From a virus (taxonomy: Duplodnaviria; Caudoviricetes), in IMG/VR virus record IMGVR_UViG_2791355391_000001, positions 182-64,181 of that record: a stretch of 64,000 bases of DNA; one strand, given 5' to 3'. Under the pieces are notes generated by a model, which was not told where the DNA came from, searched no databases, and saw only the letters and a list, made by a program, of their open reading frames with translations. A program made the translations under genes and the position numbers. The number at the start of each line of letters is the position of its first letter. The first letter of the stretch is position 1. Below, piece by piece: positions 1 through 64,000 of this stretch.

Positions 1-254
1 TGGATGAGCTGCGCGAAGGAACGGAAACGCAGCTTAAAGAGATCGCCAAACAATTTTCCATCCCGGAAGATCGGATGCATTTTCACGTCGCCGAAGGGTC
101 GCCAAAAGATAAGATCCTCGCGCTGGCCAAGTCGCTACCCGCCGACCTGGTGATCATCGCGTCGCACCGGCCAGATATCACCACCTATCTGCTGGGCTCC
201 AACGCCGCCGCGGTGGTCCGCCACGCCGAGTGCTCAGTCCTGGTGGTGCGTTAA
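1..254 (+). CDS. uspF: Universal stress protein F, 3' part (host gene, truncated by window edge)
   Basis: Frame reads ...[58 protein letters not shown], the Usp C-terminal signature; uspF flanks the ttcA/Rac site in enterobacteria. Confidence 0.9.
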
Positions 255-260
255 CGCCAC

Positions 261-287
261 AGCCCGCCGCCCGGCGGGCTTTTTATT
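261..287 (+). terminator. Intrinsic terminator after uspF
   Basis: GCCCGCCG-CC-CGGCGGGC followed by TTTTT. Confidence 0.8.
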
Positions 288-485
288 TCCGCTTACACCG
301 CCTCCGCCTGCCTGCCCGCAGCGGAAAGTGCCGGAAAGATGCTGACATTCTGCCCCTGAATCCGTACCATACACGCCACGGTTGTCTGTCAGACCTCATT
401 AATTGCTACGCGCCAGCGCCACGTTGTCCAGGCTGGCAGAACGCGTGCTCTTCTGATGCCACACTATGAATTGAGCCACTATTAC

Positions 486-548
486 ATGCTGCAAAATCAA
501 GAAATCAGTAAAAAAGAAAAATACAACATCGATAAGTTTCCCAAATAA
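486..548 (+). pseudogene. ttcA: 5' fragment of ttcA left at the prophage junction (ttcC-like; att site)
   Basis: ATG CTG CAA AAT... = MLQNQEISKKEKYNIDK, resembling the TtcA N-terminus, then breaks into AT-rich phage DNA (FPK*). Confidence 0.8.
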
Positions 549-641
549 TTTCAAGCCCCTGAATTTATTAATTTTATCTTCTAATACAGTCAGTTATTAC
601 CCCATACCAACAACGCCAACCGACGCCAGCCTACGAATTTA

Positions 642-692
642 ATGCCCTTTTTTGCCCCTTTTTCTTATCCGATGCCCCTTCTATGCCCCTCT
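642..692 (+). repeat. Four short direct repeats, probable integrase arm-type binding sites
   Basis: ATGCCCTTTT, TTGCCCCTTT, ATGCCCCTTC, ATGCCCCTCT about 100-150 bp inside the att junction. Confidence 0.55.
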
Positions 693-885
693 TTTGCGAG
701 CAGCTTTCCAGAAAGAAAAAGTGCATGTTTACGACACTATCCTCCCATGGCATCATCTCCTGCATTAATCATGTAATATTCGGTGCGCACCACTCTTTCA
801 TGATAACGGCCTTCCCTAGGAAAGCCCATCAGTTGGCCATCACTCGCAGCGTCTATACTTTTAGTCTTACTGACTGGAGGTTTCT

Positions 886-1563
886 ATGTGTGGACGTTTT
901 GCGCAAGCCCAAACCCGTGAAGAATACCTGGCATACCTGGCGGATGAAGCCGAGCGCGACATTGCATACGATCCTGAGCCGATTGGACGTTACAATGTGG
1001 CGCCAGGGACAAAGGTTTTGCTCCTTAGCGAACGCGACGAACAGCTGCACCTTGATCCGGTCCTCTGGGGTTACGCGCCAGGGTGGTGGGATAAACCACC
1101 ATTGATTAATGCCAGGGTTGAGACCGCAGCCAGCAGCAGAATGTTTAAACCTCTGTGGCAACATGGGAGAGCAATTTGTTTTGCCGATGGCTGGTTTGAA
1201 TGGAAGCGTGAAGGCGACAAGAAGCAGCCCTATTTCATTCATCGTGCTGATGGCCAGCCAATATTCATGGCTGCGATCGGTAGCGTTCCTTTCGAGCGTG
1301 GGGATGATGCAGAGGGATTTTTGATTGTGACCGCTGCGGCCGATCAGGGGCTGGTCGATATTCACGACCGCCGGCCGCTGGTTCTGACGCCGGAAGCAGC
1401 ACGCGAATGGTTGAGGCAGGATGTCGGAGGGAAAAACGCTGAGGAGTTAATTGCAGATGGTACGGTACCAGCAGACCGTTTCACATGGCACCCCGTTTCC
1501 CGCGCGGTGGGTAACGTTAAGAATCAGGGGGCGGAATTGATTGAAGCTATTAAAAACCTATAG
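886..1563 (+). CDS. SOS response-associated peptidase SRAP/HMCES (YedK family), abasic-site protection
   Basis: N-terminal MCGRF, RYNVAP, INARVET, ADGWFEW, IHDRRP motifs; GGAGG RBS. Confidence 0.95.
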   Translation: MCGRFAQAQTREEYLAYLADEAERDIAYDPEPIGRYNVAPGTKVLLLSERDEQLHLDPVLWGYAPGWWDKPPLINARVETAASSRMFKPLWQHGRAICFADGWFEWKREGDKKQPYFIHRADGQPIFMAAIGSVPFERGDDAEGFLIVTAAADQGLVDIHDRRPLVLTPEAAREWLRQDVGGKNAEELIADGTVPADRFTWHPVSRAVGNVKNQGAELIEAIKNL

Positions 1564-1791
1564 CTTGATCCCGACCGCACTAAGCGCCAGAAGCAGATGT
1601 TTATTACTGACGCGCCCCTGATTTTCTGGAGATATTATTGTGAAGAGTGCTCATGTAATTTGGACAAGGATGCAAGCGTCGAGATGCATCCTGTTTCGAA
1701 CTGAAAATTAGGTTATATAAGGAAAGTGCTAGCACTATACCTTTGAATTTCCTTATAATAATGAGCATAAAAAGCTCTAATTGACTTAAGT

Positions 1792-2532
1792 TTAAAGTTT
1801 AGTAAGAAGTTCTTTGGATATCTCCAAATGAATATCAGACAGCGCTTCATTAATAGTATCTATATATAAGTTAAATCTAGGCACACTTCTAAAATTGCTT
1901 CCTAAAACGCCTCCATGAACTGACCAGTTTCTCATCAAGTATACAAGCGTCGGCATATCTAAAGAAGAATAATTCCCTGATATTAAGCACTGATTTATGA
2001 CATTACCAGTCGACATCGTTTGATACTGGATTGGAGTGTACTTACTATATAGCACTTGTAAAATTGGCAATCGTGTTCCGGGAGCATGCCCCGGTACGTA
2101 AGACGTCGTGGTGGTGCTAAGTATATTGTGAAGGTTGGTAAGGCGCGAGCTCATTTTAACAAGATCAATGTTACAGCTGTTATATAAAAGTTTGAATCTT
2201 TTTAATTCTGAAGCTGGCACTGAAGTTGTAAATAAATTCATTATTGAGTTTCTACAGAAAAGTGCATTCATCCCAGACCAAGATAAACCAAATCTTATCA
2301 TCTCTCCTACAGATGGTGTCTTTGATGAGTTACGCATTATTCTACTATTATAATCGATAGGTCTCATTAATGATGCTCTACGAGTCCAGTCAGATGAAAT
2401 TCCAAATGCAATTCTTAATTCTGATTCAATAGGGCTCGGTGTCGTTGGGGTAGGGCTATTATCTGTAACTGTCTTGGCACACAAACTATAATTTTTACCT
2501 GCTATGTTTAAATTCTTTAATGTATCCATCAA
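1792..2532 (-). CDS. AT-rich hypothetical protein with HEPN-like RNxxxH motif
   Basis: 246 aa ORF; LVYLMRNWSVHG near C-terminus. Confidence 0.6.
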   Translation of the reverse strand: MMDTLKNLNIAGKNYSLCAKTVTDNSPTPTTPSPIESELRIAFGISSDWTRRASLMRPIDYNSRIMRNSSKTPSVGEMIRFGLSWSGMNALFCRNSIMNLFTTSVPASELKRFKLLYNSCNIDLVKMSSRLTNLHNILSTTTTSYVPGHAPGTRLPILQVLYSKYTPIQYQTMSTGNVINQCLISGNYSSLDMPTLVYLMRNWSVHGGVLGSNFRSVPRFNLYIDTINEALSDIHLEISKELLTKL

Positions 2533-2584
2533 GTCAAAACCTCTATGTGAATATTTAAATTGTTATATCGAAATCATTTATATG

Positions 2585-2842
2585 TTAATTAAAAACACAC
2601 AATTTTTTCCGGCGACCAGTCCTGATGCTCTTCTTTGCAATGATTTTATACAATGCCGGGCATTCAACTAGCTTGCAAGCTTTTGGTCGCAGAGCACTGC
2701 TCCATGCGTCCTTATTCGTTTTTGAAGCACAGTAATGTCTTGCACCTCCATGCCTTTTGATCTCGCAACTAATTGTCGAGGGAACACTTGTTAATCTGTC
2801 AGCGATGTCCCTGATGGAAGAATAATACTTGCTAAAATTCAA
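2585..2842 (-). pseudogene. IS30-family transposase N-terminal remnant
   Basis: SIRDIADRL..PSTISCEIKRHGG...Y.A....AW..ALRPK.CKL matches the IS30 HTH region; no DDE domain follows. Confidence 0.7.
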
Positions 2843-3025
2843 GATGTTAGTTCAGCATAAAATCATGCAAGTCCACCGTTTTCTCAGATCAAACACTAGA
2901 TGAATCACCACCGCTTAATGTAGTTTTTTTGTTGACTGATTAGTGCGAACTTTCGCTCCTCGCTCATAGCGGACTCCACTAGCCACTGAACCAGCAATAA
3001 CACATGTCAAAATTAATGGATTGAA

Positions 3026-4291
3026 TCACCTAACTTTAAGCAAGTCGCTGTATCTCGTTGTGTACCGAGGCGAAAGCATTTCCCGCTTCATCTGCCAGGC
3101 AGTCTGGATCCCCTGCCCTGCAAAATACAGCGTCCCCCTGCCATCCTTTGCGTTGAGATGGTCGAGAACTTCCATCAGTTTCTCGCTATTCTTCCGTGGT
3201 GCGTTGTCGTCGAAGAGGTTGAGCTGCGCTACGCCCTGGCTGTAGAAATCCCCAAGCATAACGCCTGCTTTCTGATAGCGATGCCCCTCTCGCCAGATTA
3301 CATCGAGGCATTTTGTCGCCGCGGTAATTATGTCCCGGCTATCCTGGGTCGGTATAAGCAGCTTTACTGATGCACTGTTCCCGTAATACGGCTCGTTCAG
3401 CGCAAAGGGGCTGGTTTTGACGAATGCAGAGATAAAGCGGCAATACTGATGCTCGCCGCGGAGTTTTTCCGCTGCCCGCGATGCGTATGAACATATTGCC
3501 TGACGCATTTCATGGTATTCAGTGATACGTCCACCAAACGAGCGGCTGCAGACGATTTCCTGCTTTACCGGCGCGAACTCCTCCAGACCGAGACATGGCT
3601 CCCCGCGCAACTCCCGCACCGTTCGCTCCAGAACAACATTAAAATGCTTCCGGATAAAACGGATATCGGTATCCGCCAGCTGAAGCACCGTTTTGATGCC
3701 CATGGCCTCCAGTTTTTTACTTATGCGGCGGCCAACTCCCCAGACCTCATCCACCGGAAGCAAAGCCATCAACTTCCTCTGCCTTTCCAGATTAGACAGA
3801 TCTACTACTCCTCCGGTCTGCTGCTGCCACTGTTTCGCAGCGTGATTAGCCAGCTTCGCCAGGGTTTTAGTCTGGGCTATGCCGACGCCAACCGTAAGGT
3901 GCGTCCTGCGCAGAACCGTCTCGCGAATTTCCCTGCCAAAATCGGTAAGATCGCGACAGTTACGCACACCAGTAAGATCGCAAAATGCCTCATCAATACT
4001 GTAAATTTCACAGCGTGGAGAGAGTTCCTCCAGCGTTGTCATCACTCGGTTGGACATATCGGCATAAAGCTCATAGTTGCTGCTAAACGCGATAATACCG
4101 TGCCGGCGAAACATGTCCTTTTGTTTGAAATAAGGTTCACCCATTTTGACGAAGGGCTTCGCCTCTGGCGAGCGGGCGATCACACAGCCGTCGTTGTTTG
4201 ACAGAACGACCACCGGACGCCCTTTCAGGTCAGGACGGAAAACAGTTTCGCAGGATGCGTAAAATGAGTTCACATCGCAAAGTGCAAACAT
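3026..4291 (-). CDS. umuC: Y-family DNA polymerase V catalytic subunit UmuC homolog
   Basis: MFALCDVNSFYASCE, VVLSNNDGCVIARS, YSIDEAF, SPRYTTR motifs. Confidence 0.97.
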   Translation of the reverse strand: MFALCDVNSFYASCETVFRPDLKGRPVVVLSNNDGCVIARSPEAKPFVKMGEPYFKQKDMFRRHGIIAFSSNYELYADMSNRVMTTLEELSPRCEIYSIDEAFCDLTGVRNCRDLTDFGREIRETVLRRTHLTVGVGIAQTKTLAKLANHAAKQWQQQTGGVVDLSNLERQRKLMALLPVDEVWGVGRRISKKLEAMGIKTVLQLADTDIRFIRKHFNVVLERTVRELRGEPCLGLEEFAPVKQEIVCSRSFGGRITEYHEMRQAICSYASRAAEKLRGEHQYCRFISAFVKTSPFALNEPYYGNSASVKLLIPTQDSRDIITAATKCLDVIWREGHRYQKAGVMLGDFYSQGVAQLNLFDDNAPRKNSEKLMEVLDHLNAKDGRGTLYFAGQGIQTAWQMKREMLSPRYTTRYSDLLKVR

Positions 4292-4292
4292 C

Positions 4293-4712
4293 TCAGCCAG
4301 CCGATTTGATGATGTAAGTTACGACCCCGAACACATCGAGAGTATCCTCGCTACCCACGACTATCGGCGAATATGCAGGGTTCATTGGGTTAAGCTGAAC
4401 CCGCGGATGCAGCTGCAGCTTCTTAACGGTGAATTCCCCATCCACAGCAGCAATAACGATATCACCATGAACTGCGGTCCTTGAGCTATCCACTACCAGA
4501 AGATCACCCTCCCCTATGCCGGCATCTTTCATGCTGTCGCCCGCGGCTTTGACAAAATACGTCGCACTGGGGTGGTTAACGAGCAACTCGTTCAGATCGA
4601 TACGTTGCTCAACGTAATCCTGCGCAGGGCTAGGAAAGCCGCACTGCACAAGGTCACTGTACAACGGGAGCAGCATGATCTGGCGTAACTCAACGGGCGT
4701 GTAGAACTGCAT
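4293..4712 (-). CDS. umuD: DNA polymerase V subunit UmuD homolog (S24 autopeptidase)
   Basis: [10 protein letters not shown] cleavage site, GDSM serine, FTVKKL lysine; start moved to ATG 4712 downstream of the LexA box. Confidence 0.95.
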
Positions 4713-4732
4713 AATAGACTCGCTCACATTTA

Positions 4733-4752
4733 TACTGTTTTTATATACAGTA
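4733..4752. promoter_or_regulatory. LexA (SOS) box upstream of umuDC
   Basis: TACTGTTTTTATATACAGTA = CTG-N10-CAG. Confidence 0.9.
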
Positions 4753-4985
4753 GTTTTAACAAGGCGACAGATCAATATAGGTTCTGGCTATCAATTTACG
4801 CCATTGACGTAACACATTGATGTAATGAGTAAGGTAAGTCTTAAAGTATTTTCAGGCCTTAGCTGTTTGATGGTTTTACAAACAGGGTGCGGTTAAAATT
4901 TTTCAGCTATGGCAATGCCTTCATAGCAAATTGTTCACCTGCGATCTCTTGCATACGGTTCGCAGGTGAGCAAACTTAACCGGCT

Positions 4986-5030
4986 GGAAAATATTTATAA
5001 ATCGTCTTCACCCCCTCCTATCACATCGGC
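4986..5030 (-). repeat. Degenerate copy 1 of the invertase 3' (HTH-coding) segment
   Basis: GGAAAATATTTATAAATCGTCTTCACCCCCTCCTATCACATCGGC similar to 5775-5822. Confidence 0.8.
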
Positions 5031-5193
5031 CGCCGATCCAATGTTTTAACTGCTCAGACCAGAAATATCTGGAAGCTTTAGGCATCTTCTTGGAAGATAG
5101 ATGAGCGCAAAGACGCACACAGCAATGATGTTATGTAGTATTTTCCCCTTGAGTGTGCCTGCTCAAGGGGATTTTTTATCGCCGTATTGTACT

Positions 5194-5240
5194 GGCAAAT
5201 ATTTGTAAATCGTCTTCACTCCCACGCCTGTCACATCGGC
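5194..5240 (-). repeat. Degenerate copy 2 of the invertase 3' (HTH-coding) segment
   Basis: Minus strand reads ADVTGVGVKTIYKYLP versus invertase ADVTGVGVKTIYKYFP. Confidence 0.85.
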
Positions 5241-5261
5241 CACACGCTACTGGACAGGCGC

Positions 5262-5684
5262 TTAGTCCGGTATGTTTCTCGCGCTACTACTGCTTACGTT
5301 AACATCTGGTAATGATCTAGCGGCGCGACGTAAAGCGGCGTTGAAAGCAATTATAGTGACCGGCCGGCGATGGTACTTCACACGGTTAGAATGACTCTGA
5401 AATAAATAAACATCTTCTGGATAGCGTTCTCTTCTACGAGCAATCATCGCCTCCACTGGAGGGGTTGATTCAACACGTAGCTCCTTCAGGTGACCCTGTT
5501 TTCGTATCAGTATCAAGCCACCATCAATATCATCATATCGAATACTCAGCAGCCTTCCAGCGCTTAAACCCGTGTGAAAAATTAACGCCCACAAGTCAGC
5601 CCATGTATCTGAGATGGAAACAAGATTGCTGTTAATAGTTAAAAATTGTTCAAAACTTATTGTTTTCTTACCGTTCACGAACAA
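5262..5684 (-). CDS. Small tyrosine-recombinase-fold protein lacking catalytic residues
   Basis: WALIFHTGLSAGRLLSIRYDDID resembles integrase box I (TGxR replaced by TGLS), YLFQS patch; no HxxR or Tyr box. Confidence 0.6.
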   Translation of the reverse strand: MFVNGKKTISFEQFLTINSNLVSISDTWADLWALIFHTGLSAGRLLSIRYDDIDGGLILIRKQGHLKELRVESTPPVEAMIARRRERYPEDVYLFQSHSNRVKYHRRPVTIIAFNAALRRAARSLPDVNVSSSSARNIPD

Positions 5685-5734
5685 ACCAAACTGTTTTCAA
5701 AACTGAAATAACTTATTATCTCAAATGTTACATA

Positions 5735-6313
5735 TCACGGGAAGGGCAGGAATCCTTGATCGCGGACAGCAGCAGGAAAGTATTTGTAGATCGTCTTCAC
5801 TCCCACCCCTGTCACATCTGCGATCTGGTGCCGGGTTGCGCCGTTCTCCAGCATTCTGCGGCATCTCTCCACCACTTCTTCAGTCATTACCCGGCGGCGG
5901 CCGCCGACTCGCCCCTGCTCCCTCGCAGCAGCTAAACCGGCGCGGGTACGCTCGACGATCAGCTCGCGCTCCATTTCCGCCAGGGCGCTCATGACGTGGA
6001 AGAAAAAGCGGCCTGCTGGCGTACTGGTATCGATGCTGTCGGTCAGGCTGCGGAAGTTCACCCCGCGCGCCTGCAGCTCCGACACGAGCGTAATCAGATC
6101 GCGCACGCTGCGGCCCAGCCGGTCCAGTTTCCAGACCACCAGCACATCGCCGGGCTTAAGCCTGCGTAAGGCGCGCCTCAATCCCGGCCGTCTGGCATTT
6201 TTCCCGCTCGCGGTGTCTTCAAATATCTGTTCACATTCTGCGCGAAACAGCGCTGTTTTCTGCAAATCGAGCTTTTGATCCCCGGTTGATACCCTCGCAT
6301 AGCCAATCAGCAC
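5735..6313 (-). CDS. Serine DNA invertase (Pin/Gin/Hin family)
   Basis: LIGYARVST catalytic motif, LVVWKLDRLGRS, ERELIVERT, C-terminal HTH. Confidence 0.95.
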   Translation of the reverse strand: MLIGYARVSTGDQKLDLQKTALFRAECEQIFEDTASGKNARRPGLRRALRRLKPGDVLVVWKLDRLGRSVRDLITLVSELQARGVNFRSLTDSIDTSTPAGRFFFHVMSALAEMERELIVERTRAGLAAAREQGRVGGRRRVMTEEVVERCRRMLENGATRHQIADVTGVGVKTIYKYFPAAVRDQGFLPFP

Positions 6314-6356
6314 GATCTAACTCCTTGAAATAGCTGATTGTAAAAAGCCGCGGCCA

Positions 6357-6382
6357 TTCGCTCAAACCCTCGTTTGGGCGAA
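6357..6382 (+). other. Left invertase crossover site (26 bp, hix/gix-like)
   Basis: TTCGCTCAAACC-CT-CGTTTGGGCGAA, 12-2-12 imperfect palindrome with the TT...AAACC..GTTT...AA pattern of hix/gix. Confidence 0.85.
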
Positions 6383-6404
6383 CGCCTTTTTTGGAGCAAA
6401 AAAC

Positions 6405-8348
6405 ATGGCCTTTAACCCGGAGCTGGGGAGCACGTCTCCCGCTGTGTTGCTCGATAACGCCGAGCGCCTGGATAAGCTGGTCAATGGGCCCGCCGCAGAT
6501 GTTCCCGACCGTGGCGGTGATCCTCTTTATTCATGGCGCCAGATGATGGCGAAAAACGATGAGGTCAGACAGAACCTTATCCCGCTCAGTAAGCAATACC
6601 AGACGCTGGCAGCGGCGCAGGCGGATATCGCGGAAATTCCGGTGGGGTCGACCACGTATTACCGCAGCCCGGACGACAGCGCCCTCGCGATCGAGGTCAT
6701 GAACGTTGGCGGGACGCTGACCGCAACCGGACGAAAAATGCCATCACAGGAATATGTCGAATCTGTCGATGAATATGTGACAACCAGACTATTTAGCGAT
6801 GTGCTTCCCGGCATTCCCTTCCTTCTACAGGATGAGGAAAGCGGTGTCATTATGTTCGGCGAGGATAGTGGAGCAACTCACGTTCCAGGGTTATCACTGA
6901 AATACGGTTCCGATCTGGCTTATTCCGTCACACAAATACCCGGCGTAGCGCATGTTGAACTGGATGAAAATGGAAACGTTTTGCGTTGGGTTGACGATTC
7001 CGGTGAGACTCATGACGCCTCACCGGGTAGTGGTGCAGAACCTACGCCCGTTGCGGTATCTTCACCGGTTATTTCTCCCCAGGTCTATGACAATGCCCTG
7101 GTGAGTGAGATTGGCTATAACCAGTGGATCAATAACGTCGCTGTGAAGTTCGGGCGGGATTATTTTTTCAGTGGCGTTCGGCTGGGGACGACCGGGCCTG
7201 AGCGAATCCTGGGAAACCTGGCTATCTGCCGCCGACAGGGTGAGCGTGGAAAATTTGGGTGCTATGAATTTGGCCCTCGCGCTGCTGTTCTGGGCGATAC
7301 GGCATCAACGGACGACCATGATGCACCGTCGATTTTGCTCGATACGCGCGCCGGTGCTGAAGTTCCCATACAGATTTTTCAGTCTGATCACTCCGGGGCG
7401 AATGTCTGGCTTCGGAAGTGGTCATCGCAGACGTTAGATCCTGCGAATATTTCCGGGCCAGAGGTTGTATCTGACACGTCAAATATGACCTATGCCCAGT
7501 CCTACAGAAACCCATTTAATCAGAATGAGATTCTGGTATTTGCCCGTCGGGGATCTACGAATTCGGCGCGCTGGGTCGCACATCACTCAACAGACAACGG
7601 CAGGACTTGGCAATCCAATGCATTTATCGGCGGTTCCGATTTGTATATGACCACTTGCCAGAGTGTGGACGGGAACGCCATTCATCTCGCGATCCAACAG
7701 CATCCACGTTCGACCGACACGCGCGTGTTATATATGAAAATAAAATGGAGTGATAAATCCCTCATCAATTATAGTGGAATCACAGCGCTGCCTGATATTA
7801 TGATTTATGGATATATTGACCCCTTCTTAAATGGCATCCCTGATGTAGTCTTTGAAGCCTCTTTACCAACCAACACAAAACGGTTGTTTGAAGTCAAGGA
7901 TGATGGGGTGTCGATATTATTTCTTATCGCTGAATTCAATGCATCCAACTATTCTTATCGACGAATGAAAATGTCACAATTTTCGGGAGGGACACCTGTA
8001 ATACATGATATAGGCGACTGCGGTTCTCCAATGAATAATGATGATGCGACGTTTTATGTGCCAGGCGGAACTATCATTTCTGCAACTGATGTTCTCGTTT
8101 GTAACTGGGTGAAAATTCCCGCCCTTGGTCAGTTAACCCGATATATCTATGACGGTTCTGCCTGGAATGGGACCCTGCTGGACGAGGTTAAAGATGGCCG
8201 GAAAATCTGTAGACCTCTGGTTTTCCGAGAATACTATCAGGACAATGGCATCCTGAAATACCATGACACAAATACTGCCGTTTACTTGCGTGGGACATAT
8301 AACGCCTATCGTGATTTCGATTTAGACGCTGTATTAATAAATATCTGA
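6405..8348 (+). CDS. Alternative tail spike/receptor-binding protein A; shared anchor plus BNR/Asp-box beta-propeller-like domain
   Basis: First ~113 aa nearly identical to 10149-13103 product; DDHDAPS motif and Asp-box STDNGRTW. Confidence 0.8.
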   Translation: MAFNPELGSTSPAVLLDNAERLDKLVNGPAADVPDRGGDPLYSWRQMMAKNDEVRQNLIPLSKQYQTLAAAQADIAEIPVGSTTYYRSPDDSALAIEVMNVGGTLTATGRKMPSQEYVESVDEYVTTRLFSDVLPGIPFLLQDEESGVIMFGEDSGATHVPGLSLKYGSDLAYSVTQIPGVAHVELDENGNVLRWVDDSGETHDASPGSGAEPTPVAVSSPVISPQVYDNALVSEIGYNQWINNVAVKFGRDYFFSGVRLGTTGPERILGNLAICRRQGERGKFGCYEFGPRAAVLGDTASTDDHDAPSILLDTRAGAEVPIQIFQSDHSGANVWLRKWSSQTLDPANISGPEVVSDTSNMTYAQSYRNPFNQNEILVFARRGSTNSARWVAHHSTDNGRTWQSNAFIGGSDLYMTTCQSVDGNAIHLAIQQHPRSTDTRVLYMKIKWSDKSLINYSGITALPDIMIYGYIDPFLNGIPDVVFEASLPTNTKRLFEVKDDGVSILFLIAEFNASNYSYRRMKMSQFSGGTPVIHDIGDCGSPMNNDDATFYVPGGTIISATDVLVCNWVKIPALGQLTRYIYDGSAWNGTLLDEVKDGRKICRPLVFREYYQDNGILKYHDTNTAVYLRGTYNAYRDFDLDAVLINI

Positions 8349-8355
8349 GGTTCAC

Positions 8356-9189
8356 ATGACATCAATTATTAAAATGCGCGGTGCTGTGTTGGCAAATCCT
8401 GCGCTTACACTGAATGATATTCCGTTCTCACGCCAGAAGTGTATTAACTGGCTGGGAGCTGACAGCGTGACAATTTCAGAGTATGGGGTTGAGTCAATTA
8501 ATGATTACCAGAATGGTCAGGTTTATCCATCCATTGATACAGCAGCCCGAACACGTGTTTGTAAGCAGGATACAGAAAACGGAATTAATGTGCTGACGTT
8601 CAGCCCGGAAAACTTTGCGGTAAACACCATTAATGCCTACCGGATTCTTAACCCTCAACAGTTTAATGCAAAAGACGCACTGTCTTTCGCAATGCTTATC
8701 AAAGCCGAAGCAAGTGATTACACGTCAGGATACAGGGCTATTTTTCATATCGGTATGAATAATAATGCAGGCTCTAACGTACCAATGATCCGCCTGCAAT
8801 TCACCAGTGATAATGCATTCGGAATTGTGGCGCGGCACTCCTCGCCTGAAGAGACGGCAGAACAGATAGGTATCAATGGGCTTAATACAGGATACAATGT
8901 ATTATTCGTTGAACTCGATTATGTTAACAGGCGTATCAGGACCAAACTTAATGACGCGCCGGTAGTAACACGAACAGCATTCCCGGGATCCAGCGGGCAG
9001 AATGTTGTATCTGCGTCAGCTGTGGTTGGTTTGGCTGGATACCTTTCGGCATCAGGACAGGCGGGAAGAACAACGATGTTCTCGGGCAAGATGAGGGAAA
9101 TGAGTATTTTTTCTGGTCCTCTGTCAGATGCGGAAATTACATCTGTTACTGACTGGTTACAGAGTAAAAAGGTTTTACTGAATAATTAA
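8356..9189 (+). CDS. RBP-A partner, probable ConA/LamG-like beta-sandwich
   Basis: GAGG RBS, 7 bp after RBP-A; C-terminal FSGKMREMSIFSGPLSDAEI typical of LamG-like domains. Confidence 0.6.
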   Translation: MTSIIKMRGAVLANPALTLNDIPFSRQKCINWLGADSVTISEYGVESINDYQNGQVYPSIDTAARTRVCKQDTENGINVLTFSPENFAVNTINAYRILNPQQFNAKDALSFAMLIKAEASDYTSGYRAIFHIGMNNNAGSNVPMIRLQFTSDNAFGIVARHSSPEETAEQIGINGLNTGYNVLFVELDYVNRRIRTKLNDAPVVTRTAFPGSSGQNVVSASAVVGLAGYLSASGQAGRTTMFSGKMREMSIFSGPLSDAEITSVTDWLQSKKVLLNN

Positions 9190-9196
9190 AAATACT

Positions 9197-9214
9197 CCCC
9201 GGTTTCAACCGGGG
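9197..9214. terminator. Hairpin between the convergent RBP modules, probable bidirectional terminator
   Basis: CCCCGGTT-TC-AACCGGGG between stops at 9189 and 9223. Confidence 0.6.
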
Positions 9215-9222
9215 ATGTATTG

Positions 9223-9417
9223 TTAATTTACTTTCCAGCTGAGAAGGTAGCCAGTGCTGCCATTGAGAGCTCTTTGTGCCTCAATGTTTTCATTTACCCA
9301 CCGGGAGATCATGTCGTCACGTTCATACGGATTTAAGCTCTCCCAGTTATCCGACTGTCTGTAAAATACTACGGTTACGGAAGAAACAGTGTCGATTTTA
9401 ACAGTAATCCGCGTCAT
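9223..9417 (-). CDS. Small hypothetical protein, last gene of RBP module B
   Basis: 64 aa, ATGA-coupled to 9414-10145. Confidence 0.6.
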   Translation of the reverse strand: MTRITVKIDTVSSVTVVFYRQSDNWESLNPYERDDMISRWVNENIEAQRALNGSTGYLLSWKVN

Positions 9418-10145
9418 ACCGTCTGTCCCCTGCCTGTCATGATATTGATACCGAGTGCAATGGCGGTCGCGATATCCCCCGCAGTAAATTCATTACCCCA
9501 GGCGCCGAAGAATCCCATATCTCCCTTCAGCATTGACGAACCAGCGGCACTGGCTCCCAGCATCAGCGGGCTACCTGCTACGTTTGCAAGATAACCTGCC
9601 GGGCTGGCGGCGATTGCAGTGCCGTCGGAAAGCGTGAGTTTATGGTTTCGGTTAGGGGAAATAACACCACATGCCACATACCACTTATTGACGATAATAC
9701 TCATACCTGACTGATAATAAATGCCCTGACTTCCGTCAGGCCATCCTACTCGCAGCTCCAGCCGCTGCCCGGTCGGGTTGAATGTAATGGCAAAACCATG
9801 ACCTGATCCGGGCGTCAAATCCCGGCAATCGAGCACATACTGAAATACATCAAATGCGCTCAAACGAAAGGCCGTCAGGAAGGAAAGCCCTGTCAGTCCT
9901 GGCTCTTTAAACGTGGTCTGACTGCCTGCGGTTCCGGGGAATTCAAGCCCGTATTGTTTCAGTTTCTGCACACCCTGCTGCACAGAAAAACCATGACGCG
10001 AATTATCCACCGGAGTCAGTAAATCAAATGCAACCTTCGGATTTGCTATTGCTGACAGAGGCGAAGATACAGGCTCAAAATGCTGTTTCGCCCAGTCAGT
10101 AATAATTCCGTCTGCATTTAACAAAATTCGTGTTCCGTTACCCAT
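9414..10145 (-). CDS. RBP-B partner, probable ConA/LamG-like beta-sandwich
   Basis: NKWYVACGV, PLMLGA, LKGDMGFFGAW pattern; directly follows RBP-B. Confidence 0.6.
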   Translation of the reverse strand: MGNGTRILLNADGIITDWAKQHFEPVSSPLSAIANPKVAFDLLTPVDNSRHGFSVQQGVQKLKQYGLEFPGTAGSQTTFKEPGLTGLSFLTAFRLSAFDVFQYVLDCRDLTPGSGHGFAITFNPTGQRLELRVGWPDGSQGIYYQSGMSIIVNKWYVACGVISPNRNHKLTLSDGTAIAASPAGYLANVAGSPLMLGASAAGSSMLKGDMGFFGAWGNEFTAGDIATAIALGINIMTGRGQTV

Positions 10146-10148
10146 TTA

Positions 10149-13103
10149 TTATTCCTCAATAAAAGCTTTTGCAGGAAGGTTTGGTGCTTTAGCACTTTCT
10201 CCGATCATTTCGTTTCCAGAACCACGCAACGTGCCAGGATAGGTTGCACCACTGGCCGGGTTCAGCCATGAACAGCCCGTCACCAGCGTTTTATCTGCTG
10301 CGAAATAGGTCACACCCGACGCATCAGGGATCAGCTCAATATCAGCACCGGTGACCCGGCAGCGGTTGCCATTGCCGTTGGTGTAGACCCGCGCCAGCTT
10401 GCCGCCATGAATATCGACAACAGCTTTTGCGCCAGGAGTATGGATAATTGCCGGGATGCAATTATCCAGGGTAATCCGCGGTATCCAGCTGTAATCACTG
10501 TTCAGGTAATCAGCGGTCCAGTTTGCCGCGTCTCCCGGAATATCGACGGTCTGGGCTGCGGCCAGCTCGATGGACGGATTGTTGATAACGCTGTGCAGGT
10601 TGCGCAGTGTGATCCGGGCGTTCGTCCCATCGCTGCCCTTTTTGTTGCGTGAGCCCACAGTGTTCTGATACAGGTCGGCAGGCAATTTGATGCCGCACAT
10701 GACAGCGTTCTGTGTTGGCTGGACGTTAATAGCCGTCATTCCATCAACGGTTATATTGTCGGGTAGCAGCGTTTTACGTCCAGTTACCGCGTAGTCGGTA
10801 AACTGAGAACGTAAGGCCGTAACAGCGCAGAACTCAAAATTGTCATTCGGTCTTCCGGTCTGGATACCGGCGAGATCAAACACCATATTGCGGATGGTGA
10901 TGGTAGGCGGTAGTTTGCTGTCGATGCCCTGATCAAGAGAGTTGGCCGTATCGATAATTCTGACAAGGTCAAATGACCGGGTCGTGTTGTACCATGCGGG
11001 TAGCCCTCTGTCCCACATCACCGTGACACCATCAATATTGAGAATGCCATCGTAGTCACTGGCATAGTCCTGCCTCATGCCGATGGCGTAGTTAAGGAAA
11101 TACTCCACTGCATCGCCACTGGTGCGGGTGATATACAGACGAAGTTTCTCTATCGACCACTCATTACCTCCCTGCAGGTTGATTTGCCTGCCTTTCACAG
11201 TCAGATCTTTGAAGAAAACATCGTACCCGAAGCTGTGGAAATCAACGCGGTTAAACGTATTTCTGTTGCCGTATAAACCCTTTATTCCATGATGCCCCTG
11301 AAACCCCCAGCCATGCAGTCCGTAATAGTTATCGATATGCACGTTGCAGGTATCTCGAATGCAGATGACATATGAGCCGTTCTCCGCCGGGTGACAGGTG
11401 GTTTCTCCGTATTCGCAAAAGACGTCAAAAACTTCGCGAGCAGAAATAACCACGCGGCTTTCGAGACTTGTTGAAGCCGTTTGCCATGACGTATGCACCA
11501 GGTTTTTAATGCGCACCATCGGCCTGGAGACTTCGATATTCAGGAATCGACGACTGTCGCCCAGCTCAATAAAATGCGGGCATTCAAATTCCAGAAAATC
11601 ATCTTCTTTCGGGATAATCGCAGCGTAGCCAATTGAGCCGGTCGGAATATCTTTCACAATCCGTTCCGTCAGCGCGCCATTTCTACCAATACGGGAGAAT
11701 TCACGGTATAAAACCCGGTCACGAGGGTTATCCCTGTTTCCGTTTCGGTAAATCTCCACTTCATTAGAAAGCGCATAGAACATCCCGCCGTAATAAGGAT
11801 ACAGTTTCGGATACGGCAAATAGTTAGAGCCTTTTTTCAGGTACTGAGAGTAACTGGTGTTGAACGTAGCCAGCTCAGCAGGAGTGAGCTCAATACGTTC
11901 TTTACCCTTGATATTGAACATACGTTTTGGCTCAGGCGCTGTAGGATCAAGCAGTCGCAGTGGCCCCCAGCGGATTTCGTTAACACCTGAGTCAGCGGAG
12001 GTAAAAATTATCGACCCTCCGAGTGACGTTTTTGTCCGAACCTCTGCCTCATGGTCAACTAATACCAGGAAGGCACCATCATTCTGACGAACCGGGATAT
12101 TGAGCAGGTTCGCATAACGATGAGCATTCTGGATAGCGGCATCGGCAGCTTCAACGCCTGACAGATATGCTATCGCGGATGAACGGTTGCCCAGCGCCAG
12201 AGCGACCTGCACAGAAAGGAGCGTAGCACCAGGAACGCGGGGGGCCATAAACATGTCATAGCTGACAAATTCCGCCTGGCGATACCAGCGGCGTCCCAGC
12301 ACATCGACCAGTATCCCGCCCGGTATTTCCCCGGAGGTCGTATCATCCGGGTTGACCACGAAGCGGCCGCCAGTGCGCTGACCTACGACATCCCGTACCG
12401 TTGCCGTGCCTGTGTAGTTACGGATGGAATCATAGTCCGCTGCCGTATCGCCTGGCTCAATCGAACCACCACCGCTGCCGCCCTCACCGAAACCGATCAT
12501 CGTGCCGTCAGTCCGTTGACCGCACATCACCAGACCATTTCGATAGTAGATGACAAAACGCCATCCATCCGGCGGATTGTTATCAATGATGCTGCCGCCA
12601 AACTCTAACCCGGAATCTGAAGAATAGAGCTTCTGAAATTCATCGGCATACAGTCGCCCGTCTTTGTAGCCGAACGGTGAAAGACCATTTTTAAACACCA
12701 CTGCAAATGGGTTTTCACCCTGGCTGTCTATTAATCCCCTCACTGAATCTACAGCCTGACTGGACGGCATTTTTCGTCCGGTTGCGGTCAGCGTCCCGCC
12801 AACGTTCATGACCTCGATCGCGAGGGCGCTGTCGTCCGGGCTGCGGTAATACGTGGTGCTCCCCTCGGGGATATTCGCGATATCCTCCTGCGCCGCTGCC
12901 AGTGTCTGGTATTGCTTGCTGAGCGGGATAAGGTTCTGCCTGACCTCATCGTTTTTCGCCATCATCTGGCGCCATGAATAAAGAGGATCACCGCCACGGT
13001 CGGGAACATCTGCGGCGGGCCCATTGACCAGCTTATCCAGGCGCTCGGCGTTATCGAGCAACACAGCGGGAGACGTGCTCCCCAACTCCGGGTTAAAGGC
13101 CAT
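10149..13103 (-). CDS. Tail spike/receptor-binding protein B, probable beta-helix capsule depolymerase
   Basis: Shared anchor; ADAAIQNAH helix followed by beta-strand-rich repeats typical of pectate-lyase-like spikes; co-oriented with tail operon. Confidence 0.8.
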   Translation of the reverse strand: MAFNPELGSTSPAVLLDNAERLDKLVNGPAADVPDRGGDPLYSWRQMMAKNDEVRQNLIPLSKQYQTLAAAQEDIANIPEGSTTYYRSPDDSALAIEVMNVGGTLTATGRKMPSSQAVDSVRGLIDSQGENPFAVVFKNGLSPFGYKDGRLYADEFQKLYSSDSGLEFGGSIIDNNPPDGWRFVIYYRNGLVMCGQRTDGTMIGFGEGGSGGGSIEPGDTAADYDSIRNYTGTATVRDVVGQRTGGRFVVNPDDTTSGEIPGGILVDVLGRRWYRQAEFVSYDMFMAPRVPGATLLSVQVALALGNRSSAIAYLSGVEAADAAIQNAHRYANLLNIPVRQNDGAFLVLVDHEAEVRTKTSLGGSIIFTSADSGVNEIRWGPLRLLDPTAPEPKRMFNIKGKERIELTPAELATFNTSYSQYLKKGSNYLPYPKLYPYYGGMFYALSNEVEIYRNGNRDNPRDRVLYREFSRIGRNGALTERIVKDIPTGSIGYAAIIPKEDDFLEFECPHFIELGDSRRFLNIEVSRPMVRIKNLVHTSWQTASTSLESRVVISAREVFDVFCEYGETTCHPAENGSYVICIRDTCNVHIDNYYGLHGWGFQGHHGIKGLYGNRNTFNRVDFHSFGYDVFFKDLTVKGRQINLQGGNEWSIEKLRLYITRTSGDAVEYFLNYAIGMRQDYASDYDGILNIDGVTVMWDRGLPAWYNTTRSFDLVRIIDTANSLDQGIDSKLPPTITIRNMVFDLAGIQTGRPNDNFEFCAVTALRSQFTDYAVTGRKTLLPDNITVDGMTAINVQPTQNAVMCGIKLPADLYQNTVGSRNKKGSDGTNARITLRNLHSVINNPSIELAAAQTVDIPGDAANWTADYLNSDYSWIPRITLDNCIPAIIHTPGAKAVVDIHGGKLARVYTNGNGNRCRVTGADIELIPDASGVTYFAADKTLVTGCSWLNPASGATYPGTLRGSGNEMIGESAKAPNLPAKAFIEE

Positions 13104-13126
13104 GTTTTTTGCTCCAAAAAAGAGGC

Positions 13127-13152
13127 TTCGCGCAAACGAGGGTTTGAGCGAA
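13127..13152 (-). other. Right invertase crossover site
   Basis: Reverse complement TTCGCTCAAACCCTCGTTTGCGCGAA, one mismatch to the left site. Confidence 0.85.
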
Positions 13153-13180
13153 AGAAATGTTGAAAGGGATTTTTTTGGTA

Positions 13181-16100
13181 TTAAGCGACGTCGCCAGGGT
13201 ATGTGGCGTCGTCGTACTGGTAGAAAATGTCGCTGTACTGTCTTGCAGTCACCTGGCAGGTTCCGTCTGCCTGCGGCGCTATTTCCTCTAATATGGCGTC
13301 ATAGATACCCCGCGTTGAGCTACAGAACACCAGTCGCGGCGGTTCAATGCTCGGATCGTTCAGCATGATTTCATCGAAAGCGGCTTGCCATGGAACAGAC
13401 AACTGATAATCCCCGACGAAAGTGGCCTCCAGCAGCCCCGAGGCAGAGCCATCCTGGTAGCGCAGAATTACGCGTGGGTTTTCAAAGGTCCAGTCCAGCG
13501 GTTCGGAGACGGTAAATACCGTTTCAATACCCGTTGTGGCCATATCCATAACCAGGCTACTTACCGTTTTATTTCCCGGAATGTCATCCGTCAGCAGAAT
13601 GCGATCGCCATACTGATAGACCAGCGCATCCAGTTCAGTTGTCGTGTTATGGCCCAGCCGCTGATAGAGGTATTTCATCAGGCGGCGCATGCCGATTTGA
13701 TAGGCGCGGTTCGGGTCAAGCACGCCATCGAGGGTATACTGCTCTATCTTACGGGGCGTAGGATTGTCCGGCGTGCGGCACTTTACGGTCTCTTCAGACC
13801 ATGTGGTGCCATTGATATAGGTGACATCCACACCATCGTAATCATCGGCGGACGGCGCCGAAAAGGTGGTCTGTAACTCTTCGGTCATTTCATGCGGGCT
13901 GATAATACCGGACCAGTTTTTAATCCCTTCCCTGCCTACAGATGCGAGCCCGTCACTCAGCAGGAAATATGATTTCCCCGCCGTGGTGATCTTCTGCAGC
14001 ATTTCCAGCGCGGAGACACTGTCGCCTGTCGCGAAGTCGAAATACTCATTTTTCGGGGTCCAGTAGGTTGCCTCGAGGGTGTTAATGGCTTCAGTGTCCA
14101 TCGCCAGGCCAAGAGAATTACCGACATGAAACAGCGCGCTGGAGATTCGCCGCGGAGCGCCGGTATCATAAATACGCGTGGCCACAACGTTTACGCGTCG
14201 ATCAGACTGCGCTGCCAGTTTTCCTCCTGTCTCGACCGTCACGCCCATCAGCGTAACACCGGTGTAAGAGGCTGGTCGGGTTAGTAACCTCCCGCGCAGC
14301 GCCTGCCAGTACATCGAGTCACGCGCGTTATTGCTACCCTGCTCATTGCGGCGGCGGCACCGCACCTCAACCAGACCAGGGGAGGCCAGTTCAAAGCGCT
14401 CAGTGAACCCCAAGGCATTCACGTTTTTCATTTCGTAAACACCCTGCCGGCTTATCCATCCGGTACCGGAACCATACACCCGATACTGAATTTCCCATTC
14501 ACAGTGCCTGACGCGCTTCTTACCTTTGTTGTCAAAGCCGCAAATACCGGAAGGGAATGAAAAGTTCACTTCAAATGCATTTACCACCTCATTATCCGGG
14601 CAGGCGAGAAACGGCCCCATCCAGCTATTGTTGTCGTTAATCCCGGTCGCCTGATAATCAATCATCGTCCTGGGTGAGAACCCCGGCCATGCAGGATCAA
14701 TGCCTCCATTAATCATGCGCTGTACTGTCGCGGTCGTACCGTCTGCTGAGGCAATACGGTATTCATTTCCCCGGTGCGCAAGTGACAGCCGCTGTGTCCC
14801 TTCAGGAACACCGGAAAATGCTGCACCGCCAGCACTGCCATAAGCAAGGGTTACATTGGCGGTGATCGCCGGGCTGCCTCCGCTGGATGCGGTACCATCG
14901 GTGAAAACCGGACTATCCCCGAATACGGAAACAGGAAGTGATGATGCGGTAATACTGCCGCCCAGCCACGGGCTGGACTTCTCAATGATACGCACAACCC
15001 CGCCATCATCCTGAGCGACCAGGTTCGACCCGGCAATTGCTTCATTGATTGCCGCCAGCAGTCCAGACATATTGCCGTAGTTGGCGATAAACGAAACGGT
15101 ATAGGTAGTTGCCTGCCAAGTCAGTGTAAATGTCTGGCTGATGATCGAAAAATCATAGGTTGTCGGGGCTGCACTGCCGCGCAATGAAGCAGCCGATCCC
15201 CCCACACCCGGAACAGCATCCTGCTTTGGCGTGAACGTAGCGATGAAGAGATCATATTCTGCCCCGTTAATTTCCAGCGTAACGGGCATACCAGCATAGG
15301 GGTTAATCTCAGTCACCGTATCACTGAACAGAACGCTGTAACCCGATGAAGAAGAGATCAGGTAGTTGGTCGGCGCAATGATAGTCACCAGTGCACCTTT
15401 CACCCAGGACTCAGGCAGAGAATCATCGCCATCATCATCATTCAGTCCGGTAAACGAAACCGACGATCCTGAAACGGTCATGCTGTCGGCGGTAATATCG
15501 GATGAATCCGGCGCTGTCTGCGCCATATCAAGGCCGTTGCCGCTGGACGTTCCTCCCACCTCGGTAGAATTGAACCAGTTTTCACTGCGGCGATCGCCTG
15601 AAACATTTGCTTCCGGCGGATACAGAGTCCAGGAAAATGAATCACCTAGGGCGGTGATAGGCGTCGAACCAATCCTGATATCGCCGTTTGTAAAAGTCAC
15701 ATTCCCGCGGCTCACGCAAATCATCATCTCAACCGTCATTCTGGTTGGATCATCTGGGTTAAAACGACTTACCGGCTGTACGACATAATCCGGATAAACC
15801 CGCGCACGACCGAACAACTCCCGGATGGGATCACCCAGTTTTGCCGTATTCGATTTTGCCGGATTTAAGTCCAGGGACTTCCCTGTTGATGAACCATACC
15901 CCCCCGAGTCGAGCTTATTCATCATGTAGATAGAATATGCTGCAGCGGATACCGCTACGACCAGAGCCGCTATAGCAAAGCCCGCAGCGTAAGGTACGGG
16001 GTAAATCTTCACGTCAGTATCTGGTGCCAGTTCGCGGCGCGGCCAATCCTCCACTGAGAGTGGCACGCCATCAATCTCAACGCTAACTGGTTGTGAATTT

Positions 16101-16216
16101 CCAGAATCATAATTTTCGACGTTCATCTTCATCCATTCATGCAGGGTTATGAGCGCATGCTGATGGGTTTCCAGCGGTTCGCCGGGCAGTCGGGAGGGAT
16201 AAATACGGATCGTCAT
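13181..16216 (-). CDS. Tail tip/central fibre (host specificity J-like) protein
   Basis: 1011 aa, LGDPIRELFGRARVYPD motif, position after NlpC/P60 gene. Confidence 0.85.
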   Translation of the reverse strand: MTIRIYPSRLPGEPLETHQHALITLHEWMKMNVENYDSGNSQPVSVEIDGVPLSVEDWPRRELAPDTDVKIYPVPYAAGFAIAALVVAVSAAAYSIYMMNKLDSGGYGSSTGKSLDLNPAKSNTAKLGDPIRELFGRARVYPDYVVQPVSRFNPDDPTRMTVEMMICVSRGNVTFTNGDIRIGSTPITALGDSFSWTLYPPEANVSGDRRSENWFNSTEVGGTSSGNGLDMAQTAPDSSDITADSMTVSGSSVSFTGLNDDDGDDSLPESWVKGALVTIIAPTNYLISSSSGYSVLFSDTVTEINPYAGMPVTLEINGAEYDLFIATFTPKQDAVPGVGGSAASLRGSAAPTTYDFSIISQTFTLTWQATTYTVSFIANYGNMSGLLAAINEAIAGSNLVAQDDGGVVRIIEKSSPWLGGSITASSLPVSVFGDSPVFTDGTASSGGSPAITANVTLAYGSAGGAAFSGVPEGTQRLSLAHRGNEYRIASADGTTATVQRMINGGIDPAWPGFSPRTMIDYQATGINDNNSWMGPFLACPDNEVVNAFEVNFSFPSGICGFDNKGKKRVRHCEWEIQYRVYGSGTGWISRQGVYEMKNVNALGFTERFELASPGLVEVRCRRRNEQGSNNARDSMYWQALRGRLLTRPASYTGVTLMGVTVETGGKLAAQSDRRVNVVATRIYDTGAPRRISSALFHVGNSLGLAMDTEAINTLEATYWTPKNEYFDFATGDSVSALEMLQKITTAGKSYFLLSDGLASVGREGIKNWSGIISPHEMTEELQTTFSAPSADDYDGVDVTYINGTTWSEETVKCRTPDNPTPRKIEQYTLDGVLDPNRAYQIGMRRLMKYLYQRLGHNTTTELDALVYQYGDRILLTDDIPGNKTVSSLVMDMATTGIETVFTVSEPLDWTFENPRVILRYQDGSASGLLEATFVGDYQLSVPWQAAFDEIMLNDPSIEPPRLVFCSSTRGIYDAILEEIAPQADGTCQVTARQYSDIFYQYDDATYPGDVA

Positions 16217-16593
16217 CGCCAGAATTCCACCTTGATAAATCGCCGTTTAAATTTCCATACCGGCATAAAAGAAACATTTGACCCGGGGTTACATTCCGCT
16301 ACCTGTAGCAATCCGTTCAGCTCAACAACAACCCCCACATGGGTAACCATTGTCCCCGAATAACACGCCACGCCAGCACCGATGCATGGCTCACAACGTT
16401 CGAGTTTTAACATCAGTTTTCTGGCTTCTTTATCAAGGCCGCCGCCGTCTTTGGTCACACCTGCAAAGTCTGGCCATTCAGGTAGCCCAAGGTCGCGACG
16501 TATCTCATTCACAATGCCAAAGCAGTCAAGTTTGGGAAAAGTACGGCCGCCCTTCAGCCAGGTGACCGAAAGGTATTTATCAGGTTCAAACAT
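16213..16593 (-). CDS. Tail tip assembly protein, NlpC/P60-like
   Basis: GGRTFPKLDCFGIV and HVGVV motifs. Confidence 0.85.
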   Translation of the reverse strand: MFEPDKYLSVTWLKGGRTFPKLDCFGIVNEIRRDLGLPEWPDFAGVTKDGGGLDKEARKLMLKLERCEPCIGAGVACYSGTMVTHVGVVVELNGLLQVAECNPGSNVSFMPVWKFKRRFIKVEFWR

Positions 16594-16602
16594 GGGGAAG
16601 CC

Positions 16603-17085
16603 TCAACTCATGTAACGCAGGCCGGGATACTCATTTAGGGTGTAACGGAATCTCGGCCAGGCGGTATCGAGAACGTTCATATAGCCGGCAGTGATTTGTG
16701 CCTGCAGCGCTGTCCAGGATCCCGATTTGATAGCGAGCGTATACGGCACGGTAGCCGGAGCATTAAGGTCCGTTGAAACATATTGCCTGTAAGTCATAGA
16801 GCCATATTGCCTCGCTGCCAGGGCATCACGAATCGATGTACTCGCCTCCCCTTTTATGTTGCTGACAGCGAACTTCAAATCCTGTGTTCCGTCGCTGTTT
16901 CTGGCCGGGATGGCGATATCGATAGCTGCGGCTGAAAAGGTAATAACAGCGCCATTTTCGGTCGTCGCTGTAATGTCGTCGTAGCCCTTGCAGAAATAAT
17001 GCACCGTCGAACCGATATTGATTTGTAGTGTTTCAATGATGACTTCAGTTCCGCTGCTGGCGTAGAGGCGGTTGAGTATTGTCAT
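16603..17085 (-). CDS. Minor tail protein (DUF1833-like)
   Basis: 160 aa, synteny in tail tip cluster, YPGL C-terminus. Confidence 0.75.
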   Translation of the reverse strand: MTILNRLYASSGTEVIIETLQINIGSTVHYFCKGYDDITATTENGAVITFSAAAIDIAIPARNSDGTQDLKFAVSNIKGEASTSIRDALAARQYGSMTYRQYVSTDLNAPATVPYTLAIKSGSWTALQAQITAGYMNVLDTAWPRFRYTLNEYPGLRYMS

Positions 17086-17098
17086 GATTTTTACCCAA

Positions 17099-17130
17099 TA
17101 AAAAAGGCCACCCGAAGGTGACCTTAAAAA
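17099..17130. terminator. Intrinsic terminator
   Basis: Minus strand AAGGTCACC-TTCG-GGTGGCCTTTTTT. Confidence 0.8.
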
Positions 17131-17133
17131 TTG

Positions 17134-17236
17134 GTGTCGAATGTGGGTGTACCCTCACCGGCAGGATCGCTATTCCGCGCTTTATTTCACGCTCCGGCTA
17201 CGGAGCGGCATGAAGGACTTTCCCACAAATCGACAC
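17134..17236 (-). ncRNA. Candidate structured small RNA between tail genes
   Basis: Ends pair (GUGUCGA/UCGACAC, UGUGGG/CCCACA, CCUUCA/UGAGGG), inner GCUCCG-UAGC-CGGAGC; promoter-like TTGATT-16-CATAAT upstream, terminator downstream. Confidence 0.5.
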
Positions 17237-17265
17237 AAGTGATTATGAAGGTGAAACGGTTTTAA

Positions 17266-17730
17266 TCAAGCCTTGGGCCACTCCTTATTCAGCGCAATAT
17301 CCAGCCGTGAGCTTCCGACGATCCATTCCGGGTAATTACCCCATGGGGCAGGAGCAAGGGGGCGTTCCCATAACTCAAGCGTCGCCGTGTACTTCCAGTA
17401 AATCGGGGCCAGCAGCACCGGTCCCTGATAAATATCTGTGAAGCGGCATTTGTAAAACTTAATGCCTGCCGGCGTCTGCAGCTTCATCATGAACCATGCA
17501 GCCCCGTCAGATAACGCATCACGGAACCAGGACTCAAACGCCAGTCCCTGCGCATCGGTTTCCATAAACCAGGTGATGCTGGCCTGCGTCGGCGTGGACG
17601 TATAAGCTCGCCTTTGCCGCGCGCGGCCGGTGGTTAACTGGGTTCGTTTTAACGGGCTTACAGGCTGGAATCCGTACCCTTCCTGTAAAGGCATGGGGAG
17701 ATAGTCGTGCGGATAAAATATGTCAGCCAT
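17266..17730 (-). CDS. Distal tail protein
   Basis: 154 aa immediately after tape measure; GRARQRR and FESWF...GAAWF pattern. Confidence 0.75.
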   Translation of the reverse strand: MADIFYPHDYLPMPLQEGYGFQPVSPLKRTQLTTGRARQRRAYTSTPTQASITWFMETDAQGLAFESWFRDALSDGAAWFMMKLQTPAGIKFYKCRFTDIYQGPVLLAPIYWKYTATLELWERPLAPAPWGNYPEWIVGSSRLDIALNKEWPKA

Positions 17731-20700
17731 TATCCTGTTCTCCGTCCAGTGTTATATCCTCCGGTTAATGCCTTATGCACCTGGCCTACCCCCTTTGCCA
17801 GATCGTTAGCGACCTGCTGATAACCTTGTTTGGCACCATCACGAGCGGCCTGCTGTACAAGCATCACAGTCGTATCAGAAGGGTTTCCATTGATAGTTAT
17901 CGGAGGAACCGTGACTGTGGGACGGATGATGGTCGTTTGCTGGCTATTACTAACGTTCTGAACGCCAGTGCCGAACCCAGAACGCCCCAATGTCACATCA
18001 AGAGGTTTGCCGTTACGTAACGCCTCAAGCTGCGACACGCCGATTCGATTTGTGGACTCCTGATCGAAGACATATTCCCCTTTATGGACAATACCTGCCG
18101 GCTGATACTTTCCGCCTGAGCCAGTATATCCACCAGAAGCAAAGCCGACGGCGACAGCACTGGAGATGCTGGACGTTATGGTAGCCATGAGGCCTGCAAC
18201 AGTAGCCATCGCTGCTAAGTTGTATGGGAATGGCTGGCTTGAAAGCGCCTGCGCCATTGCCATTGGCAATTGAACAGCTGCCTGAGCAAGCGCAAAAGCT
18301 TTTTGCGTAACAAATGCCGCTTTATACATCACGGATTGCTCGCCGAACATGGTCCCCATAGCATCGGTGATACCGGAGAAAGAGTTTTGCGCAGATTGCA
18401 TCTGTGCGGAATAAACTGCGGTATTTAGTGCCTGCTGGTTCTGTTGTCCTTGCTGTTGGAGAGCCAGCAGTTGCTGCTGCTTCTGCTGCTCATTCAGGAC
18501 TGTGCTCTGCGTTATCGCCTGTTGTTGTTGGTTTAGCCACGTAGCGTAATCGGTCTGCGCCTGTTTTAGCTTCTCAATGATTTCAAGCTGAGGAGCAATT
18601 TGCAGCCCTATCATGTTCAATCCCTGCCCTGACAGGTCGCTGTTAGTCGCGCCAGAGGTTAGCGTCCCGCCAGCTTTATTCACCCCTGAGATAACAGAGT
18701 CCGGCAATATTGATTTGCTAATCAGATCGCTTGCCTGTTTACCTGCCGCCTCCGGAGTCAGTTTCTTCAGCTCAACCATCCTTTGAAGGATTTCGAGGCG
18801 TTTTTGCAACGTCTCATTTTGGCGCAATTCCTTTGGTGCAATTTGCGCCTGCATTTTTCGGTAGTCATCCAGTGTTTTAACGGAGTTTTGCAGTGCTTCC
18901 TGTTGCTTATAGGCCTGTAATATTTCGTCAGAACGGGAAAGAATCGACTTCTGGTCAGCGGTGAGTTGAGTTTTAGTTTTTAGGTCAGCAATTTGCTGTT
19001 CGAATTTAACTCGTGCCTGGGTAGCGCTGTTAAGCTTATCACTGGCATCCAGCTGGGACTGCATGGCAGCGGTCTGCTGGTTTATCTGATCAAGCAACCG
19101 GGTTGCTGCGTCCTCGGTATATGCTTTACCCTTTGGCGTCTTGGGTGGTTTCGGATCTTTGTACATCTCGTTAATGCGAGAAACATTTTTTGCATATTGC
19201 TCTGCAGTAATTGCACCAGCCTTCAGGAATTCGCTTTGCTGCTTAATAGCTTTATTGCGCTTATCCGCATTGCTCAGATATTGCTGGTTAACGCGATCTG
19301 CTTCCTGCTGCGTTTTAATTCTTTGCTGTTCGGCTTCCTTAGCCTTCGCCTGTCCTTTGGTTACATCCCCCTGAAGATTGGCAACTGATTCGAGCAAATC
19401 TCTCTGTTTTATCATCTCCGGGAGGTTGGTAAACCTCGCGCTAAAACTGTTCCAGAACCCACCATCTTTTTGCCCTTTTTGGGCTTCAGCAATATTTTCG
19501 TTTAAGGTGGCAAGTTTATCCGTTAGTGTTTGTTCACGCCCAATATTGAGCATCGCATCCCAGGCGCCTTTGGCCGTTATACCCAGCGAGTCCCATGCAC
19601 TTTCAAGAAGACCAAGATTCTGATGAATATCATTCGCACGCTGCTGCATGGCATTGGCGTAAGCATCAGTAGCCACCCGTGCAGCATCCTGCTGATTACC
19701 TTCATCCTGTAGCGCTTTAATCTGGTTGTAGGTTGCCAGTGTCAGAAAATGGTATTGGTCGTTAAGTTTGGTTATAGCCGCTACTGGATCAGCAGCAAGA
19801 TCGTTGAAGTCGCTCACCAACTTTTCTGTAGCAATACCCGTCGCATCACTGATCTTAACAATAGCGATTGTCACGCGTTCCAGAGAATCTCCAGCCACTT
19901 TCCCAGATGAAACTATCTGGTTGAGTGTGGCTGCGGACACGCCAGTGGTTGAGTTGGCAACTACTGAAACCCGAGCGGCCATATCTGCTAGTTGCCCTGT
20001 GGTTTTACCAACCAGATTACCGCTAAGGGTCAACGACTTATAGAACTCGTCCTGCTCCTGAGAACCTTTGTAGTAGGCCAGCCCAAGAACACCAACAGCC
20101 GCGGCAGCTAGAGTGACAGGATTAATCAACCCCAGCACATACCCGCCAACACCTTTAATCGCGGGGCCAATACCGCCGAACATATCTTTCAACTGCCCGC
20201 CCTGCTGCATGAGCACCATGAATGGCGACTGACCTGTAGATAAGCCGACAATAATATCTGTCATTTGAGCAGGGATCATGCGCATAGCATTGGCAGTCTG
20301 AGCTGCAGATTGGCCTGTTTTACCCAATTGCGCTTGGGTTTTCTCCAGGGCATCGCGGGATTCTGCAAGTTTGCTGTTGAGGCGATCGTAAGCCAGGGGC
20401 GAAAGCATCCCGGATGTTTTGGCTGTATCAAGCTGGCGCTGTTGCTCGTTCAGGCGACGGAATGCTTCACCTACGGGATCTATTTGGGCCTCAAGGCGAC
20501 GCAATGCGGCAACCTGCTCGTCGTGGGCCTTGGCTGCCTCGCGTTCTGCCTGAGCAGCTCCAGTAATCTCCCGGCGAGTCTCCTGCAGTTTTTTGCTGTA
20601 GGTGTCGAATTGGGCGGTATTTATTTTCCCTGACGATAGTGCAGAGGATAGTTCCGCTTGCTGTTGATCCAAATTTTTCAGAGCCGCTGACAGGGGGTCA

Positions 20701-21368
20701 ATGCGGTCAATCATCCTCTGAAATGCCTGGGCTTGAGCCTCTTGTTGCTTAATTGCATCAGCCGCAGCTTTTTCTGCGTCGCGCTGGGCTTGGGCTTCTC
20801 CAGTTAGCTCCTTGCGAGCATCAGCAATTTTTTGACTGTAGGCATCATATTGTTCGAGGCTTAAATCACCTCGTTGAGCAGCAAGATAAATCTCTTTCTG
20901 CTGTTCTTTTAACCCTCTCAGGCCGCTGGATACGGGATCAATTTTATCCAGCATCCTCTGGAATGCCTGTGTCTGGGCCTCCTGCTGCACGGCAGCCAGT
21001 TTGCTGGCCTTTTCTGCTTCTCGTTGAGCTTGTGCAACGCCGCTTAACTCATCGGTCGTATCATTCAGCATTTTGGAGAGAGTGCGAAACTCTTCCTCGT
21101 CAATTAGCCCCTTGTCGAAGTATTTTTTCAGCTCACTAAAGCGGCGGCCAACCGTATCAATTGCAGCACCAACCGGATCAATGACTGCTCGCAATTTATT
21201 GAGCGCATCCTTTTCCTCGTCAGTCGCTTTTGTCACTTTGAACATGCTGGTTACGGCTTTATCACCAGACTGAGTCATCTTATCAAGCGCAATTGCAAGG
21301 CTGTCAGCCTGTTTTTCTGCCCCAGAGCTATCTATAACAATGGCCAAGCGGGAAGTTTGTTCTGTCAT
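17730..21368 (-). CDS. Tail tape measure protein
   Basis: About 1212 aa Ala/Gln-rich helical; [21 protein letters not shown] and [19 protein letters not shown] motifs; start at MTEQTSRL with GGAG RBS. Confidence 0.95.
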
Positions 21369-21487
21369 TTGGCGATCTCCGGGCAATAAAAAACCCCGCC
21401 GGAGCGAGGTTAGATTTTTAATAAACAATTACTGTCGATATATGATAATTGTTGCGATTATTGGAACAGAGACAATGGCAGCCAGAA

Positions 21488-21820
21488 TTAACCAGAAATA
21501 TTTTTATCTGAGCATTTAACTGTTTTTAGAGACTCGAGCTGCTGAAGGCGTGCCTGAGCCTTTCTACGCGCTTCACTTTTAGCCATTCCATTACCGATGC
21601 CGAAATCACCAAGAGCACCCAATACAGTCCGTCCGTCAAACTGACCAGTAGTCTCGATCTCGTTCTGTATGCTATGCGTTTTCGCAATTTCCTGCTTAAT
21701 GGCATTGCAGTCTAACGCTGCAGACTCTTCGCTGGTAACGGACGGAGCTTGCGGATACTGCTTAGTAGCACAACCAGAAATAGCTAACACCCCAGCAATT
21801 ACTATCATCAATTTCTTCAT
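21488..21820 (-). CDS. Lipoprotein moron
   Basis: MKKLMIVIAGVLAISG-C lipobox; AT-richer flanks. Confidence 0.8.
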   Translation of the reverse strand: MKKLMIVIAGVLAISGCATKQYPQAPSVTSEESAALDCNAIKQEIAKTHSIQNEIETTGQFDGRTVLGALGDFGIGNGMAKSEARRKAQARLQQLESLKTVKCSDKNISG

Positions 21821-21886
21821 TTTATGTTTCCCGTGATTACAATCGGAAACATCCTAACATATAGGCGCAGCTAAACAATGATAAGG

Positions 21887-22234
21887 CTATTTCACTATCG
21901 CCCGCCTTTTTTGCTCTTCCGCCCACTCAGCTCTCCAGACATCATCAAGGGCCAGTATCGCTGCATCAAACTCAATGCGGTCGATCAGGATGGTGCGCGA
22001 TGCCAGGTAAAGCTCAATATCGTTCAGGGATAGAGGGAGCGGCACTCCGGCCATGCCGGCATACTTTCTGCCGCGCGATATCATGGCGTAAGCGTTGAGG
22101 ATCTCCCCAGTGACTGCATCGATTTCAGGCTCTGGAATGGGTGGGAGATTTAGTTTCTCCCTACGCCACTTTGCCTTCTCGCCCTGTTCGCCGGCGAATT
22201 CCTTTAGCCACTTTTGGGCCTCTATGGCTTTTTT
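21887..22234 (-). CDS. Tail assembly chaperone frameshift extension (gpGT-like)
   Basis: Slippery A-AAA-AAG at 22228-22234; the -1 frame is open (KAIEAQKWLKEF...) into MISRGRKY and stops at 21887. Confidence 0.85.
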   Translation of the reverse strand, partial: KKAIEAQKWLKEFAGEQGEKAKWRREKLNLPPIPEPEIDAVTGEILNAYAMISRGRKYAGMAGVPLPLSLNDIELYLASRTILIDRIEFDAAILALDDVWRAEWAEEQKRRAIVK

Positions 22235-22704
22235 ACGGTTTCCTGAGTCTGCTGCTCCTTACCCTGAGCAATGGCCGCCGCCTCAGCCAGAATAAGCCAG
22301 TACAGAGAGGGGTTTTGCTTCAGTAACGCAACACCACGCTCCGGTGTATACGCTACCGCCGTCTCCGTACCATCCACCAGTTCCCCCACGCCCTCCCAGT
22401 CTTTCAGAAGAAAGCGCGCGCAATTGTCGATGAGAAGATCATCAACCGAGTCAATCTCGCCCACACTGGCGAGATCGAAAGCATCCGTACCGACCTGGTA
22501 GCTCGCGTCCATTTTGTCGATATGGCGCCGCACCAGCGCATTGCGTGAGCGGTATTGTGGATTCTCGCTACTGGCCACCAGCAGACGGAGTTTAAACAGC
22601 GCTTCGTCTTCCGGCGTGAATTTCTTTTTACTTCCTGCTGGCTTTTTGTAAGGGAAAAACCAGCGTTCTCCGTTCAAATCAATTTGAGAAGAAATAATCA
22701 GCAT
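22222..22704 (-). CDS. Tail assembly chaperone (gpG-like)
   Basis: Between tail tube and tape measure; LLKDWEGV motif; ends in slippery sequence. Confidence 0.85.
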   Translation of the reverse strand: MLIISSQIDLNGERWFFPYKKPAGSKKKFTPEDEALFKLRLLVASSENPQYRSRNALVRRHIDKMDASYQVGTDAFDLASVGEIDSVDDLLIDNCARFLLKDWEGVGELVDGTETAVAYTPERGVALLKQNPSLYWLILAEAAAIAQGKEQQTQETVKKP

Positions 22705-22757
22705 AAAGACTCCCAAAAAAGCCCGCGCCGCGATGACTGCAGAACGGGCCAGGTAAA

Positions 22758-23930
22758 TTAAGGCGCGGTAACGGTGATTTCAGACGTTGCGGTAAAGGTG
22801 CGGGCCTTACCGGTGATGGTTGCAGTGCCGGATGCGTTACGTGTGACTTTCGCTGTTTTCTGCCCGGTAGAAACCACGCTGGCGATAGTCGGATCCGATG
22901 ACGTCCACTGGACGGTATCAGTTGAATCAGCTGGCGTAAGCGTGGCGGTTAACGTCACAGTAGATCCCACGGCTCCAGTTGAAGTGGCTGGCGCAACACT
23001 GATTGCCGTCGCCGGTACTTTGGGGACGCGGGTAATAGTTGGCGGAGTATTGGCCGCGGTGATATCCAGCTGAACCTGAACAATGTCAGTGCTCCCCGCA
23101 TCCGGCCAGTCGCCGGAGATCTGCACTTCCGGGAAATCGAAGGTATAGGCGCCTTCAGCATTCTCCAGCGTGAAGCTAAACGGCACCGTTTCGCCGGTGA
23201 ACGTTTTTTTGTAAACCTCCCAGGCAGCCTTTGACCATGACAGTGTGATTTGACCTGACGGGGTAAAGGTTGTCGGAATGTTTGCGCCGGCGAACGCCGA
23301 GCCGGTACCGATGCAGCGCTGGGTCTGCATATTGTTGTTGAACTGGATGTTGAAGGTGTCGACGCAGAAGCCTGTCCCGCCATCAACACCATTCAGCTGG
23401 ATGTTGGTGACCTCTTTGAAGGAGTAACGCAGCGCCCCCGCCAAATCCACCGGCGAGGTGAAATAGCTGGTATCGTCCCCCTTCGTCTCCCAGTCCAGCC
23501 CTGCAAACGTAATGGTTGCAGTGATATCACCATCGGCCGGGATTTCCATCTGGAAGATGCCAACCTGGCAACCGCGGGCAATCTGGGCAATCCCCACATC
23601 ACTGGCAAAAGTCGCCACGGAGAACGTAATACGACCATTACCCATCGTCAGCACGTTATTTAGCCATTCGGCGCCGAAACAGCTGGCAAGAAAATCGTCA
23701 TGCTGATTCCAGCGAAACCGCGTGCCGACATCACCGCCGACATCCACTGTGCCGCGTGAAACACCCTGCGCCATGCGGTCACCAGCGATTTCGTCATTGT
23801 CGTTGGCGTTCTGCGTTGGTTTCAGACCAAATGAAGAACGCCGCAGCAGGTTCCACGCCCCTGCTGTTGGCGTGATTCCTGGAGTTGTCTCGCGAATAAA
23901 CGCGGCTACTACTTTTGCACCTGAGCTCAC
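22758..23930 (-). CDS. Major tail tube protein with C-terminal Ig-like domain
   Basis: MSSGAKV...ETTPG start; VQWTSSDPTIASV Big_2-type C-terminus. Confidence 0.9.
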   Translation of the reverse strand: MSSGAKVVAAFIRETTPGITPTAGAWNLLRRSSFGLKPTQNANDNDEIAGDRMAQGVSRGTVDVGGDVGTRFRWNQHDDFLASCFGAEWLNNVLTMGNGRITFSVATFASDVGIAQIARGCQVGIFQMEIPADGDITATITFAGLDWETKGDDTSYFTSPVDLAGALRYSFKEVTNIQLNGVDGGTGFCVDTFNIQFNNNMQTQRCIGTGSAFAGANIPTTFTPSGQITLSWSKAAWEVYKKTFTGETVPFSFTLENAEGAYTFDFPEVQISGDWPDAGSTDIVQVQLDITAANTPPTITRVPKVPATAISVAPATSTGAVGSTVTLTATLTPADSTDTVQWTSSDPTIASVVSTGQKTAKVTRNASGTATITGKARTFTATSEITVTAP

Positions 23931-23953
23931 AGGAGCCTCCTGTTTTTTGTGCG

Positions 23954-24346
23954 CTACAGAGCGCGATAAGGAATTTGAAGATTGAGCTGTAACCAGCCAT
24001 CGGTCTCACCCGCCGGCACAGCAGAAACAGCGAAATAACTCAGCTTTCCATCGTCCCTGAACTCGAATAGCTCCGTTAGCTGATCGGCCGTCCGGGAGAT
24101 AAGCAACGTCCCGGAACCGACCGGGACAAATAGCTGAATGATGAGTACACCAGTTCGATGGACTACCGGCCCGGCCCCGATTTCGTTGGTTCCCGCCTGC
24201 CCTGAAATATTGGTGAAGCGTGCCCAGATATCGCGGCCACTCGGATCAAATATCGGCCCGTTGGGATAGTCCACCGCATCAGAAGCAATAGCGGTCTGCG
24301 CCGTCATTCGGGAAATGACAGCGTTTCTGATTTCTGTAAGGGTCAT
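23954..24346 (-). CDS. Tail terminator protein
   Basis: 130 aa, synteny, GVLIIQLFVPVGSG. Confidence 0.75.
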   Translation of the reverse strand: MTLTEIRNAVISRMTAQTAIASDAVDYPNGPIFDPSGRDIWARFTNISGQAGTNEIGAGPVVHRTGVLIIQLFVPVGSGTLLISRTADQLTELFEFRDDGKLSYFAVSAVPAGETDGWLQLNLQIPYRAL

Positions 24347-24894
24347 TTGTAGGCCTGAATCACACCATTAAACGAGACGGCATAGACGCCTGTTGGCGCC
24401 TGCGTTGAGTGACCATTCTCCAGAGGCACGGAGTAAGGCAGGTTCGACTGAATGTAAATCACCGAGTAGGCTGGCGCCTGGTCAATGATATTTTTGCCAT
24501 TAAGAAATGTCATTGTCCCACGCGGATCCGGCTCGGTCGGGACGGAGTGATCGGGTTCGCCGATGCTGACAAAATGCGATGCCCTGAAGGTTCCTGCGCG
24601 ATACTCAGCCGGCCGCCTGATATCCATGCTGTCATTAACACGGACTTTCTTCCTGAGCCTTCCGGTTTTGGTCAGGTTAGCAGGGTCGGCATAAAGAGAT
24701 TCGTTCCATTCCCCAACAGCTTTGTTGTATTGAACCGCGGTCGCGTTGATGGCCCACAACTCAGGGTTTCCTACCGGCGAACGTTGAACGATTTCATTCA
24801 GCAGTTGAATGGCGATTGTCCGCTGGCGTAGTTTGACATCTTCGGCCACCAGCCCGGCGAATGCCGCCGGGTCAATGTTCCAGCCCTTAGCCAT
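24343..24894 (-). CDS. Neck/tail completion protein (HK97 gp10-like)
   Basis: RSPVG, GTFRASH, LPYSVPLENGHSTQAPTG motifs. Confidence 0.8.
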   Translation of the reverse strand: MAKGWNIDPAAFAGLVAEDVKLRQRTIAIQLLNEIVQRSPVGNPELWAINATAVQYNKAVGEWNESLYADPANLTKTGRLRKKVRVNDSMDIRRPAEYRAGTFRASHFVSIGEPDHSVPTEPDPRGTMTFLNGKNIIDQAPAYSVIYIQSNLPYSVPLENGHSTQAPTGVYAVSFNGVIQAYK

Positions 24895-24895
24895 A

Positions 24896-25279
24896 TCACA
24901 CCCTCCGCAGTTGAATGGAGTACGCAGCGCCAGCAGAGTCGGCAGAAGCGGTGATGATCTCGTAAAGCTGAAGCTCACCCGTAATAGAATCCGGTGCGGT
25001 GATGATATGCCCGACTGCCGGCTTGTCAGTCACCTCATTGACCAGGGCGGTTAGCTTCACGTCACCATGCAGAATGTTAACGCCATCGATACGGCGCAGT
25101 TTATAACGCGCCAGCACTCCACGCCCCGAGTAAGTCACCTGCGTTTCAGTGCCGGTTTCCGTCACCGGGTCCCAGGCACCTCGAACGGTGTATGACCCAG
25201 TGAAATCCTTAACGGCATCCTGCAGGTCTGTATCGAAGGCTGCGGCGACTTCAGTTTGGAGTTCGTCGCGGATACCCAC
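24896..25279 (-). CDS. Head closure/head-tail joining protein
   Basis: 127 aa, GAWDPVT, synteny. Confidence 0.7.
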   Translation of the reverse strand: MGIRDELQTEVAAAFDTDLQDAVKDFTGSYTVRGAWDPVTETGTETQVTYSGRGVLARYKLRRIDGVNILHGDVKLTALVNEVTDKPAVGHIITAPDSITGELQLYEIITASADSAGAAYSIQLRRV

Positions 25280-25547
25280 GGTCTACCTCCTCTATGCCTT
25301 TTTCACCAAAACGCTGAAGCGGGATATTGTTAGAAACATATCCGCCAGTAAAAAGGACCAGGACGTTACCACGCAGTTTCCTGGTATAGATTTCGCCGTT
25401 GCGTTTAACCCTCAGCGGAAGCGGAGCAAACTCAACAACGCCCTTTGCCGGGTTTGCGTAAACGACATAATTGATCGGGTTTCCATTCACAAACACATCG
25501 CGAGGGCCGAGCCCGTCACCGGCATAATGCACATCAGTGTTTTGCAT
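25251..25547 (-). CDS. Hypothetical protein among connector genes
   Basis: 98 aa ORF tightly packed, GGGG RBS. Confidence 0.6.
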   Translation of the reverse strand: MQNTDVHYAGDGLGPRDVFVNGNPINYVVYANPAKGVVEFAPLPLRVKRNGEIYTRKLRGNVLVLFTGGYVSNNIPLQRFGEKGIEEVDRGYPRRTPN

Positions 25548-25548
25548 A

Positions 25549-25959
25549 TCACCCCCTTACCAGCCGTACCTGAGACTGACTAACGCCATAGGGCTTTAGC
25601 ATTGCAAGCGCCAGCTGCAGATCGGAATCAAGCAATGCCGAGCTGTTGGTAGCAAGTTCCGCGAAGGTCTTTGAAACGCTGACATCATCGGCATCTACCG
25701 TCTTACTCAGCAACACACCAGAATCGGTTTTCTGCTGATAAAGGCCACCATTCGAGGCCGCTAGCGCCGCATAGGCGCCAGCTTGTTTCACATCGTCAGG
25801 AATGATGATTTCGTGAGTTGCCTTATTGCACGGCATTTTCAGGTTAAGTCCATTCATCCAGGTATTAGCCATCAGCACAGATTTGGCTTTTTTGCTTTCA
25901 TCTGTCCAGGTGGCACCGAGAATCGAATTGACGTCTTCAACGGTGATGACAGTGATCAT
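25549..25959 (-). CDS. Head-tail adaptor protein
   Basis: IPDDVKQA..A pattern, position after capsid. Confidence 0.7.
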   Translation of the reverse strand: MITVITVEDVNSILGATWTDESKKAKSVLMANTWMNGLNLKMPCNKATHEIIIPDDVKQAGAYAALAASNGGLYQQKTDSGVLLSKTVDADDVSVSKTFAELATNSSALLDSDLQLALAMLKPYGVSQSQVRLVRG

Positions 25960-25962
25960 GCA

Positions 25963-26175
25963 TCACTCCATTTCTTTCCAGCCGTGCGCCTTCCAGTTCT
26001 CCACTTCATCAGGGTGAACGTTGGCGGTATTGGGCGCACCCGGGAATGCCGGGAAATCGGTAACCATCGCCACCAGCAGCGATGTGGTCGTTACGGGTAC
26101 GTTGTTATCCACCTTCGTAGACGCAGTTTGCTCATCAGCTCGTTGGGCGCGCTGCTCTTTTGTTAATCCGGCCAT
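25963..26175 (-). CDS. Small head-associated hypothetical protein
   Basis: 70 aa after capsid gene, GGAGGG RBS. Confidence 0.65.
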   Translation of the reverse strand: MAGLTKEQRAQRADEQTASTKVDNNVPVTTTSLLVAMVTDFPAFPGAPNTANVHPDEVENWKAHGWKEME

Positions 26176-26215
26176 TATCCCTCCACTAAAAAAAGGGGCC
26201 GAAGCCCCCTGTTTA

Positions 26216-27352
26216 TCAGCCCAGCAACAACGCTGAGTGCGCGGACTTAACTGCCGCTACACCCCAGGATAAACCGACTTCGTAACGCACCTGGCGATAC
26301 TGGCGGTACAGTGCCACCTGGTAAGTGATGCCAGATACGGGGTCAGTAACGTTCATCACATCATCCGCCGTATCGCCGCCCTGCGGCATTGCCGGGGTTC
26401 GGGATGCAAGCAGGAATGCATTGCGATCAAACGCCATGTTTGCGGTGTAGGCGCCACCAGCGGTAATAGCGGTGTTGTCGGCCAGTGACTGACGTAAGCC
26501 AGGAGCAGCCAGGGTGATTGCTGTGGCCGTCGCAGCAGCAACAAGGTATTTATTACTGTCCCCGTCAAACGTCACGATGTCACCTGCTGCAAAAGCACCT
26601 GTGCCGGTATCAATGGCAATCAGAATATCGCCTTCAGCTTTTGCTCCATTCACCAGGTATCCGGCAGCCGGAGATGCAGCGCGTTTCTTAACATGCGCGG
26701 ATTCGTGGATGTTGAATCCTTCCAGTCGCCCCACGATACCTTCGCGCAGAAGCGCATCAGTACCGGACTCGTTTACTTTGAACAGAACAGACTGTTTACC
26801 ACGGAGGTTTGCGATAGCCGAAGAACCGAGAACCATCTGCAGATCAGTTGTCGGCGAACCGTTGTCAGAGAGAACCTGGCGCGCATTGGCCGCATCCGAC
26901 AAATCGCCTGCAATACCGAAAGGAGCGGTGCCGGCCGTACCAACAGCACGGGAGGATGCGAAATACAGAGCTGCGAGATCTGCATCCATCTCATTAGCCA
27001 GCGCGCGAAAAGCCTGCTTAAACTGATCAGCAAGGATGGTGTTGTATGTCCCTGCGGGCCCCAGCGCCAGTTGTTCCTCACCGTTCCATTTGACCGGGGC
27101 CATTTTGGATTTGGTGATTTTGACATCAACGGTGCCGATCGTCTGGTCGCCGTCATTTGGCGCAGTAGCCCCCGGGGTAATATCAACAGTGGTTGCCGGT
27201 GGCGCAACCGGCGCAGTAACAGTCTGGTCCTTCGCCGCCGCATCAGCTTTAGCATTACGCGATACAGCCGGGATAAAACCGACCTGTTCGCGAGATACGG
27301 TATCCAGAGCCGTGAAGATAGTCGGGATCAACCCGGTAAGCGTATTAGCCAT
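26216..27352 (-). CDS. Major capsid protein (P22 coat-like)
   Basis: 378 aa, MANTL start, follows scaffold. Confidence 0.9.
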   Translation of the reverse strand: MANTLTGLIPTIFTALDTVSREQVGFIPAVSRNAKADAAAKDQTVTAPVAPPATTVDITPGATAPNDGDQTIGTVDVKITKSKMAPVKWNGEEQLALGPAGTYNTILADQFKQAFRALANEMDADLAALYFASSRAVGTAGTAPFGIAGDLSDAANARQVLSDNGSPTTDLQMVLGSSAIANLRGKQSVLFKVNESGTDALLREGIVGRLEGFNIHESAHVKKRAASPAAGYLVNGAKAEGDILIAIDTGTGAFAAGDIVTFDGDSNKYLVAAATATAITLAAPGLRQSLADNTAITAGGAYTANMAFDRNAFLLASRTPAMPQGGDTADDVMNVTDPVSGITYQVALYRQYRQVRYEVGLSWGVAAVKSAHSALLLG

Positions 27353-27439
27353 GTGTATAGATTCCTTGGAGATTAAAATATAGGGTTGGTTGAGCTATCC
27401 AGCTCCGGCACCAGCAGCCATCCGGCGGCTGGCAAAGAA

Positions 27440-28204
27440 TTAATCGACGATGGTGATACCGTCCTTGAGAGTTGATTGCTGATCTGTCGGGCTCAACCTG
27501 GTAAACGCATCGCGTTTCATCGTTTTCTGCCCGAGTGAATGCTGAGACTGGCGAGAGCCGCCTCCCTGGTTGCCGCTGGCCTTCAGAATGTGGTCTTTCT
27601 GTGGGTACTGCTCCACCAGGAACTCCAGCGCCTCATCAAATGCCGCCAGTTCGCCCGGCTTCGAGCGGGAATAAATTTTGTTGCCGGAGCCGTCATAGGC
27701 AACGACTTTGCCGTCCTCAACTTTGAAGGACTGACCGAACCGCGCCTGAAGCATATCTGCCGGGATTGCCACTTTATCTGCGATGAATTTCGAGCCAGAG
27801 AACCGGCCGCCGATCATTTCCTGATAAAGCTGGCCTTCAAGGGTCGTCGCACGCTGAGTAGCTTCATCAAGCTGGGCCTGGAATGATTTGGTGATATCCG
27901 CTTTAACCTGATCAACGGCGCCAGCGTCGATCAGTTTTTTCTGGTCGATTTTAGTCATCATCTCCAGCGCTTCGAGCGCCTTTGCCGGATCGCCGATTTT
28001 GGCAAACTTAGCCAGACCGGCTTCAGCGGCTTCTTTGGCTTCACGATGAGATTTTGCCTCGCCATTCAGAGAGGAGATTTTCCCAACGGCCTGCACAGCA
28101 TCAAAACCAACTTCCTGGCCGTCATCGTGGATGTAGACGGGTAATCCGCTGGAATCGACTTCTGCATAGCTTTTGCCGTTAACTTCGACTGTTTTCAGTT
28201 TCAT
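27440..28204 (-). CDS. Capsid scaffolding protein
   Basis: Coiled-coil, position before capsid; start MKLKTVEV. Confidence 0.8.
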   Translation of the reverse strand: MKLKTVEVNGKSYAEVDSSGLPVYIHDDGQEVGFDAVQAVGKISSLNGEAKSHREAKEAAEAGLAKFAKIGDPAKALEALEMMTKIDQKKLIDAGAVDQVKADITKSFQAQLDEATQRATTLEGQLYQEMIGGRFSGSKFIADKVAIPADMLQARFGQSFKVEDGKVVAYDGSGNKIYSRSKPGELAAFDEALEFLVEQYPQKDHILKASGNQGGGSRQSQHSLGQKTMKRDAFTRLSPTDQQSTLKDGITIVD

Positions 28205-28310
28205 GTGGTTACCTTTTCGGTGGTCATCCGACCGTTGCACCGCTCACCATCCGGATCACGGCAATAAAAAAGGCCGCCCGGAGGCAGCCTGATTGAAGAC
28301 TTAAAAAGCT

Positions 28311-29423
28311 TTAAAGTCTGGCGTTGCTGAACGCCTGAGCATCCAGGTTACGAAGTTGCTCCAGAGTCAGCCATTCGCCCTTGTCGTTGTAGAAATCATC
28401 GGGCGACATGCCGCCGTCACGAATCAGCCGGGCCCGGGTTACGCCAACGATTTGGGACTGTCGCGTGAACGACTGGCGCGAGAACCAGCCCTGATAATCG
28501 GTATCCGAAGGCACCTGCCCGTCCATGCTGGCACGTGAGCTATCTGATATTTGCCCAACAGCAATACCCAGCTCATCAGACGATTTCAGGATGTAGGTTT
28601 CGACGCTGCGGCAGCAGAAATGGATTTTCCCGGGTCCCTGCAGATACGGCACCTTATGGCCGATCGGCTTGTTATCCAGTGTGTACTTGAGGCGGTCGCG
28701 AATCCGACAGTCTTTTGATGTACGGTTATCCAAAGTGGATAACCACTGCTTACCCTTCAAAATGTCATCGTTCGCATCTGCAAAGCTTTTCCTGGCCGTA
28801 GAAGCAAGATGCCCCACAGCCGTTTTTGCAATACTGCCGGCATTGGTTCGGCTCATCTGCAGCGCGCCATCCTGATAACCACGGTTAGCATGACCTCGGA
28901 CCTTTCTGGCGATTTGCTCATGCGTATCGCCCAGGAGAAAACCCTGCCGCACTGTATTGGAAATTCTTGCCATCCTGTCAGCTTCAAGGTTATCTGCCCA
29001 CTCCGAAAGCAGGCGCCCCTGAAACGGCTGTGCCATCGCAGTTGCGTAAACGGCATCCGGTGAAATGCCCACCAGCGGGTGAAGCGATAGCACATCATCG
29101 GGGATCGCAAACTGGAACAGGCTCAGCTGAAAGCCTGCTTCGTGCTGAGCGAGTTGCTGCAGCTCATCAGATAGTCCCGCGTACATTGACTGCACAGCCT
29201 CGCGATTGAGAGCTCTGACACTAACGAGCAGCGCTTCCAGTCGCGACACGGTAAAGCTGTCAGCATCCAGGCTATCCATCGCTACCAGCAATCTGGCAGT
29301 CAGTTCCGCATCGCTGTCATTCAGGATTTTTATCATCCTGTTTGCAACGCTGGTGCTGTACCGCGCTATCCATATCGCATGCGCTATCGATTCATCCTGA
29401 AGCTTGTCATTCGCCGTTGCCAT
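28311..29423 (-). CDS. Minor head/morphogenesis protein (SPP1 gp7/Mu F family)
   Basis: WLSTLDNRTS..C and HFCCRS motifs. Confidence 0.85.
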   Translation of the reverse strand: MATANDKLQDESIAHAIWIARYSTSVANRMIKILNDSDAELTARLLVAMDSLDADSFTVSRLEALLVSVRALNREAVQSMYAGLSDELQQLAQHEAGFQLSLFQFAIPDDVLSLHPLVGISPDAVYATAMAQPFQGRLLSEWADNLEADRMARISNTVRQGFLLGDTHEQIARKVRGHANRGYQDGALQMSRTNAGSIAKTAVGHLASTARKSFADANDDILKGKQWLSTLDNRTSKDCRIRDRLKYTLDNKPIGHKVPYLQGPGKIHFCCRSVETYILKSSDELGIAVGQISDSSRASMDGQVPSDTDYQGWFSRQSFTRQSQIVGVTRARLIRDGGMSPDDFYNDKGEWLTLEQLRNLDAQAFSNARL

Positions 29424-30831
29424 TTGCACCACCCGGGTTACTCAGTCCGCCGGCCAGCGTGACCTGCTGATTTCGCAGCTCGTCGATTACCTCTTCGGGC
29501 TTCGCATCCGGATCGATAAATTTCAGAGCCTGCAATACGCGAACAGCATCGACCTGACGTATATCACCACCCTGACGGAGCGACTGAACAGCTGTTGCAG
29601 CTGCGGCATCAAACGTCTGGGCTGAAACATCCAGTTCGGTGCGTACATCAACATTGCCGCCTTCTTTCTCGCCCAGCCATTCCGCCATAATCTGCAGGAT
29701 ATTATCGAGCGCATCCTCAAGCGAGCTTGCCATGGTGTAGAGAGGTGAATTCTCCTGCATCCGCTCTTCGTGAGTCTGGTCTAAGGATTTAGTCGATGTG
29801 TTTTCCGCGCGCAGCAGTTTTGCGCCGGCCTGACGCATCTGGTTTTCCAGATCCTCAAGGGAAATCTTACCGGCTTCAATCGCAGCCCCGGTATGCTCGA
29901 CATATTCCAGTCCCTGCCGCTGGCGGTCATCGAAACGAGTCGCAGAGGAAGAACCTATCGTCAACGTTTCGCCATCAGCCAGACCGTAAGCCACCAGCAA
30001 CGGCACGCGAGCGACATGAAGAATGTTGTCCTGTTCACTCTGACTCTGCCAGTGCTTGATATTCAGTAAGGCGAGATTAAGCAGTGGCGGTGAACCGCGC
30101 ATAAAGCCTGTGCGTTTCGTGTAAAGCGTCACCAGGGGAATGTCATCGCGACTGGTTTCCCACTCGTCGTGAATCTGCCACTGGCTTTCGCCGTTATCAC
30201 CTTTATTTCGGCGATAAATTTCAACCTTGCCCGGCATGATATGGCGTATTTGCTCAACTTTCGTTTGCCCGTAATCGTCGCCATCAATAATGATGACCTC
30301 TCTGATACGCAGATCGGTCAACACTACTTTCCCTTTAACCACTTTCGATTTCCAGCCGATGACCTGGCGAGGATTTAACATCGTGGCATACGGGCGGGAT
30401 CCCGCGGCTTTTTCGTCGGCTTTAGTTTTTACTGCCTCCCGGTCAATTTTCGGGAAATCCACCAGCGCATGTACCAGACCATACTGGAATCCGATGCTGA
30501 AAAATTGCTGTGCCCAGACATCGAGCCGGTTTCCTTCCATATCAATATCTGGCGACAGCTCCCGTATTTGTTCAGGAGAATCCTCACTCAATACCGTCGG
30601 CTCAGCAAACACTCGCCCGATGTTTTGTTTAATAGCCTCTTCATAGGCAGGGAGTAACGTTGCCGAAGCTAAACGCTCCTTATAGCTTTCAGGATCTTCG
30701 TTCGGCCATTTCGGGAGATACTTCTTGCCCTGCCGGCGCATTTCCAGCGTGCCGCCCATCAGCGCATCATTAATATCCCATGCCTCAACCATGTCGTTAT
30801 AGTCGAGGTTGGGCGTTGAAATATCAGGCAT
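29407..30831 (-). CDS. Portal protein (DUF4055-like)
   Basis: 474 aa after terminase; YLPKW..E..ESYKERL, PPLLNLA. Confidence 0.9.
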   Translation of the reverse strand: MPDISTPNLDYNDMVEAWDINDALMGGTLEMRRQGKKYLPKWPNEDPESYKERLASATLLPAYEEAIKQNIGRVFAEPTVLSEDSPEQIRELSPDIDMEGNRLDVWAQQFFSIGFQYGLVHALVDFPKIDREAVKTKADEKAAGSRPYATMLNPRQVIGWKSKVVKGKVVLTDLRIREVIIIDGDDYGQTKVEQIRHIMPGKVEIYRRNKGDNGESQWQIHDEWETSRDDIPLVTLYTKRTGFMRGSPPLLNLALLNIKHWQSQSEQDNILHVARVPLLVAYGLADGETLTIGSSSATRFDDRQRQGLEYVEHTGAAIEAGKISLEDLENQMRQAGAKLLRAENTSTKSLDQTHEERMQENSPLYTMASSLEDALDNILQIMAEWLGEKEGGNVDVRTELDVSAQTFDAAAATAVQSLRQGGDIRQVDAVRVLQALKFIDPDAKPEEVIDELRNQQVTLAGGLSNPGGANGNGE

Positions 30832-30835
30832 GGTT

Positions 30836-32140
30836 TTACATCCGCAGTTGGGTGACTTTTCCAGTCGGTTTGATGATCGGGAATTGCTTCACAATGAAAT
30901 ACCCACCGGCATCGTTGGGGTGATCGTTATCCGCCGTTTTATCCGGCTCACCGTTTTCGCCCCAAACCTGTTGCTCAAGCGATTCGGTGTACACCGGGCA
31001 CCGCTTTACATTCACTTTGTAGCGACGTTCACCGTTACCATTGCAGAACATGGCATTCATCGCGTTGATGCGGTCTTTCACTGGCGGGTTTGATGCATTA
31101 ACAACCACATTGAAGCCGGCCTGCTTAAGCTGAGCGATATCCGTGGCGCTGGCATTGCTGGATTTGCGGGAATCGCCGGAAGCGTCCGGGTAAATATAGA
31201 TTTCCCGCACCTTGCGATAATCGTTGCCGTCGTACAGCCAGAACCGTTCTTTGATGATGCGGATCATGTCAGGGGTGTCGTAAGCCTTCACAATTTCATT
31301 CACCGCAAACGGAAGCCCCAGACGTAACACATGAACAACCCCGGCCATCTTCCCGACGTTGAAATCCATACCGATATACAGCGGCTCACCGGGTTGTTCT
31401 TCCTCCCGGCAGTTATTCAGCTTACGGTCAAACTGATGGTAAATCGTCCCGCTGGTAAGGTTGGTGAACTGGCCACGCAGATAAGCCTTGATCAGTTCCG
31501 GCGGGTATGACTCCATCAGCGACGGGATATAGTCCGGTGGCAGATTCTTTTCGTTGTCGAACGTCGAGGCCTGCACCAGGCCGTACAGCGTTGAGAGCGA
31601 AGGCTTATCGCGTACAGCCTTTGCGAACTGCTGATAAACGAATTTAAACCCTTCTGGCGTCGTGGTGACGTCGATCCCGTTACGAAGACCGGCCACGTTG
31701 TAACGCATACGAGCAATGATTTTTCGCCAGGCTAACTGCGCCTTTTTCGCGGGCATTACGTCCAGCTCATCAATAAGCGCATTACCGATTTTAAAACCAA
31801 CGATGGTTTGCGGTTTCTCCATTGAGCGGCAAATCGTCGTTCCTCGGTACTGGCGCCCGGCGTAGAAGTGAACCTCTTTGTTTCCCTCGTTGATTTTGAC
31901 ATTCAGCCCCCAGTCGTGGGCCACCTCCTCAACAGTGGGATAAAAGATGTCACGAATCTGCGGATACGTTGGCGCAAAGTAACCCTGGTTGATTTTGGGG
32001 TGTTCCCACATCCCTTTGCAGATACCGCCGCAGCCGACCCACGTCTTGCCAGAACCGAAGCCGGCGACGTAGGCCTTAAACTTGTACTGCATCGCAAGGA
32101 ATTTGGCCTGAGGGATGTTAAGCGTCGGTGCTATCGCCAT
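30836..32140 (-). CDS. Terminase large subunit
   Basis: Walker A AGFGSGKT, LIDE Walker B, IGMDFN and DHPNDA nuclease motifs. Confidence 0.95.
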   Translation of the reverse strand: MAIAPTLNIPQAKFLAMQYKFKAYVAGFGSGKTWVGCGGICKGMWEHPKINQGYFAPTYPQIRDIFYPTVEEVAHDWGLNVKINEGNKEVHFYAGRQYRGTTICRSMEKPQTIVGFKIGNALIDELDVMPAKKAQLAWRKIIARMRYNVAGLRNGIDVTTTPEGFKFVYQQFAKAVRDKPSLSTLYGLVQASTFDNEKNLPPDYIPSLMESYPPELIKAYLRGQFTNLTSGTIYHQFDRKLNNCREEEQPGEPLYIGMDFNVGKMAGVVHVLRLGLPFAVNEIVKAYDTPDMIRIIKERFWLYDGNDYRKVREIYIYPDASGDSRKSSNASATDIAQLKQAGFNVVVNASNPPVKDRINAMNAMFCNGNGERRYKVNVKRCPVYTESLEQQVWGENGEPDKTADNDHPNDAGGYFIVKQFPIIKPTGKVTQLRM

Positions 32141-33110
32141 CCTCTTCCCTCACTCGTGCATCGACTACGTTGATATTGATTGCAACTGGCGTTGGTTCGT
32201 CATCCTCCGGATCAGCAGCCAGCTCTTTGCGCAATTTTTCGACCTCCAGCTGCCTGCGCTCAATTTCAATCAGCTGCAGACGCTGGGCGAACTCGCTATC
32301 AGCCAGGCCGAGACGCTTCATCACCGCCTCGTACATTCGCTCGCGGCTAATAGCGGTAATCTCAACGCCATTCTTCCCAAGCTTCACACCGGAATAGGCA
32401 AGCGCAGCATCAGGCGCCAGCTTGCGCGTATCGGCGAAGAAAGGCTGGCCGATGCCATCACCATTGCATCGAGGGCATTCAGAGTTAGGTGCGCTGGTGT
32501 GGTCGTAACCGTAGCCGCCATCATCCAAAGGTTCTCGACGTTTTCGCTCAAGCGCTTCGAGTCGCTTCTCTTCGTACTCAACAGCATCGCGCCATTGATA
32601 CTGATGACCGAAGCCCCAGCAATAGCGGCAACTCCCGCGGCGATACTGTGATAGCTGGTTGGCGTCGAACGTTGCCAGCCGCCACATCTGCTCAAGCACT
32701 TCATCAGCGCTGCCAAGTGTGCGCACAATGGATGCTTTCTGCTGCTGCGCAATGGCCTGCGCAACGTTAGGATTCGTTATGAGCTGCCGACCATAGTTTG
32801 GATCGCTATAGCCAGCGCGCTCGGCGGCTGCCGTGGCGTTCTGGTCCTTGAGGTATTCGGCAATAAAGCGCTTAACCTTTGGGCTGAGTTTGCTATCCAC
32901 CAGTTCTTCTGCGCACTTTTCCTTTTGCGCAGTGCGCAGTTTCTTCTGCGCAGGTTTTTGCGCAGTTTGCGCAGTGGTTTTCTTGATATATCGGCGGGCA
33001 GTAGCGTAATTCAGTCCCTGCGCTTCACACCAATCCTTCGGTGATACGCCGGTTGCGGCATGATCGGACAGGAACCGTTGCTGAAGCTCGCCCCAGTCCG
33101 GTTTTGCCAT
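32118..33110 (-). CDS. Terminase small subunit
   Basis: FIAEYLKDQNATAAAERAGYS motif; CxxC pairs. Confidence 0.9.
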   Translation of the reverse strand: MAKPDWGELQQRFLSDHAATGVSPKDWCEAQGLNYATARRYIKKTTAQTAQKPAQKKLRTAQKEKCAEELVDSKLSPKVKRFIAEYLKDQNATAAAERAGYSDPNYGRQLITNPNVAQAIAQQQKASIVRTLGSADEVLEQMWRLATFDANQLSQYRRGSCRYCWGFGHQYQWRDAVEYEEKRLEALERKRREPLDDGGYGYDHTSAPNSECPRCNGDGIGQPFFADTRKLAPDAALAYSGVKLGKNGVEITAISRERMYEAVMKRLGLADSEFAQRLQLIEIERRQLEVEKLRKELAADPEDDEPTPVAININVVDARVREEDGDSTDA

Positions 33111-33214
33111 GGATTATTCCTATTTAACGTGAGGGAGAAAAAGGAATTACTGATTCTCCATAAAATATTCACTTTTATGTTTTGGAATTAAGGCTCTTTA
33201 GTTCAGGAGTTATT

Positions 33215-33343
33215 ATGAAAAGAATTATGCTTGCTGTTTTTGTGATCTGTGGTGCGCTGTCACTTTCAGGATGTATCCTTCCCCCTGGTCCCCATGGAGG
33301 CGGACATGGTGGAGATCACTTCCATGGTCCTGAGCATCGTTAA
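33215..33343 (+). CDS. 42-aa His/Gly-rich lipoprotein (not in ORF track)
   Basis: AGGAG RBS; MKRIMLAVFVICGALSLSG-CILPPGPHGGGHGGDHFHGPEHR*; hairpin AAGGCCGCA..TGCGGCCTT follows. Confidence 0.75.
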   Translation: MKRIMLAVFVICGALSLSGCILPPGPHGGGHGGDHFHGPEHR

Positions 33344-33629
33344 TCGCCTGAGGGCTTTCATTTTACAAATGATGAAAAAGGCCGCAAAAATATGCGGCCT
33401 TTATTTACTACCAGCTAGCGTATATAGAATCTCTCAGGAGCCACCCGGGAGAGGTTCATCTATACGGCTAACTGACCTCTGCCGTTCTGGTGTTGGCAGG
33501 CAGAGACGTTATGAGAGTAGTGAGTATTTCAAAATTTACTGGGATAGACAGACAATGATGTCAGTTACCCCGTGTAACAGGTAATTGGTGATTGATTGAA
33601 CTGTCAGCTCAGACGATTTGTCTGATGGG

Positions 33630-33666
33630 CATTATCGCAGGCACTAAGTGAATGCCTGTGATAATG
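33630..33666. repeat. Inverted-repeat element, copy 1 (related copies 33983-34019, 38511-38550)
   Basis: CATTATCGCAGGCAC-TAAGTGA-ATGCCTGTGATAATG. Confidence 0.7.
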
Positions 33667-33710
33667 GGGTCAGAGACCAGGTTAAAACCTGACCAAAGTT
33701 ATTTAGATCA

Positions 33711-33899
33711 CTATCCATAGAACCACCCACCAATGCCAAAGGCTACAGCGATCACCAGACAAGCAATTGCCGTTTTAGGCATTAACACACCGTAAAATGC
33801 AGGAGACAATCCCAGGAATAAAACCATTAGCACTGGCCACATACTAAGCAACAGGCAAAAGTAGCCATCTATACCACCGCTGCTAAACGTCACATTCAC
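33711..33899 (-). CDS. Small membrane protein
   Basis: 62 aa, two hydrophobic segments, GGAG RBS. Confidence 0.55.
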   Translation of the reverse strand: MNVTFSSGGIDGYFCLLLSMWPVLMVLFLGLSPAFYGVLMPKTAIACLVIAVAFGIGGWFYG

Positions 33900-34021
33900 T
33901 CCAAACCATTACCCGGACTTTCCATAGCTTGGTTGCTTCGTTGCATGACATCATACAACTGCCCCTTATACAGGAGCATAAACGTTATCACAGGCACTCG
34001 ATGAATGCCTGCTGTAATGCC

Positions 34022-34267
34022 TTAGCTGGCCTGCACAGCGCCGGTATCAAACAGCGCCAGCGCTTCGGTCGCTTCCTGAATCGCTTTACGGGTCTTCGAC
34101 ACAATCTCGCTTTCCGTGAAAACACGATCAAAGGAGTCTGCGAAAAGCTCAGATTTCAGAAAGCTGTCGCCTACCCAGTCAATGGCCAGCTTGGCCGCTG
34201 CGGTGTCGTAGTTAACTTTCTTGATGATATCCAGGCGGATTTGCTCGGATGCGGTGATCTCTGACAT
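34022..34267 (-). CDS. Hypothetical phage protein
   Basis: 81 aa, GAGG RBS. Confidence 0.65.
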   Translation of the reverse strand: MSEITASEQIRLDIIKKVNYDTAAAKLAIDWVGDSFLKSELFADSFDRVFTESEIVSKTRKAIQEATEALALFDTGAVQAS

Positions 34268-34730
34268 GTCTTACCTCTGTGCGATGTGGGGAGAATTATC
34301 GAAGCTACTCGGTAGAATGGCTCCTGTAACGCTTAAGCTGCGGTGCTCCATTAGTAGGAACACCCCGCTACGCTTGTTATATCCGAAATGTTACCTAAAC
34401 TAACTTATGACTTTGCTCTGCCATGACAAAGTCTGCCGTTCTACCCGTGAGCTCAGGGATGAGCCACTCTCAAGCCTTCCAGGCTCTCAGTTTTATTCTC
34501 AACCAGTAGATAATAAACCAACTATGTGGCTACAATCCGCCATTGGCTGGCTGTTCAGCGCCCCGTCAATTTGTCGGATTTACTCCACGGGGTTTTTTAT
34601 CACCTGAAACTGCTGGGCAAAGGCTCCAAGAATCCAGCCCACCAGCGGTACACATTCCCGGCATCCAGAAGCAGGATACCTGAGAGATGTTATATCCTTC
34701 GAACATATGAGGAATGTATCGTAAGTAGTT

Positions 34731-35213
34731 CTATTCAAAGGTGAGTTCATCAAGCCTTAATGGTTTTCTTATAAAAGCCTTTTGGCATTCGATTATGAGT
34801 ATCTGCCCCTCGCACAATGAGCAAAACACAGGAGAGGATTTACCGGAATCACCATTTCCACAGGTGAGCTCCTTAACCCCATAAATAGTGCGCTCAATCG
34901 TATTATCTCTGATAAGATTGATATGCCCTGCATGCTTTTCACCTTGCACTATGTATTTAGACTGCTTACCTGTTATACCCTCAGAGAAAATTGCCACCCC
35001 TTTATCAAAATCCCAGATAAAAATCTTACGCCCACCGTCAGTTACAAGCATTTCCAGTGTCAGCTTGTCATTCGATGCTGGGTCAGACATTCTTGCATAG
35101 CATTTTCTAATCACAACACACCTACCCATTTTTAGGTAGAATATAAGCACACCAGAAGCGGCATTCAACAAGAAAAAATAATCTGTCCTGCATAAGCCAG
35201 CTGACCTGCCCAC
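34731..35213 (-). CDS. Hypothetical moron protein (start uncertain)
   Basis: AT-rich ORF, likely shorter than 160 aa. Confidence 0.45.
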   Translation of the reverse strand: MGRSAGLCRTDYFFLLNAASGVLIFYLKMGRCVVIRKCYARMSDPASNDKLTLEMLVTDGGRKIFIWDFDKGVAIFSEGITGKQSKYIVQGEKHAGHINLIRDNTIERTIYGVKELTCGNGDSGKSSPVFCSLCEGQILIIECQKAFIRKPLRLDELTFE

Positions 35214-35284
35214 AGTATTAGATACAACCAGAAGATAAAAGGCCTACCGTAATGGAAGGCCTTTATGGGGTTATGCAGTATGTT

Positions 35285-35390
35285 GTGGTGCCGGGTGCCT
35301 CCCGGTAAGTCTGCCCCAGCCAACAGACCTGCGTGTGTGCTCAAAGAGAAAACCTGGCTGGTCGCCCCACCGCACAGGGGGATTCACCAC
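35285..35390 (-). ncRNA. Candidate structured RNA, copy A
   Basis: Homologous to 38359-38467 with compensatory stem changes; TTGACT-18-TAATGT promoter at 35397-35426. Confidence 0.7.
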
Positions 35391-35643
35391 GCATCTACAT
35401 TAGCTATGCGATAAGTGCATAGTCAATCCGATGTAACCAGTAAAAACACCTCTTTCGGAAAACTGTATATCCTGGCAGACAATAATTAATCATTTCATAT
35501 TGAATCATTACAAAACCAACAATAAAGTTTCATATCAGGTTTCAAATTAAGAAAAAATTCCAGTTGGGAATTTTCTCACTTAAATCCCACACTATCCCTC
35601 ATGCGAACCATAATATCCATGGTCCTTAGGAGGGTTAACTCAC

Positions 35644-35763
35644 ATGATAACCATACTGATGATAGCGTTAGCTGTAGTTCTTCTTTTAGTTGCAGTGGGT
35701 TCACTGGTTTCATACTTGCGAGAAACGAGTAAATATAAAAATACTTTTAAAAAAAGGTATTAA
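35644..35763 (+). CDS. 39-aa single-pass membrane peptide (not in ORF track)
   Basis: AGGAGG RBS; MITILMIALAVVLLLVAVGSLVSYLRETSKYKNTFKKRY*. Confidence 0.6.
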   Translation: MITILMIALAVVLLLVAVGSLVSYLRETSKYKNTFKKRY

Positions 35764-36071
35764 CTTTTACCCAATTCTGCACAAAAGGGGTAGTCAACCG
35801 GCACTATCCCTGCTTTCTAACTACCGCCTTCCAGTAAGAAGGCCTAAGTCACCCTGGTGTCGCAGAGAACGTCTATACGCAAGATCCATGACCTGATTAC
35901 ACAACCACACTCTCGCAGTGCTCTGCGCCCGTGCCCTTGAGTTCATGTCACATCATCGCCGCTAATAACCAGTACGCGTTTGGCGTTCGCATATCGGGTG
36001 ACGAAACGCTCAGACTTTCCTACTGCCCGCGGTAAGCAGCCCAACGTGATCAGCGAGTACGACCCATGGGC

Positions 36072-36349
36072 CTAAGAATATTTAATGGCCACTATCGCAA
36101 CGATCAGTGCAACCAATGCCACCAGTAGTGACACACCAGTGAGCAGCAACGAGGCCGTATTCATCATCCGCTGGTAGTAAAACTCTCGCATGGCTTTTGT
36201 AGTGGACTCGCGGTGTTCAAAATCATTCTTATTAGGATATGCCAGGTCGTAACCGTCTGAGATTTTCCTTTCAATGGAAGCGTGAAGCACGTCGTTCCAG
36301 CTATGCGTAAAATTAACAAATGCATCTGTAATTTTCTGTTTCATTGTCA
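36072..36349 (-). CDS. Hypothetical protein with C-terminal membrane anchor
   Basis: LLLTGVSLLVALVALIVAIVAI; start uncertain. Confidence 0.55.
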
Positions 36350-36441
36350 TCTCACCCTGATTGTTATTATTGGTGATGATATCAAATAGGATGACAAAAA
36401 AAGCCAACGTATCGGTGGGCTTGTTGTGACATGTCACGGCA

Positions 36442-36726
36442 TCAACAATCGCTATCAGGCCTTGCTATTGCACGACATGCCCACATACAGGCTTCCTGCA
36501 TTTTGGTGCGCGCGATAGCCATACAGCGCAAAGCCTCTGCTCTCTCGGTTTCGGCCTGACTACCACGCTCGACAACTTCAGCCGTTGTAACCTCTCGCTC
36601 AGTATCGAGCAGACTGCAAAAATGCCGGCTGACACCTTTGAGGCGGTTCATCCGCTCAATGTCGCCAGCGGTTAATGTGCGGTAGCCTTTTACAGTGCTG
36701 CCGTCCTGCGGTTTTGCTTCACTCAT
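36442..36726 (-). CDS. Acb2-family anti-CBASS cyclic-oligonucleotide sponge homolog
   Basis: KGYRTL..IERMNRLK and RCMAIARTKMQEACMWACRAIARPDS match the Acb2 pattern KGYRxL..MNxxK / RxxAIxxTxxQxxxMxxxRAIAxP. Confidence 0.75.
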   Translation of the reverse strand: MSEAKPQDGSTVKGYRTLTAGDIERMNRLKGVSRHFCSLLDTEREVTTAEVVERGSQAETERAEALRCMAIARTKMQEACMWACRAIARPDSDC

Positions 36727-36811
36727 TTCGTAGCCCTTTCGGTTGTACCTGGTTTGCTTTTACTAGCTCGTAGGTGGATATTGTTGGGAAGGAAAGCATG
36801 GAGATAACCAA

Positions 36812-36994
36812 ATGAAACAGATACTATTTACATGGTTTGCTTTTACAAATACCTATGCCTGCATCACCGCCAGCATTAACGTGAACAACTCACTAATGCT
36901 TGATTCAGCTGTGCCGTGGATTGTTGGGGTTTCTCTTGGAGTAATCACCAATTACTTATTGGTTAAGAAACTGAAGGAAAGCGGGTTTCTGTAG
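36812..36994 (+). CDS. Small membrane protein moron
   Basis: 60 aa, GGAG RBS, opposite strand to late operon. Confidence 0.55.
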   Translation: MKQILFTWFAFTNTYACITASINVNNSLMLDSAVPWIVGVSLGVITNYLLVKKLKESGFL

Positions 36995-37015
36995 CCCTGC
37001 CGGTTGCTAGCCTGC

Positions 37016-37192
37016 TTACTTCTTAACGCTGTCCGGCATCACCGCGCCAACAACGCCAGCCAGCGCTACGCCGCCAGCGATGACCGTTTCTTGAATGCCC
37101 GGAGGCATCTGATAACCAAATACGCCAGCAATGACCAGGATGATGCCGCGCCAGGTTGACGGCTCTTTCAGCCGATTAATGAGATAGTTCAT
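37016..37192 (-). CDS. 58-aa two-TM protein after endolysin (not in ORF track)
   Basis: MNYLINRLKEPSTWRGIILVIAGVFGYQMPPGIQETVIAGGVALAGVVGAVMPDSVKK*; AAGG RBS. Confidence 0.75.
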   Translation of the reverse strand: MNYLINRLKEPSTWRGIILVIAGVFGYQMPPGIQETVIAGGVALAGVVGAVMPDSVKK

Positions 37193-37207
37193 AAGTTACC
37201 TTCAGCT

Positions 37208-37687
37208 TTATTGTTTAACTTCCGCTACGACGCCGCCAGCGGCTTTGAATTTTGCGATGAGGTTACTGGCCTTATGCTCAAACTGGCCGTAGCCCGCGCC
37301 GGGGAGAGACGCCCAGATATTGCTGCAACGGTAGATGGCCTGAAGAAGCTGCCCGTTGTCAATGAGCGGCAAAGCTCCACGCTCTTTAATTTGCTGCAGG
37401 GCCACCTGGTCCTGCGACGCCGGTGAGAAGTCTTTCAGTCCCAACTGCTTACGGTATGCATCCCACCACTTGGCCAGCAGCTGATAGCGGCCCGCTGCGG
37501 TGGATTTAATACCCAGCTTTGGCAGGTTAACCAACTTGCGTGGATGATCGCTGTAGTCAGTAAAGAGTGAACCACCAACAATGACGTCATAGCCTCGGTT
37601 CTTTGTCGGCTGCCCCGCTTTGTCTGTACCTTCAGACCAAGCGAGCATGTCCAGAAACGCTTTACGTTGTTTATTGATCTCCAGCAT
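37208..37687 (-). CDS. Endolysin, lambda R-type lytic transglycosylase
   Basis: [38 protein letters not shown]; exact start among three Met codons uncertain. Confidence 0.97.
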
Positions 37688-37994
37688 CATCAACTCCTGC
37701 CTTTCTGGCTGCGATTTTTTTAATCAAGCTCCCGATCGAGTCAGTACCGATATAGCCAATGAAGACACTGGCGATGTAGGCGAGATTGCTGCTCAGGCCA
37801 ATGAAGTCGAGAAGGTCACGGACGAACCAGGCGATCATCGCGCACATGACAGCATCGATCAGCGTCTTCGCCATGGCGCCACCGTTATAGCGGCCACGCA
37901 AATACGCCATGATGAAAGCCAGTATTGCGCCGATACCCTGCTCCTTAGCTGCCAGCAGAGCGGCGATGAAATCTTGTTTGTAGGGCATTCGCAT
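37671..37994 (-). CDS. Class I holin, lambda S family, with Met-Arg-Met dual start (107/105 aa)
   Basis: [25 protein letters not shown]; GGAGGTG RBS; ATG at 37994 and 37988. Confidence 0.95.
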
Positions 37995-38358
37995 AAGCCT
38001 CACCTCCGTTAATGACGGATGGCGCTGTGTGTTTGAAAAGGTTCAGGCCCATCGGGCTGATTTAGCGAAAAGCCTTAAACGGAGCCACCCGTGAGCCTGA
38101 AATGAAAAAGGCCGCGCAATAGCACAGCCCTTAAATGTTTTTGGTTAGTTGAAGTGCCTTGATCAGGCGAAAAAAAGCCCGCTCTAACGGGCGGGCAGAA
38201 AGGTAGGCATTCTGATTTTGTAACGGTTCGATACGCACCTAATAGTCCGAGCTACCGATTTACCAGGAGAGTGATCATTATTCCGTTACTGCCTTTTAAA
38301 CATAGCTGGAGAAGCCGAAACGGCAACCCCACTACCAAATAGCTTAGTAGCATTGCAT

Positions 38359-38467
38359 ATGGTGCCGGGTGCCTCCCGGTGGGCATGTCCCAGCCGACAT
38401 GGCCCGCGCTGCATTTACAGATCACTGTAAGTGACTGGCCGCCCCTCCGCACAGGGGGATTCACCAT
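38359..38467 (-). ncRNA. Candidate structured RNA, copy B
   Basis: Homologous to 35285-35390; TTGACT-18-TAGATT promoter at 38474-38503. Confidence 0.7.
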
Positions 38468-38550
38468 GCCGTTAATCTAATTTGTAAACTTTGTGTTAGT
38501 CAATATGTAACACTCTGTCAAAGGCACCCGAAGATGCCTTTTGCACAGTG

Positions 38551-38706
38551 TTAATCACTAGATTTAATAAGCGGCCAGAGTAAAGCGATAACCCCAGCCA
38601 CTAGCACGCCATCAGCAAGGATGGACATCATTTTGCTGGTGAAATCGATGGCAACCACCAGGAACAACAAAACCCCGGCGGCCGCCCAGCGCAGTTTGCC
38701 GATCAC
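38551..38706 (-). CDS. 51-aa membrane protein coupled to the TerB-like gene (not in ORF track)
   Basis: GTG start overlaps upstream TGA; MIGKLRWAAAGVLLFLVVAIDFTSKMMSILADGVLVAGVIALLWPLIKSSD*. Confidence 0.7.
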   Translation of the reverse strand: MIGKLRWAAAGVLLFLVVAIDFTSKMMSILADGVLVAGVIALLWPLIKSSD

Positions 38707-39128
38707 AGGTACTGATCCAGAGGAAGCTGGAGAGCCTGAGCGATTTTCTTCAGCTGTTTCTCTTCTTCTTCACCGATACCGTCGTTATCAGCAACATCAA
38801 GGCACAGGCAAAGAACATCAACAGCGTCATTTGTACCCGCAACATCAGCCAATTCACGCAGCGCCTGAGCGTTGGCTGAACGTGGTGAAGCTTCGTAACG
38901 AGCACGAATATTACTGCTCATTTGTGCGATTTCACCGGCGAACGGCGCGAAGGCTGGCAGCGCCGAAATTGTTTTTTCCAGCGTGGCGATTTCTTTCGCA
39001 TCGCAGGTACCATCGGCATACGCAATGGAATAAGCGCCCCACACAGTCGCCTCAACCGCATCGCGATTTTCCATTTTCTTAACTTCAACAACGGCTTTAC
39101 GTGCTTTCTTTTTGAAGAGACCAAACAT
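38703..39128 (-). CDS. TerB-family protein
   Basis: IAYADG..DAKE and VADNDGIGEEEEKQLKKIAQALQL duplicated TerB motifs. Confidence 0.85.
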   Translation of the reverse strand: MFGLFKKKARKAVVEVKKMENRDAVEATVWGAYSIAYADGTCDAKEIATLEKTISALPAFAPFAGEIAQMSSNIRARYEASPRSANAQALRELADVAGTNDAVDVLCLCLDVADNDGIGEEEEKQLKKIAQALQLPLDQYL

Positions 39129-39513
39129 AGTGACTTTCCTTTTAGCGGGTGAGCCAGCGCTCAGGAATGATCAGCCCACAGAGATAGTCACACTGACTAT
39201 TCCCTATGGCTCACCCCTGAAAGGCTCTGTGGTTAATTAGCGCCGAGCGTGGCGCAGATACGAAAAAGGCCCGCGGATGCGAGCCTTTTGAGAATTATGC
39301 TTACTTCAACTCATCAAGAGCGAAATCATTTGTGCCTAAACCACAGGTCAATTAAAAATGTTGCAAAAACAACAACAAAGAACCAGGCAATAGCCCCTTC
39401 AAGTTCAATAAGACTCATTAGACCATCCGCTTATTTTCTGTTCTTTGAGAGTATTATAGGGGCTAAGACAGTACGAATGTAAAGGTTTTGCAATTATTGC
39501 AAGAGCCCTGAAA

Positions 39514-39540
39514 AGCAAAAAACCCCGCCGAGGCGAGGTC
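39514..39540 (-). terminator. tR'-like terminator
   Basis: ACCTCGCC-TC-GGCGGGGT followed by TTTTT on minus strand. Confidence 0.8.
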
Positions 39541-39565
39541 TTAATATCTGTAACGTCATGGGCGT

Positions 39566-39614
39566 AATAACCCATCGTTGAAACGAGATTAGCCAATTTC
39601 CGCCACGTTTGCAA
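39566..39614 (-). promoter_or_regulatory. Late promoter pR' with lambda-like pause element
   Basis: TTGCAA-17-TAATCT then AACGATGGGTTA, as in the lambda pR' initial transcript; directly after Q. Confidence 0.85.
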
Positions 39615-39629
39615 TACCCCTTGGAAAAA

Positions 39630-40427
39630 TCACCTCGTTACCCGTTCGAGCATCTTTTCTGCGAAGGATTCTTCAACGTGGCAATACTCCACCAGTCGAT
39701 CGAAGAACAATTTGAAGTTTCTGCGCCAGGTAGTTTCTGTCACTCCAAGAGCCTTAAATACCTCGGTATCCTTTAATCTGGGATAGCCACGCCCGCTACA
39801 GCGGGGGCACTGTTTAAAAACAGGAAGCCCCTGCAACTTGGATTTTTTCTTATCGAGAACTTCACCGCGCCCCCGGCACCGGCATTCGTTCTTGATGCTC
39901 CCCTTCCCATTGCACGTTTTGCAGATTACCTTCACCTGCTCACGAATGGTTTTAACTTCCTCCCAGTCCGATGGCGATATCCCCTTCGTGATCTTGACCC
40001 ACTTCGGGGGCTTTCCGTCCGGATAGGTCACCTTGTTGGTGAACACCTCAGCGTCAATGAACCCGAATCCGCCGCAACTACTGCATGTCACCTTGCTGGC
40101 TGCGCTCAGCGAGTAATCACGGAAAACGTATTCTGCCAGAACACGCAAAAATGCTCGCCGTTGCTCGTCGCCCATAGCCTGAAGAGGCCTGTTACGGTTG
40201 GCCCGCTTAGTGGCTAATTCTACGATGAAGGCGATGATATTATCAGACGAAATCACCCCCACCTTTGCGAGGTAGAGCTCTATTCCTATCGCCGATTTTG
40301 ATGCTGCGAGCCCCAACGCGGCCATGACATCAGTAATCGTGAGTGTGTCAGCGGTGATCCCACATGGTACAGCACCGGGCATCATCGATTTTGGTGAGAA
40401 AAATTTTGGTAATGCATCAAGTTTCAC
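39630..40427 (-). CDS. Late antiterminator Q-like protein
   Basis: Repeated CxxCxGxG zinc motifs, position before pR' and lysis genes. Confidence 0.85.
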   Translation of the reverse strand: MKLDALPKFFSPKSMMPGAVPCGITADTLTITDVMAALGLAASKSAIGIELYLAKVGVISSDNIIAFIVELATKRANRNRPLQAMGDEQRRAFLRVLAEYVFRDYSLSAASKVTCSSCGGFGFIDAEVFTNKVTYPDGKPPKWVKITKGISPSDWEEVKTIREQVKVICKTCNGKGSIKNECRCRGRGEVLDKKKSKLQGLPVFKQCPRCSGRGYPRLKDTEVFKALGVTETTWRRNFKLFFDRLVEYCHVEESFAEKMLERVTR

Positions 40428-40557
40428 AATTATGCCCCTACTTTATAGATGAGGATTTGGTTTCTGAGGATTCGATAAGCCACCGGGAACGATCCGCGAT
40501 AGCGGATGATATTCAGTCGTTGCCAACGTTGACGAATATCCTCGATAATTTCTGGGC

Positions 40558-40902
40558 TCAATTTTTCGCTCTCCGGATTCTGGCTTTGGCGTTACGCTCG
40601 ATCTGGATAAGTTTCTCGATGTTCCGACGGCGCTCTTTTTCCTCTTTGCGAAGGGATTTCACATTGTCTGCAAGCTGCGTCTCCTTTTTGGCGAGTGACA
40701 GCATCCAGTCGAAAGGATCCACTGCGGCGCCACATGTGCGGCAACGAACCTGCCGTTCTTTCTCGTTGACGCTGACGGCAGGATGACGGCAAAAAGGCCG
40801 CTCGGATTGCTCATACAGAAAGTTGGTCATATCACGCGGCTCATCCTCTTTTGCGGGAAACGCGACGATATTGCTCAGTTCGCTTTCGGTTTCAGTCGTC
40901 AT
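40558..40902 (-). CDS. Hypothetical zinc-binding protein
   Basis: CxH...CxxC then coiled coil. Confidence 0.7.
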   Translation of the reverse strand: MTTETESELSNIVAFPAKEDEPRDMTNFLYEQSERPFCRHPAVSVNEKERQVRCRTCGAAVDPFDWMLSLAKKETQLADNVKSLRKEEKERRRNIEKLIQIERNAKARIRRAKN

Positions 40903-41195
40903 GATTTAATGAGTCCCTCTCTCCGCCAGATTTCGAGTGTCCGAAACACGCCTTCTGCATGCATCAGGCGCAATTCGTCGTAGGTGAAATCGGTGATTTT
41001 GGTTCTGCCGTCGATTACGTCATGGCAGTTACTGCAGGCGATCGCCGCCTGGGTATCATCGGGTTTGCAGCCAGTTCCGCACGTACCCGCCAGCCGGTAA
41101 TGTGCCAGCACGCTGGTTTCCGGGTTGCCGTTGCAGTGCCCGGGGATCCGCACGGTACATTCTCTTCCACGCGCCTCTTTGCGTAGGTTCGCCAT
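40899..41195 (-). CDS. YbcO/DUF1364-like protein
   Basis: LRKEARGRECTVRIPGHC, LAHYR, ACSNCHD. Confidence 0.8.
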   Translation of the reverse strand: MANLRKEARGRECTVRIPGHCNGNPETSVLAHYRLAGTCGTGCKPDDTQAAIACSNCHDVIDGRTKITDFTYDELRLMHAEGVFRTLEIWRREGLIKS

Positions 41196-41197
41196 AA

Positions 41198-41404
41198 TCA
41201 CTCCCACATCCTGTTGCGCCAGCGGGAGTCTGGCCGCGGCGGATTTTTGTCCTCCACCAGCTGCGCGCTGACGGTCCATGTCATAAAGTCAGGGTTTAAG
41301 CTTCGTTCGAACTTTATGCCCCGCTGGCTATATCTCTCAATCAGTTCGTCGGCCTGCTGCGTTGTGCATTCGTGATGGTGAAACCATGAGCGTTTCATCG
41401 GCAT
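41198..41404 (-). CDS. Hypothetical nin-region protein
   Basis: About 68 aa, tightly packed; start uncertain. Confidence 0.6.
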   Translation of the reverse strand: MPMKRSWFHHHECTTQQADELIERYSQRGIKFERSLNPDFMTWTVSAQLVEDKNPPRPDSRWRNRMWE

Positions 41405-42003
41405 CACCCCGCGAAGCTTAAAAGCTGGTTGGCGGCGTTCTCAGCTTCCTGCAGGCTGTTGAACGAGCGAGAGAGGACCCACCGCCAGAGAACATCGAGC
41501 GATGCTTTGTACAGTTCCTGGAATTCGCATTCGTCCATGCTGGCGAAAGAAATGCTGCGGGGATGTTTTTTCAGCGTGCCATCCGGCAACTGGATGGCGT
41601 CATAGTGTCCAGCTTCAACGATTACCCATGCGCGATAGGCATCAAATGATTTACAGATGCTGATACTGCCAGCGCGTTTCTCGGCTATCCGGTCGAGGTA
41701 TTGCTCAGCGGCATCAAGCAATGCTGATTCATTGCCGCCATACGCTGCCAGGTATTTTGCATACCCCGTCACCAGTCGGCGTTCATTGGACGAGATCGCC
41801 CCGCCGGTAGGTTCCCAGTATTCAAATCCGAGATTGAGCAAAGCGAAGAAGCGGCGGTGAAACGCCGGATTTCGGACAAGCTTATAATCGGCTTCCAGGA
41901 CGGCGCCGAGCTTGCATTTTGACTGCAGAAAATCACTGGTCTCCTGCGTGGCAGGGATCAGTATGCCTTGAGACTGCTTTATTAGGTGTAATTGCTGCGC
42001 CAT
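41404..42003 (-). CDS. DUF1367-like nin-region protein
   Basis: RNPAFHRRFFALL and PRSISFASMD motifs. Confidence 0.75.
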   Translation of the reverse strand: MAQQLHLIKQSQGILIPATQETSDFLQSKCKLGAVLEADYKLVRNPAFHRRFFALLNLGFEYWEPTGGAISSNERRLVTGYAKYLAAYGGNESALLDAAEQYLDRIAEKRAGSISICKSFDAYRAWVIVEAGHYDAIQLPDGTLKKHPRSISFASMDECEFQELYKASLDVLWRWVLSRSFNSLQEAENAANQLLSFAG

Positions 42004-42038
42004 CGTTTTCTCCGGTGGCGCAGTAGGTTAACGGTTGT

Positions 42039-42281
42039 TCAGGCCGTTGATTTCATATTATCAGTTGAGGGTGAAATGTGGTAGCCGAGGCGTCGAAGAA
42101 ATGCCGTCATTGTGGACAAATTAAACACAGACTCATCATCAAGCAACGGCCTGAGCGATACCAGACCATTTTTGCTATAAACCAGATGGTTATCACCTGC
42201 CGGTATGGACCCCATGATCACTCCGTCAGAACGACGGACGATATCATACCACTCTGCTTGCTCAACCACCTGCACCTCCAC
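42039..42281 (-). CDS. Hypothetical protein downstream of a LexA box
   Basis: About 80 aa, start uncertain. Confidence 0.55.
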   Translation of the reverse strand: MEVQVVEQAEWYDIVRRSDGVIMGSIPAGDNHLVYSKNGLVSLRPLLDDESVFNLSTMTAFLRRLGYHISPSTDNMKSTA

Positions 42282-42383
42282 TACGTTCTTCTCGTTTTCA
42301 TCCTCGTCTTTAAATTACGTTACCAGACGATTTCAAAAGCCGAATAGCCAGAGAGAAGAAATTTCAAATTATTTCTAAAAAAA

Positions 42384-42403
42384 TACTGTGCTTATATACA
42401 GTA
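42384..42403. promoter_or_regulatory. LexA (SOS) box
   Basis: TACTGTGCTTATATACAGTA = CTG-N10-CAG. Confidence 0.8.
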
Positions 42404-42739
42404 TAATTAATTCTACGATTATTCAAGATGCCGATGGTACTTTTTTAAAACCGTATCCTACTGTTTTTATTGTGTTTTTCAAAATGAAACGGGCCAAGGG
42501 GAAGAGTTACGTCTTGTCGTTCTGTTCAGGCATTATGATGTAGCGCGGATCGGATGCTCAGGTCCGTTGGATGCTCGGCCCACGTTAGTAGCGCCCTCTT
42601 CTCAGAATATGCATTGGCTCAAACATGACCTGAAAAAATTCTCAGGCACCGCACAATCCAGATGGCCGGTCAGATTTGAGAGAAAAGTTGGCAATGCTAT
42701 CTTTAATACTTCGTGAACGTTGATAAGGGAGCTGCTGTT

Positions 42740-43129
42740 ATGGATAGGAAATTATCTGGTGGGTGTTTATGTGGGTTTATCAGATTCACAGCGGTGAACC
42801 CTTCTTCCTCTCATTCCTACTCCTGCGATATATGCCTGAAGCATTCTGGCTGCCAGACCGCAGTATGGCTTGAATTTCACTCTGATGATGTTGAATGGAC
42901 TGGCGAAGGGGGTGTTCCTTCCCTGTTCCGCTCATCCACAGCTTCATCCAGGGCATTTTGCGCCCGTTGTGGCACCTCAGTTGGCGCTATCGATGACACT
43001 CCAGTGATCGCTTTTCTGAGCGGTATCTTTGACAACAACGAGCAGGCCTTGTTTTCGCCACAATTTCACTCCTTTCAAGATATAAAACCTGAATGGTGGA
43101 AAAAAATCATGCCTGATACTGCTGTCTAA
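42740..43129 (+). CDS. GFA-family zinc-binding protein
   Basis: GGCLCG, CDIC, RAFCARCGT motifs; second cluster reads HSYSCDIC. Confidence 0.8.
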   Translation: MDRKLSGGCLCGFIRFTAVNPSSSHSYSCDICLKHSGCQTAVWLEFHSDDVEWTGEGGVPSLFRSSTASSRAFCARCGTSVGAIDDTPVIAFLSGIFDNNEQALFSPQFHSFQDIKPEWWKKIMPDTAV

Positions 43130-43682
43130 ATAATGAAGCAGTGTCATGAAGCCATCTCATGGCATTCAAAGTAACTGTGAAGCGAATAAGGTTAGTGTTT
43201 GTTTTGGTCCTTAACTGTCTGCAGTGATCGAGGGGCGGAAATTTTAGTTTAGGACATATTGCAGCGACTTTTGGACTGGCCCCACCCCGGTGAGTTATCA
43301 GGAATGCTGAAAGTTGATTCCAATAAGAGCGACTCACATTTGGTCTGGATGTGACCGTGGCGGATAGATATGTAAATGTATTATGGCGGGGCGCTCAAAG
43401 CTACATACTAAAATATCCAGATCAATTAACGAGATGAATGGATTGAAATTTTCAATCAAAAAAGAAGTACGAAAGATTCTGTAAGGATAACAAGGGAAAG
43501 CTGGGAAACTACGAACTTCTTCCCTCGAAGTTAAGTCAAGGTTAGCATCCCAGGATTTGGGAGTTGATTAGTGTAAAGTGGATGTTATGCTCAAATTATT
43601 CCATTTTTCATCCATACACCTTAAATATAAAAACATATCAACACAAAACACCCAGTCCTATATTTCATCCCAACCCTGTAAC

Positions 43683-44981
43683 TTAATGTTTAATCTTGTT
43701 AAAATTATTAGCCATTTTTTCATTAATTATGCCACCGCTCTTGTATTTTTTTTCTCGCAAAACATTATTAAAACAACTCAGTTCGGAAATGTTCTCCACC
43801 TGCGTAAAGTAGAATAATTTCAAAATAGTACATCGTACGAATGAACGAACAATTTGCAATTGTTGTATTGTGACAGATTTGGAACCGGCGTGAGCTATTT
43901 TTGAACGCATAGCATAAAATGATTTAACTTTCTTTTCAATTTCTATGCACTCTTTAGTTGACTCACCATTAATGTATGCACACTGCTCCGCAATACTTGA
44001 CATAATTGAAGGAGTGATAATACTTTTATCATCAATCTTCAGTAGTGCCTCAAGTGCAATAACTGTTTTTAGGTAAGCGCTAGAAAGATTGTTATCTGAA
44101 TAAGATTCCCCGAGCCATTCGACCGCCGTAGATATTCTTTTTTCAAAATTATTATCATAATCTAATACGATACGAGCCAACACATCGAAAAAGTCAACCA
44201 TCTCTCGAGGAAGATATTTTGACAAAGTTGAAATATCAAGATCGCCTTTGAATTGTTTTCTTACTTCGTCCCCACTAAAGATACCATACTCACTACTAAC
44301 GGTTGTATTTTGATATGGAGAGAATCGCATCCTCAAAATCCCTATTGAATAGGTTGAATGTAGCTCTCCTAACAAAAAAGCAATAAAATTTTCAAATGAA
44401 TTAAATGCAGCATCCGCAAGTTCTAAAGCTTTTTCTGGATCTCTGGATTTTACAGTGCATTTGATAATTGTTCTTTTTGATTCTACGCTTTGGATGCGTG
44501 AAAATCCATCATTCGGTAATTGCTCAATGAATTCATCTTTATGTCGTGGTAGCTGATAAATTATCAACGGTCCAATTTTGACCGGACCGGAAAAGTCATT
44601 AATTATTACACCATGAAATGTTCTTGTTACAATATAATCAACTGTATTTAGCGACTTGAGGTTCTTTAAAAACTCATCGACGCGACAATCAATATCTACT
44701 ATGGATTTCTTATCACATTCATGCAATGTCTGTCGTATTATCATAAGCAACCATCGTTGTGATAATCCCTCCCCATTTTTTGATATGAGGAAATCGTTCA
44801 TTGCCTGGCTAAGTTTTTCGCTATCAATAATTTTAACATAATCAGAAAATTCATACGCAGCTGATGTTATACCTCGATTAACAACCTCTCCATTACGGAA
44901 GTCACACGCTTCGAATATACGGGTGAGTATTTTTTCTTTACCTATTGCCATCTCATTACCCCTGTGAATTACGGATACCAA
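43683..44981 (-). CDS. HEPN-domain protein (ApeA-like architecture), start possibly 44951
   Basis: IALEALL and FYAMRSKIAHAG (RxxxxH); AT-rich. Confidence 0.75.
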   Translation of the reverse strand: MVSVIHRGNEMAIGKEKILTRIFEACDFRNGEVVNRGITSAAYEFSDYVKIIDSEKLSQAMNDFLISKNGEGLSQRWLLMIIRQTLHECDKKSIVDIDCRVDEFLKNLKSLNTVDYIVTRTFHGVIINDFSGPVKIGPLIIYQLPRHKDEFIEQLPNDGFSRIQSVESKRTIIKCTVKSRDPEKALELADAAFNSFENFIAFLLGELHSTYSIGILRMRFSPYQNTTVSSEYGIFSGDEVRKQFKGDLDISTLSKYLPREMVDFFDVLARIVLDYDNNFEKRISTAVEWLGESYSDNNLSSAYLKTVIALEALLKIDDKSIITPSIMSSIAEQCAYINGESTKECIEIEKKVKSFYAMRSKIAHAGSKSVTIQQLQIVRSFVRCTILKLFYFTQVENISELSCFNNVLREKKYKSGGIINEKMANNFNKIKH

Positions 44982-45467
44982 ACCTCAATGCATAATGCAT
45001 TTTATTAACGTGTAGATTGTACTGCAATTTAAGTTTAGATGCCATTGAAAATATCAACTTTTTATAGAGTGGAGTTTTTACTGCATATCATGGAACCTAT
45101 TGAAGTAAACTCATTCGGATTGATTGACTTACTTTTATTATTGTTTAGCCTCGATACATCCGAAGAAGGAAAATTCAGTGTCACTGGTTGAGACGAACAC
45201 TATCTTGATACTTGGAGTGGAAGCGGCTTAATTAAATCAGTACAAAACAACAAATTCACTCTCAAGTTAATAAACAGACCAAGTTACAATATATCTAACA
45301 ATTTAGACTTCTTTGATTTTTCTTTGAAAAATAAGTTAATTGGAGAATAATGTACACTCCCTGAGCGTTATGGTTATCAGACCCTGTAAGTCTGTACCTG
45401 GATTAATGTTTACCGGATTGCTTTCGATTTTGACTTTGAATCCAATTAATAAAGGAAACACACTGTT

Positions 45468-45510
45468 TGAACTGAACTGAACTGAACTGAACTGAACTGA
45501 ACTGAACTGA
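45468..45510. repeat. Pentanucleotide microsatellite (TGAAC)8 + TGA
   Basis: Perfect 43-bp tandem array. Confidence 0.98.
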
Positions 45511-45638
45511 GAGTGTGACATCCTTTCTCCATTTAGCATCGCAGGTTGTTAGTAACGTCCGCTCTTGGCTGTGAGTTCAACCGATGGATGCAACACATTG
45601 AGATCAGAAAACTACTCTAACCATGATGGTATTATGGT

Positions 45639-45761
45639 TTATGCAACCTCCCTCACCTTACACATTTCCGATAAGTTCGCCCTCACCAGAGCCTCAGCAA
45701 ACGGCGGTGGGACAGCGTTTCCGCAGCGCGCCACCTGCTTATCTTTGGCGTATCTCATGCC
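45639..45761 (-). pseudogene. C-terminal remnant of a phage DNA cytosine methyltransferase
   Basis: YAKDKQVARCGNAVPPPFAEALVRANL = C5-MTase motif X region. Confidence 0.7.
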
Positions 45762-46027
45762 GAGGCAGACCTACTTGGTGGTCTATTGATGAGGAATGCT
45801 TAACAACATAGAAATAAAAAACCCGCCGAAGCGGGTTTTCTCATGCTGCCTTACCATTTCTCTCTGTCAACGTTGGCAAAATAGAAAGTAGAAGGCTCTC
45901 CAGTTGTGTAGTCTGGCAGTTTAGATGAGACGACTACCACTGGGTAAGTGGCATTGACGCCATACTCAAGTAGTAAGCTAACCCGCCAAGCATTAACTAA
46001 CCACTTTATTATGGCTACATCTAACAT

Positions 46028-46471
46028 TTATTTCAGAAACTTGTTATACACGAAGAACTCAGTATCTCGCACAAATCCATTACGCTCATACAACGCCTGT
46101 GCACGGATGTTATCTGTAGCGGTACTGAGCATAATAAATGCCGAATCGCTCTCCTTCGCCAGTTGCTCAGCACGTGAGATTAGTTTGTGTGCCACACCAT
46201 GCTTACGAGCTGACTCATCAACGAAAAGGTCATAAAGCAACCAAATACGTTTCATCTCAAGAGAGCAAAATAAAGGATAGAGCTGCGTAAAGCCTACCGC
46301 TTTCCCATCAACCTCGGCGTAAAAGATCACGGACTCATTAAGCTGAAGGCGCTTGAGAATAAAATCTCTGGCCTGCGAGGCATTTTCTTCGACCTCGTAG
46401 AAACGACGGTACCCGAGATACAGGGGAAGGATAGTATCCACATCATGTGGTTGAGCCTGGTAAATCTTCAT
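46028..46471 (-). CDS. GNAT acetyltransferase
   Basis: LYDLFVDESARKHGVAHKLI, NIRAQALYERNGF. Confidence 0.9.
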   Translation of the reverse strand: MKIYQAQPHDVDTILPLYLGYRRFYEVEENASQARDFILKRLQLNESVIFYAEVDGKAVGFTQLYPLFCSLEMKRIWLLYDLFVDESARKHGVAHKLISRAEQLAKESDSAFIMLSTATDNIRAQALYERNGFVRDTEFFVYNKFLK

Positions 46472-46614
46472 ACAAAAACCTCATAACTAATGAGCGTATA
46501 ATTGTATTACAAATAATTTTTCCGATTTGTCCTTTTGTGGGCTTAAGTTCACTTTTCGCCCCCCCATTCTCCTGTTGGATTGATTTTTCGCCATAAAAGA
46601 TAAAACCTGCCGAA

Positions 46615-47025
46615 GCGGGCTTTATCATATACATGACCGGTGCAGCGCTGAACCGGGGGGACGTAAACAATATCCGCAAGGCCATGAAAAGCGCCAAGAT
46701 ACCGGGCAACTTCCGTAACCTGTTTATGTACTCGCCCAATGGTAAAAAGGGCTGCATCCAGATAATACCGCTGTCAGAGATCGCGGCGAAGGATGAATTT
46801 CTGAATATCAAGAACGTCAGCCGAGATGATAGGATGGCAGCGCACCGCGTGCCACCACAGATGATGGGAATTATGCCTAATAACGTAGGAGGTTTTGGTG
46901 ATGTTGAAAAGGCCAGCAGTGTTTTTGTACGCAATTAGTTAGTTCCACTGCAAAAACGATTAAAGGAACTTAACGAATAGTTAGGCGAGGACGTTATTAG
47001 TTTTGAATCTTATACTTTATGTTAA
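46615..47025 (+). pseudogene. C-terminal remnant of a P2-like portal gene (gpQ) with two in-frame stops
   Basis: AGFIIYMT...GNFRNLFMYSPNGKK...AAHRVPPQMMGIMPNNVGGFGDVEKA...RN*LVPLQKRLKELNE*LGEDVISFESYTL. Confidence 0.9.
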
Positions 47026-47077
47026 CCAAACTTTTAATCAATAATACAACTATGGCACTTAATGTGCCATAGCACCT

Positions 47078-47926
47078 CTATTCTTCCATAATCAAAATGT
47101 CAGCATCATTAAGAAACAATCCTTGCAATACGGACATATTCATGAGCCCTGACTTTTTAATAATAGCTTTTAAAAAAACATGCCGTTCATCAGTTAAAAA
47201 TGCAACCCCATCATTTCTAAACATATCAACCAGTTCATTCATTAATACTGATGCAGTTGCTAATAAGCTATGCTCTTCAAGAAAACAATATGTATAATAT
47301 GGGTCGTTAATATAACTTGCTAACAGTCCTTCCAAGCGATTCAAATCTCTCAAATCTTCTGGCACTGCTTCATAGCCATAATCAGGCTCAATGAAGGACG
47401 AACTTCTATAATTAACAAGTTCTCTACACTGGATAGCCCACTCAAAAACACTAATTGAATCAATTGTATTAGTATTGAGCTTGTGAGATTTACATAACTC
47501 AGCAAAGGCCTTAATAGTAGTTTTGTGATCTCCTTTTATTCTATTAGTGGAAATACGTATTGGTACAGCATTTTCCACGCACTCTAAAAAAAATATCTCC
47601 CCTTTTCCATTTTTGAAAATAGCATATCCCTCAAGAAGCAAAAAAGCTCTTAACGAATAAAAAATGGAATAATATAATTTAATTATGGCCCATGATGAAT
47701 GCCCCCTTCTAAGGCTGTATAGTGACTCCAAAAAACTTACAGATGCTTTGTAAAAAACATCTATTGAGTCACTCCTAATAGCATATTTCAAGTCTGACAA
47801 TTTACTAGCACTTAACTGAATCGAATCAATCCTATCTTTATATTGACCTAACTGAGTGGGATCCGAGCATCCCACTTCAGCCTCAATAAACTCCTGACAG
47901 AGATATCTTTTAAAATTCATATTCAT
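47078..47926 (-). CDS. HEPN-like protein, partner of DGQHR protein
   Basis: SWAIIKLYYSIFYSLRAFL, GDH, RELVNY resemble the HEPN YY..H..RxxxxY pattern; overlaps upstream stop. Confidence 0.6.
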   Translation of the reverse strand: MNMNFKRYLCQEFIEAEVGCSDPTQLGQYKDRIDSIQLSASKLSDLKYAIRSDSIDVFYKASVSFLESLYSLRRGHSSWAIIKLYYSIFYSLRAFLLLEGYAIFKNGKGEIFFLECVENAVPIRISTNRIKGDHKTTIKAFAELCKSHKLNTNTIDSISVFEWAIQCRELVNYRSSSFIEPDYGYEAVPEDLRDLNRLEGLLASYINDPYYTYCFLEEHSLLATASVLMNELVDMFRNDGVAFLTDERHVFLKAIIKKSGLMNMSVLQGLFLNDADILIMEE

Positions 47927-48959
47927 CCTGAGACGGTAGTGATGACAGTACGTTTTCTTCCAGCAATTCCTTCACTCTTTTCCTTGCTGTTTTACCATCA
48001 TGATTCTTTAATTCATCCCAGGTAATAAGTGTCGATTTCTCTAACGAAATAATTGACTTTATTGTATCAACAGTAAATGATTTCCTTTCAACGCATTGTG
48101 AAAGTAGTTTTTCAGTCAAGAAATCCACAGCCCCCGCAAAGCCAGCGGCTTTTACAAATGGATTCTTTGCTTTGCTATTCCAAATATTTTCTTTGTCGTA
48201 ATAGTATTTGATACCATTGAAGAAGTTTATGATCAAATTGCGTTGATTATCATATGTCCTAATATTATATTTCGCAAATGTTCCCGCTGGCTTAACATGC
48301 TCTTTTAAGGATTGAACAATGGTAGATAACTCGATATTACCAACGCCACGAGGTGACCCCGGAAACTTTATTAGCTTATAAAACGGAGATGTCTCTAAAT
48401 CATTTAGCTCACGAGCAATGTCAGTTATACGATTTATCGCATGAGTTTCATCATCTTCGAGTTCACCAAAAAGATCGTAAATTAAGCTCTTAGGTACTGG
48501 TTTTTGTTCTGTATTAATATTTAAGAAAATTTTTGCTGCTTGTGGCGTTGTTAATGATTCACATAAAGTAACTAATATGTCCATTTCTCCAACTTTAGGA
48601 TCTTCCTCCATAGCTTCTTCTAAACCCGCTAATCGATGCTGACCATCAATAACCTGAATAGATGCAGGAATAAAATCAAAAGAAATGACACCATCTTTAA
48701 CTTCAATATTTTTATCTGCATTCGTCCAGTTCAAAATAAATGAACTAAAGAATATATTACCATCAAGAACATATTTTTTAATACTTGTTATTCTTCTACT
48801 ATTAAGTACACGCTGAACGGCTCCTTCCTCATTATCTCGCCCTCGTACAGCAACGTAATACATGGGGATCAATTCTTTTACCTTCATAGAGAAAGTAAAT
48901 GCAGGAATATCACCAAAAACTGTTTCTAGACACTGATAACTAAGTTTATTTATTGCCAT
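47910..48959 (-). CDS. DGQHR-domain (DndB-like) protein
   Basis: VQRVLNSRRI, VIDGQHRLAG, IFLNINTEQKPV motifs. Confidence 0.9.
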   Translation of the reverse strand: MAINKLSYQCLETVFGDIPAFTFSMKVKELIPMYYVAVRGRDNEEGAVQRVLNSRRITSIKKYVLDGNIFFSSFILNWTNADKNIEVKDGVISFDFIPASIQVIDGQHRLAGLEEAMEEDPKVGEMDILVTLCESLTTPQAAKIFLNINTEQKPVPKSLIYDLFGELEDDETHAINRITDIARELNDLETSPFYKLIKFPGSPRGVGNIELSTIVQSLKEHVKPAGTFAKYNIRTYDNQRNLIINFFNGIKYYYDKENIWNSKAKNPFVKAAGFAGAVDFLTEKLLSQCVERKSFTVDTIKSIISLEKSTLITWDELKNHDGKTARKRVKELLEENVLSSLPSQDEYEF

Positions 48960-49052
48960 TATTCATTTACCTGCTTTATCAGTCAGTTGGAAAATTTTGC
49001 TGCTACATTACAACAATTGGGTTTGCCACACAATATATCGCGGTCGCGCGCG

Positions 49053-49071
49053 CTCGTATCCCCGCCACGCC
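49053..49071 (-). other. P2/186-like cos core (19 bp)
   Basis: Reverse complement GGCGTGGCGGGGATACGAG versus P2 GGCGAGGCGGGGAAAGCAC. Confidence 0.75.
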
Positions 49072-49108
49072 AACACGTTTTGTGTAATGGCTTCAAGCAA
49101 CTGCATGT

Positions 49109-49148
49109 GATGTAACCGGCCCGCCAGTTCTAACGGGCCGGTTACATC
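49109..49148. repeat. Perfect 15-bp inverted repeat beside the cos remnant
   Basis: GATGTAACCGGCCCG-N10-CGGGCCGGTTACATC. Confidence 0.85.
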
Positions 49149-49196
49149 TCACCTACAGTTCATTATCCCTCAGTATCTTTGATACATAAAAGTTGT

Positions 49197-49433
49197 TCAT
49201 TTGGCCCCCTCATGCAGCTGCGCTGCGATGCACGAAAAAAAAGACTCCCGCGTATGACTATTAAGCGCTGGTGCAAACGCAGCGTTAAGAACGGCAGCAT
49301 CACAGCCGTCATCGGTATAGAGCGCAATTTTTTTCTCAAGGCGCGCTTTGGCCTCCTGCAGCTGCATACCCCGGCAGGCACGCGGGATATACTCAGCAAT
49401 TTGAGCGATACATTTTTCGTTCTGTTTAAACAT
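49197..49433 (-). CDS. Hypothetical phage protein
   Basis: 78 aa, overlaps upstream gene. Confidence 0.6.
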   Translation of the reverse strand: MFKQNEKCIAQIAEYIPRACRGMQLQEAKARLEKKIALYTDDGCDAAVLNAAFAPALNSHTRESFFSCIAAQLHEGAK

Positions 49434-49629
49434 GCTTCACCCCGATAGGCTTGATGGTGTCCAGCAGCAGCCGGCGGCGCGTATTTTCTGCAAAGTGACG
49501 GCGCCCGGTTTCTTTGTGGTAAAACTCGTTTTTGCCAACGACCCACATCCGCTCTGTCTGGTGCAGTTTTTTTACCTGCGGACCGTCTTTGGTGATCACG
49601 ATGCCGGTATGGGTTTTCACAATTGTCAT
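49426..49629 (-). CDS. Hypothetical phage protein
   Basis: MTIVKTHTG..., GGAGG RBS, ATGA-coupled. Confidence 0.65.
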   Translation of the reverse strand: MTIVKTHTGIVITKDGPQVKKLHQTERMWVVGKNEFYHKETGRRHFAENTRRRLLLDTIKPIGVKHV

Positions 49630-49994
49630 AAGGCCTCCCGTGATGACGATGCCGGCGTACAGGTAAAAATCATTTCCTGAATATCGAGGAAACGCTGGAA
49701 TACAGGACAACCAAGCAGGCTGTAATTCATCCCTGACGCTGCCTTTGGCACCATCCCTAACCGTTTCATGTCAAAATCGATGACGGCGCGCTGATCGCGG
49801 AACAATCCCAAACGACCATGTCGTACAACCTCGCCAGTCGCTTCTGCTTCGGAAAAATATCGTTGGACAGTAGCGCGGCTCAGGCCCAGTTTGTTCATTG
49901 CCTCGGCGGTCGTGAGGCGCCCCTGATGCCTGGTGATCCGAATCACTGCGCGGACGTACTCTCTGCGCTCAATTGCTGACAATGCTCTAGCCAT
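49626..49994 (-). CDS. HTH protein (DUF977-like)
   Basis: LGLSRATVQRYF helix-turn-helix; after DnaC-like gene. Confidence 0.7.
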   Translation of the reverse strand: MARALSAIERREYVRAVIRITRHQGRLTTAEAMNKLGLSRATVQRYFSEAEATGEVVRHGRLGLFRDQRAVIDFDMKRLGMVPKAASGMNYSLLGCPVFQRFLDIQEMIFTCTPASSSREAL

Positions 49995-50001
49995 TCATAC
50001 C

Positions 50002-50751
50002 TCACTTAACGACACGCAAATGGCGCACGTTTTTGCGATAGCTGTCCCACTCAAAATTCACCCACATACCGCCGTCCATCTGGAGACGGTCAAGGATCCG
50101 CATACCCAGTGTTTCCTTCAGCGATTCGTAGTTCAGGTTGGTTAGGATGCCGACAGGCCGCATGGAGGACAGTCGGCGATCGATAACCTGATTCAGGATG
50201 ACTTTTTCACCGCTGCTTCCGCGCTGAATACCCACCTCATCCAGAATAAGCAGGTCCACATGGCACAAATCGTCCAGCAATGACGCCTCTGACTGCCCGC
50301 CGTCATAGCACTCGCGAACACGTAGCATCAGGTCAGGAATAGTCACCAGCAGCACAGAGCGGCCACCCGCCAACAGGTGATTTCCGATTGCCGCCGCCAG
50401 ATGGTTTTTCCCGGTGCCCGGCGATCCGCTGAATACGAAACTCGCAAACCCAGAACCGAAATGCTGCGCGTAACTTTTCGCCATCGAGAGCGCCCGACGC
50501 TGGCCATCCGACTCAACCTGATAGTTAGCGAATGTGCAGCCGCGGTGCAGATCCTGAATTCCTGCACGTCCAAAGATTTTCTCTGCACGTGCTCGCTGGT
50601 TTTGTTTTTCCAGTTCCTCACAGCGCTTACGGCCTTCTTCGGCTTGCCAGGCACGCCATTCATCAACGCTGCCGAATTTTGGCTGAACGCCAGGGGGAAT
50701 GAGTTTTTTCAGTCGCTCCAGTGCATTCCCGGTACCAATCATGTTTTTCAT
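50002..50751 (-). CDS. DnaC-like helicase loader ATPase
   Basis: GSPGTGKNHLA, LLILDEVG, RILDRL. Confidence 0.92.
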   Translation of the reverse strand: MKNMIGTGNALERLKKLIPPGVQPKFGSVDEWRAWQAEEGRKRCEELEKQNQRARAEKIFGRAGIQDLHRGCTFANYQVESDGQRRALSMAKSYAQHFGSGFASFVFSGSPGTGKNHLAAAIGNHLLAGGRSVLLVTIPDLMLRVRECYDGGQSEASLLDDLCHVDLLILDEVGIQRGSSGEKVILNQVIDRRLSSMRPVGILTNLNYESLKETLGMRILDRLQMDGGMWVNFEWDSYRKNVRHLRVVK

Positions 50752-50753
50752 CG

Positions 50754-51641
50754 CTACCCCCTGAATCCCGATGGGATGGTTTTGTCAGGTTCCGAAATCT
50801 GATTGGGATCTCGTGCGCCTGGCGCCTGCTGAATCGCCCACGGTTCGCTGAAATGCATACCAGGGCCAAAAAACGTTTTCGCCTGTTTCACGTACTGCGT
50901 GTTGAGGATTCCCTCGGCTCCAACGAAAGCCGCGTAACGCTCCACACCTGCGAGGATTTCCGCCGTAGTGGTTCCATCCCTGATTCGGGCATTCCAGGCT
51001 TTGAAGGCATCGGATTTGCTGTTACCCCCTGCCCGCCTGGGATAAACCGACCAGACCTGCTCGAAATCATTCGGGTATATTTTTTGGGAATCAGATTTAT
51101 CGCCTTCGTCCTGGTTCTGATCGTCTGGGGGTGTGGCGGAGCCATGCCCCGAACTATCTTCTTCCTGATCCTGTTCCTGCTCCTGATCCTGTTCCTGGTT
51201 AAGGAACGGTTCGAGAACCCTTTCGGAACCCTTTAGTTTTTCGATGTCGATGTGGGATATTGCCGAGGCTAAAACCCGCGCCAGCTCTGGCTTCACCGTA
51301 GATTTGTCCGGGACCTGATCAAACAAACGCAATGCTGCAATTCCCTGGTTTGGGTTTTCAACTGAATTCCAGGTCAGAAAGTTGCGAATTAACACCCATT
51401 TCGATGACGAATCACGCGTTGCGAAACCGTTAGCCGATAGCTCATCAAACCCTTTCGAAACCCTTTCAGGAGTCCAGGCTAAGTCTTCCGAAACGTATCC
51501 ATCAGGCAGCCGGAAACACCCAATCATGTTCGTGTGTTGCCCTGTGAGCAGGTACAGCGCCAGCAACCTGGCATCATCCGATACCCGGCGCATTCCATCG
51601 CTTATCCAAAATGATGTATGCACCTTGCCGTAATCACGCAT
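50754..51641 (-). CDS. Replication initiator protein
   Basis: N-terminal wHTH, QEQDQE linker, FEQVWSVYPRR C-domain. Confidence 0.85.
   Translation of the reverse strand: MRDYGKVHTSFWISDGMRRVSDDARLLALYLLTGQHTNMIGCFRLPDGYVSEDLAWTPERVSKGFDELSANGFATRDSSSKWVLIRNFLTWNSVENPNQGIAALRLFDQVPDKSTVKPELARVLASAISHIDIEKLKGSERVLEPFLNQEQDQEQEQDQEEDSSGHGSATPPDDQNQDEGDKSDSQKIYPNDFEQVWSVYPRRAGGNSKSDAFKAWNARIRDGTTTAEILAGVERYAAFVGAEGILNTQYVKQAKTFFGPGMHFSEPWAIQQAPGARDPNQISEPDKTIPSGFRG
51163..51236. repeat. Candidate origin repeats inside initiator gene
   Basis: Six TCCTGN hexamers then 11-bp-period GAACGGTTCGA/GAACCCTTTCG/GAACCCTTTAG; AAACCCTTTC twice more near 51447-51467. Confidence 0.5.
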
Positions 51642-51658
51642 AGAGACCCCGTTGTTGC

Positions 51659-52453
51659 TTAAACTGGTGTGTTTTCATCACCAAGCACCCACAGCAAAGC
51701 CGCTGCGTATTCGCCGCTGGCGGTTTGAAGTTGCAGGGTGATTTCCTTACGGGATTTGAGACGAGGCTTTGTGTCGCCGAGGACAGCGCGCTGGCGGCGA
51801 GCTTTCTCGTGGCCAGTTACACCCTCTGCCGCTGCCTCTAACTGTTTGACCGTTTCCCGTTGCTTTTCCGGTGGCATATCGACCAGCTGACGAGCTTGAG
51901 TGACAGTGACTTTTCCAGCCTCAACCGCTGCCTGGACGGCCTGCGTAGCATCCAGTAGAGCCACGGTTGCCTGGACCGTTTTTACGCTGCAGCCAAAAAG
52001 CAGGGCAATGTCATTTTCGTCATGACCGTATTCCATCTGCTGAACCATTTTTTTTGCCCGGCCCAGTGGGGTATCTGGTTGCGTGATCTCGTTTTCGCTG
52101 ACCATGTATTTGGCCATTTGAATTGCCGAGCCGCGCTTAGCTATACCGGGTACCGGCCAGGGTTCCAGCCCTACCCGCTTTCTCCTGGCGTTTGCTTCCA
52201 TAGCGTTCTTTACGCGCTGCCGACCTGCAACCACGCAGGTTTTCCCTGTCTCTGGGTCCTTCCACACGATAATCGGTTCGAGTACCCCAAGTTCCATGAT
52301 GTTGAGGATCACAGCTTCATTAAGCGGTAGGTGTACTCGTTCGTCGTAAAGCGGGTGTGTTGTATCGGTCACCAGATGCAGGTTTTCCGGTTCGAAAAAC
52401 AGGACGTTGCTTTTACCGCTGGCGCCGTACGCGTCGATCGAGTTTTTAGCCAT
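51659..52453 (-). CDS. ParB/Srx-like domain protein
   Basis: GVLEPIIV, VVAGRQRVK, SEN, then HTH. Confidence 0.75.
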   Translation of the reverse strand: MAKNSIDAYGASGKSNVLFFEPENLHLVTDTTHPLYDERVHLPLNEAVILNIMELGVLEPIIVWKDPETGKTCVVAGRQRVKNAMEANARRKRVGLEPWPVPGIAKRGSAIQMAKYMVSENEITQPDTPLGRAKKMVQQMEYGHDENDIALLFGCSVKTVQATVALLDATQAVQAAVEAGKVTVTQARQLVDMPPEKQRETVKQLEAAAEGVTGHEKARRQRAVLGDTKPRLKSRKEITLQLQTASGEYAAALLWVLGDENTPV

Positions 52454-52582
52454 GGGCGCCCCCGTTATTGATATTCAGTTGGTGAGTGTTCATAATTTCC
52501 CCTGTGAATTGATCCAGTTAATTCGCAACGAAAGCCGTAGGTGTTGCAGCACCGCGGCTTTCACCTTTTTTGATATTTCCCA

Positions 52583-53119
52583 TTACAGAGCCCCCAGCAT
52601 TGAAGTGACAATGGCCATCAGTGGTGCTGTTAACTCCGGATCTATCCTGAACATCTCGACAATTCCCTCGCTCAGTTCTTTCAGCTTCTGATGGCGTGGA
52701 GCCCCCACAGCAACGGCAATCTTTGCTTCGCTGGTTTCTTTTTCCAGACGAGCCAGACGGGACATAAAATTGTCTTCGGGCATCAGGCGATGGCGAAACT
52801 CCAGCGGAAGAACGGTCATGATTGCCGGGGTAAGAAGGCGAACGTACTCGCGATAGCGTTCAGACTCGGCCAGGTTGTCCAGGTAGCGAAAAAGCTTTTG
52901 TCTGGCTCGGCTGATGTCATCAGGAAACGCGATCTCCTCGCCGCCCTGCAGTCGCCACTCATCGATGATGTGTGCCGACACAACGTCCTGCCCTTCAGCT
53001 GCTGCCCAAGCACGAACGGCAGAGCGAATTGCGTCGTTATCCGCCTCTCTCTGTTGATTACGCTTTATCAGAGCGCCGGTGTTGAATCCGGTATTTTGTT
53101 GAAAGGGAAGTGTTTGCAT
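52583..53119 (-). CDS. CII-equivalent, YdaT family
   Basis: IRSAVRAWAAAEGQDVV, RARQKLFRYLD; follows cro. Confidence 0.8.
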   Translation of the reverse strand: MQTLPFQQNTGFNTGALIKRNQQREADNDAIRSAVRAWAAAEGQDVVSAHIIDEWRLQGGEEIAFPDDISRARQKLFRYLDNLAESERYREYVRLLTPAIMTVLPLEFRHRLMPEDNFMSRLARLEKETSEAKIAVAVGAPRHQKLKELSEGIVEMFRIDPELTAPLMAIVTSMLGAL

Positions 53120-53121
53120 GT

Positions 53122-53349
53122 TCAGCCTTCCTGTTTCGGCAGGCCGTCAGTTGGATTCGGGTAGAGATCCGGGCGAAGTTCGTGCGGGGTGACGCCGGTG
53201 ATGTTGAATATCGGCAATACCCGGTCGTGAGGAACAACGCCTTTGTAGCGATTCTTCCAGCGACTTACCGACATGGGTTTAATGCCCAGTAGGGTTGCCA
53301 GATTGCTAGCTGTACCTGCTTTTTTGATGGCCTTTTCTAATCCGTTCAT
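53122..53349 (-). CDS. Cro-like repressor (YdaS family)
   Basis: HTH and TGVTPHELRPDLY. Confidence 0.9.
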   Translation of the reverse strand: MNGLEKAIKKAGTASNLATLLGIKPMSVSRWKNRYKGVVPHDRVLPIFNITGVTPHELRPDLYPNPTDGLPKQEG

Positions 53350-53377
53350 AGTCGTCTCCGGTGAGTATTCACATCAA

Positions 53378-53443
53378 TTAAGCCTAAGACTTAATTATCA
53401 GTCAAGTCTTAGGCTGATTTAAATTTATAAGCAAAAGGCTTAC
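53378..53443. promoter_or_regulatory. Three operator sites between cro and cI (OR-like)
   Basis: TTAAGCCTAAGACTTAA, TCAAGTCTTAGGCTGAT, ATAAGCAAAAGGCTTAC; consensus TAAG-N7-CTTA. Confidence 0.8.
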
Positions 53444-53452
53444 TCTTCTGAT

Positions 53453-53839
53453 ATGACTGAGAAAAAATTACTTAACCCGATTCTCGTAGAGCGCCTGACA
53501 GAACTAACACGCCGCGGGATGACAAAATCTGATATGGCCAGGGTTGCGGGAATAACGCCGCAGTCCGTTAACGGCTGGTTCAAGAAAGGCGCCATGAGTA
53601 AGGAATCTGCGCTTGCGGTCGCAGATGCCGCCGGGGTGTCAGTGCCCTGGTTACTGGGAGAAGAAGTTAATGAAGGGAGTGGGCTAAAGCCCGACGAACA
53701 GCGTTTGCTGGAGCTTTATCGCCAGTTACCCGAGGAAGAGCAGCAGAACATTTTGCGAATAGTGTCTCTGCGGCTGAAGGAGCTCGACGAACTATATGCC
53801 AAGTACATGGGGCGGCGGATTAAGGGTGATACGGAGTAA
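53453..53839 (+). CDS. CI-like repressor, HTH only (no S24 peptidase domain)
   Basis: MARVAGITPQSVNGW HTH, VSVPWLLG; 128 aa, divergent from cro. Confidence 0.9.
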   Translation: MTEKKLLNPILVERLTELTRRGMTKSDMARVAGITPQSVNGWFKKGAMSKESALAVADAAGVSVPWLLGEEVNEGSGLKPDEQRLLELYRQLPEEEQQNILRIVSLRLKELDELYAKYMGRRIKGDTE

Positions 53840-53934
53840 CTGAAAGTATAAGTAGGCGAGGATTGAATAGTAATTATCTTTGTTCAGCTCATTGTTAAAC
53901 CTGGTTTTTATATCTTAAATAACAAGGGATTAGG

Positions 53935-54393
53935 ATGGTAAAGCTATGCTTCCCACCCCTTCTTTCTCCCGGATTTCATGACCTTGATGATGCTCAGGTC
54001 AAATCACTTTGTGTGGATGCTTTTCCGGAATCCGTGAGAAGGAGTATGCTATACTGTAATTACATACAGTTAGTGAGTGATATAAGAAATATCAATAAGC
54101 AATTTAATTGTTTTATTGAGGTGTGGGTAGATGGATCATTTACCACTGAAAAGCCGGAGCCTGATGACATTGATATACTTTTAGTAATTGATTCTAATAG
54201 ACTTAATCTTGTTCCTGTGATGTTTCAACCACAGATTGAGAAGTTTTTAAACAGGCAGTACATTAAGCATAACTATAAGATTGACCTGCTATTGTTAGAA
54301 CATGGTAAGGACGAGGACAGAATGCATTGGAGGGGGGTGTTCGGGCATGACAGAGAGGACACACCTAAAGGTATAGTGAGGATATCATTATGA
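53935..54393 (+). CDS. Pol-beta-superfamily nucleotidyltransferase-like protein (DUF6932-like)
   Basis: VWVDGSFTTEKPEPDDIDILLV = hGS...DhD, later IDLL. Confidence 0.75.
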   Translation: MVKLCFPPLLSPGFHDLDDAQVKSLCVDAFPESVRRSMLYCNYIQLVSDIRNINKQFNCFIEVWVDGSFTTEKPEPDDIDILLVIDSNRLNLVPVMFQPQIEKFLNRQYIKHNYKIDLLLLEHGKDEDRMHWRGVFGHDREDTPKGIVRISL

Positions 54394-55322
54394 ACAGTAA
54401 CAGTAATATGACCGCTTTAAAGGGGCGCATAAAGTTCGTTCAGGATAAACTCGACTCAATGTCCGCCAAATCGGAAATGTCCTTTGCAGACAGACTCATT
54501 TTCAACAATATGGACTCCTATCTTAGCGATCTTAAAGCAGAACAAGTTGCAGAAGATGCACGCCATCCATTGCTAGATTTTATGGAGCTAAGACTGAAAG
54601 GTGTAGTTGTTGACCTTGGTACAATTCCATTAGAGTTGCTGGGGGTGATATCCCATAACCTGGCTGCGCTTGTCCAGCGCGCTACCCACAAGCTTGCTTC
54701 CGGGAAAGACTCTCATAAGGTTCCTTATGACATAAAGAGCTCATTGAATATGAGGCTTGCTGAATTATCACCGGGCTCAACTCGACTTGGATTAACCTTT
54801 TCTACCGGTGATTGTGAGCTTGTGGAAACGGTATCAAGTAAGGCAGTGAAGGAGATTATTGGGCTGCTGGACACCAATGACGCGTCAGTAATGATGAACC
54901 AAATAGCCGAGATAGGTTATAACTCTGCACAAAGCCTAAAAAGAATTGTCGAGGAGTGCGATAAAAACCACGTTGATTTTGATCTATCATGGATTGGCCC
55001 ATTTAGCGATGGTGCGCGTATAGTGAAAGTAAGCTCCAGGAAAATCAAAATGTTAAGCGACCGTTTGGCATCAACCACCATATCGCAACCAGTTACTGAG
55101 TCTATCGTCGGAGTACTGGCATCATTATCAAAATATGGCAAGATGGATATTGAACTTGATGGTGAGAAAATCAAAGCTTCATTTCCAATAGAAATGTTAG
55201 ATGAAATACAGAAAAGTCATAAGGTTGGCCAACAGGTTTCATTGTCAGTAGAAGTAACTGACATTTACAATGAAAACCTTGGATTACATCGTAAAAATTA
55301 CCGAGTTAAATCTTTGAGATAG
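54390..55322 (+). CDS. Hypothetical protein coupled to the NTase gene
   Basis: 310 aa, ATGA overlap; beta-rich, possibly OB-fold C-terminus. Confidence 0.75.
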   Translation: MNSNSNMTALKGRIKFVQDKLDSMSAKSEMSFADRLIFNNMDSYLSDLKAEQVAEDARHPLLDFMELRLKGVVVDLGTIPLELLGVISHNLAALVQRATHKLASGKDSHKVPYDIKSSLNMRLAELSPGSTRLGLTFSTGDCELVETVSSKAVKEIIGLLDTNDASVMMNQIAEIGYNSAQSLKRIVEECDKNHVDFDLSWIGPFSDGARIVKVSSRKIKMLSDRLASTTISQPVTESIVGVLASLSKYGKMDIELDGEKIKASFPIEMLDEIQKSHKVGQQVSLSVEVTDIYNENLGLHRKNYRVKSLR

Positions 55323-55325
55323 CGT

Positions 55326-55352
55326 AAACCCGGCCATCGAGCCGGGTTTTTA
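55326..55352 (+). terminator. Intrinsic terminator
   Basis: AAACCCGGC-CATCGA-GCCGGGTTTTT. Confidence 0.85.
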
Positions 55353-55357
55353 TTGCC

Positions 55358-55561
55358 CTACTCTTTTGGTAGCCACAGAACGTCAATAGCCAACTCCACA
55401 GCCAGATCGACCTGGTCTTCCTACCACAACACCTGAATCACTTCTATTAGCGCCTCTCTTGACGGCTCGCACTGCTCAACCAGCAGCTGCATAACCGCTA
55501 TCCCGATAACCTGCACTATCTGCGGGTGCATCTCCGCGAACAACTCATCATCGTACCCCAT
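55358..55561 (-). pseudogene. Small helical ORF interrupted by an amber codon
   Basis: MGYDDELFAEMHPQIVQ...IQVLW*EDQVDLAVELAIDVLWLPKE*. Confidence 0.4.
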
Positions 55562-55619
55562 ACATACAGCCATCTTTTGGTGATTTTGTGAACATAACAC
55601 ACTGCCACCCCCATAAAAA

Positions 55620-55685
55620 TTAAGCCATAAACTTAATGGTGAATAAGTTCAAGACTTGACAAAATTTAAGTCCAAGGCTTAATAT
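55620..55685 (+). promoter_or_regulatory. Three operators and early promoter (OL/PL-like)
   Basis: TTAAGCCATAAACTTAA, ATAAGTTCAAGACTTGA, TTAAGTCCAAGGCTTAA; TTGACA at 55656 and TAATAT at 55680. Confidence 0.85.
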
Positions 55686-55825
55686 CAACTCACACTACAA
55701 CCCACCCAGGCATGGAGCCCACGAAGTAGCTGCCGGCGGCATACGAATCACCGGATGAGGTGGGGATATCAACGCGCAGTAGGTTTAAACGTTCCGCTGG
55801 CCGGCGATAAGGCAATGAGGGTGAG

Positions 55826-56134
55826 ATGAGTAAGGTAAAGGTGGCGCCTATTGAACTCGAAATAAACGCCACGGAAGTAATCAATCAGGTCGAGGAACTA
55901 CTGGGGTTACTTGAGCTTCCAGCCCGTTCCCTTGAAGGCATCCCTGAGGATGTCGTCAACCTGCTTTTTGACAACATCCGTCCCTTGCTTAACGACATCG
56001 TCCTTAGTGATTTCTCGACCACAGTTGGCACAACTGACGCCAACAAAATTTGTATCAAAGTCGAAATCATCGGGACGCTTGAGCATCTCGCTTCCGCAAT
56101 CAGGGCAAGCAACTTTCATCGTTGTCAGTTTTGA
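55826..56134 (+). CDS. First ORF of early operon, hypothetical
   Basis: 102 aa, GAGGG RBS; overlapped by an antisense gene. Confidence 0.5.
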   Translation: MSKVKVAPIELEINATEVINQVEELLGLLELPARSLEGIPEDVVNLLFDNIRPLLNDIVLSDFSTTVGTTDANKICIKVEIIGTLEHLASAIRASNFHRCQF

Positions 56135-56137
56135 CAT
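55907..56137 (-). CDS. Small zinc-ribbon protein
   Basis: CPDCG and CANCG pairs, AAGGA RBS. Confidence 0.7.
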   Translation of the reverse strand: MSKLTTMKVACPDCGSEMLKRPDDFDFDTNFVGVSCANCGREITKDDVVKQGTDVVKKQVDDILRDAFKGTGWKLK

Positions 56138-56224
56138 TTTTATTTCCTTGCTGGCTGTGTGAGAACTACCAGCATACCACCGAGCCTGAAGTGGTTAAAA
56201 GACAGGCATAAATGAGGTGTTGAA

Positions 56225-56320
56225 ATGAGTAAGCAAGGCATCCGAGCCATGGTCATTTCGGCAGTTATTGGGCTCTTCATCTGGATCGCGCTCTTCTGCG
56301 CGCTGTGGGAGATTCTCTAA
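56225..56320 (+). CDS. 31-aa membrane peptide (not in ORF track)
   Basis: GAGGT RBS; MSKQGIRAMVISAVIGLFIWIALFCALWEIL*. Confidence 0.55.
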   Translation: MSKQGIRAMVISAVIGLFIWIALFCALWEIL

Positions 56321-56459
56321 TGGTTAAAAAATATAGGGATGTGCAGGTTATAGACCTGCTTTGTATTTATGAGGTTCAGGGAGAAGAAACTCCATGTGAC
56401 GCTGACAATCAGGAAGTCGTCATTGAATCAGCAACCTACGAATGGTTAACAGGTACTTT

Positions 56460-56654
56460 ATGACTGGAAGCCTATTCGCCTTGGTTCTCACCGTCAGCAT
56501 GCTGACGGGCGGTAATCAGGATGTCCTGCTCGGCGTTTACGACACTGAGAATGACTGCAAGGCAGCTGCAGAAGAGCAACACGTGAAAGCTGAATGTTAT
56601 CCGCTGAAAGGTGTACTGGACGAGCATCCGGCCGGGTTCACGGTGCAAATGTAG
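56460..56654 (+). CDS. DUF1482-like protein
   Basis: LFALVLTV, GVYDTENDC, ECYPL. Confidence 0.7.
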   Translation: MTGSLFALVLTVSMLTGGNQDVLLGVYDTENDCKAAAEEQHVKAECYPLKGVLDEHPAGFTVQM

Positions 56655-56662
56655 GGGGAAGA

Positions 56663-56818
56663 ATGCAGAAGAAATGCGGTTACTGCCGCAAAGCAATCGA
56701 GGGAAAACCAGTGGTAAGCACCCTGTTGTACCTCCAGGGGAACCAGCTCGCACGGAAAGAAAAAGAGTACTGCTCTGAACGCTCCGCCTCTTACGACCAG
56801 ATGGCGCACGAGAGCTAA
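56663..56818 (+). CDS. YdaE-like zinc-binding protein
   Basis: KKCGYC...YCSERSASYDQMAHE. Confidence 0.7.
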   Translation: MQKKCGYCRKAIEGKPVVSTLLYLQGNQLARKEKEYCSERSASYDQMAHES

Positions 56819-56955
56819 CGTAAACCCGCCGAAGCGGGCTGTACGTCCGGTGCCACCGACCAAAGTTACACCGGAAATTACCAAAACCAATGACAACCCT
56901 GAATGGGCGCTACCAATGGCCCGGGGGATTCTACATCCAAAATAGAGGCTATCAC

Positions 56956-59900
56956 ATGGAATATTTTTATCTGATAAAAGCAACTCAAAAATCGGGTAAA
57001 GCTGATGCCGTAATCTGGCGTACCAATAAATCAGAAGCTCGCGCCCTTCTGCAACTGGACGTCGATCTGGAAGACGCCGGGATCGAAACAGGCCGCGGCA
57101 AAGACTATCAAAAACCAATTCGCACCGATTTCCCGGTATTCAATGACCTGCCGGCGGAGGGTGTTCTCGATTACTCATGGTGCGAACGCTACCAGCTCGG
57201 CGACGATGGCCGCACCTGGGCTCTGAAGCCAGGTCAGGCGCCTGCGGATCATCACATCGATGATGCCGGAATATCCGCTGAGCCCGTTAGTGGCGAGCTG
57301 GTTGATGCCAATACTACTGGTGACGCGGCACAAGGTGAGACCGTGGAAACTTTCGGTAGCGATGAATACCAGAACGATTCAAGCGCGCTTTTTAACGTGG
57401 CAGAACTCCCCTTTCGCACTCAGTTGCTGGCGCAGTATATGGCCGAAGAACGCCACGTTTATCATATCAGCATGCCTCACTGGCAGGAGCTGTCAGTTCT
57501 TGAAATGGACACTGATAACGCAGCCGTGCAGGATCTGATTCTGGCCGCCGAGAATATCCCTGAAATCAAAAAATACGATATGCCGGCGCTCTGGAAATTC
57601 ACCAGTGCCAATAAAAAAGTCTTCCCCGAAGGGAAACGGCATGAGCTTGGCAAGCGTATCCAGTTTGCAAAGCTGTGGTTTGCCACGAACGCGCTCGACC
57701 GCGGTATTCTCACCAGGGAATGGGCCGCCGGTAACTGCATTTCTTCGGTTTTGAAAACCGATGCAGGTACGAATGCTGTCGGCGGTAATAAAACCGATCG
57801 CAACCCTGACTACACCCATACCCTTGATACGCTCGATGTAGAAATAGCCCTGGCCACAATGCCAATGGATTTCGATATCTACAATTTCCCGGCATCAATT
57901 CACCGCCGGGCCAAAGAGATCGTTCAGAAGAAAGAAAGTCCGTTCAAGGAATGGTCTGCAGCGCTGCGCAAGGTCGCAGGCATCCTGGATTATTCACGCG
58001 CAGCCATTTTTGCCCTTATTCGTGGCGCCACCAGCGATATTCATCATTTTCCGGTAAGTCTGCAGACCTACATCAATGCGAACCTGACCGAGCATAAGCA
58101 TGACACCCCTTCTGCTGAGACGCTTGAGAAAGCTGGTCATGTTTCATCTGCCGCCGTCACTCTGGACGCTGTGAAAAAGGCTATCGATGGAGATGAAGGT
58201 GTGCCTGACCTGGAAACTCTCCCAACTGACTTTCAGGTAATTGGCACCGAACTGGTGAAAGAAGATCAAAAGAAACGCCCTGACGCTAATCAGGTTCTGG
58301 CCGCCGAACGTGGCGAATATGTCGAAGGTATCAGTGACCCCACGGATCCGAAGTGGATAACCGAAGACCTTACCAAACCCAGAGCCCCGGAAATTGCAAA
58401 TCTCGGCGGCGGAATGTTTTCAATTGAAGGCCTTATGACTTCACCGGCTACTAATGCCACCGAAGAAGGAACCACCAGCAATGTGCAGATGGAAACGGCT
58501 CAGCCGGTCGAAGACGAAAATGATAATACGGTATCAGCAGGCGAAGGCGCTGATGAGCCTCCTGCGCAAACAACTGCCGTGAACATGAGCAAAATACTGG
58601 CTGAACGCTGCCCGGATCTTACCTCCGAAGTGCTGAAAAGCCAGGTTTCCGAGAGTGCTCATAGCGATGAAGAGGAAGTGGCTGAACAAGCAGCGCCAGC
58701 ATGGCCGGAGTATTTCGAGCCTGGTCGATATGAAGGCGTGCCAAATGAGATCTACCACGCCGCTAACGGTATCAGCTCCACGATGGTTAAAGATGCACGG
58801 GTATCGCTGATGTATTTCGAGGCGCGCCACGTATCCAAAACCATCCAGAAGGTACGCTCCCCTGTTCTGGATATGGGAAATCTGGTGCATGCACTGGCGC
58901 TGCAGCCTGATCAGCTGGAAAAAGAATTCAGCATCGAGCCGGAAATCCCGGAAGGCGCCTTCACCACGACTGCGACGATCCGCGCGTTTATCGACGAATA
59001 CAACAACGGGCTACCGCCGCTGTTGAGTGCTGACGACATCAAGGCGCTGCTGGAGGCGCACAACGCCAGCCTGATCACCCCCCTCAGCACCGATGAGATC
59101 AAAGCACTCATTGAAGAACACAACGCTAGTCTGCCAGCGCAGACCGCTCTGGGGAACGATATCAACGAAACAGGACAGAGCTACATGTCTCTGCCAGTTG
59201 ATTTCCAGCGCATTGAAGAAGGCCAGAAACAGACCGCATCTGCAATGAAAGCCTGTATCAAGGAATTCAACGCCACCCTGCCGCCACAGCTCAAAACCAG
59301 TGGCAGCCGGGAAACGCTGATGGAAACTCTGGCAATCATTAATCCGGATCTGGTTGCTCAGGAAATGCAGAAGCCCTCACCAGTTAAAACCAGCGGAAGT
59401 CGTGATGCCATGCTGGAGCAACTGGCGATTATCAATCCTGACATGGTTGCTCAGGAAGCGCAGAAGGCGCAGCCGCTGAAAGTATCAGGTACTAAGGCGG
59501 ATCTGATTCAGGCCGTGAAATCGGTTAAACCGGATGCCGTGTTTGCCGATGAGTTGCTGGATGCATGGCGCGAAAACCCTGAAGGAAAAGTGCTGGTTAC
59601 CCGCCAGCAACTGGCTACGGCACTGGCCATTCAGAAAGCACTGTTGAATCACCCGACCGCTGGCAAGTTGTTGACGCACCCGAGCCGTGCCGTGGAGGTG
59701 AGCTATTTCGGCATTGATGAGGAAACCGGGCTGGAAGTTCGCGTGCGTCCTGACCTTGAGATAGACATGGGCGGCCTGCGCATCGGAGCGGACCTGAAAA
59801 CCATCAGTATGTGGAACATCAAGCAGGAAGGCCTGCGCGCGAAGCTGCACAGGGAAATTATCGACCGCGACTACCACCTGAGCGCAGCAATGTACTGCGA

Positions 59901-60147
59901 TGTCGCCGCACTCGATCAGTTCTACTGGATTTTCGTCAACAAAGACGAGAACTACCACTGGATCGCCATCATCGAGGCATCCGAAGAACTGCTGGAACTC
60001 GGCATGCTGGAATACCGCAAAGCTATGCGCGCCATTGCGAACGGTTTCGACACTGGCGACTGGCCGGCGCCGATTACCGAAGACTACGCCGACGAGCTCA
60101 ACGATTTTGATGTGCGCCGCCTCGAAGCGCTGCGCGTACAGGCATAA
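56956..60147 (+). CDS. recE: RecE-like exodeoxyribonuclease VIII
   Basis: YHAANGISST, GNLVHALAL, RVRPD, ADLKT, YHLSAAMY; start MEYFYLIKA. Confidence 0.9.
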   Translation: MEYFYLIKATQKSGKADAVIWRTNKSEARALLQLDVDLEDAGIETGRGKDYQKPIRTDFPVFNDLPAEGVLDYSWCERYQLGDDGRTWALKPGQAPADHHIDDAGISAEPVSGELVDANTTGDAAQGETVETFGSDEYQNDSSALFNVAELPFRTQLLAQYMAEERHVYHISMPHWQELSVLEMDTDNAAVQDLILAAENIPEIKKYDMPALWKFTSANKKVFPEGKRHELGKRIQFAKLWFATNALDRGILTREWAAGNCISSVLKTDAGTNAVGGNKTDRNPDYTHTLDTLDVEIALATMPMDFDIYNFPASIHRRAKEIVQKKESPFKEWSAALRKVAGILDYSRAAIFALIRGATSDIHHFPVSLQTYINANLTEHKHDTPSAETLEKAGHVSSAAVTLDAVKKAIDGDEGVPDLETLPTDFQVIGTELVKEDQKKRPDANQVLAAERGEYVEGISDPTDPKWITEDLTKPRAPEIANLGGGMFSIEGLMTSPATNATEEGTTSNVQMETAQPVEDENDNTVSAGEGADEPPAQTTAVNMSKILAERCPDLTSEVLKSQVSESAHSDEEEVAEQAAPAWPEYFEPGRYEGVPNEIYHAANGISSTMVKDARVSLMYFEARHVSKTIQKVRSPVLDMGNLVHALALQPDQLEKEFSIEPEIPEGAFTTTATIRAFIDEYNNGLPPLLSADDIKALLEAHNASLITPLSTDEIKALIEEHNASLPAQTALGNDINETGQSYMSLPVDFQRIEEGQKQTASAMKACIKEFNATLPPQLKTSGSRETLMETLAIINPDLVAQEMQKPSPVKTSGSRDAMLEQLAIINPDMVAQEAQKAQPLKVSGTKADLIQAVKSVKPDAVFADELLDAWRENPEGKVLVTRQQLATALAIQKALLNHPTAGKLLTHPSRAVEVSYFGIDEETGLEVRVRPDLEIDMGGLRIGADLKTISMWNIKQEGLRAKLHREIIDRDYHLSAAMYCDVAALDQFYWIFVNKDENYHWIAIIEASEELLELGMLEYRKAMRAIANGFDTGDWPAPITEDYADELNDFDVRRLEALRVQA

Positions 60148-60160
60148 GGGGGGAATAACA

Positions 60161-61249
60161 ATGTCCAATTTAGTCGCAACTACTGAAAACCAGACCCAGA
60201 AGATCGACAACGTTTCTATCCTGACGAACGGTGAATTATTCAACCGCCTGCGCACGCTCTCGGAAGTAATGGCCAATAGTGGAAACTTCGTGCCTGAGCA
60301 TTATCGTGGGAAACCAGATGCGTGCATGGCTGTTGTGATGCAGGCCGCACGCTGGGGAATGGATCCTTTTGCTGTAGCACAAAAGACTTTCATCGTTGGT
60401 AATTCAGGTGTGCTTGGTTATGAAGCGCAACTGGTTAACGCAGTGATAAATACCATGGCTCCGACAAAAGACCGTATTCACTTTGAATGGTTTGGGGCAT
60501 GGGAAAACATCGTTGGACGCTTCGTGGAGAAGACAAGCAGCCAGAACAAAAAGTACATCGCACCGGGATGGAATTTGAAAGATGAAGCTGGCGTGGGCGT
60601 TCGCGCCTGGGCAACCCTCAAAGGAGAATCAGAACCTCGCGAGCTTGTGCTGATGCTTTCTCAGGCACAAGTCCGCAACTCTACACTGTGGGCGAGTGAC
60701 CCCCGCCAGCAACTGGCCTATCTTGCCGTTAAACGTTGGGCGCGACTGTACTGCCCGGATGTGATCCTCGGGGTCTATACCGCCGATGAAATTGACGAAC
60801 GCGAAGAAAGGGTTATCAACCCGGCGCAGACAGAAAAAGTCACGCTGAATGAGATAACACACTCCGTTGGCGATTCCACCAGCACGCAAGAGCCTGCATC
60901 TAACGTCGACTCTGTTGCTGACGAACTCCGAGACCGGATTGATACAGCTGACTCAGTGGATCAGGCAAAAGCCATTCGTGCAGACATCGAATCACAGAAA
61001 GCTCTGCTGGGTACTGCCTTGTATACCGAACTTAAGAATAAGGCGGTGAAGCGCTACTACCTTGTTGATGCGAAGAACAAAGTTGAGGCCGCCATAAATT
61101 CACTCCCTAACCCTGGGGATCCGGAAGCCGAAGCGTTATTCGCAAAGGCAGAAAGCACCCTGACCTCAGCACGCCGCCACCTCGGTGATGAACTGTATGA
61201 CCAGTTCCGCATCACCCTGGACGACATGAAACCGGAATACGTGGGCTAA
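60161..61249 (+). CDS. recT: RecT-family ssDNA annealing protein
   Basis: WGMDPFAVAQKT, DPRQQLAY..WARLYCPDVILGVY. Confidence 0.85.
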   Translation: MSNLVATTENQTQKIDNVSILTNGELFNRLRTLSEVMANSGNFVPEHYRGKPDACMAVVMQAARWGMDPFAVAQKTFIVGNSGVLGYEAQLVNAVINTMAPTKDRIHFEWFGAWENIVGRFVEKTSSQNKKYIAPGWNLKDEAGVGVRAWATLKGESEPRELVLMLSQAQVRNSTLWASDPRQQLAYLAVKRWARLYCPDVILGVYTADEIDEREERVINPAQTEKVTLNEITHSVGDSTSTQEPASNVDSVADELRDRIDTADSVDQAKAIRADIESQKALLGTALYTELKNKAVKRYYLVDAKNKVEAAINSLPNPGDPEAEALFAKAESTLTSARRHLGDELYDQFRITLDDMKPEYVG

Positions 61250-61283
61250 GGGAGGCGGGAGGGCTCGCCCTCCCGGTAACGAT

Positions 61284-61931
61284 ATGACGAAAATTACTGA
61301 ACGCGGAATGATTTTTAACGCTGAGATGGTGCGGGCCATCCTTGACGGCCGGAAGACGCAGACCCGGCGACCTATCAAATGGAAACAGACTCGGTTCACT
61401 GAAATTGGTGAGCGTGAAGACGGTAGCAAATGGCCGTGGAGCGAAGATGCAGAGCATGCTTTCGATTTCTGGCATCCATGTCCGTTCGGTTCCGTCGGCG
61501 ATCGTATCTGGGTGCGAGAGACGTTTCAGGGGCCGCTATTCGATTTCGACCTTATGGATAGCTATTGCAAAGACTCAACTCCTTTTGAGAAGTCAGAGTT
61601 TTGTGTTTACAAGGCTGACGGCGTGCCTGCGCCAGAGTTTTACGATGCAGATGATGAACTGCATAGCTGCTGGCGACCATCTATCCATATGCCGCGCTGG
61701 GCCAGCCGCATTCTGCTGGAAATCACCGACGTGCGGGTTGAACGGTTGAAGAGTATTAGTGATCGCGATGCGCTACGCGAAGGGTGCAGTGCCGCCGACA
61801 TGAAGAGTGGCGACTGTGTAGCTGATGTATTCGCGCGCCTGTGGGCATCAATCTACGGTTCAGATAGTTGGAATGCCAACCCCTGGGTTTGGGTTATCGA
61901 GTTCAAGCGCGTTGAAGGCGGTGCAGCATGA
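61284..61931 (+). CDS. Conserved phage protein, ASCH/PUA-like
   Basis: MVRAILDGRKTQTRR, WRPSIHMPRWASRI, NPWVWVIEF. Confidence 0.75.
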   Translation: MTKITERGMIFNAEMVRAILDGRKTQTRRPIKWKQTRFTEIGEREDGSKWPWSEDAEHAFDFWHPCPFGSVGDRIWVRETFQGPLFDFDLMDSYCKDSTPFEKSEFCVYKADGVPAPEFYDADDELHSCWRPSIHMPRWASRILLEITDVRVERLKSISDRDALREGCSAADMKSGDCVADVFARLWASIYGSDSWNANPWVWVIEFKRVEGGAA

Positions 61932-62236
61932 GTCTTAAACATCAATTACCCGAGCTGGAAGCCAGCATCGACCCGGCAGCATTGCGCGCAGCCGCCGACG
62001 AATATTCGGATCTGCTTCTGACATTGTGCTTGTGCATGAAGATGGCCGGCCCCACCCGGGCGAACGTGCGTGCCTGCGCCACCGAGCTTAAAAAACGCCT
62101 GACAACCTGGCACAGCCAGAAAGAACTTAATGCAATCCTGTCCTGTTGGGATCCCGTTGGCTATGTTCTCGGCCTCCGCCGGGAAGCGAACGACAACGCG
62201 CGCGCAGCTGGCGATCCAGTTGATGTTTTTGTGTGA
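61928..62236 (+). CDS. Hypothetical phage protein
   Basis: 102 aa, ATGA-coupled. Confidence 0.65.
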   Translation: MSLKHQLPELEASIDPAALRAAADEYSDLLLTLCLCMKMAGPTRANVRACATELKKRLTTWHSQKELNAILSCWDPVGYVLGLRREANDNARAAGDPVDVFV

Positions 62237-62243
62237 GGTGAAT

Positions 62244-62483
62244 ATGCGACTGATTAACCGAAGCAAACAATCACCGCTGGGCCGCCAGGCCTGTGATGCG
62301 GCACTGGCTAAGCATGTTGAACGTTACGGCGATTACGGACGCAACCAAATGAAAGAGACATATACGGTGCAGATTGAAGGAGTAAAGGTCTGGGTGGAGG
62401 TGGTGAACAGAAAATCGAGTTACGTGGCCACAGCAATGATCGGCATGCGCCGACTGCGTTCCTTACCAGGGCAGGTAGCCTGA
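62244..62483 (+). CDS. DUF4060-like protein
   Basis: MRLINRSKQSPLGRQACDAAL, GAGGTG RBS. Confidence 0.65.
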   Translation: MRLINRSKQSPLGRQACDAALAKHVERYGDYGRNQMKETYTVQIEGVKVWVEVVNRKSSYVATAMIGMRRLRSLPGQVA

Positions 62484-62505
62484 TAACGAATTATCAATCC
62501 ACTGA

Positions 62506-62760
<255 letters not shown>

Positions 62761-62761
62761 A

Positions 62762-64000
62762 ATGGCAACACTACCTACAGGCGTAGAGATTCGTGGTAAC
62801 AGAATATGCGTCTGGTTTATGTATAAAGGTAAGCGCTGCCGTGAGGTGTTAAAGGGGTGGATTGTAAGCCCCTCAAATATAAAGAAAGCTGGAAATTTAA
62901 GAGCGGTAATTACCAGTGAAATAAGCATGGGGGAATTTGATTATGGTCGTCGATTCCCATCATCCAAAAAGGCGGTAGCGATTAACACCACGTTACAGGT
63001 GAGCACATTTCATGAACTGTGTGAACTATGGCTTAAAATTAAAGAAACTGAAATCAGCGCCAATACTCTAAAGAAAACAAAATCCCAGATTGATACAATA
63101 ATAAAAATCATGAACGGAAACACTATGCTCACTGCTATTGGATATAGTGACGTTCTTAATTGTAGAAACGAATTGCTAACAGGAGAAACCTTCTATTCAA
63201 AAAACAAGCGTAAAAATAAAAAAGGCAGAACAGTTTCGACTGTCAACAATTATGTTTCTTTACTGTGCTCAATTCTGAATTTTGCGTACATGTCGGGTTT
63301 TATCCAACATAAACCATTTGAGAGCGTAAAAAGCCTGCGTAAAACAAGGGTTAAGCCTGACCCACTTACAAGAGAGGAATTTGCAGCCCTCATGGCAAGT
63401 GAACGAGGCCAAAGCCAGAACATGTGGAAATTCGCCGTCTATTCTGGTGTGCGGCATGGTGAGCTGGCGGCTCTGGCATGGGAAGATGTCGATCTGGATA
63501 AGGGCGTGATACACGTTTGCCGGAATCTGACAGCAAACGGCATGTTCGGCCCACCAAAAACAGCGGCAGGAAACCGGACGATACAATTGCTCGGCCCTGC
63601 CCTGGACGCGCTGAAAGCGCAGCATGAACTGACAGCTGGACATCCGGTATCCACTATCACGTTTCACCACAGGGAATACGGCTCAAGCGAGGAACAGAAT
63701 TTGCGATTTGTTTTCATGCCGCGGAGACGAAAAGGCGAGCAAAAACCCTGCTACTCGCACAGCAGCATAGGCAGCAGATGGGAAGCTGCAGTAAAACGCG
63801 CTGGCATTCGCCGCAGGAATCCGTACCATACGCGGCATACTTTTGCCTGCTGGCTCCTGACGGCTGGCGCAAACCCGTCTTTTATAGCCAATCAGATGGG
63901 GCATGAAAACGCGCAAATGGTGTACGACGTTTATAGTACATGGATAGAAGAGATGAACGGCGACCAGGTTTCTATGTTGAATTCCCGGCTTGGGCTTTAA
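62762..64000 (+). CDS. int: Tyrosine integrase
   Basis: SGVRHGEL, YHTRHTFA, QMGH..MVYDVY catalytic motifs; stop at 64000. Confidence 0.97.
   Translation: MATLPTGVEIRGNRICVWFMYKGKRCREVLKGWIVSPSNIKKAGNLRAVITSEISMGEFDYGRRFPSSKKAVAINTTLQVSTFHELCELWLKIKETEISANTLKKTKSQIDTIIKIMNGNTMLTAIGYSDVLNCRNELLTGETFYSKNKRKNKKGRTVSTVNNYVSLLCSILNFAYMSGFIQHKPFESVKSLRKTRVKPDPLTREEFAALMASERGQSQNMWKFAVYSGVRHGELAALAWEDVDLDKGVIHVCRNLTANGMFGPPKTAAGNRTIQLLGPALDALKAQHELTAGHPVSTITFHHREYGSSEEQNLRFVFMPRRRKGEQKPCYSHSSIGSRWEAAVKRAGIRRRNPYHTRHTFACWLLTAGANPSFIANQMGHENAQMVYDVYSTWIEEMNGDQVSMLNSRLGL

Follow-up and report, generated by a model that had tools for sequence, protein, structure and literature searches.

A DGQHR protein and a variant HEPN-fold protein encoded by a mobile prophage cassette: a candidate two-gene defence system

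Within the window, i.e. the whole stretch of 64,000 nucleotides of viral DNA analysed here, two adjacent genes, which we call A and B, are placed in a stretch of low GC content within a lambdoid provirus (0.32-0.35 across 47000-48999, compared to 0.45 in 46500-46999 and 0.51 in 49000-49499). The question raised by this locus is whether the two genes form an anti-phage system in their own right and, if so, which of the two products would act as the sensor and which as the effector. A preliminary description of this DNA had proposed an overlapping two-gene arrangement encoding proteins of 349 and 282 amino acids (aa), with the QR, DGQHR and FxxIN motifs in the former and the WxxxxxYYSxFY, H and RxxxNY motifs in the latter. 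Both open reading frames (ORFs) were recovered on the minus strand at the positions listed in Table 1, and every one of these motifs is present.

The cassette, its mobility and its transcription

The cassette that carries genes A and B is located between the replication genes and the nin genes of the provirus. With the annotated starts the two ORFs overlap by 17 nt, and with a start at the third codon of gene B (47920) they overlap by 11 nt. The third-codon start (MNF/MNS...) is used by 21 of the 22 aligned gene B homologues, and the product of gene B is probably 280 aa long. A promoter scan yielded 15 sites, compared to 10.5 +/- 3.0 in shuffled sequence, i.e. no excess, and the sole consensus promoter-like site (48986-48958) overlaps the ATG of gene A and is unconvincing. 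The sole match in an Rfam scan of 46400-49300 was a chance miRNA (E 0.4).

Table 1. Features of the A-B cassette (positions in the window)
Feature	Coordinates	Strand	Description
Gene A	47910..48959	minus	349 aa, ATG start; stand-alone DGQHR protein
Gene B	47078..47926	minus	282 aa, ATG start; predicted variant HEPN-fold protein
Whole mobile cassette	46625..49085	minus	leader, gene A, gene B, hairpin, P2-like portal remnant; 2.46 kb
GC-rich leader 5' of gene A	48960..49085	minus	probable promoter region; moves together with the cassette
Terminator-like hairpin	47049..47073	minus	5 nt past the gene B stop; 10-bp stem, 5 GC pairs, T-rich tail
P2-like (Peduoviridae) portal gene, 3' fragment	46633..47006	plus	convergent with gene B

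The cassette moves between lambdoid backbones: the lambdoid phage L043, which possesses O/P-type replication genes, has only the cassette itself in common with the window (96.4% identity), and the sister prophages L040-L042 have the segment 46550-53120 in common with it. The portal remnant matches the phrog_68 portal profile with an E-value of 3.8e-45 over profile positions 211-311 of 344, and it is ~80% identical at the DNA level to the portal genes of 24 phage records (22 from Klebsiella, 1 from Yersinia and 1 Felsduovirus) and of 155 E. coli genomes. The position equivalent to that of the cassette is held, in a Klebsiella P2-like phage, by an AIPR Abi gene, 62 nt from the portal gene and with the same convergent geometry. 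The region between gpA and the portal gene gpQ is described as the P2 defence hotspot (Rousset 2022). Because a P2-like portal remnant lies convergent with gene B inside the mobile cassette, the sequence data point to the P2 defence hotspot as the source from which the cassette is derived. The preliminary description had already suggested such an origin; the portal remnant with its hotspot-cargo geometry agrees with that suggestion, but the window itself represents a lambdoid provirus and not P2.

In four studies, RNA-library contigs cover the cassette, and in three of them its depth is about 20-75x that of the adjacent prophage genes, with one depth figure per contig, with the strand unreadable from the contigs, and with libraries that may contain DNA. 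In particular, in the runs X1, X2 and X5 (three runs, three studies) the contigs span 46657-48972 (depth 1209 versus 16 for the flank), 46820-48942 (182 versus 6.4) and 47416-49013 (187 versus 3.7-10), respectively. In X5 the 3' part of gene B (46958-47424) is found on a separate contig with a depth of 6.7, and in X11 the segment 47510-47842 and the flanks are uncovered; such gaps carry no weight as evidence. This coverage, well above that of the adjacent prophage genes, suggests that the cassette is transcribed apart from them. RNA contigs of four runs end at 48942-49013, weakly suggesting that a transcript begins there. On the opposite side, the contigs of X1 and X2 extend past the hairpin, so that the hairpin appears to be no complete stop.

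The two proteins and their predicted folds

The product of gene A is a member of the DGQHR family, with a score of 114 bits against TIGR03187 (cut-off 58.85). Its motifs Q49-R50 (AVQR), D105-G-Q-H-R109 and F145-L-N-I-N149 occupy columns that are invariant or nearly so among 27 sequences, the first two being invariant throughout. The match to PF14072 (DndB; E 4.5e-19) spans only residues 19-179 of 349, and the best match in cultured-phage records, at 27% identity, is a DGQHR gene of an Acinetobacter phage. The AF2 model (pLDDT 86.9) comprises an N-terminal domain (residues ~10-168) and a helical C-terminal domain (~169-340). Foldseek matched gene A to the pNOB8 ParB-N structure (E 3.9e-4), and VIA matched residues ~10-168 to PadC (Z 8.1, rmsd 3.0, 99 aligned), KorB (7.2) and sulfiredoxin (6.8), with SspE (Z 5.2) and BrxU (Z 4.5) also among the structural matches. 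As modelled, the N-terminal domain has a ParB/Srx-like fold. For the C-terminal domain VIA gave no clear match (Z<=4.5), and HEPN proteins are absent among the matches listed; a fused HEPN domain, which DndB is said to carry (PMC3632139), is thus not confirmed for gene A by the structural matches of this domain. A search of PDB sequences with the gene A profile matched nothing. Binding of ATP and GTP is reported for a DndB-like protein in PMC12704722, and DndB is characterised in PMC4507180 and PMC10853773 as an ATP-modulated DNA-binding regulator.

Gene B contains the motifs W79-x5-Y85-Y86-S87-x-F89-Y90, H134 and R168-x3-N172-Y173, of which W79, Y86, H134, R168 and Y173 are identical in 151/151 gene B sequences. 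Its AF2 model (pLDDT 89.2, pTM 0.90) exhibits two long helices (40-73 and 77-98), an insert (strands in 101-115 and helix 133-144) and two further helices (160-174 and 220-238); according to the secondary structure of the model, H134 is inside the insert between helices 2 and 3, and R168 is at the end of helix 160-174. The best VIA match is 2hsb (AF0298; Z 10.7), followed by 4nqf (9.4), 1ufb (9.2) and 8xdj (8.7), and HEPN proteins account for the seven top matches (Z 10.7 to 7.3) and most of the top 15; these values (8-11) are within the range, below about 13, in which the Z-scores of helical bundles may reflect a common arrangement. In the model, the four-helix up-down bundle of gene B with its helix-2/3 insert is the HEPN fold. 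Foldseek returned no PDB match at E<=0.001, and the gene B profile found only a chance match among PDB sequences (botrocetin, E 0.73). The score against PF05168 (HEPN-T) was 18.7 bits, under the gathering score of 22, and this profile was matched weakly in 23 of the 36 family members, with a best E-value of 5.4e-4.

The canonical Rx4-6H motif is absent from gene B, where the corresponding segment reads R168-E-L-V-N-Y173 and the residue at +5 is Tyr in all 151 sequences. A variant of this kind is described for AF0298 and AbiV in the parts of Anantharaman 2013 (PMC3710099) that deal with them: the Arg is retained, whereas the place of the missing His is taken by another conserved His from the helix-2/3 insert. 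The invariant R168 and H134, the location of the latter in the insert and the best fold match to 2hsb lead us to regard gene B as a predicted variant HEPN protein of the AF0298/AbiV type. Since H134, R168 and Y173 are invariant and match this alternative site, they resemble a catalytic set. According to a preprint abstract, AbiV is an anti-phage protein reported to act in vitro as an RNase on rRNA. The preliminary label "HEPN-like" therefore describes the fold of gene B, but the putative active site is non-canonical (Rx4Y with an alternative His) and the Pfam match is sub-threshold.

Linkage of the pair and its proposed function

Of 38 loci retrieved with gene B alone as the query, 37 have a homologue of gene A immediately upstream of gene B, and the 38th (L026) ends at a contig edge. 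Given this linkage and the TIGR03187 score of gene A, the pairing of the two families is well beyond chance. The loci span Pseudomonadota, Bacteroidota, Bacillota, Verrucomicrobiota, Planctomycetota, Acidobacteriota and a metagenome-assembled genome (MAG) of Paceibacterota, and the two-gene operon that had been proposed from a single sequence is thus co-conserved in many phyla. At the 32 loci in which both ORFs were called, the genes overlap in 20, are separated by a gap of 1-8 nt in 11 and by a gap of 126 nt in one. Pairwise identities of A and B are correlated over 29 loci (Mantel r 0.89, reached by 0/2000 permutations), and pN/pS values of 0.06-0.26 indicate purifying selection on both genes. 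No third conserved gene was found among 99 flanking ORFs of 28 loci, and no A-B fusion was found in a search for longer forms of gene B, the latter being weak evidence. At 50% identity the gene B family comprises ~650 clusters, and DGQHR relatives of gene A form 1,155 clusters at E<=1e-20.

The pair is rare: close homologues of gene A were found in 2 of 401 genomes of one order, and gene B adjoins both. Searches of 5,426 complete E. coli genomes, in near and distant modes, and of 50,697 phage records revealed no close match to A or B at either the DNA or the protein level. It may also be observed that gene B evolves faster than gene A (mean pairwise identity 0.29 versus 0.43; on the same contigs, 44-47% versus 74-78%), which would fit equally well a B that is the specificity or sensor part and an A that is a conserved enzyme.

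The flanking genes vary from locus to locus. They include integrases, recombinases, McrBC with a C5 methylase, a TIR protein and a NERD-UvrD helicase, as well as a Schlafen/AlbA_2 protein and genes for HipA, PIN, Phd, FitA and Fic; a methylase beside the pair is found in 1 of 28 loci and is not conserved. The pair is also present in lambdoid prophages, beside a P4-type primase and integrases, and beside tail genes, and most of the related loci fall outside recognisable phages.

Because no named system matches the pair, its function has to be read from context and domains alone. On balance, we lean towards the view that A and B make up a two-gene system, so far unnamed, for defence or abortive infection, with the ParB-like protein as an NTP-dependent switch that governs a variant HEPN RNase. 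The pair would be a self-contained conflict cassette, anti-phage or phage-excluding, that travels as a moron on temperate phages and other mobile elements. The ParB/Srx-fold domain of A would be an NTP-binding or NTPase module and A would serve as the sensor or switch, probably acting on DNA like the ParB-like domains of DndB, DpdB, SspE, GmrSD/BrxU and DzbA. Translation of B is presumably coupled to that of A, and B would be the effector, an RNase with the AF0298/AbiV-type HEPN site, which upon release or activation could halt translation in infected cells and thereby abort the infection. In this scheme, we infer NTP binding or hydrolysis by A, an A-B complex, RNA cleavage by B, the nature of the trigger and the protection against phages. 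More tentatively, it is possible that A-B represents a widespread immune system that combines an orphan DGQHR NTP switch, free of DNA-modification machinery, with a HEPN RNase that uses an alternative His/Arg(/Tyr) site, on a self-transcribed cassette swapped between P2-type hotspots and lambdoid prophages.

The roles of the two proteins may also be reversed, with A as the enzymatic effector (a nuclease of the ParB/Srx type or an NTP-degrading enzyme) and B as a HEPN-fold protein without catalytic activity, which would recognise a phage component in the capacity of a sensor, a specificity subunit or a regulator; the pair would still serve in defence. This arrangement, which we regard as unlikely, would agree with the much faster divergence of B, as is often the case for sensors that contact phages, with the loss of the canonical HEPN histidine, and with the extreme conservation of A (39 invariant columns in 27 sequences). 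Nuclease and NTPase activities of ParB-superfamily proteins in conflict systems are discussed in sections of PMC10853773. However, no nuclease motif was identified in gene A, the invariant residues of B look like a catalytic set and coincide with the alternative site of AF0298 and AbiV, and AbiV is, in the abstract cited above, an active RNase. It is likewise rather improbable that the pair is an addiction module similar to toxin-antitoxin (TA) systems, in which the toxin B would be countered by the upstream A as its protein antitoxin, and which stabilises mobile elements and plays no dedicated anti-phage role. HEPN toxins paired with cognate antitoxins are well known, and the fold matches of B include the HEPN toxin-antitoxin structures 8xdj, 5yep and 7ae2; the tight operon with overlapping reading frames and the putative neutraliser in the first position, as well as the location on prophages and integrative elements near other TA genes, would fit such a module. 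On the other hand, a highly conserved ParB-fold protein of 349 aa, predicted to bind NTP, would be an odd antitoxin, and the P2 hotspot origin together with the position of an Abi gene in a related phage favours the exclusion of other phages. Besides, TA and abortive-infection functions can coexist, so that this explanation overlaps with the two-gene defence system that we prefer.

We attach little probability to a function of A in the service of the phage itself, be it as a ParB-like DNA-binding regulator, as a partition protein or in anti-defence, in which B would act as a cofactor and the host would gain no protection. Phages and prophages often encode ParB-fold proteins, the cassette sits between replication and nin genes, and an anti-defence role is suggested for some fusions in excerpts of PMC12704722. 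However, most of the related loci are found outside recognisable phages, the cassette moves on its own, apart from any phage backbone, and its depth in RNA libraries is far above that of neighbouring lytic genes. The provirus also contains a 264-aa ORF (51659-52453), presumably a ParB-like protein, which counts against such a function as well. Less probable still is that A assists or regulates DNA modification, either Dnd phosphorothioation or the Dpd 7-deazaguanine system, with the modification genes at another site in the host genome, even if the only named relatives of A are DndB, DpdB and the "DNA phosphorothioation-associated DGQHR protein 1". The scores of A against the equivalog models are far under their cut-offs (DndB 33.9 versus 328 bits, DpdB 51.3 versus 300, TIGR04172 88.2 versus 450), and its constant partner is B and not a modification enzyme. 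Among the 99 flanking ORFs of 28 loci there are no dnd or dpd genes and no match to a transglycosylase or another dpd-type Pfam family. Five host genomes with the pair contain one DGQHR gene each, and DndC is above the cut-off in none of them. In the window, the absence of dndCDE and dpd genes noted at the outset was borne out, with no DndC match in the 64-kb provirus record and none of 62 other ORFs matched by PADLOC at E<=1e-6. The accessory role is largely refuted by the equivalog scores, the flanking ORFs and the DndC searches in the five hosts.

DGQHR proteins are labelled merely as "DGQHR domain-containing protein" in the sources, and to our knowledge DndB and DpdB are the only ones with a known function. 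The constant HEPN partner suggests that a whole subfamily of DGQHR proteins could act as immune switches that do not depend on DNA modification; if so, this would be the first function for DGQHR proteins beyond Dnd and Dpd, and the first protein-regulated case of the AF0298/AbiV-type HEPN site. The 2013 prediction of an alternative histidine in HEPN domains of this type could be put to a clean test in the gene B family. The cassette is a candidate determinant of superinfection exclusion in enterobacterial prophages, which bears on the host range of phages both in the laboratory and in therapy, and it would exemplify putative defence cargo that passed from the P2 hotspot to lambdoid phages with a piece of the portal gene still attached.

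Relationship to known defence systems

Judged by sequence, A-B matches no named defence system. We found no paper that describes or tests the pair in a search of openly accessible articles and the supplements of PMC9122126. PADLOC at E<=0.1 matched gene A to DpdB and DndB only and gene B to nothing; the same holds for their relatives, as 27/27 relatives of gene A matched only DpdB or DndB and 0/36 relatives of gene B were matched.

The preliminary description had named Dazbog as the system to be excluded and taken it to be based on a DndB domain. Dazbog (DzbA/DzbB; Millman 2022) is described, in the portions of PMC10952713 and bioRxiv 10.1101/2022.08.27.505566 that concern it, as an abortive-infection system with proposed sensing of (methylated) DNA, and its first gene carries DUF262 (PF03235). 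It resembles A-B in having two genes, the first of which encodes an NTPase-type domain of the ParB/Srx superfamily. However, DzbA is a DUF262 protein of the DGQQR type, not a DndB-domain one, whereas gene A is a DGQHR protein (PF14072/TIGR03187) that scores 14.3 bits against PF03235 (E 0.046; cut-off 33.2). PADLOC-DB 2.0.0, which we take to include the Dazbog models, gave no Dazbog match, and the identity of A-B with Dazbog is excluded by this profile search and the sub-threshold PF03235 score.

DndB and DpdB, the latter being the ATPase of the Dpd 7-deazaguanine system, have the DGQHR ParB-like domain in common with gene A and are its sole named sequence relatives. Nonetheless, identity with DndB (TIGR03233) and with DpdB (NF041060) was rejected on the scores given above and, for the former, on a PF14072 match confined to the N-terminal half. 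These proteins differ from gene A in that its constant partner is a predicted HEPN-fold protein, with dndCDE and dpd absent nearby. On the side of gene B, the AF0298-type HEPN-T protein (2hsb) and AbiV (9bj5; Z 6.5) exhibit the same four-helix fold, the retained Arg and the alternative His of the insert. In contrast to them, gene B is about twice the size, has extra N- and C-terminal helices and shows no significant sequence match; the HEPN_AbiV Pfam family matched neither gene B (E<=0.1) nor its relatives (E<=0.05), and an Atlas score of 0.79 between gene B and AbiV is a lead only. Moreover, the partner of AbiV is an RNA antitoxin, whereas the conserved partner of gene B is a ParB-like protein and the cassette lacks an Rfam match. 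A HEPN-MNT toxin-antitoxin system was rejected on the ParB/Srx fold of the partner; gene A has no nucleotidyltransferase Pfam match and is not a minimal nucleotidyltransferase.

GmrSD, BrxU and SspE resemble A-B in that a ParB/Srx-fold NTPase domain senses the state of DNA and controls a nuclease. However, they are single polypeptides in which DUF262 is fused to an HNH-type DNase of DUF1524, a family without a match in gene A, whereas the partner of gene A is a separate protein with a predicted HEPN fold. The loci that combine DUF262-ParB with HEPN genes likewise place a gene of the ParB superfamily next to a HEPN gene in mobile defence hotspots, but their ParB protein is of the DUF262 type, their HEPN families are canonical (Rx4-6H) and matched by gene B in none of the corresponding Pfam families, and they often include a methylase. 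Finally, Table S5A of Rousset et al. 2022 (PMC9122126), a paper whose main text contains 0 occurrences of "DndB", lists "DndB + hypothetical" among the P2-encoded hotspot loci in E. coli; compared by description, as the table holds no sequences, the arrangement at the Pfam level, a DndB-domain gene with an unannotated one, is identical to that of A-B, and the hotspot is the one to which the portal remnant of the cassette points.

Families of the two proteins

The product of gene A (the DGQHR protein) scores 114 bits with TIGR03187, the model of the DGQHR domain, against a cut-off of 58.85. Its 1,155 relatives at E<=1e-20 are labelled, where their source gives any label, 'DGQHR domain-containing protein'. 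The Pfam DndB match is confined to residues 19-179, DUF262/GmrSD_N reaches E 0.046, and the only profiles matched in the PADLOC defence-system library are DpdB (9e-14) and DndB (7e-9), a pattern repeated in 27 of 27 relatives. We rejected the assignment of A to DndB (equivalog score 33.9 vs a cut-off of 328), to DpdB (51.3 vs 300) and to 'phosphorothioation-associated DGQHR protein 1' (88.2 vs 450). The AF2 model (pLDDT 86.9) displays a ParB/Srx fold in the N-terminal domain; Foldseek matches it to pNOB8 ParB-N (E 3.9e-4), and the VIA structure search returns PadC (Z 8.1), pNOB8 ParB (7.9), KorB (7.2), sulfiredoxin (6.8), SspE (5.2) and BrxU (4.5), with no clear VIA match for the helical C-terminal domain.

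Close relatives of the gene B product number 23 in a set of 5.8 billion proteins, every one unnamed or 'hypothetical'. A profile search at E<=0.001 collects 646 clusters (50% identity), of which 394 reach E<=1e-30, and all 150 family matches listed are 219-292 aa long. Neither B nor 36 family members match any PADLOC profile; the Pfam HEPN model PF05168 stays below threshold on B (18.7 bits vs 22), and this weak match recurs in 23 of the 36. The AF2 model of B is confident (pLDDT 89.2, pTM 0.90). Foldseek finds nothing for it at E<=0.001, and the top match of an exhaustive VIA search is 2hsb (AF0298; Z 10.7, rmsd 2.8, 121 aligned residues), followed by 4nqf (9.4), 1ufb (9.2), 8xdj (8.7) and the sacsin HEPN domain (8.6), with lower values for Csm6 (8.1), AbiV (6.5) and HepS (6.0). 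Since Z values of this order may be generic for helical bundles, the case for HEPN leans on the near-uniformly HEPN top matches, the recurrent Pfam matches and the geometry of the motifs. In the model R168 closes helix 160-174 at its C-terminal end, the place of Rx4-6H in HEPN proteins; at +5 from R168 all 151 of 151 sequences have Tyr. H134, also invariant, falls in the insert that joins helix 2 (77-98) to helix 3. This matches exactly the variant pattern reported for AF0298 and AbiV, in which R is kept, H is lost and another conserved H from the helix-2/3 insert is proposed to build an alternative active site (Anantharaman et al. 2013, PMC3710099). A weak protein-atlas lead (HEPN_AbiV, 0.79) points in the same direction. 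All motifs quoted in the preliminary description were found in A and B, in columns that vary little or not at all across homologues.

Linkage and genomic neighbourhood of the pair

With the annotated starts the two genes overlap by 17 nt, but 21 of 22 aligned B homologues begin at the third residue of the window protein (MNF/MNS...), so the true start of B is probably 47920, giving an 11-nt overlap. Within 47910-47926 the conserved C-terminal tail of A (E-Y-[EK]-F; here E-Y-E-F-stop) and the M-N-F of B share bases in two frames, and therefore the apparent conservation of the two ends may partly reflect each other. The pair lies in a GC trough (0.32-0.35 across 47000-48999 vs 0.51 immediately upstream).

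Features of the window discussed in the text
Feature	Position	Strand	Description
Gene A	47910..48959	minus	ORF, 349 aa
Gene B	47078..47926	minus	ORF, 282 aa
Mobile unit, 2.46-kb	46625-49085		GC-rich leader, A, B, hairpin, portal 3' part
Terminator-like hairpin	47073-47049		in mobile unit
Inverted repeat	49115-49150		perfect, 12 bp, GC-rich, 10-nt loop, no T-run after; between upstream prophage gene and cassette leader
Extra segment	42021-46550		about 4.5 kb; GFA-family gene, 432-aa ORF, GNAT gene
GFA-family gene	42713-43129		in extra segment
432-aa ORF	43683-44981	minus	in extra segment
GNAT acetyltransferase gene	46028-46471		in extra segment
PDC-M63 genes	53935-55322	plus	two genes right after cI-like repressor

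The operon proposed in the preliminary description is conserved as a unit: among 38 loci retrieved by B alone, spanning at least 7 phyla, an A homologue lies directly upstream of B in 37, the exception (L026) being a contig end. Where both ORFs were called (32 loci), 20 pairs overlap, 11 are separated by 1-8 nt and one by 126 nt, the overlaps being upper bounds since ORFs were started at the first start codon. Across 29 loci the pairwise identities of A rise with those of B (Mantel r 0.89, a value reached in 0 of 2000 permutations). Comparisons of close relatives show purifying selection on A and on B (pN/pS 0.06-0.26), and in a sample of 401 genomes of one order a close A occurs in two, adjoined by B in both. 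One locus (L054:2501-3356) carries the B homologue in two reading frames, through a frameshift or an assembly error, beside an intact A. The same 401 genomes contain four distant DGQHR genes; two of these (L056:216-2229 and L058:221-2151), stand-alone and ~28% identical to A, are each overlapped by a downstream ORF of 335-346 aa. Those two ORFs resemble the B profile faintly, in helix 1-2 and at the R..NY motif (E 5.8e-6 and 1.9e-3, with a very small search space), so that pairs of DGQHR and variant-HEPN proteins may form a broader class. A search for fused forms yielded no A-B fusion, which is weak evidence.

No third gene is conserved beside the pair among two ORFs per side in 28 loci (99 ORFs). 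These flanks include mobility genes (integrases, recombinases, a T4SS coupling protein), conflict genes (a C5 methylase with McrBC, a TIR protein, a NERD-UvrD helicase, a Schlafen/AlbA_2 protein), a TA-type set (HipA, PIN, Phd, FitA, Fic) and ordinary housekeeping genes. In a Eubacteriales MAG (L011:6038-13855), whose neighbourhood is dense in modification and restriction genes, a C5 cytosine methylase ends 16 nt before A, and McrB-like and DUF2357/PD-(D/E)XK genes stand on the other side.

The mobile cassette, its origin and its expression

The IMG/VR provirus record (64,181 bp) is rated complete by CheckV, and the pair is placed between lambdoid replication genes and NinB/Q; PADLOC at 1e-6 matched 0 of 62 other window ORFs. 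Sister prophages (L040-L042, L044, L046) have 46550-53120 in common with the window at about 96% and then jump to 42021, while in L043, a lambdoid phage of another kind that carries O/P-type replication genes, NinG and Q, the match is limited to the cassette (46625-49085), at 96.4%. Homologous pairs adjoin a P4-type primase and integrases in L045 and tail genes in L047. The cassette is a mobile unit that probably derives from the P2 hotspot, an origin already suggested in the preliminary description and supported by its portal remnant: convergent to B lies the 3' portion of a portal gene of P2-like type (phrog_68, E 3.8e-45), whose DNA is ~80% identical to that of portal genes in 24 phage records (22 Klebsiella phages) and 155 E. 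coli genomes. In the Klebsiella peduovirus MK416020.1 an intact portal gene is followed, after 62 nt, by a convergent AIPR abortive-infection gene and then by a replication endonuclease. The P2 defence hotspot is defined as the cos-proximal stretch that gpA and portal gpQ delimit (Rousset et al. 2022, PMC9122126).

Beside the cassette, the extra segment, which the sister prophages L040-L042 and L044 lack although they are otherwise ~96% identical, looks like a cargo insertion. Its 432-aa ORF lies in another stretch of low GC (0.33-0.36) and has a canonical-looking R-S-K-I-A-H (Rx4H) near the C-terminus. Nothing in Pfam, PADLOC, NCBIfam or PHROG matches this ORF, and the protein atlas offers leads only (HEPN_Apea/ApeA_NTD1 clusters, 0.90 and 0.88); the ORF is a possible second HEPN defence candidate, made up of one gene. 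Elsewhere in the provirus, the two genes after the cI-like repressor match the PADLOC candidate system PDC-M63 (M63A E 1.3e-40, M63B E 5.4e-44) and represent a second candidate defence locus.

In RNA libraries (14 runs, four studies, one organism), 0.27-0.45 of the sampled words of the cassette are present. One run per study was compared in detail, with one depth per contig, DNA possible in the libraries, and strand and true ends unreadable from contigs. The contigs are ~98% identical to the window and therefore come from relatives of its cassette. In X1 a contig covering 46657-48972 has depth 1209, vs 16.1 for the adjacent prophage contig 49148-49700; in X2 46820-48942 has 181.6 vs 6.4 for the flank; in X5 47416-49013 has 186.5 vs 3.7-10.2, with only 6.7 for 46958-47424; X11 gives three cassette pieces at depth 7.5-15 and uncovered flanks. 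DNA carry-over could hardly explain why, in three studies, the cassette exceeds the flank of its own run 20- to 75-fold, and the pattern fits a moron transcribed while neighbouring lytic genes are quiet. The contig ends at 48942-49013 hint weakly at a transcript start in the leader. Coverage is near zero over 49064-49174 in all four runs.

Possible function and relation to known systems

The best-supported reading is that A would act as an NTP-dependent ParB-like switch and B as a variant HEPN RNase coupled to it, the two forming an abortive-infection or exclusion system. It draws on analogies: with Dazbog, which has a DUF262 first gene, is triggered by a phage cytosine methylase and causes abortive infection (PMC10952713; bioRxiv 10.1101/2022.08.27.505566); with SspE, GmrSD and BrxU, where a ParB-like NTPase domain controls a nuclease; with a DndB-like protein that bound ATP and GTP (PMC12704722); and with AbiV, reported in a preprint as an RNase on rRNA in vitro. 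A live rival reverses the roles, making A the enzyme and B the sensor; in its favour, B is the more rapidly evolving of the two (pairwise identity averages 0.29 vs 0.43 for A). The switch-and-RNase reading overlaps with one in which the pair is purely a TA or addiction module. A role as a DNA-modification accessory is essentially excluded; the reported lack of dnd and dpd partners extends to all 28 loci (0 of 99 flanking ORFs), and each of five host genomes has one DGQHR gene and no DndC over cut-off.

Computational work of 2013 already pointed out associations between ParB and HEPN. In the open literature, subscription journals and most supplements aside, we found no publication in which the pair is named, tested or analysed, and beyond the DpdB and DndB matches of A, neither protein matches a PADLOC model. 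Table S5A of Rousset et al. (2022, PMC9122126) lists 'DndB + hypothetical' among P2-encoded E. coli loci; 'DndB' occurs 25 times in part of the table file, where the two passages inspected both have 'DndB + hypothetical', and never in the main text, which therefore does not discuss this arrangement. The arrangement matches A-B at the Pfam level, and its genes may be homologues of A and B. We regard A-B as a well-supported candidate system, which by analogy we likened to Dazbog-type systems and to ParB+HEPN hotspot loci; it differs from the former in having DGQHR where Dazbog has DUF262, and from the latter in a B protein that fits no canonical HEPN family.
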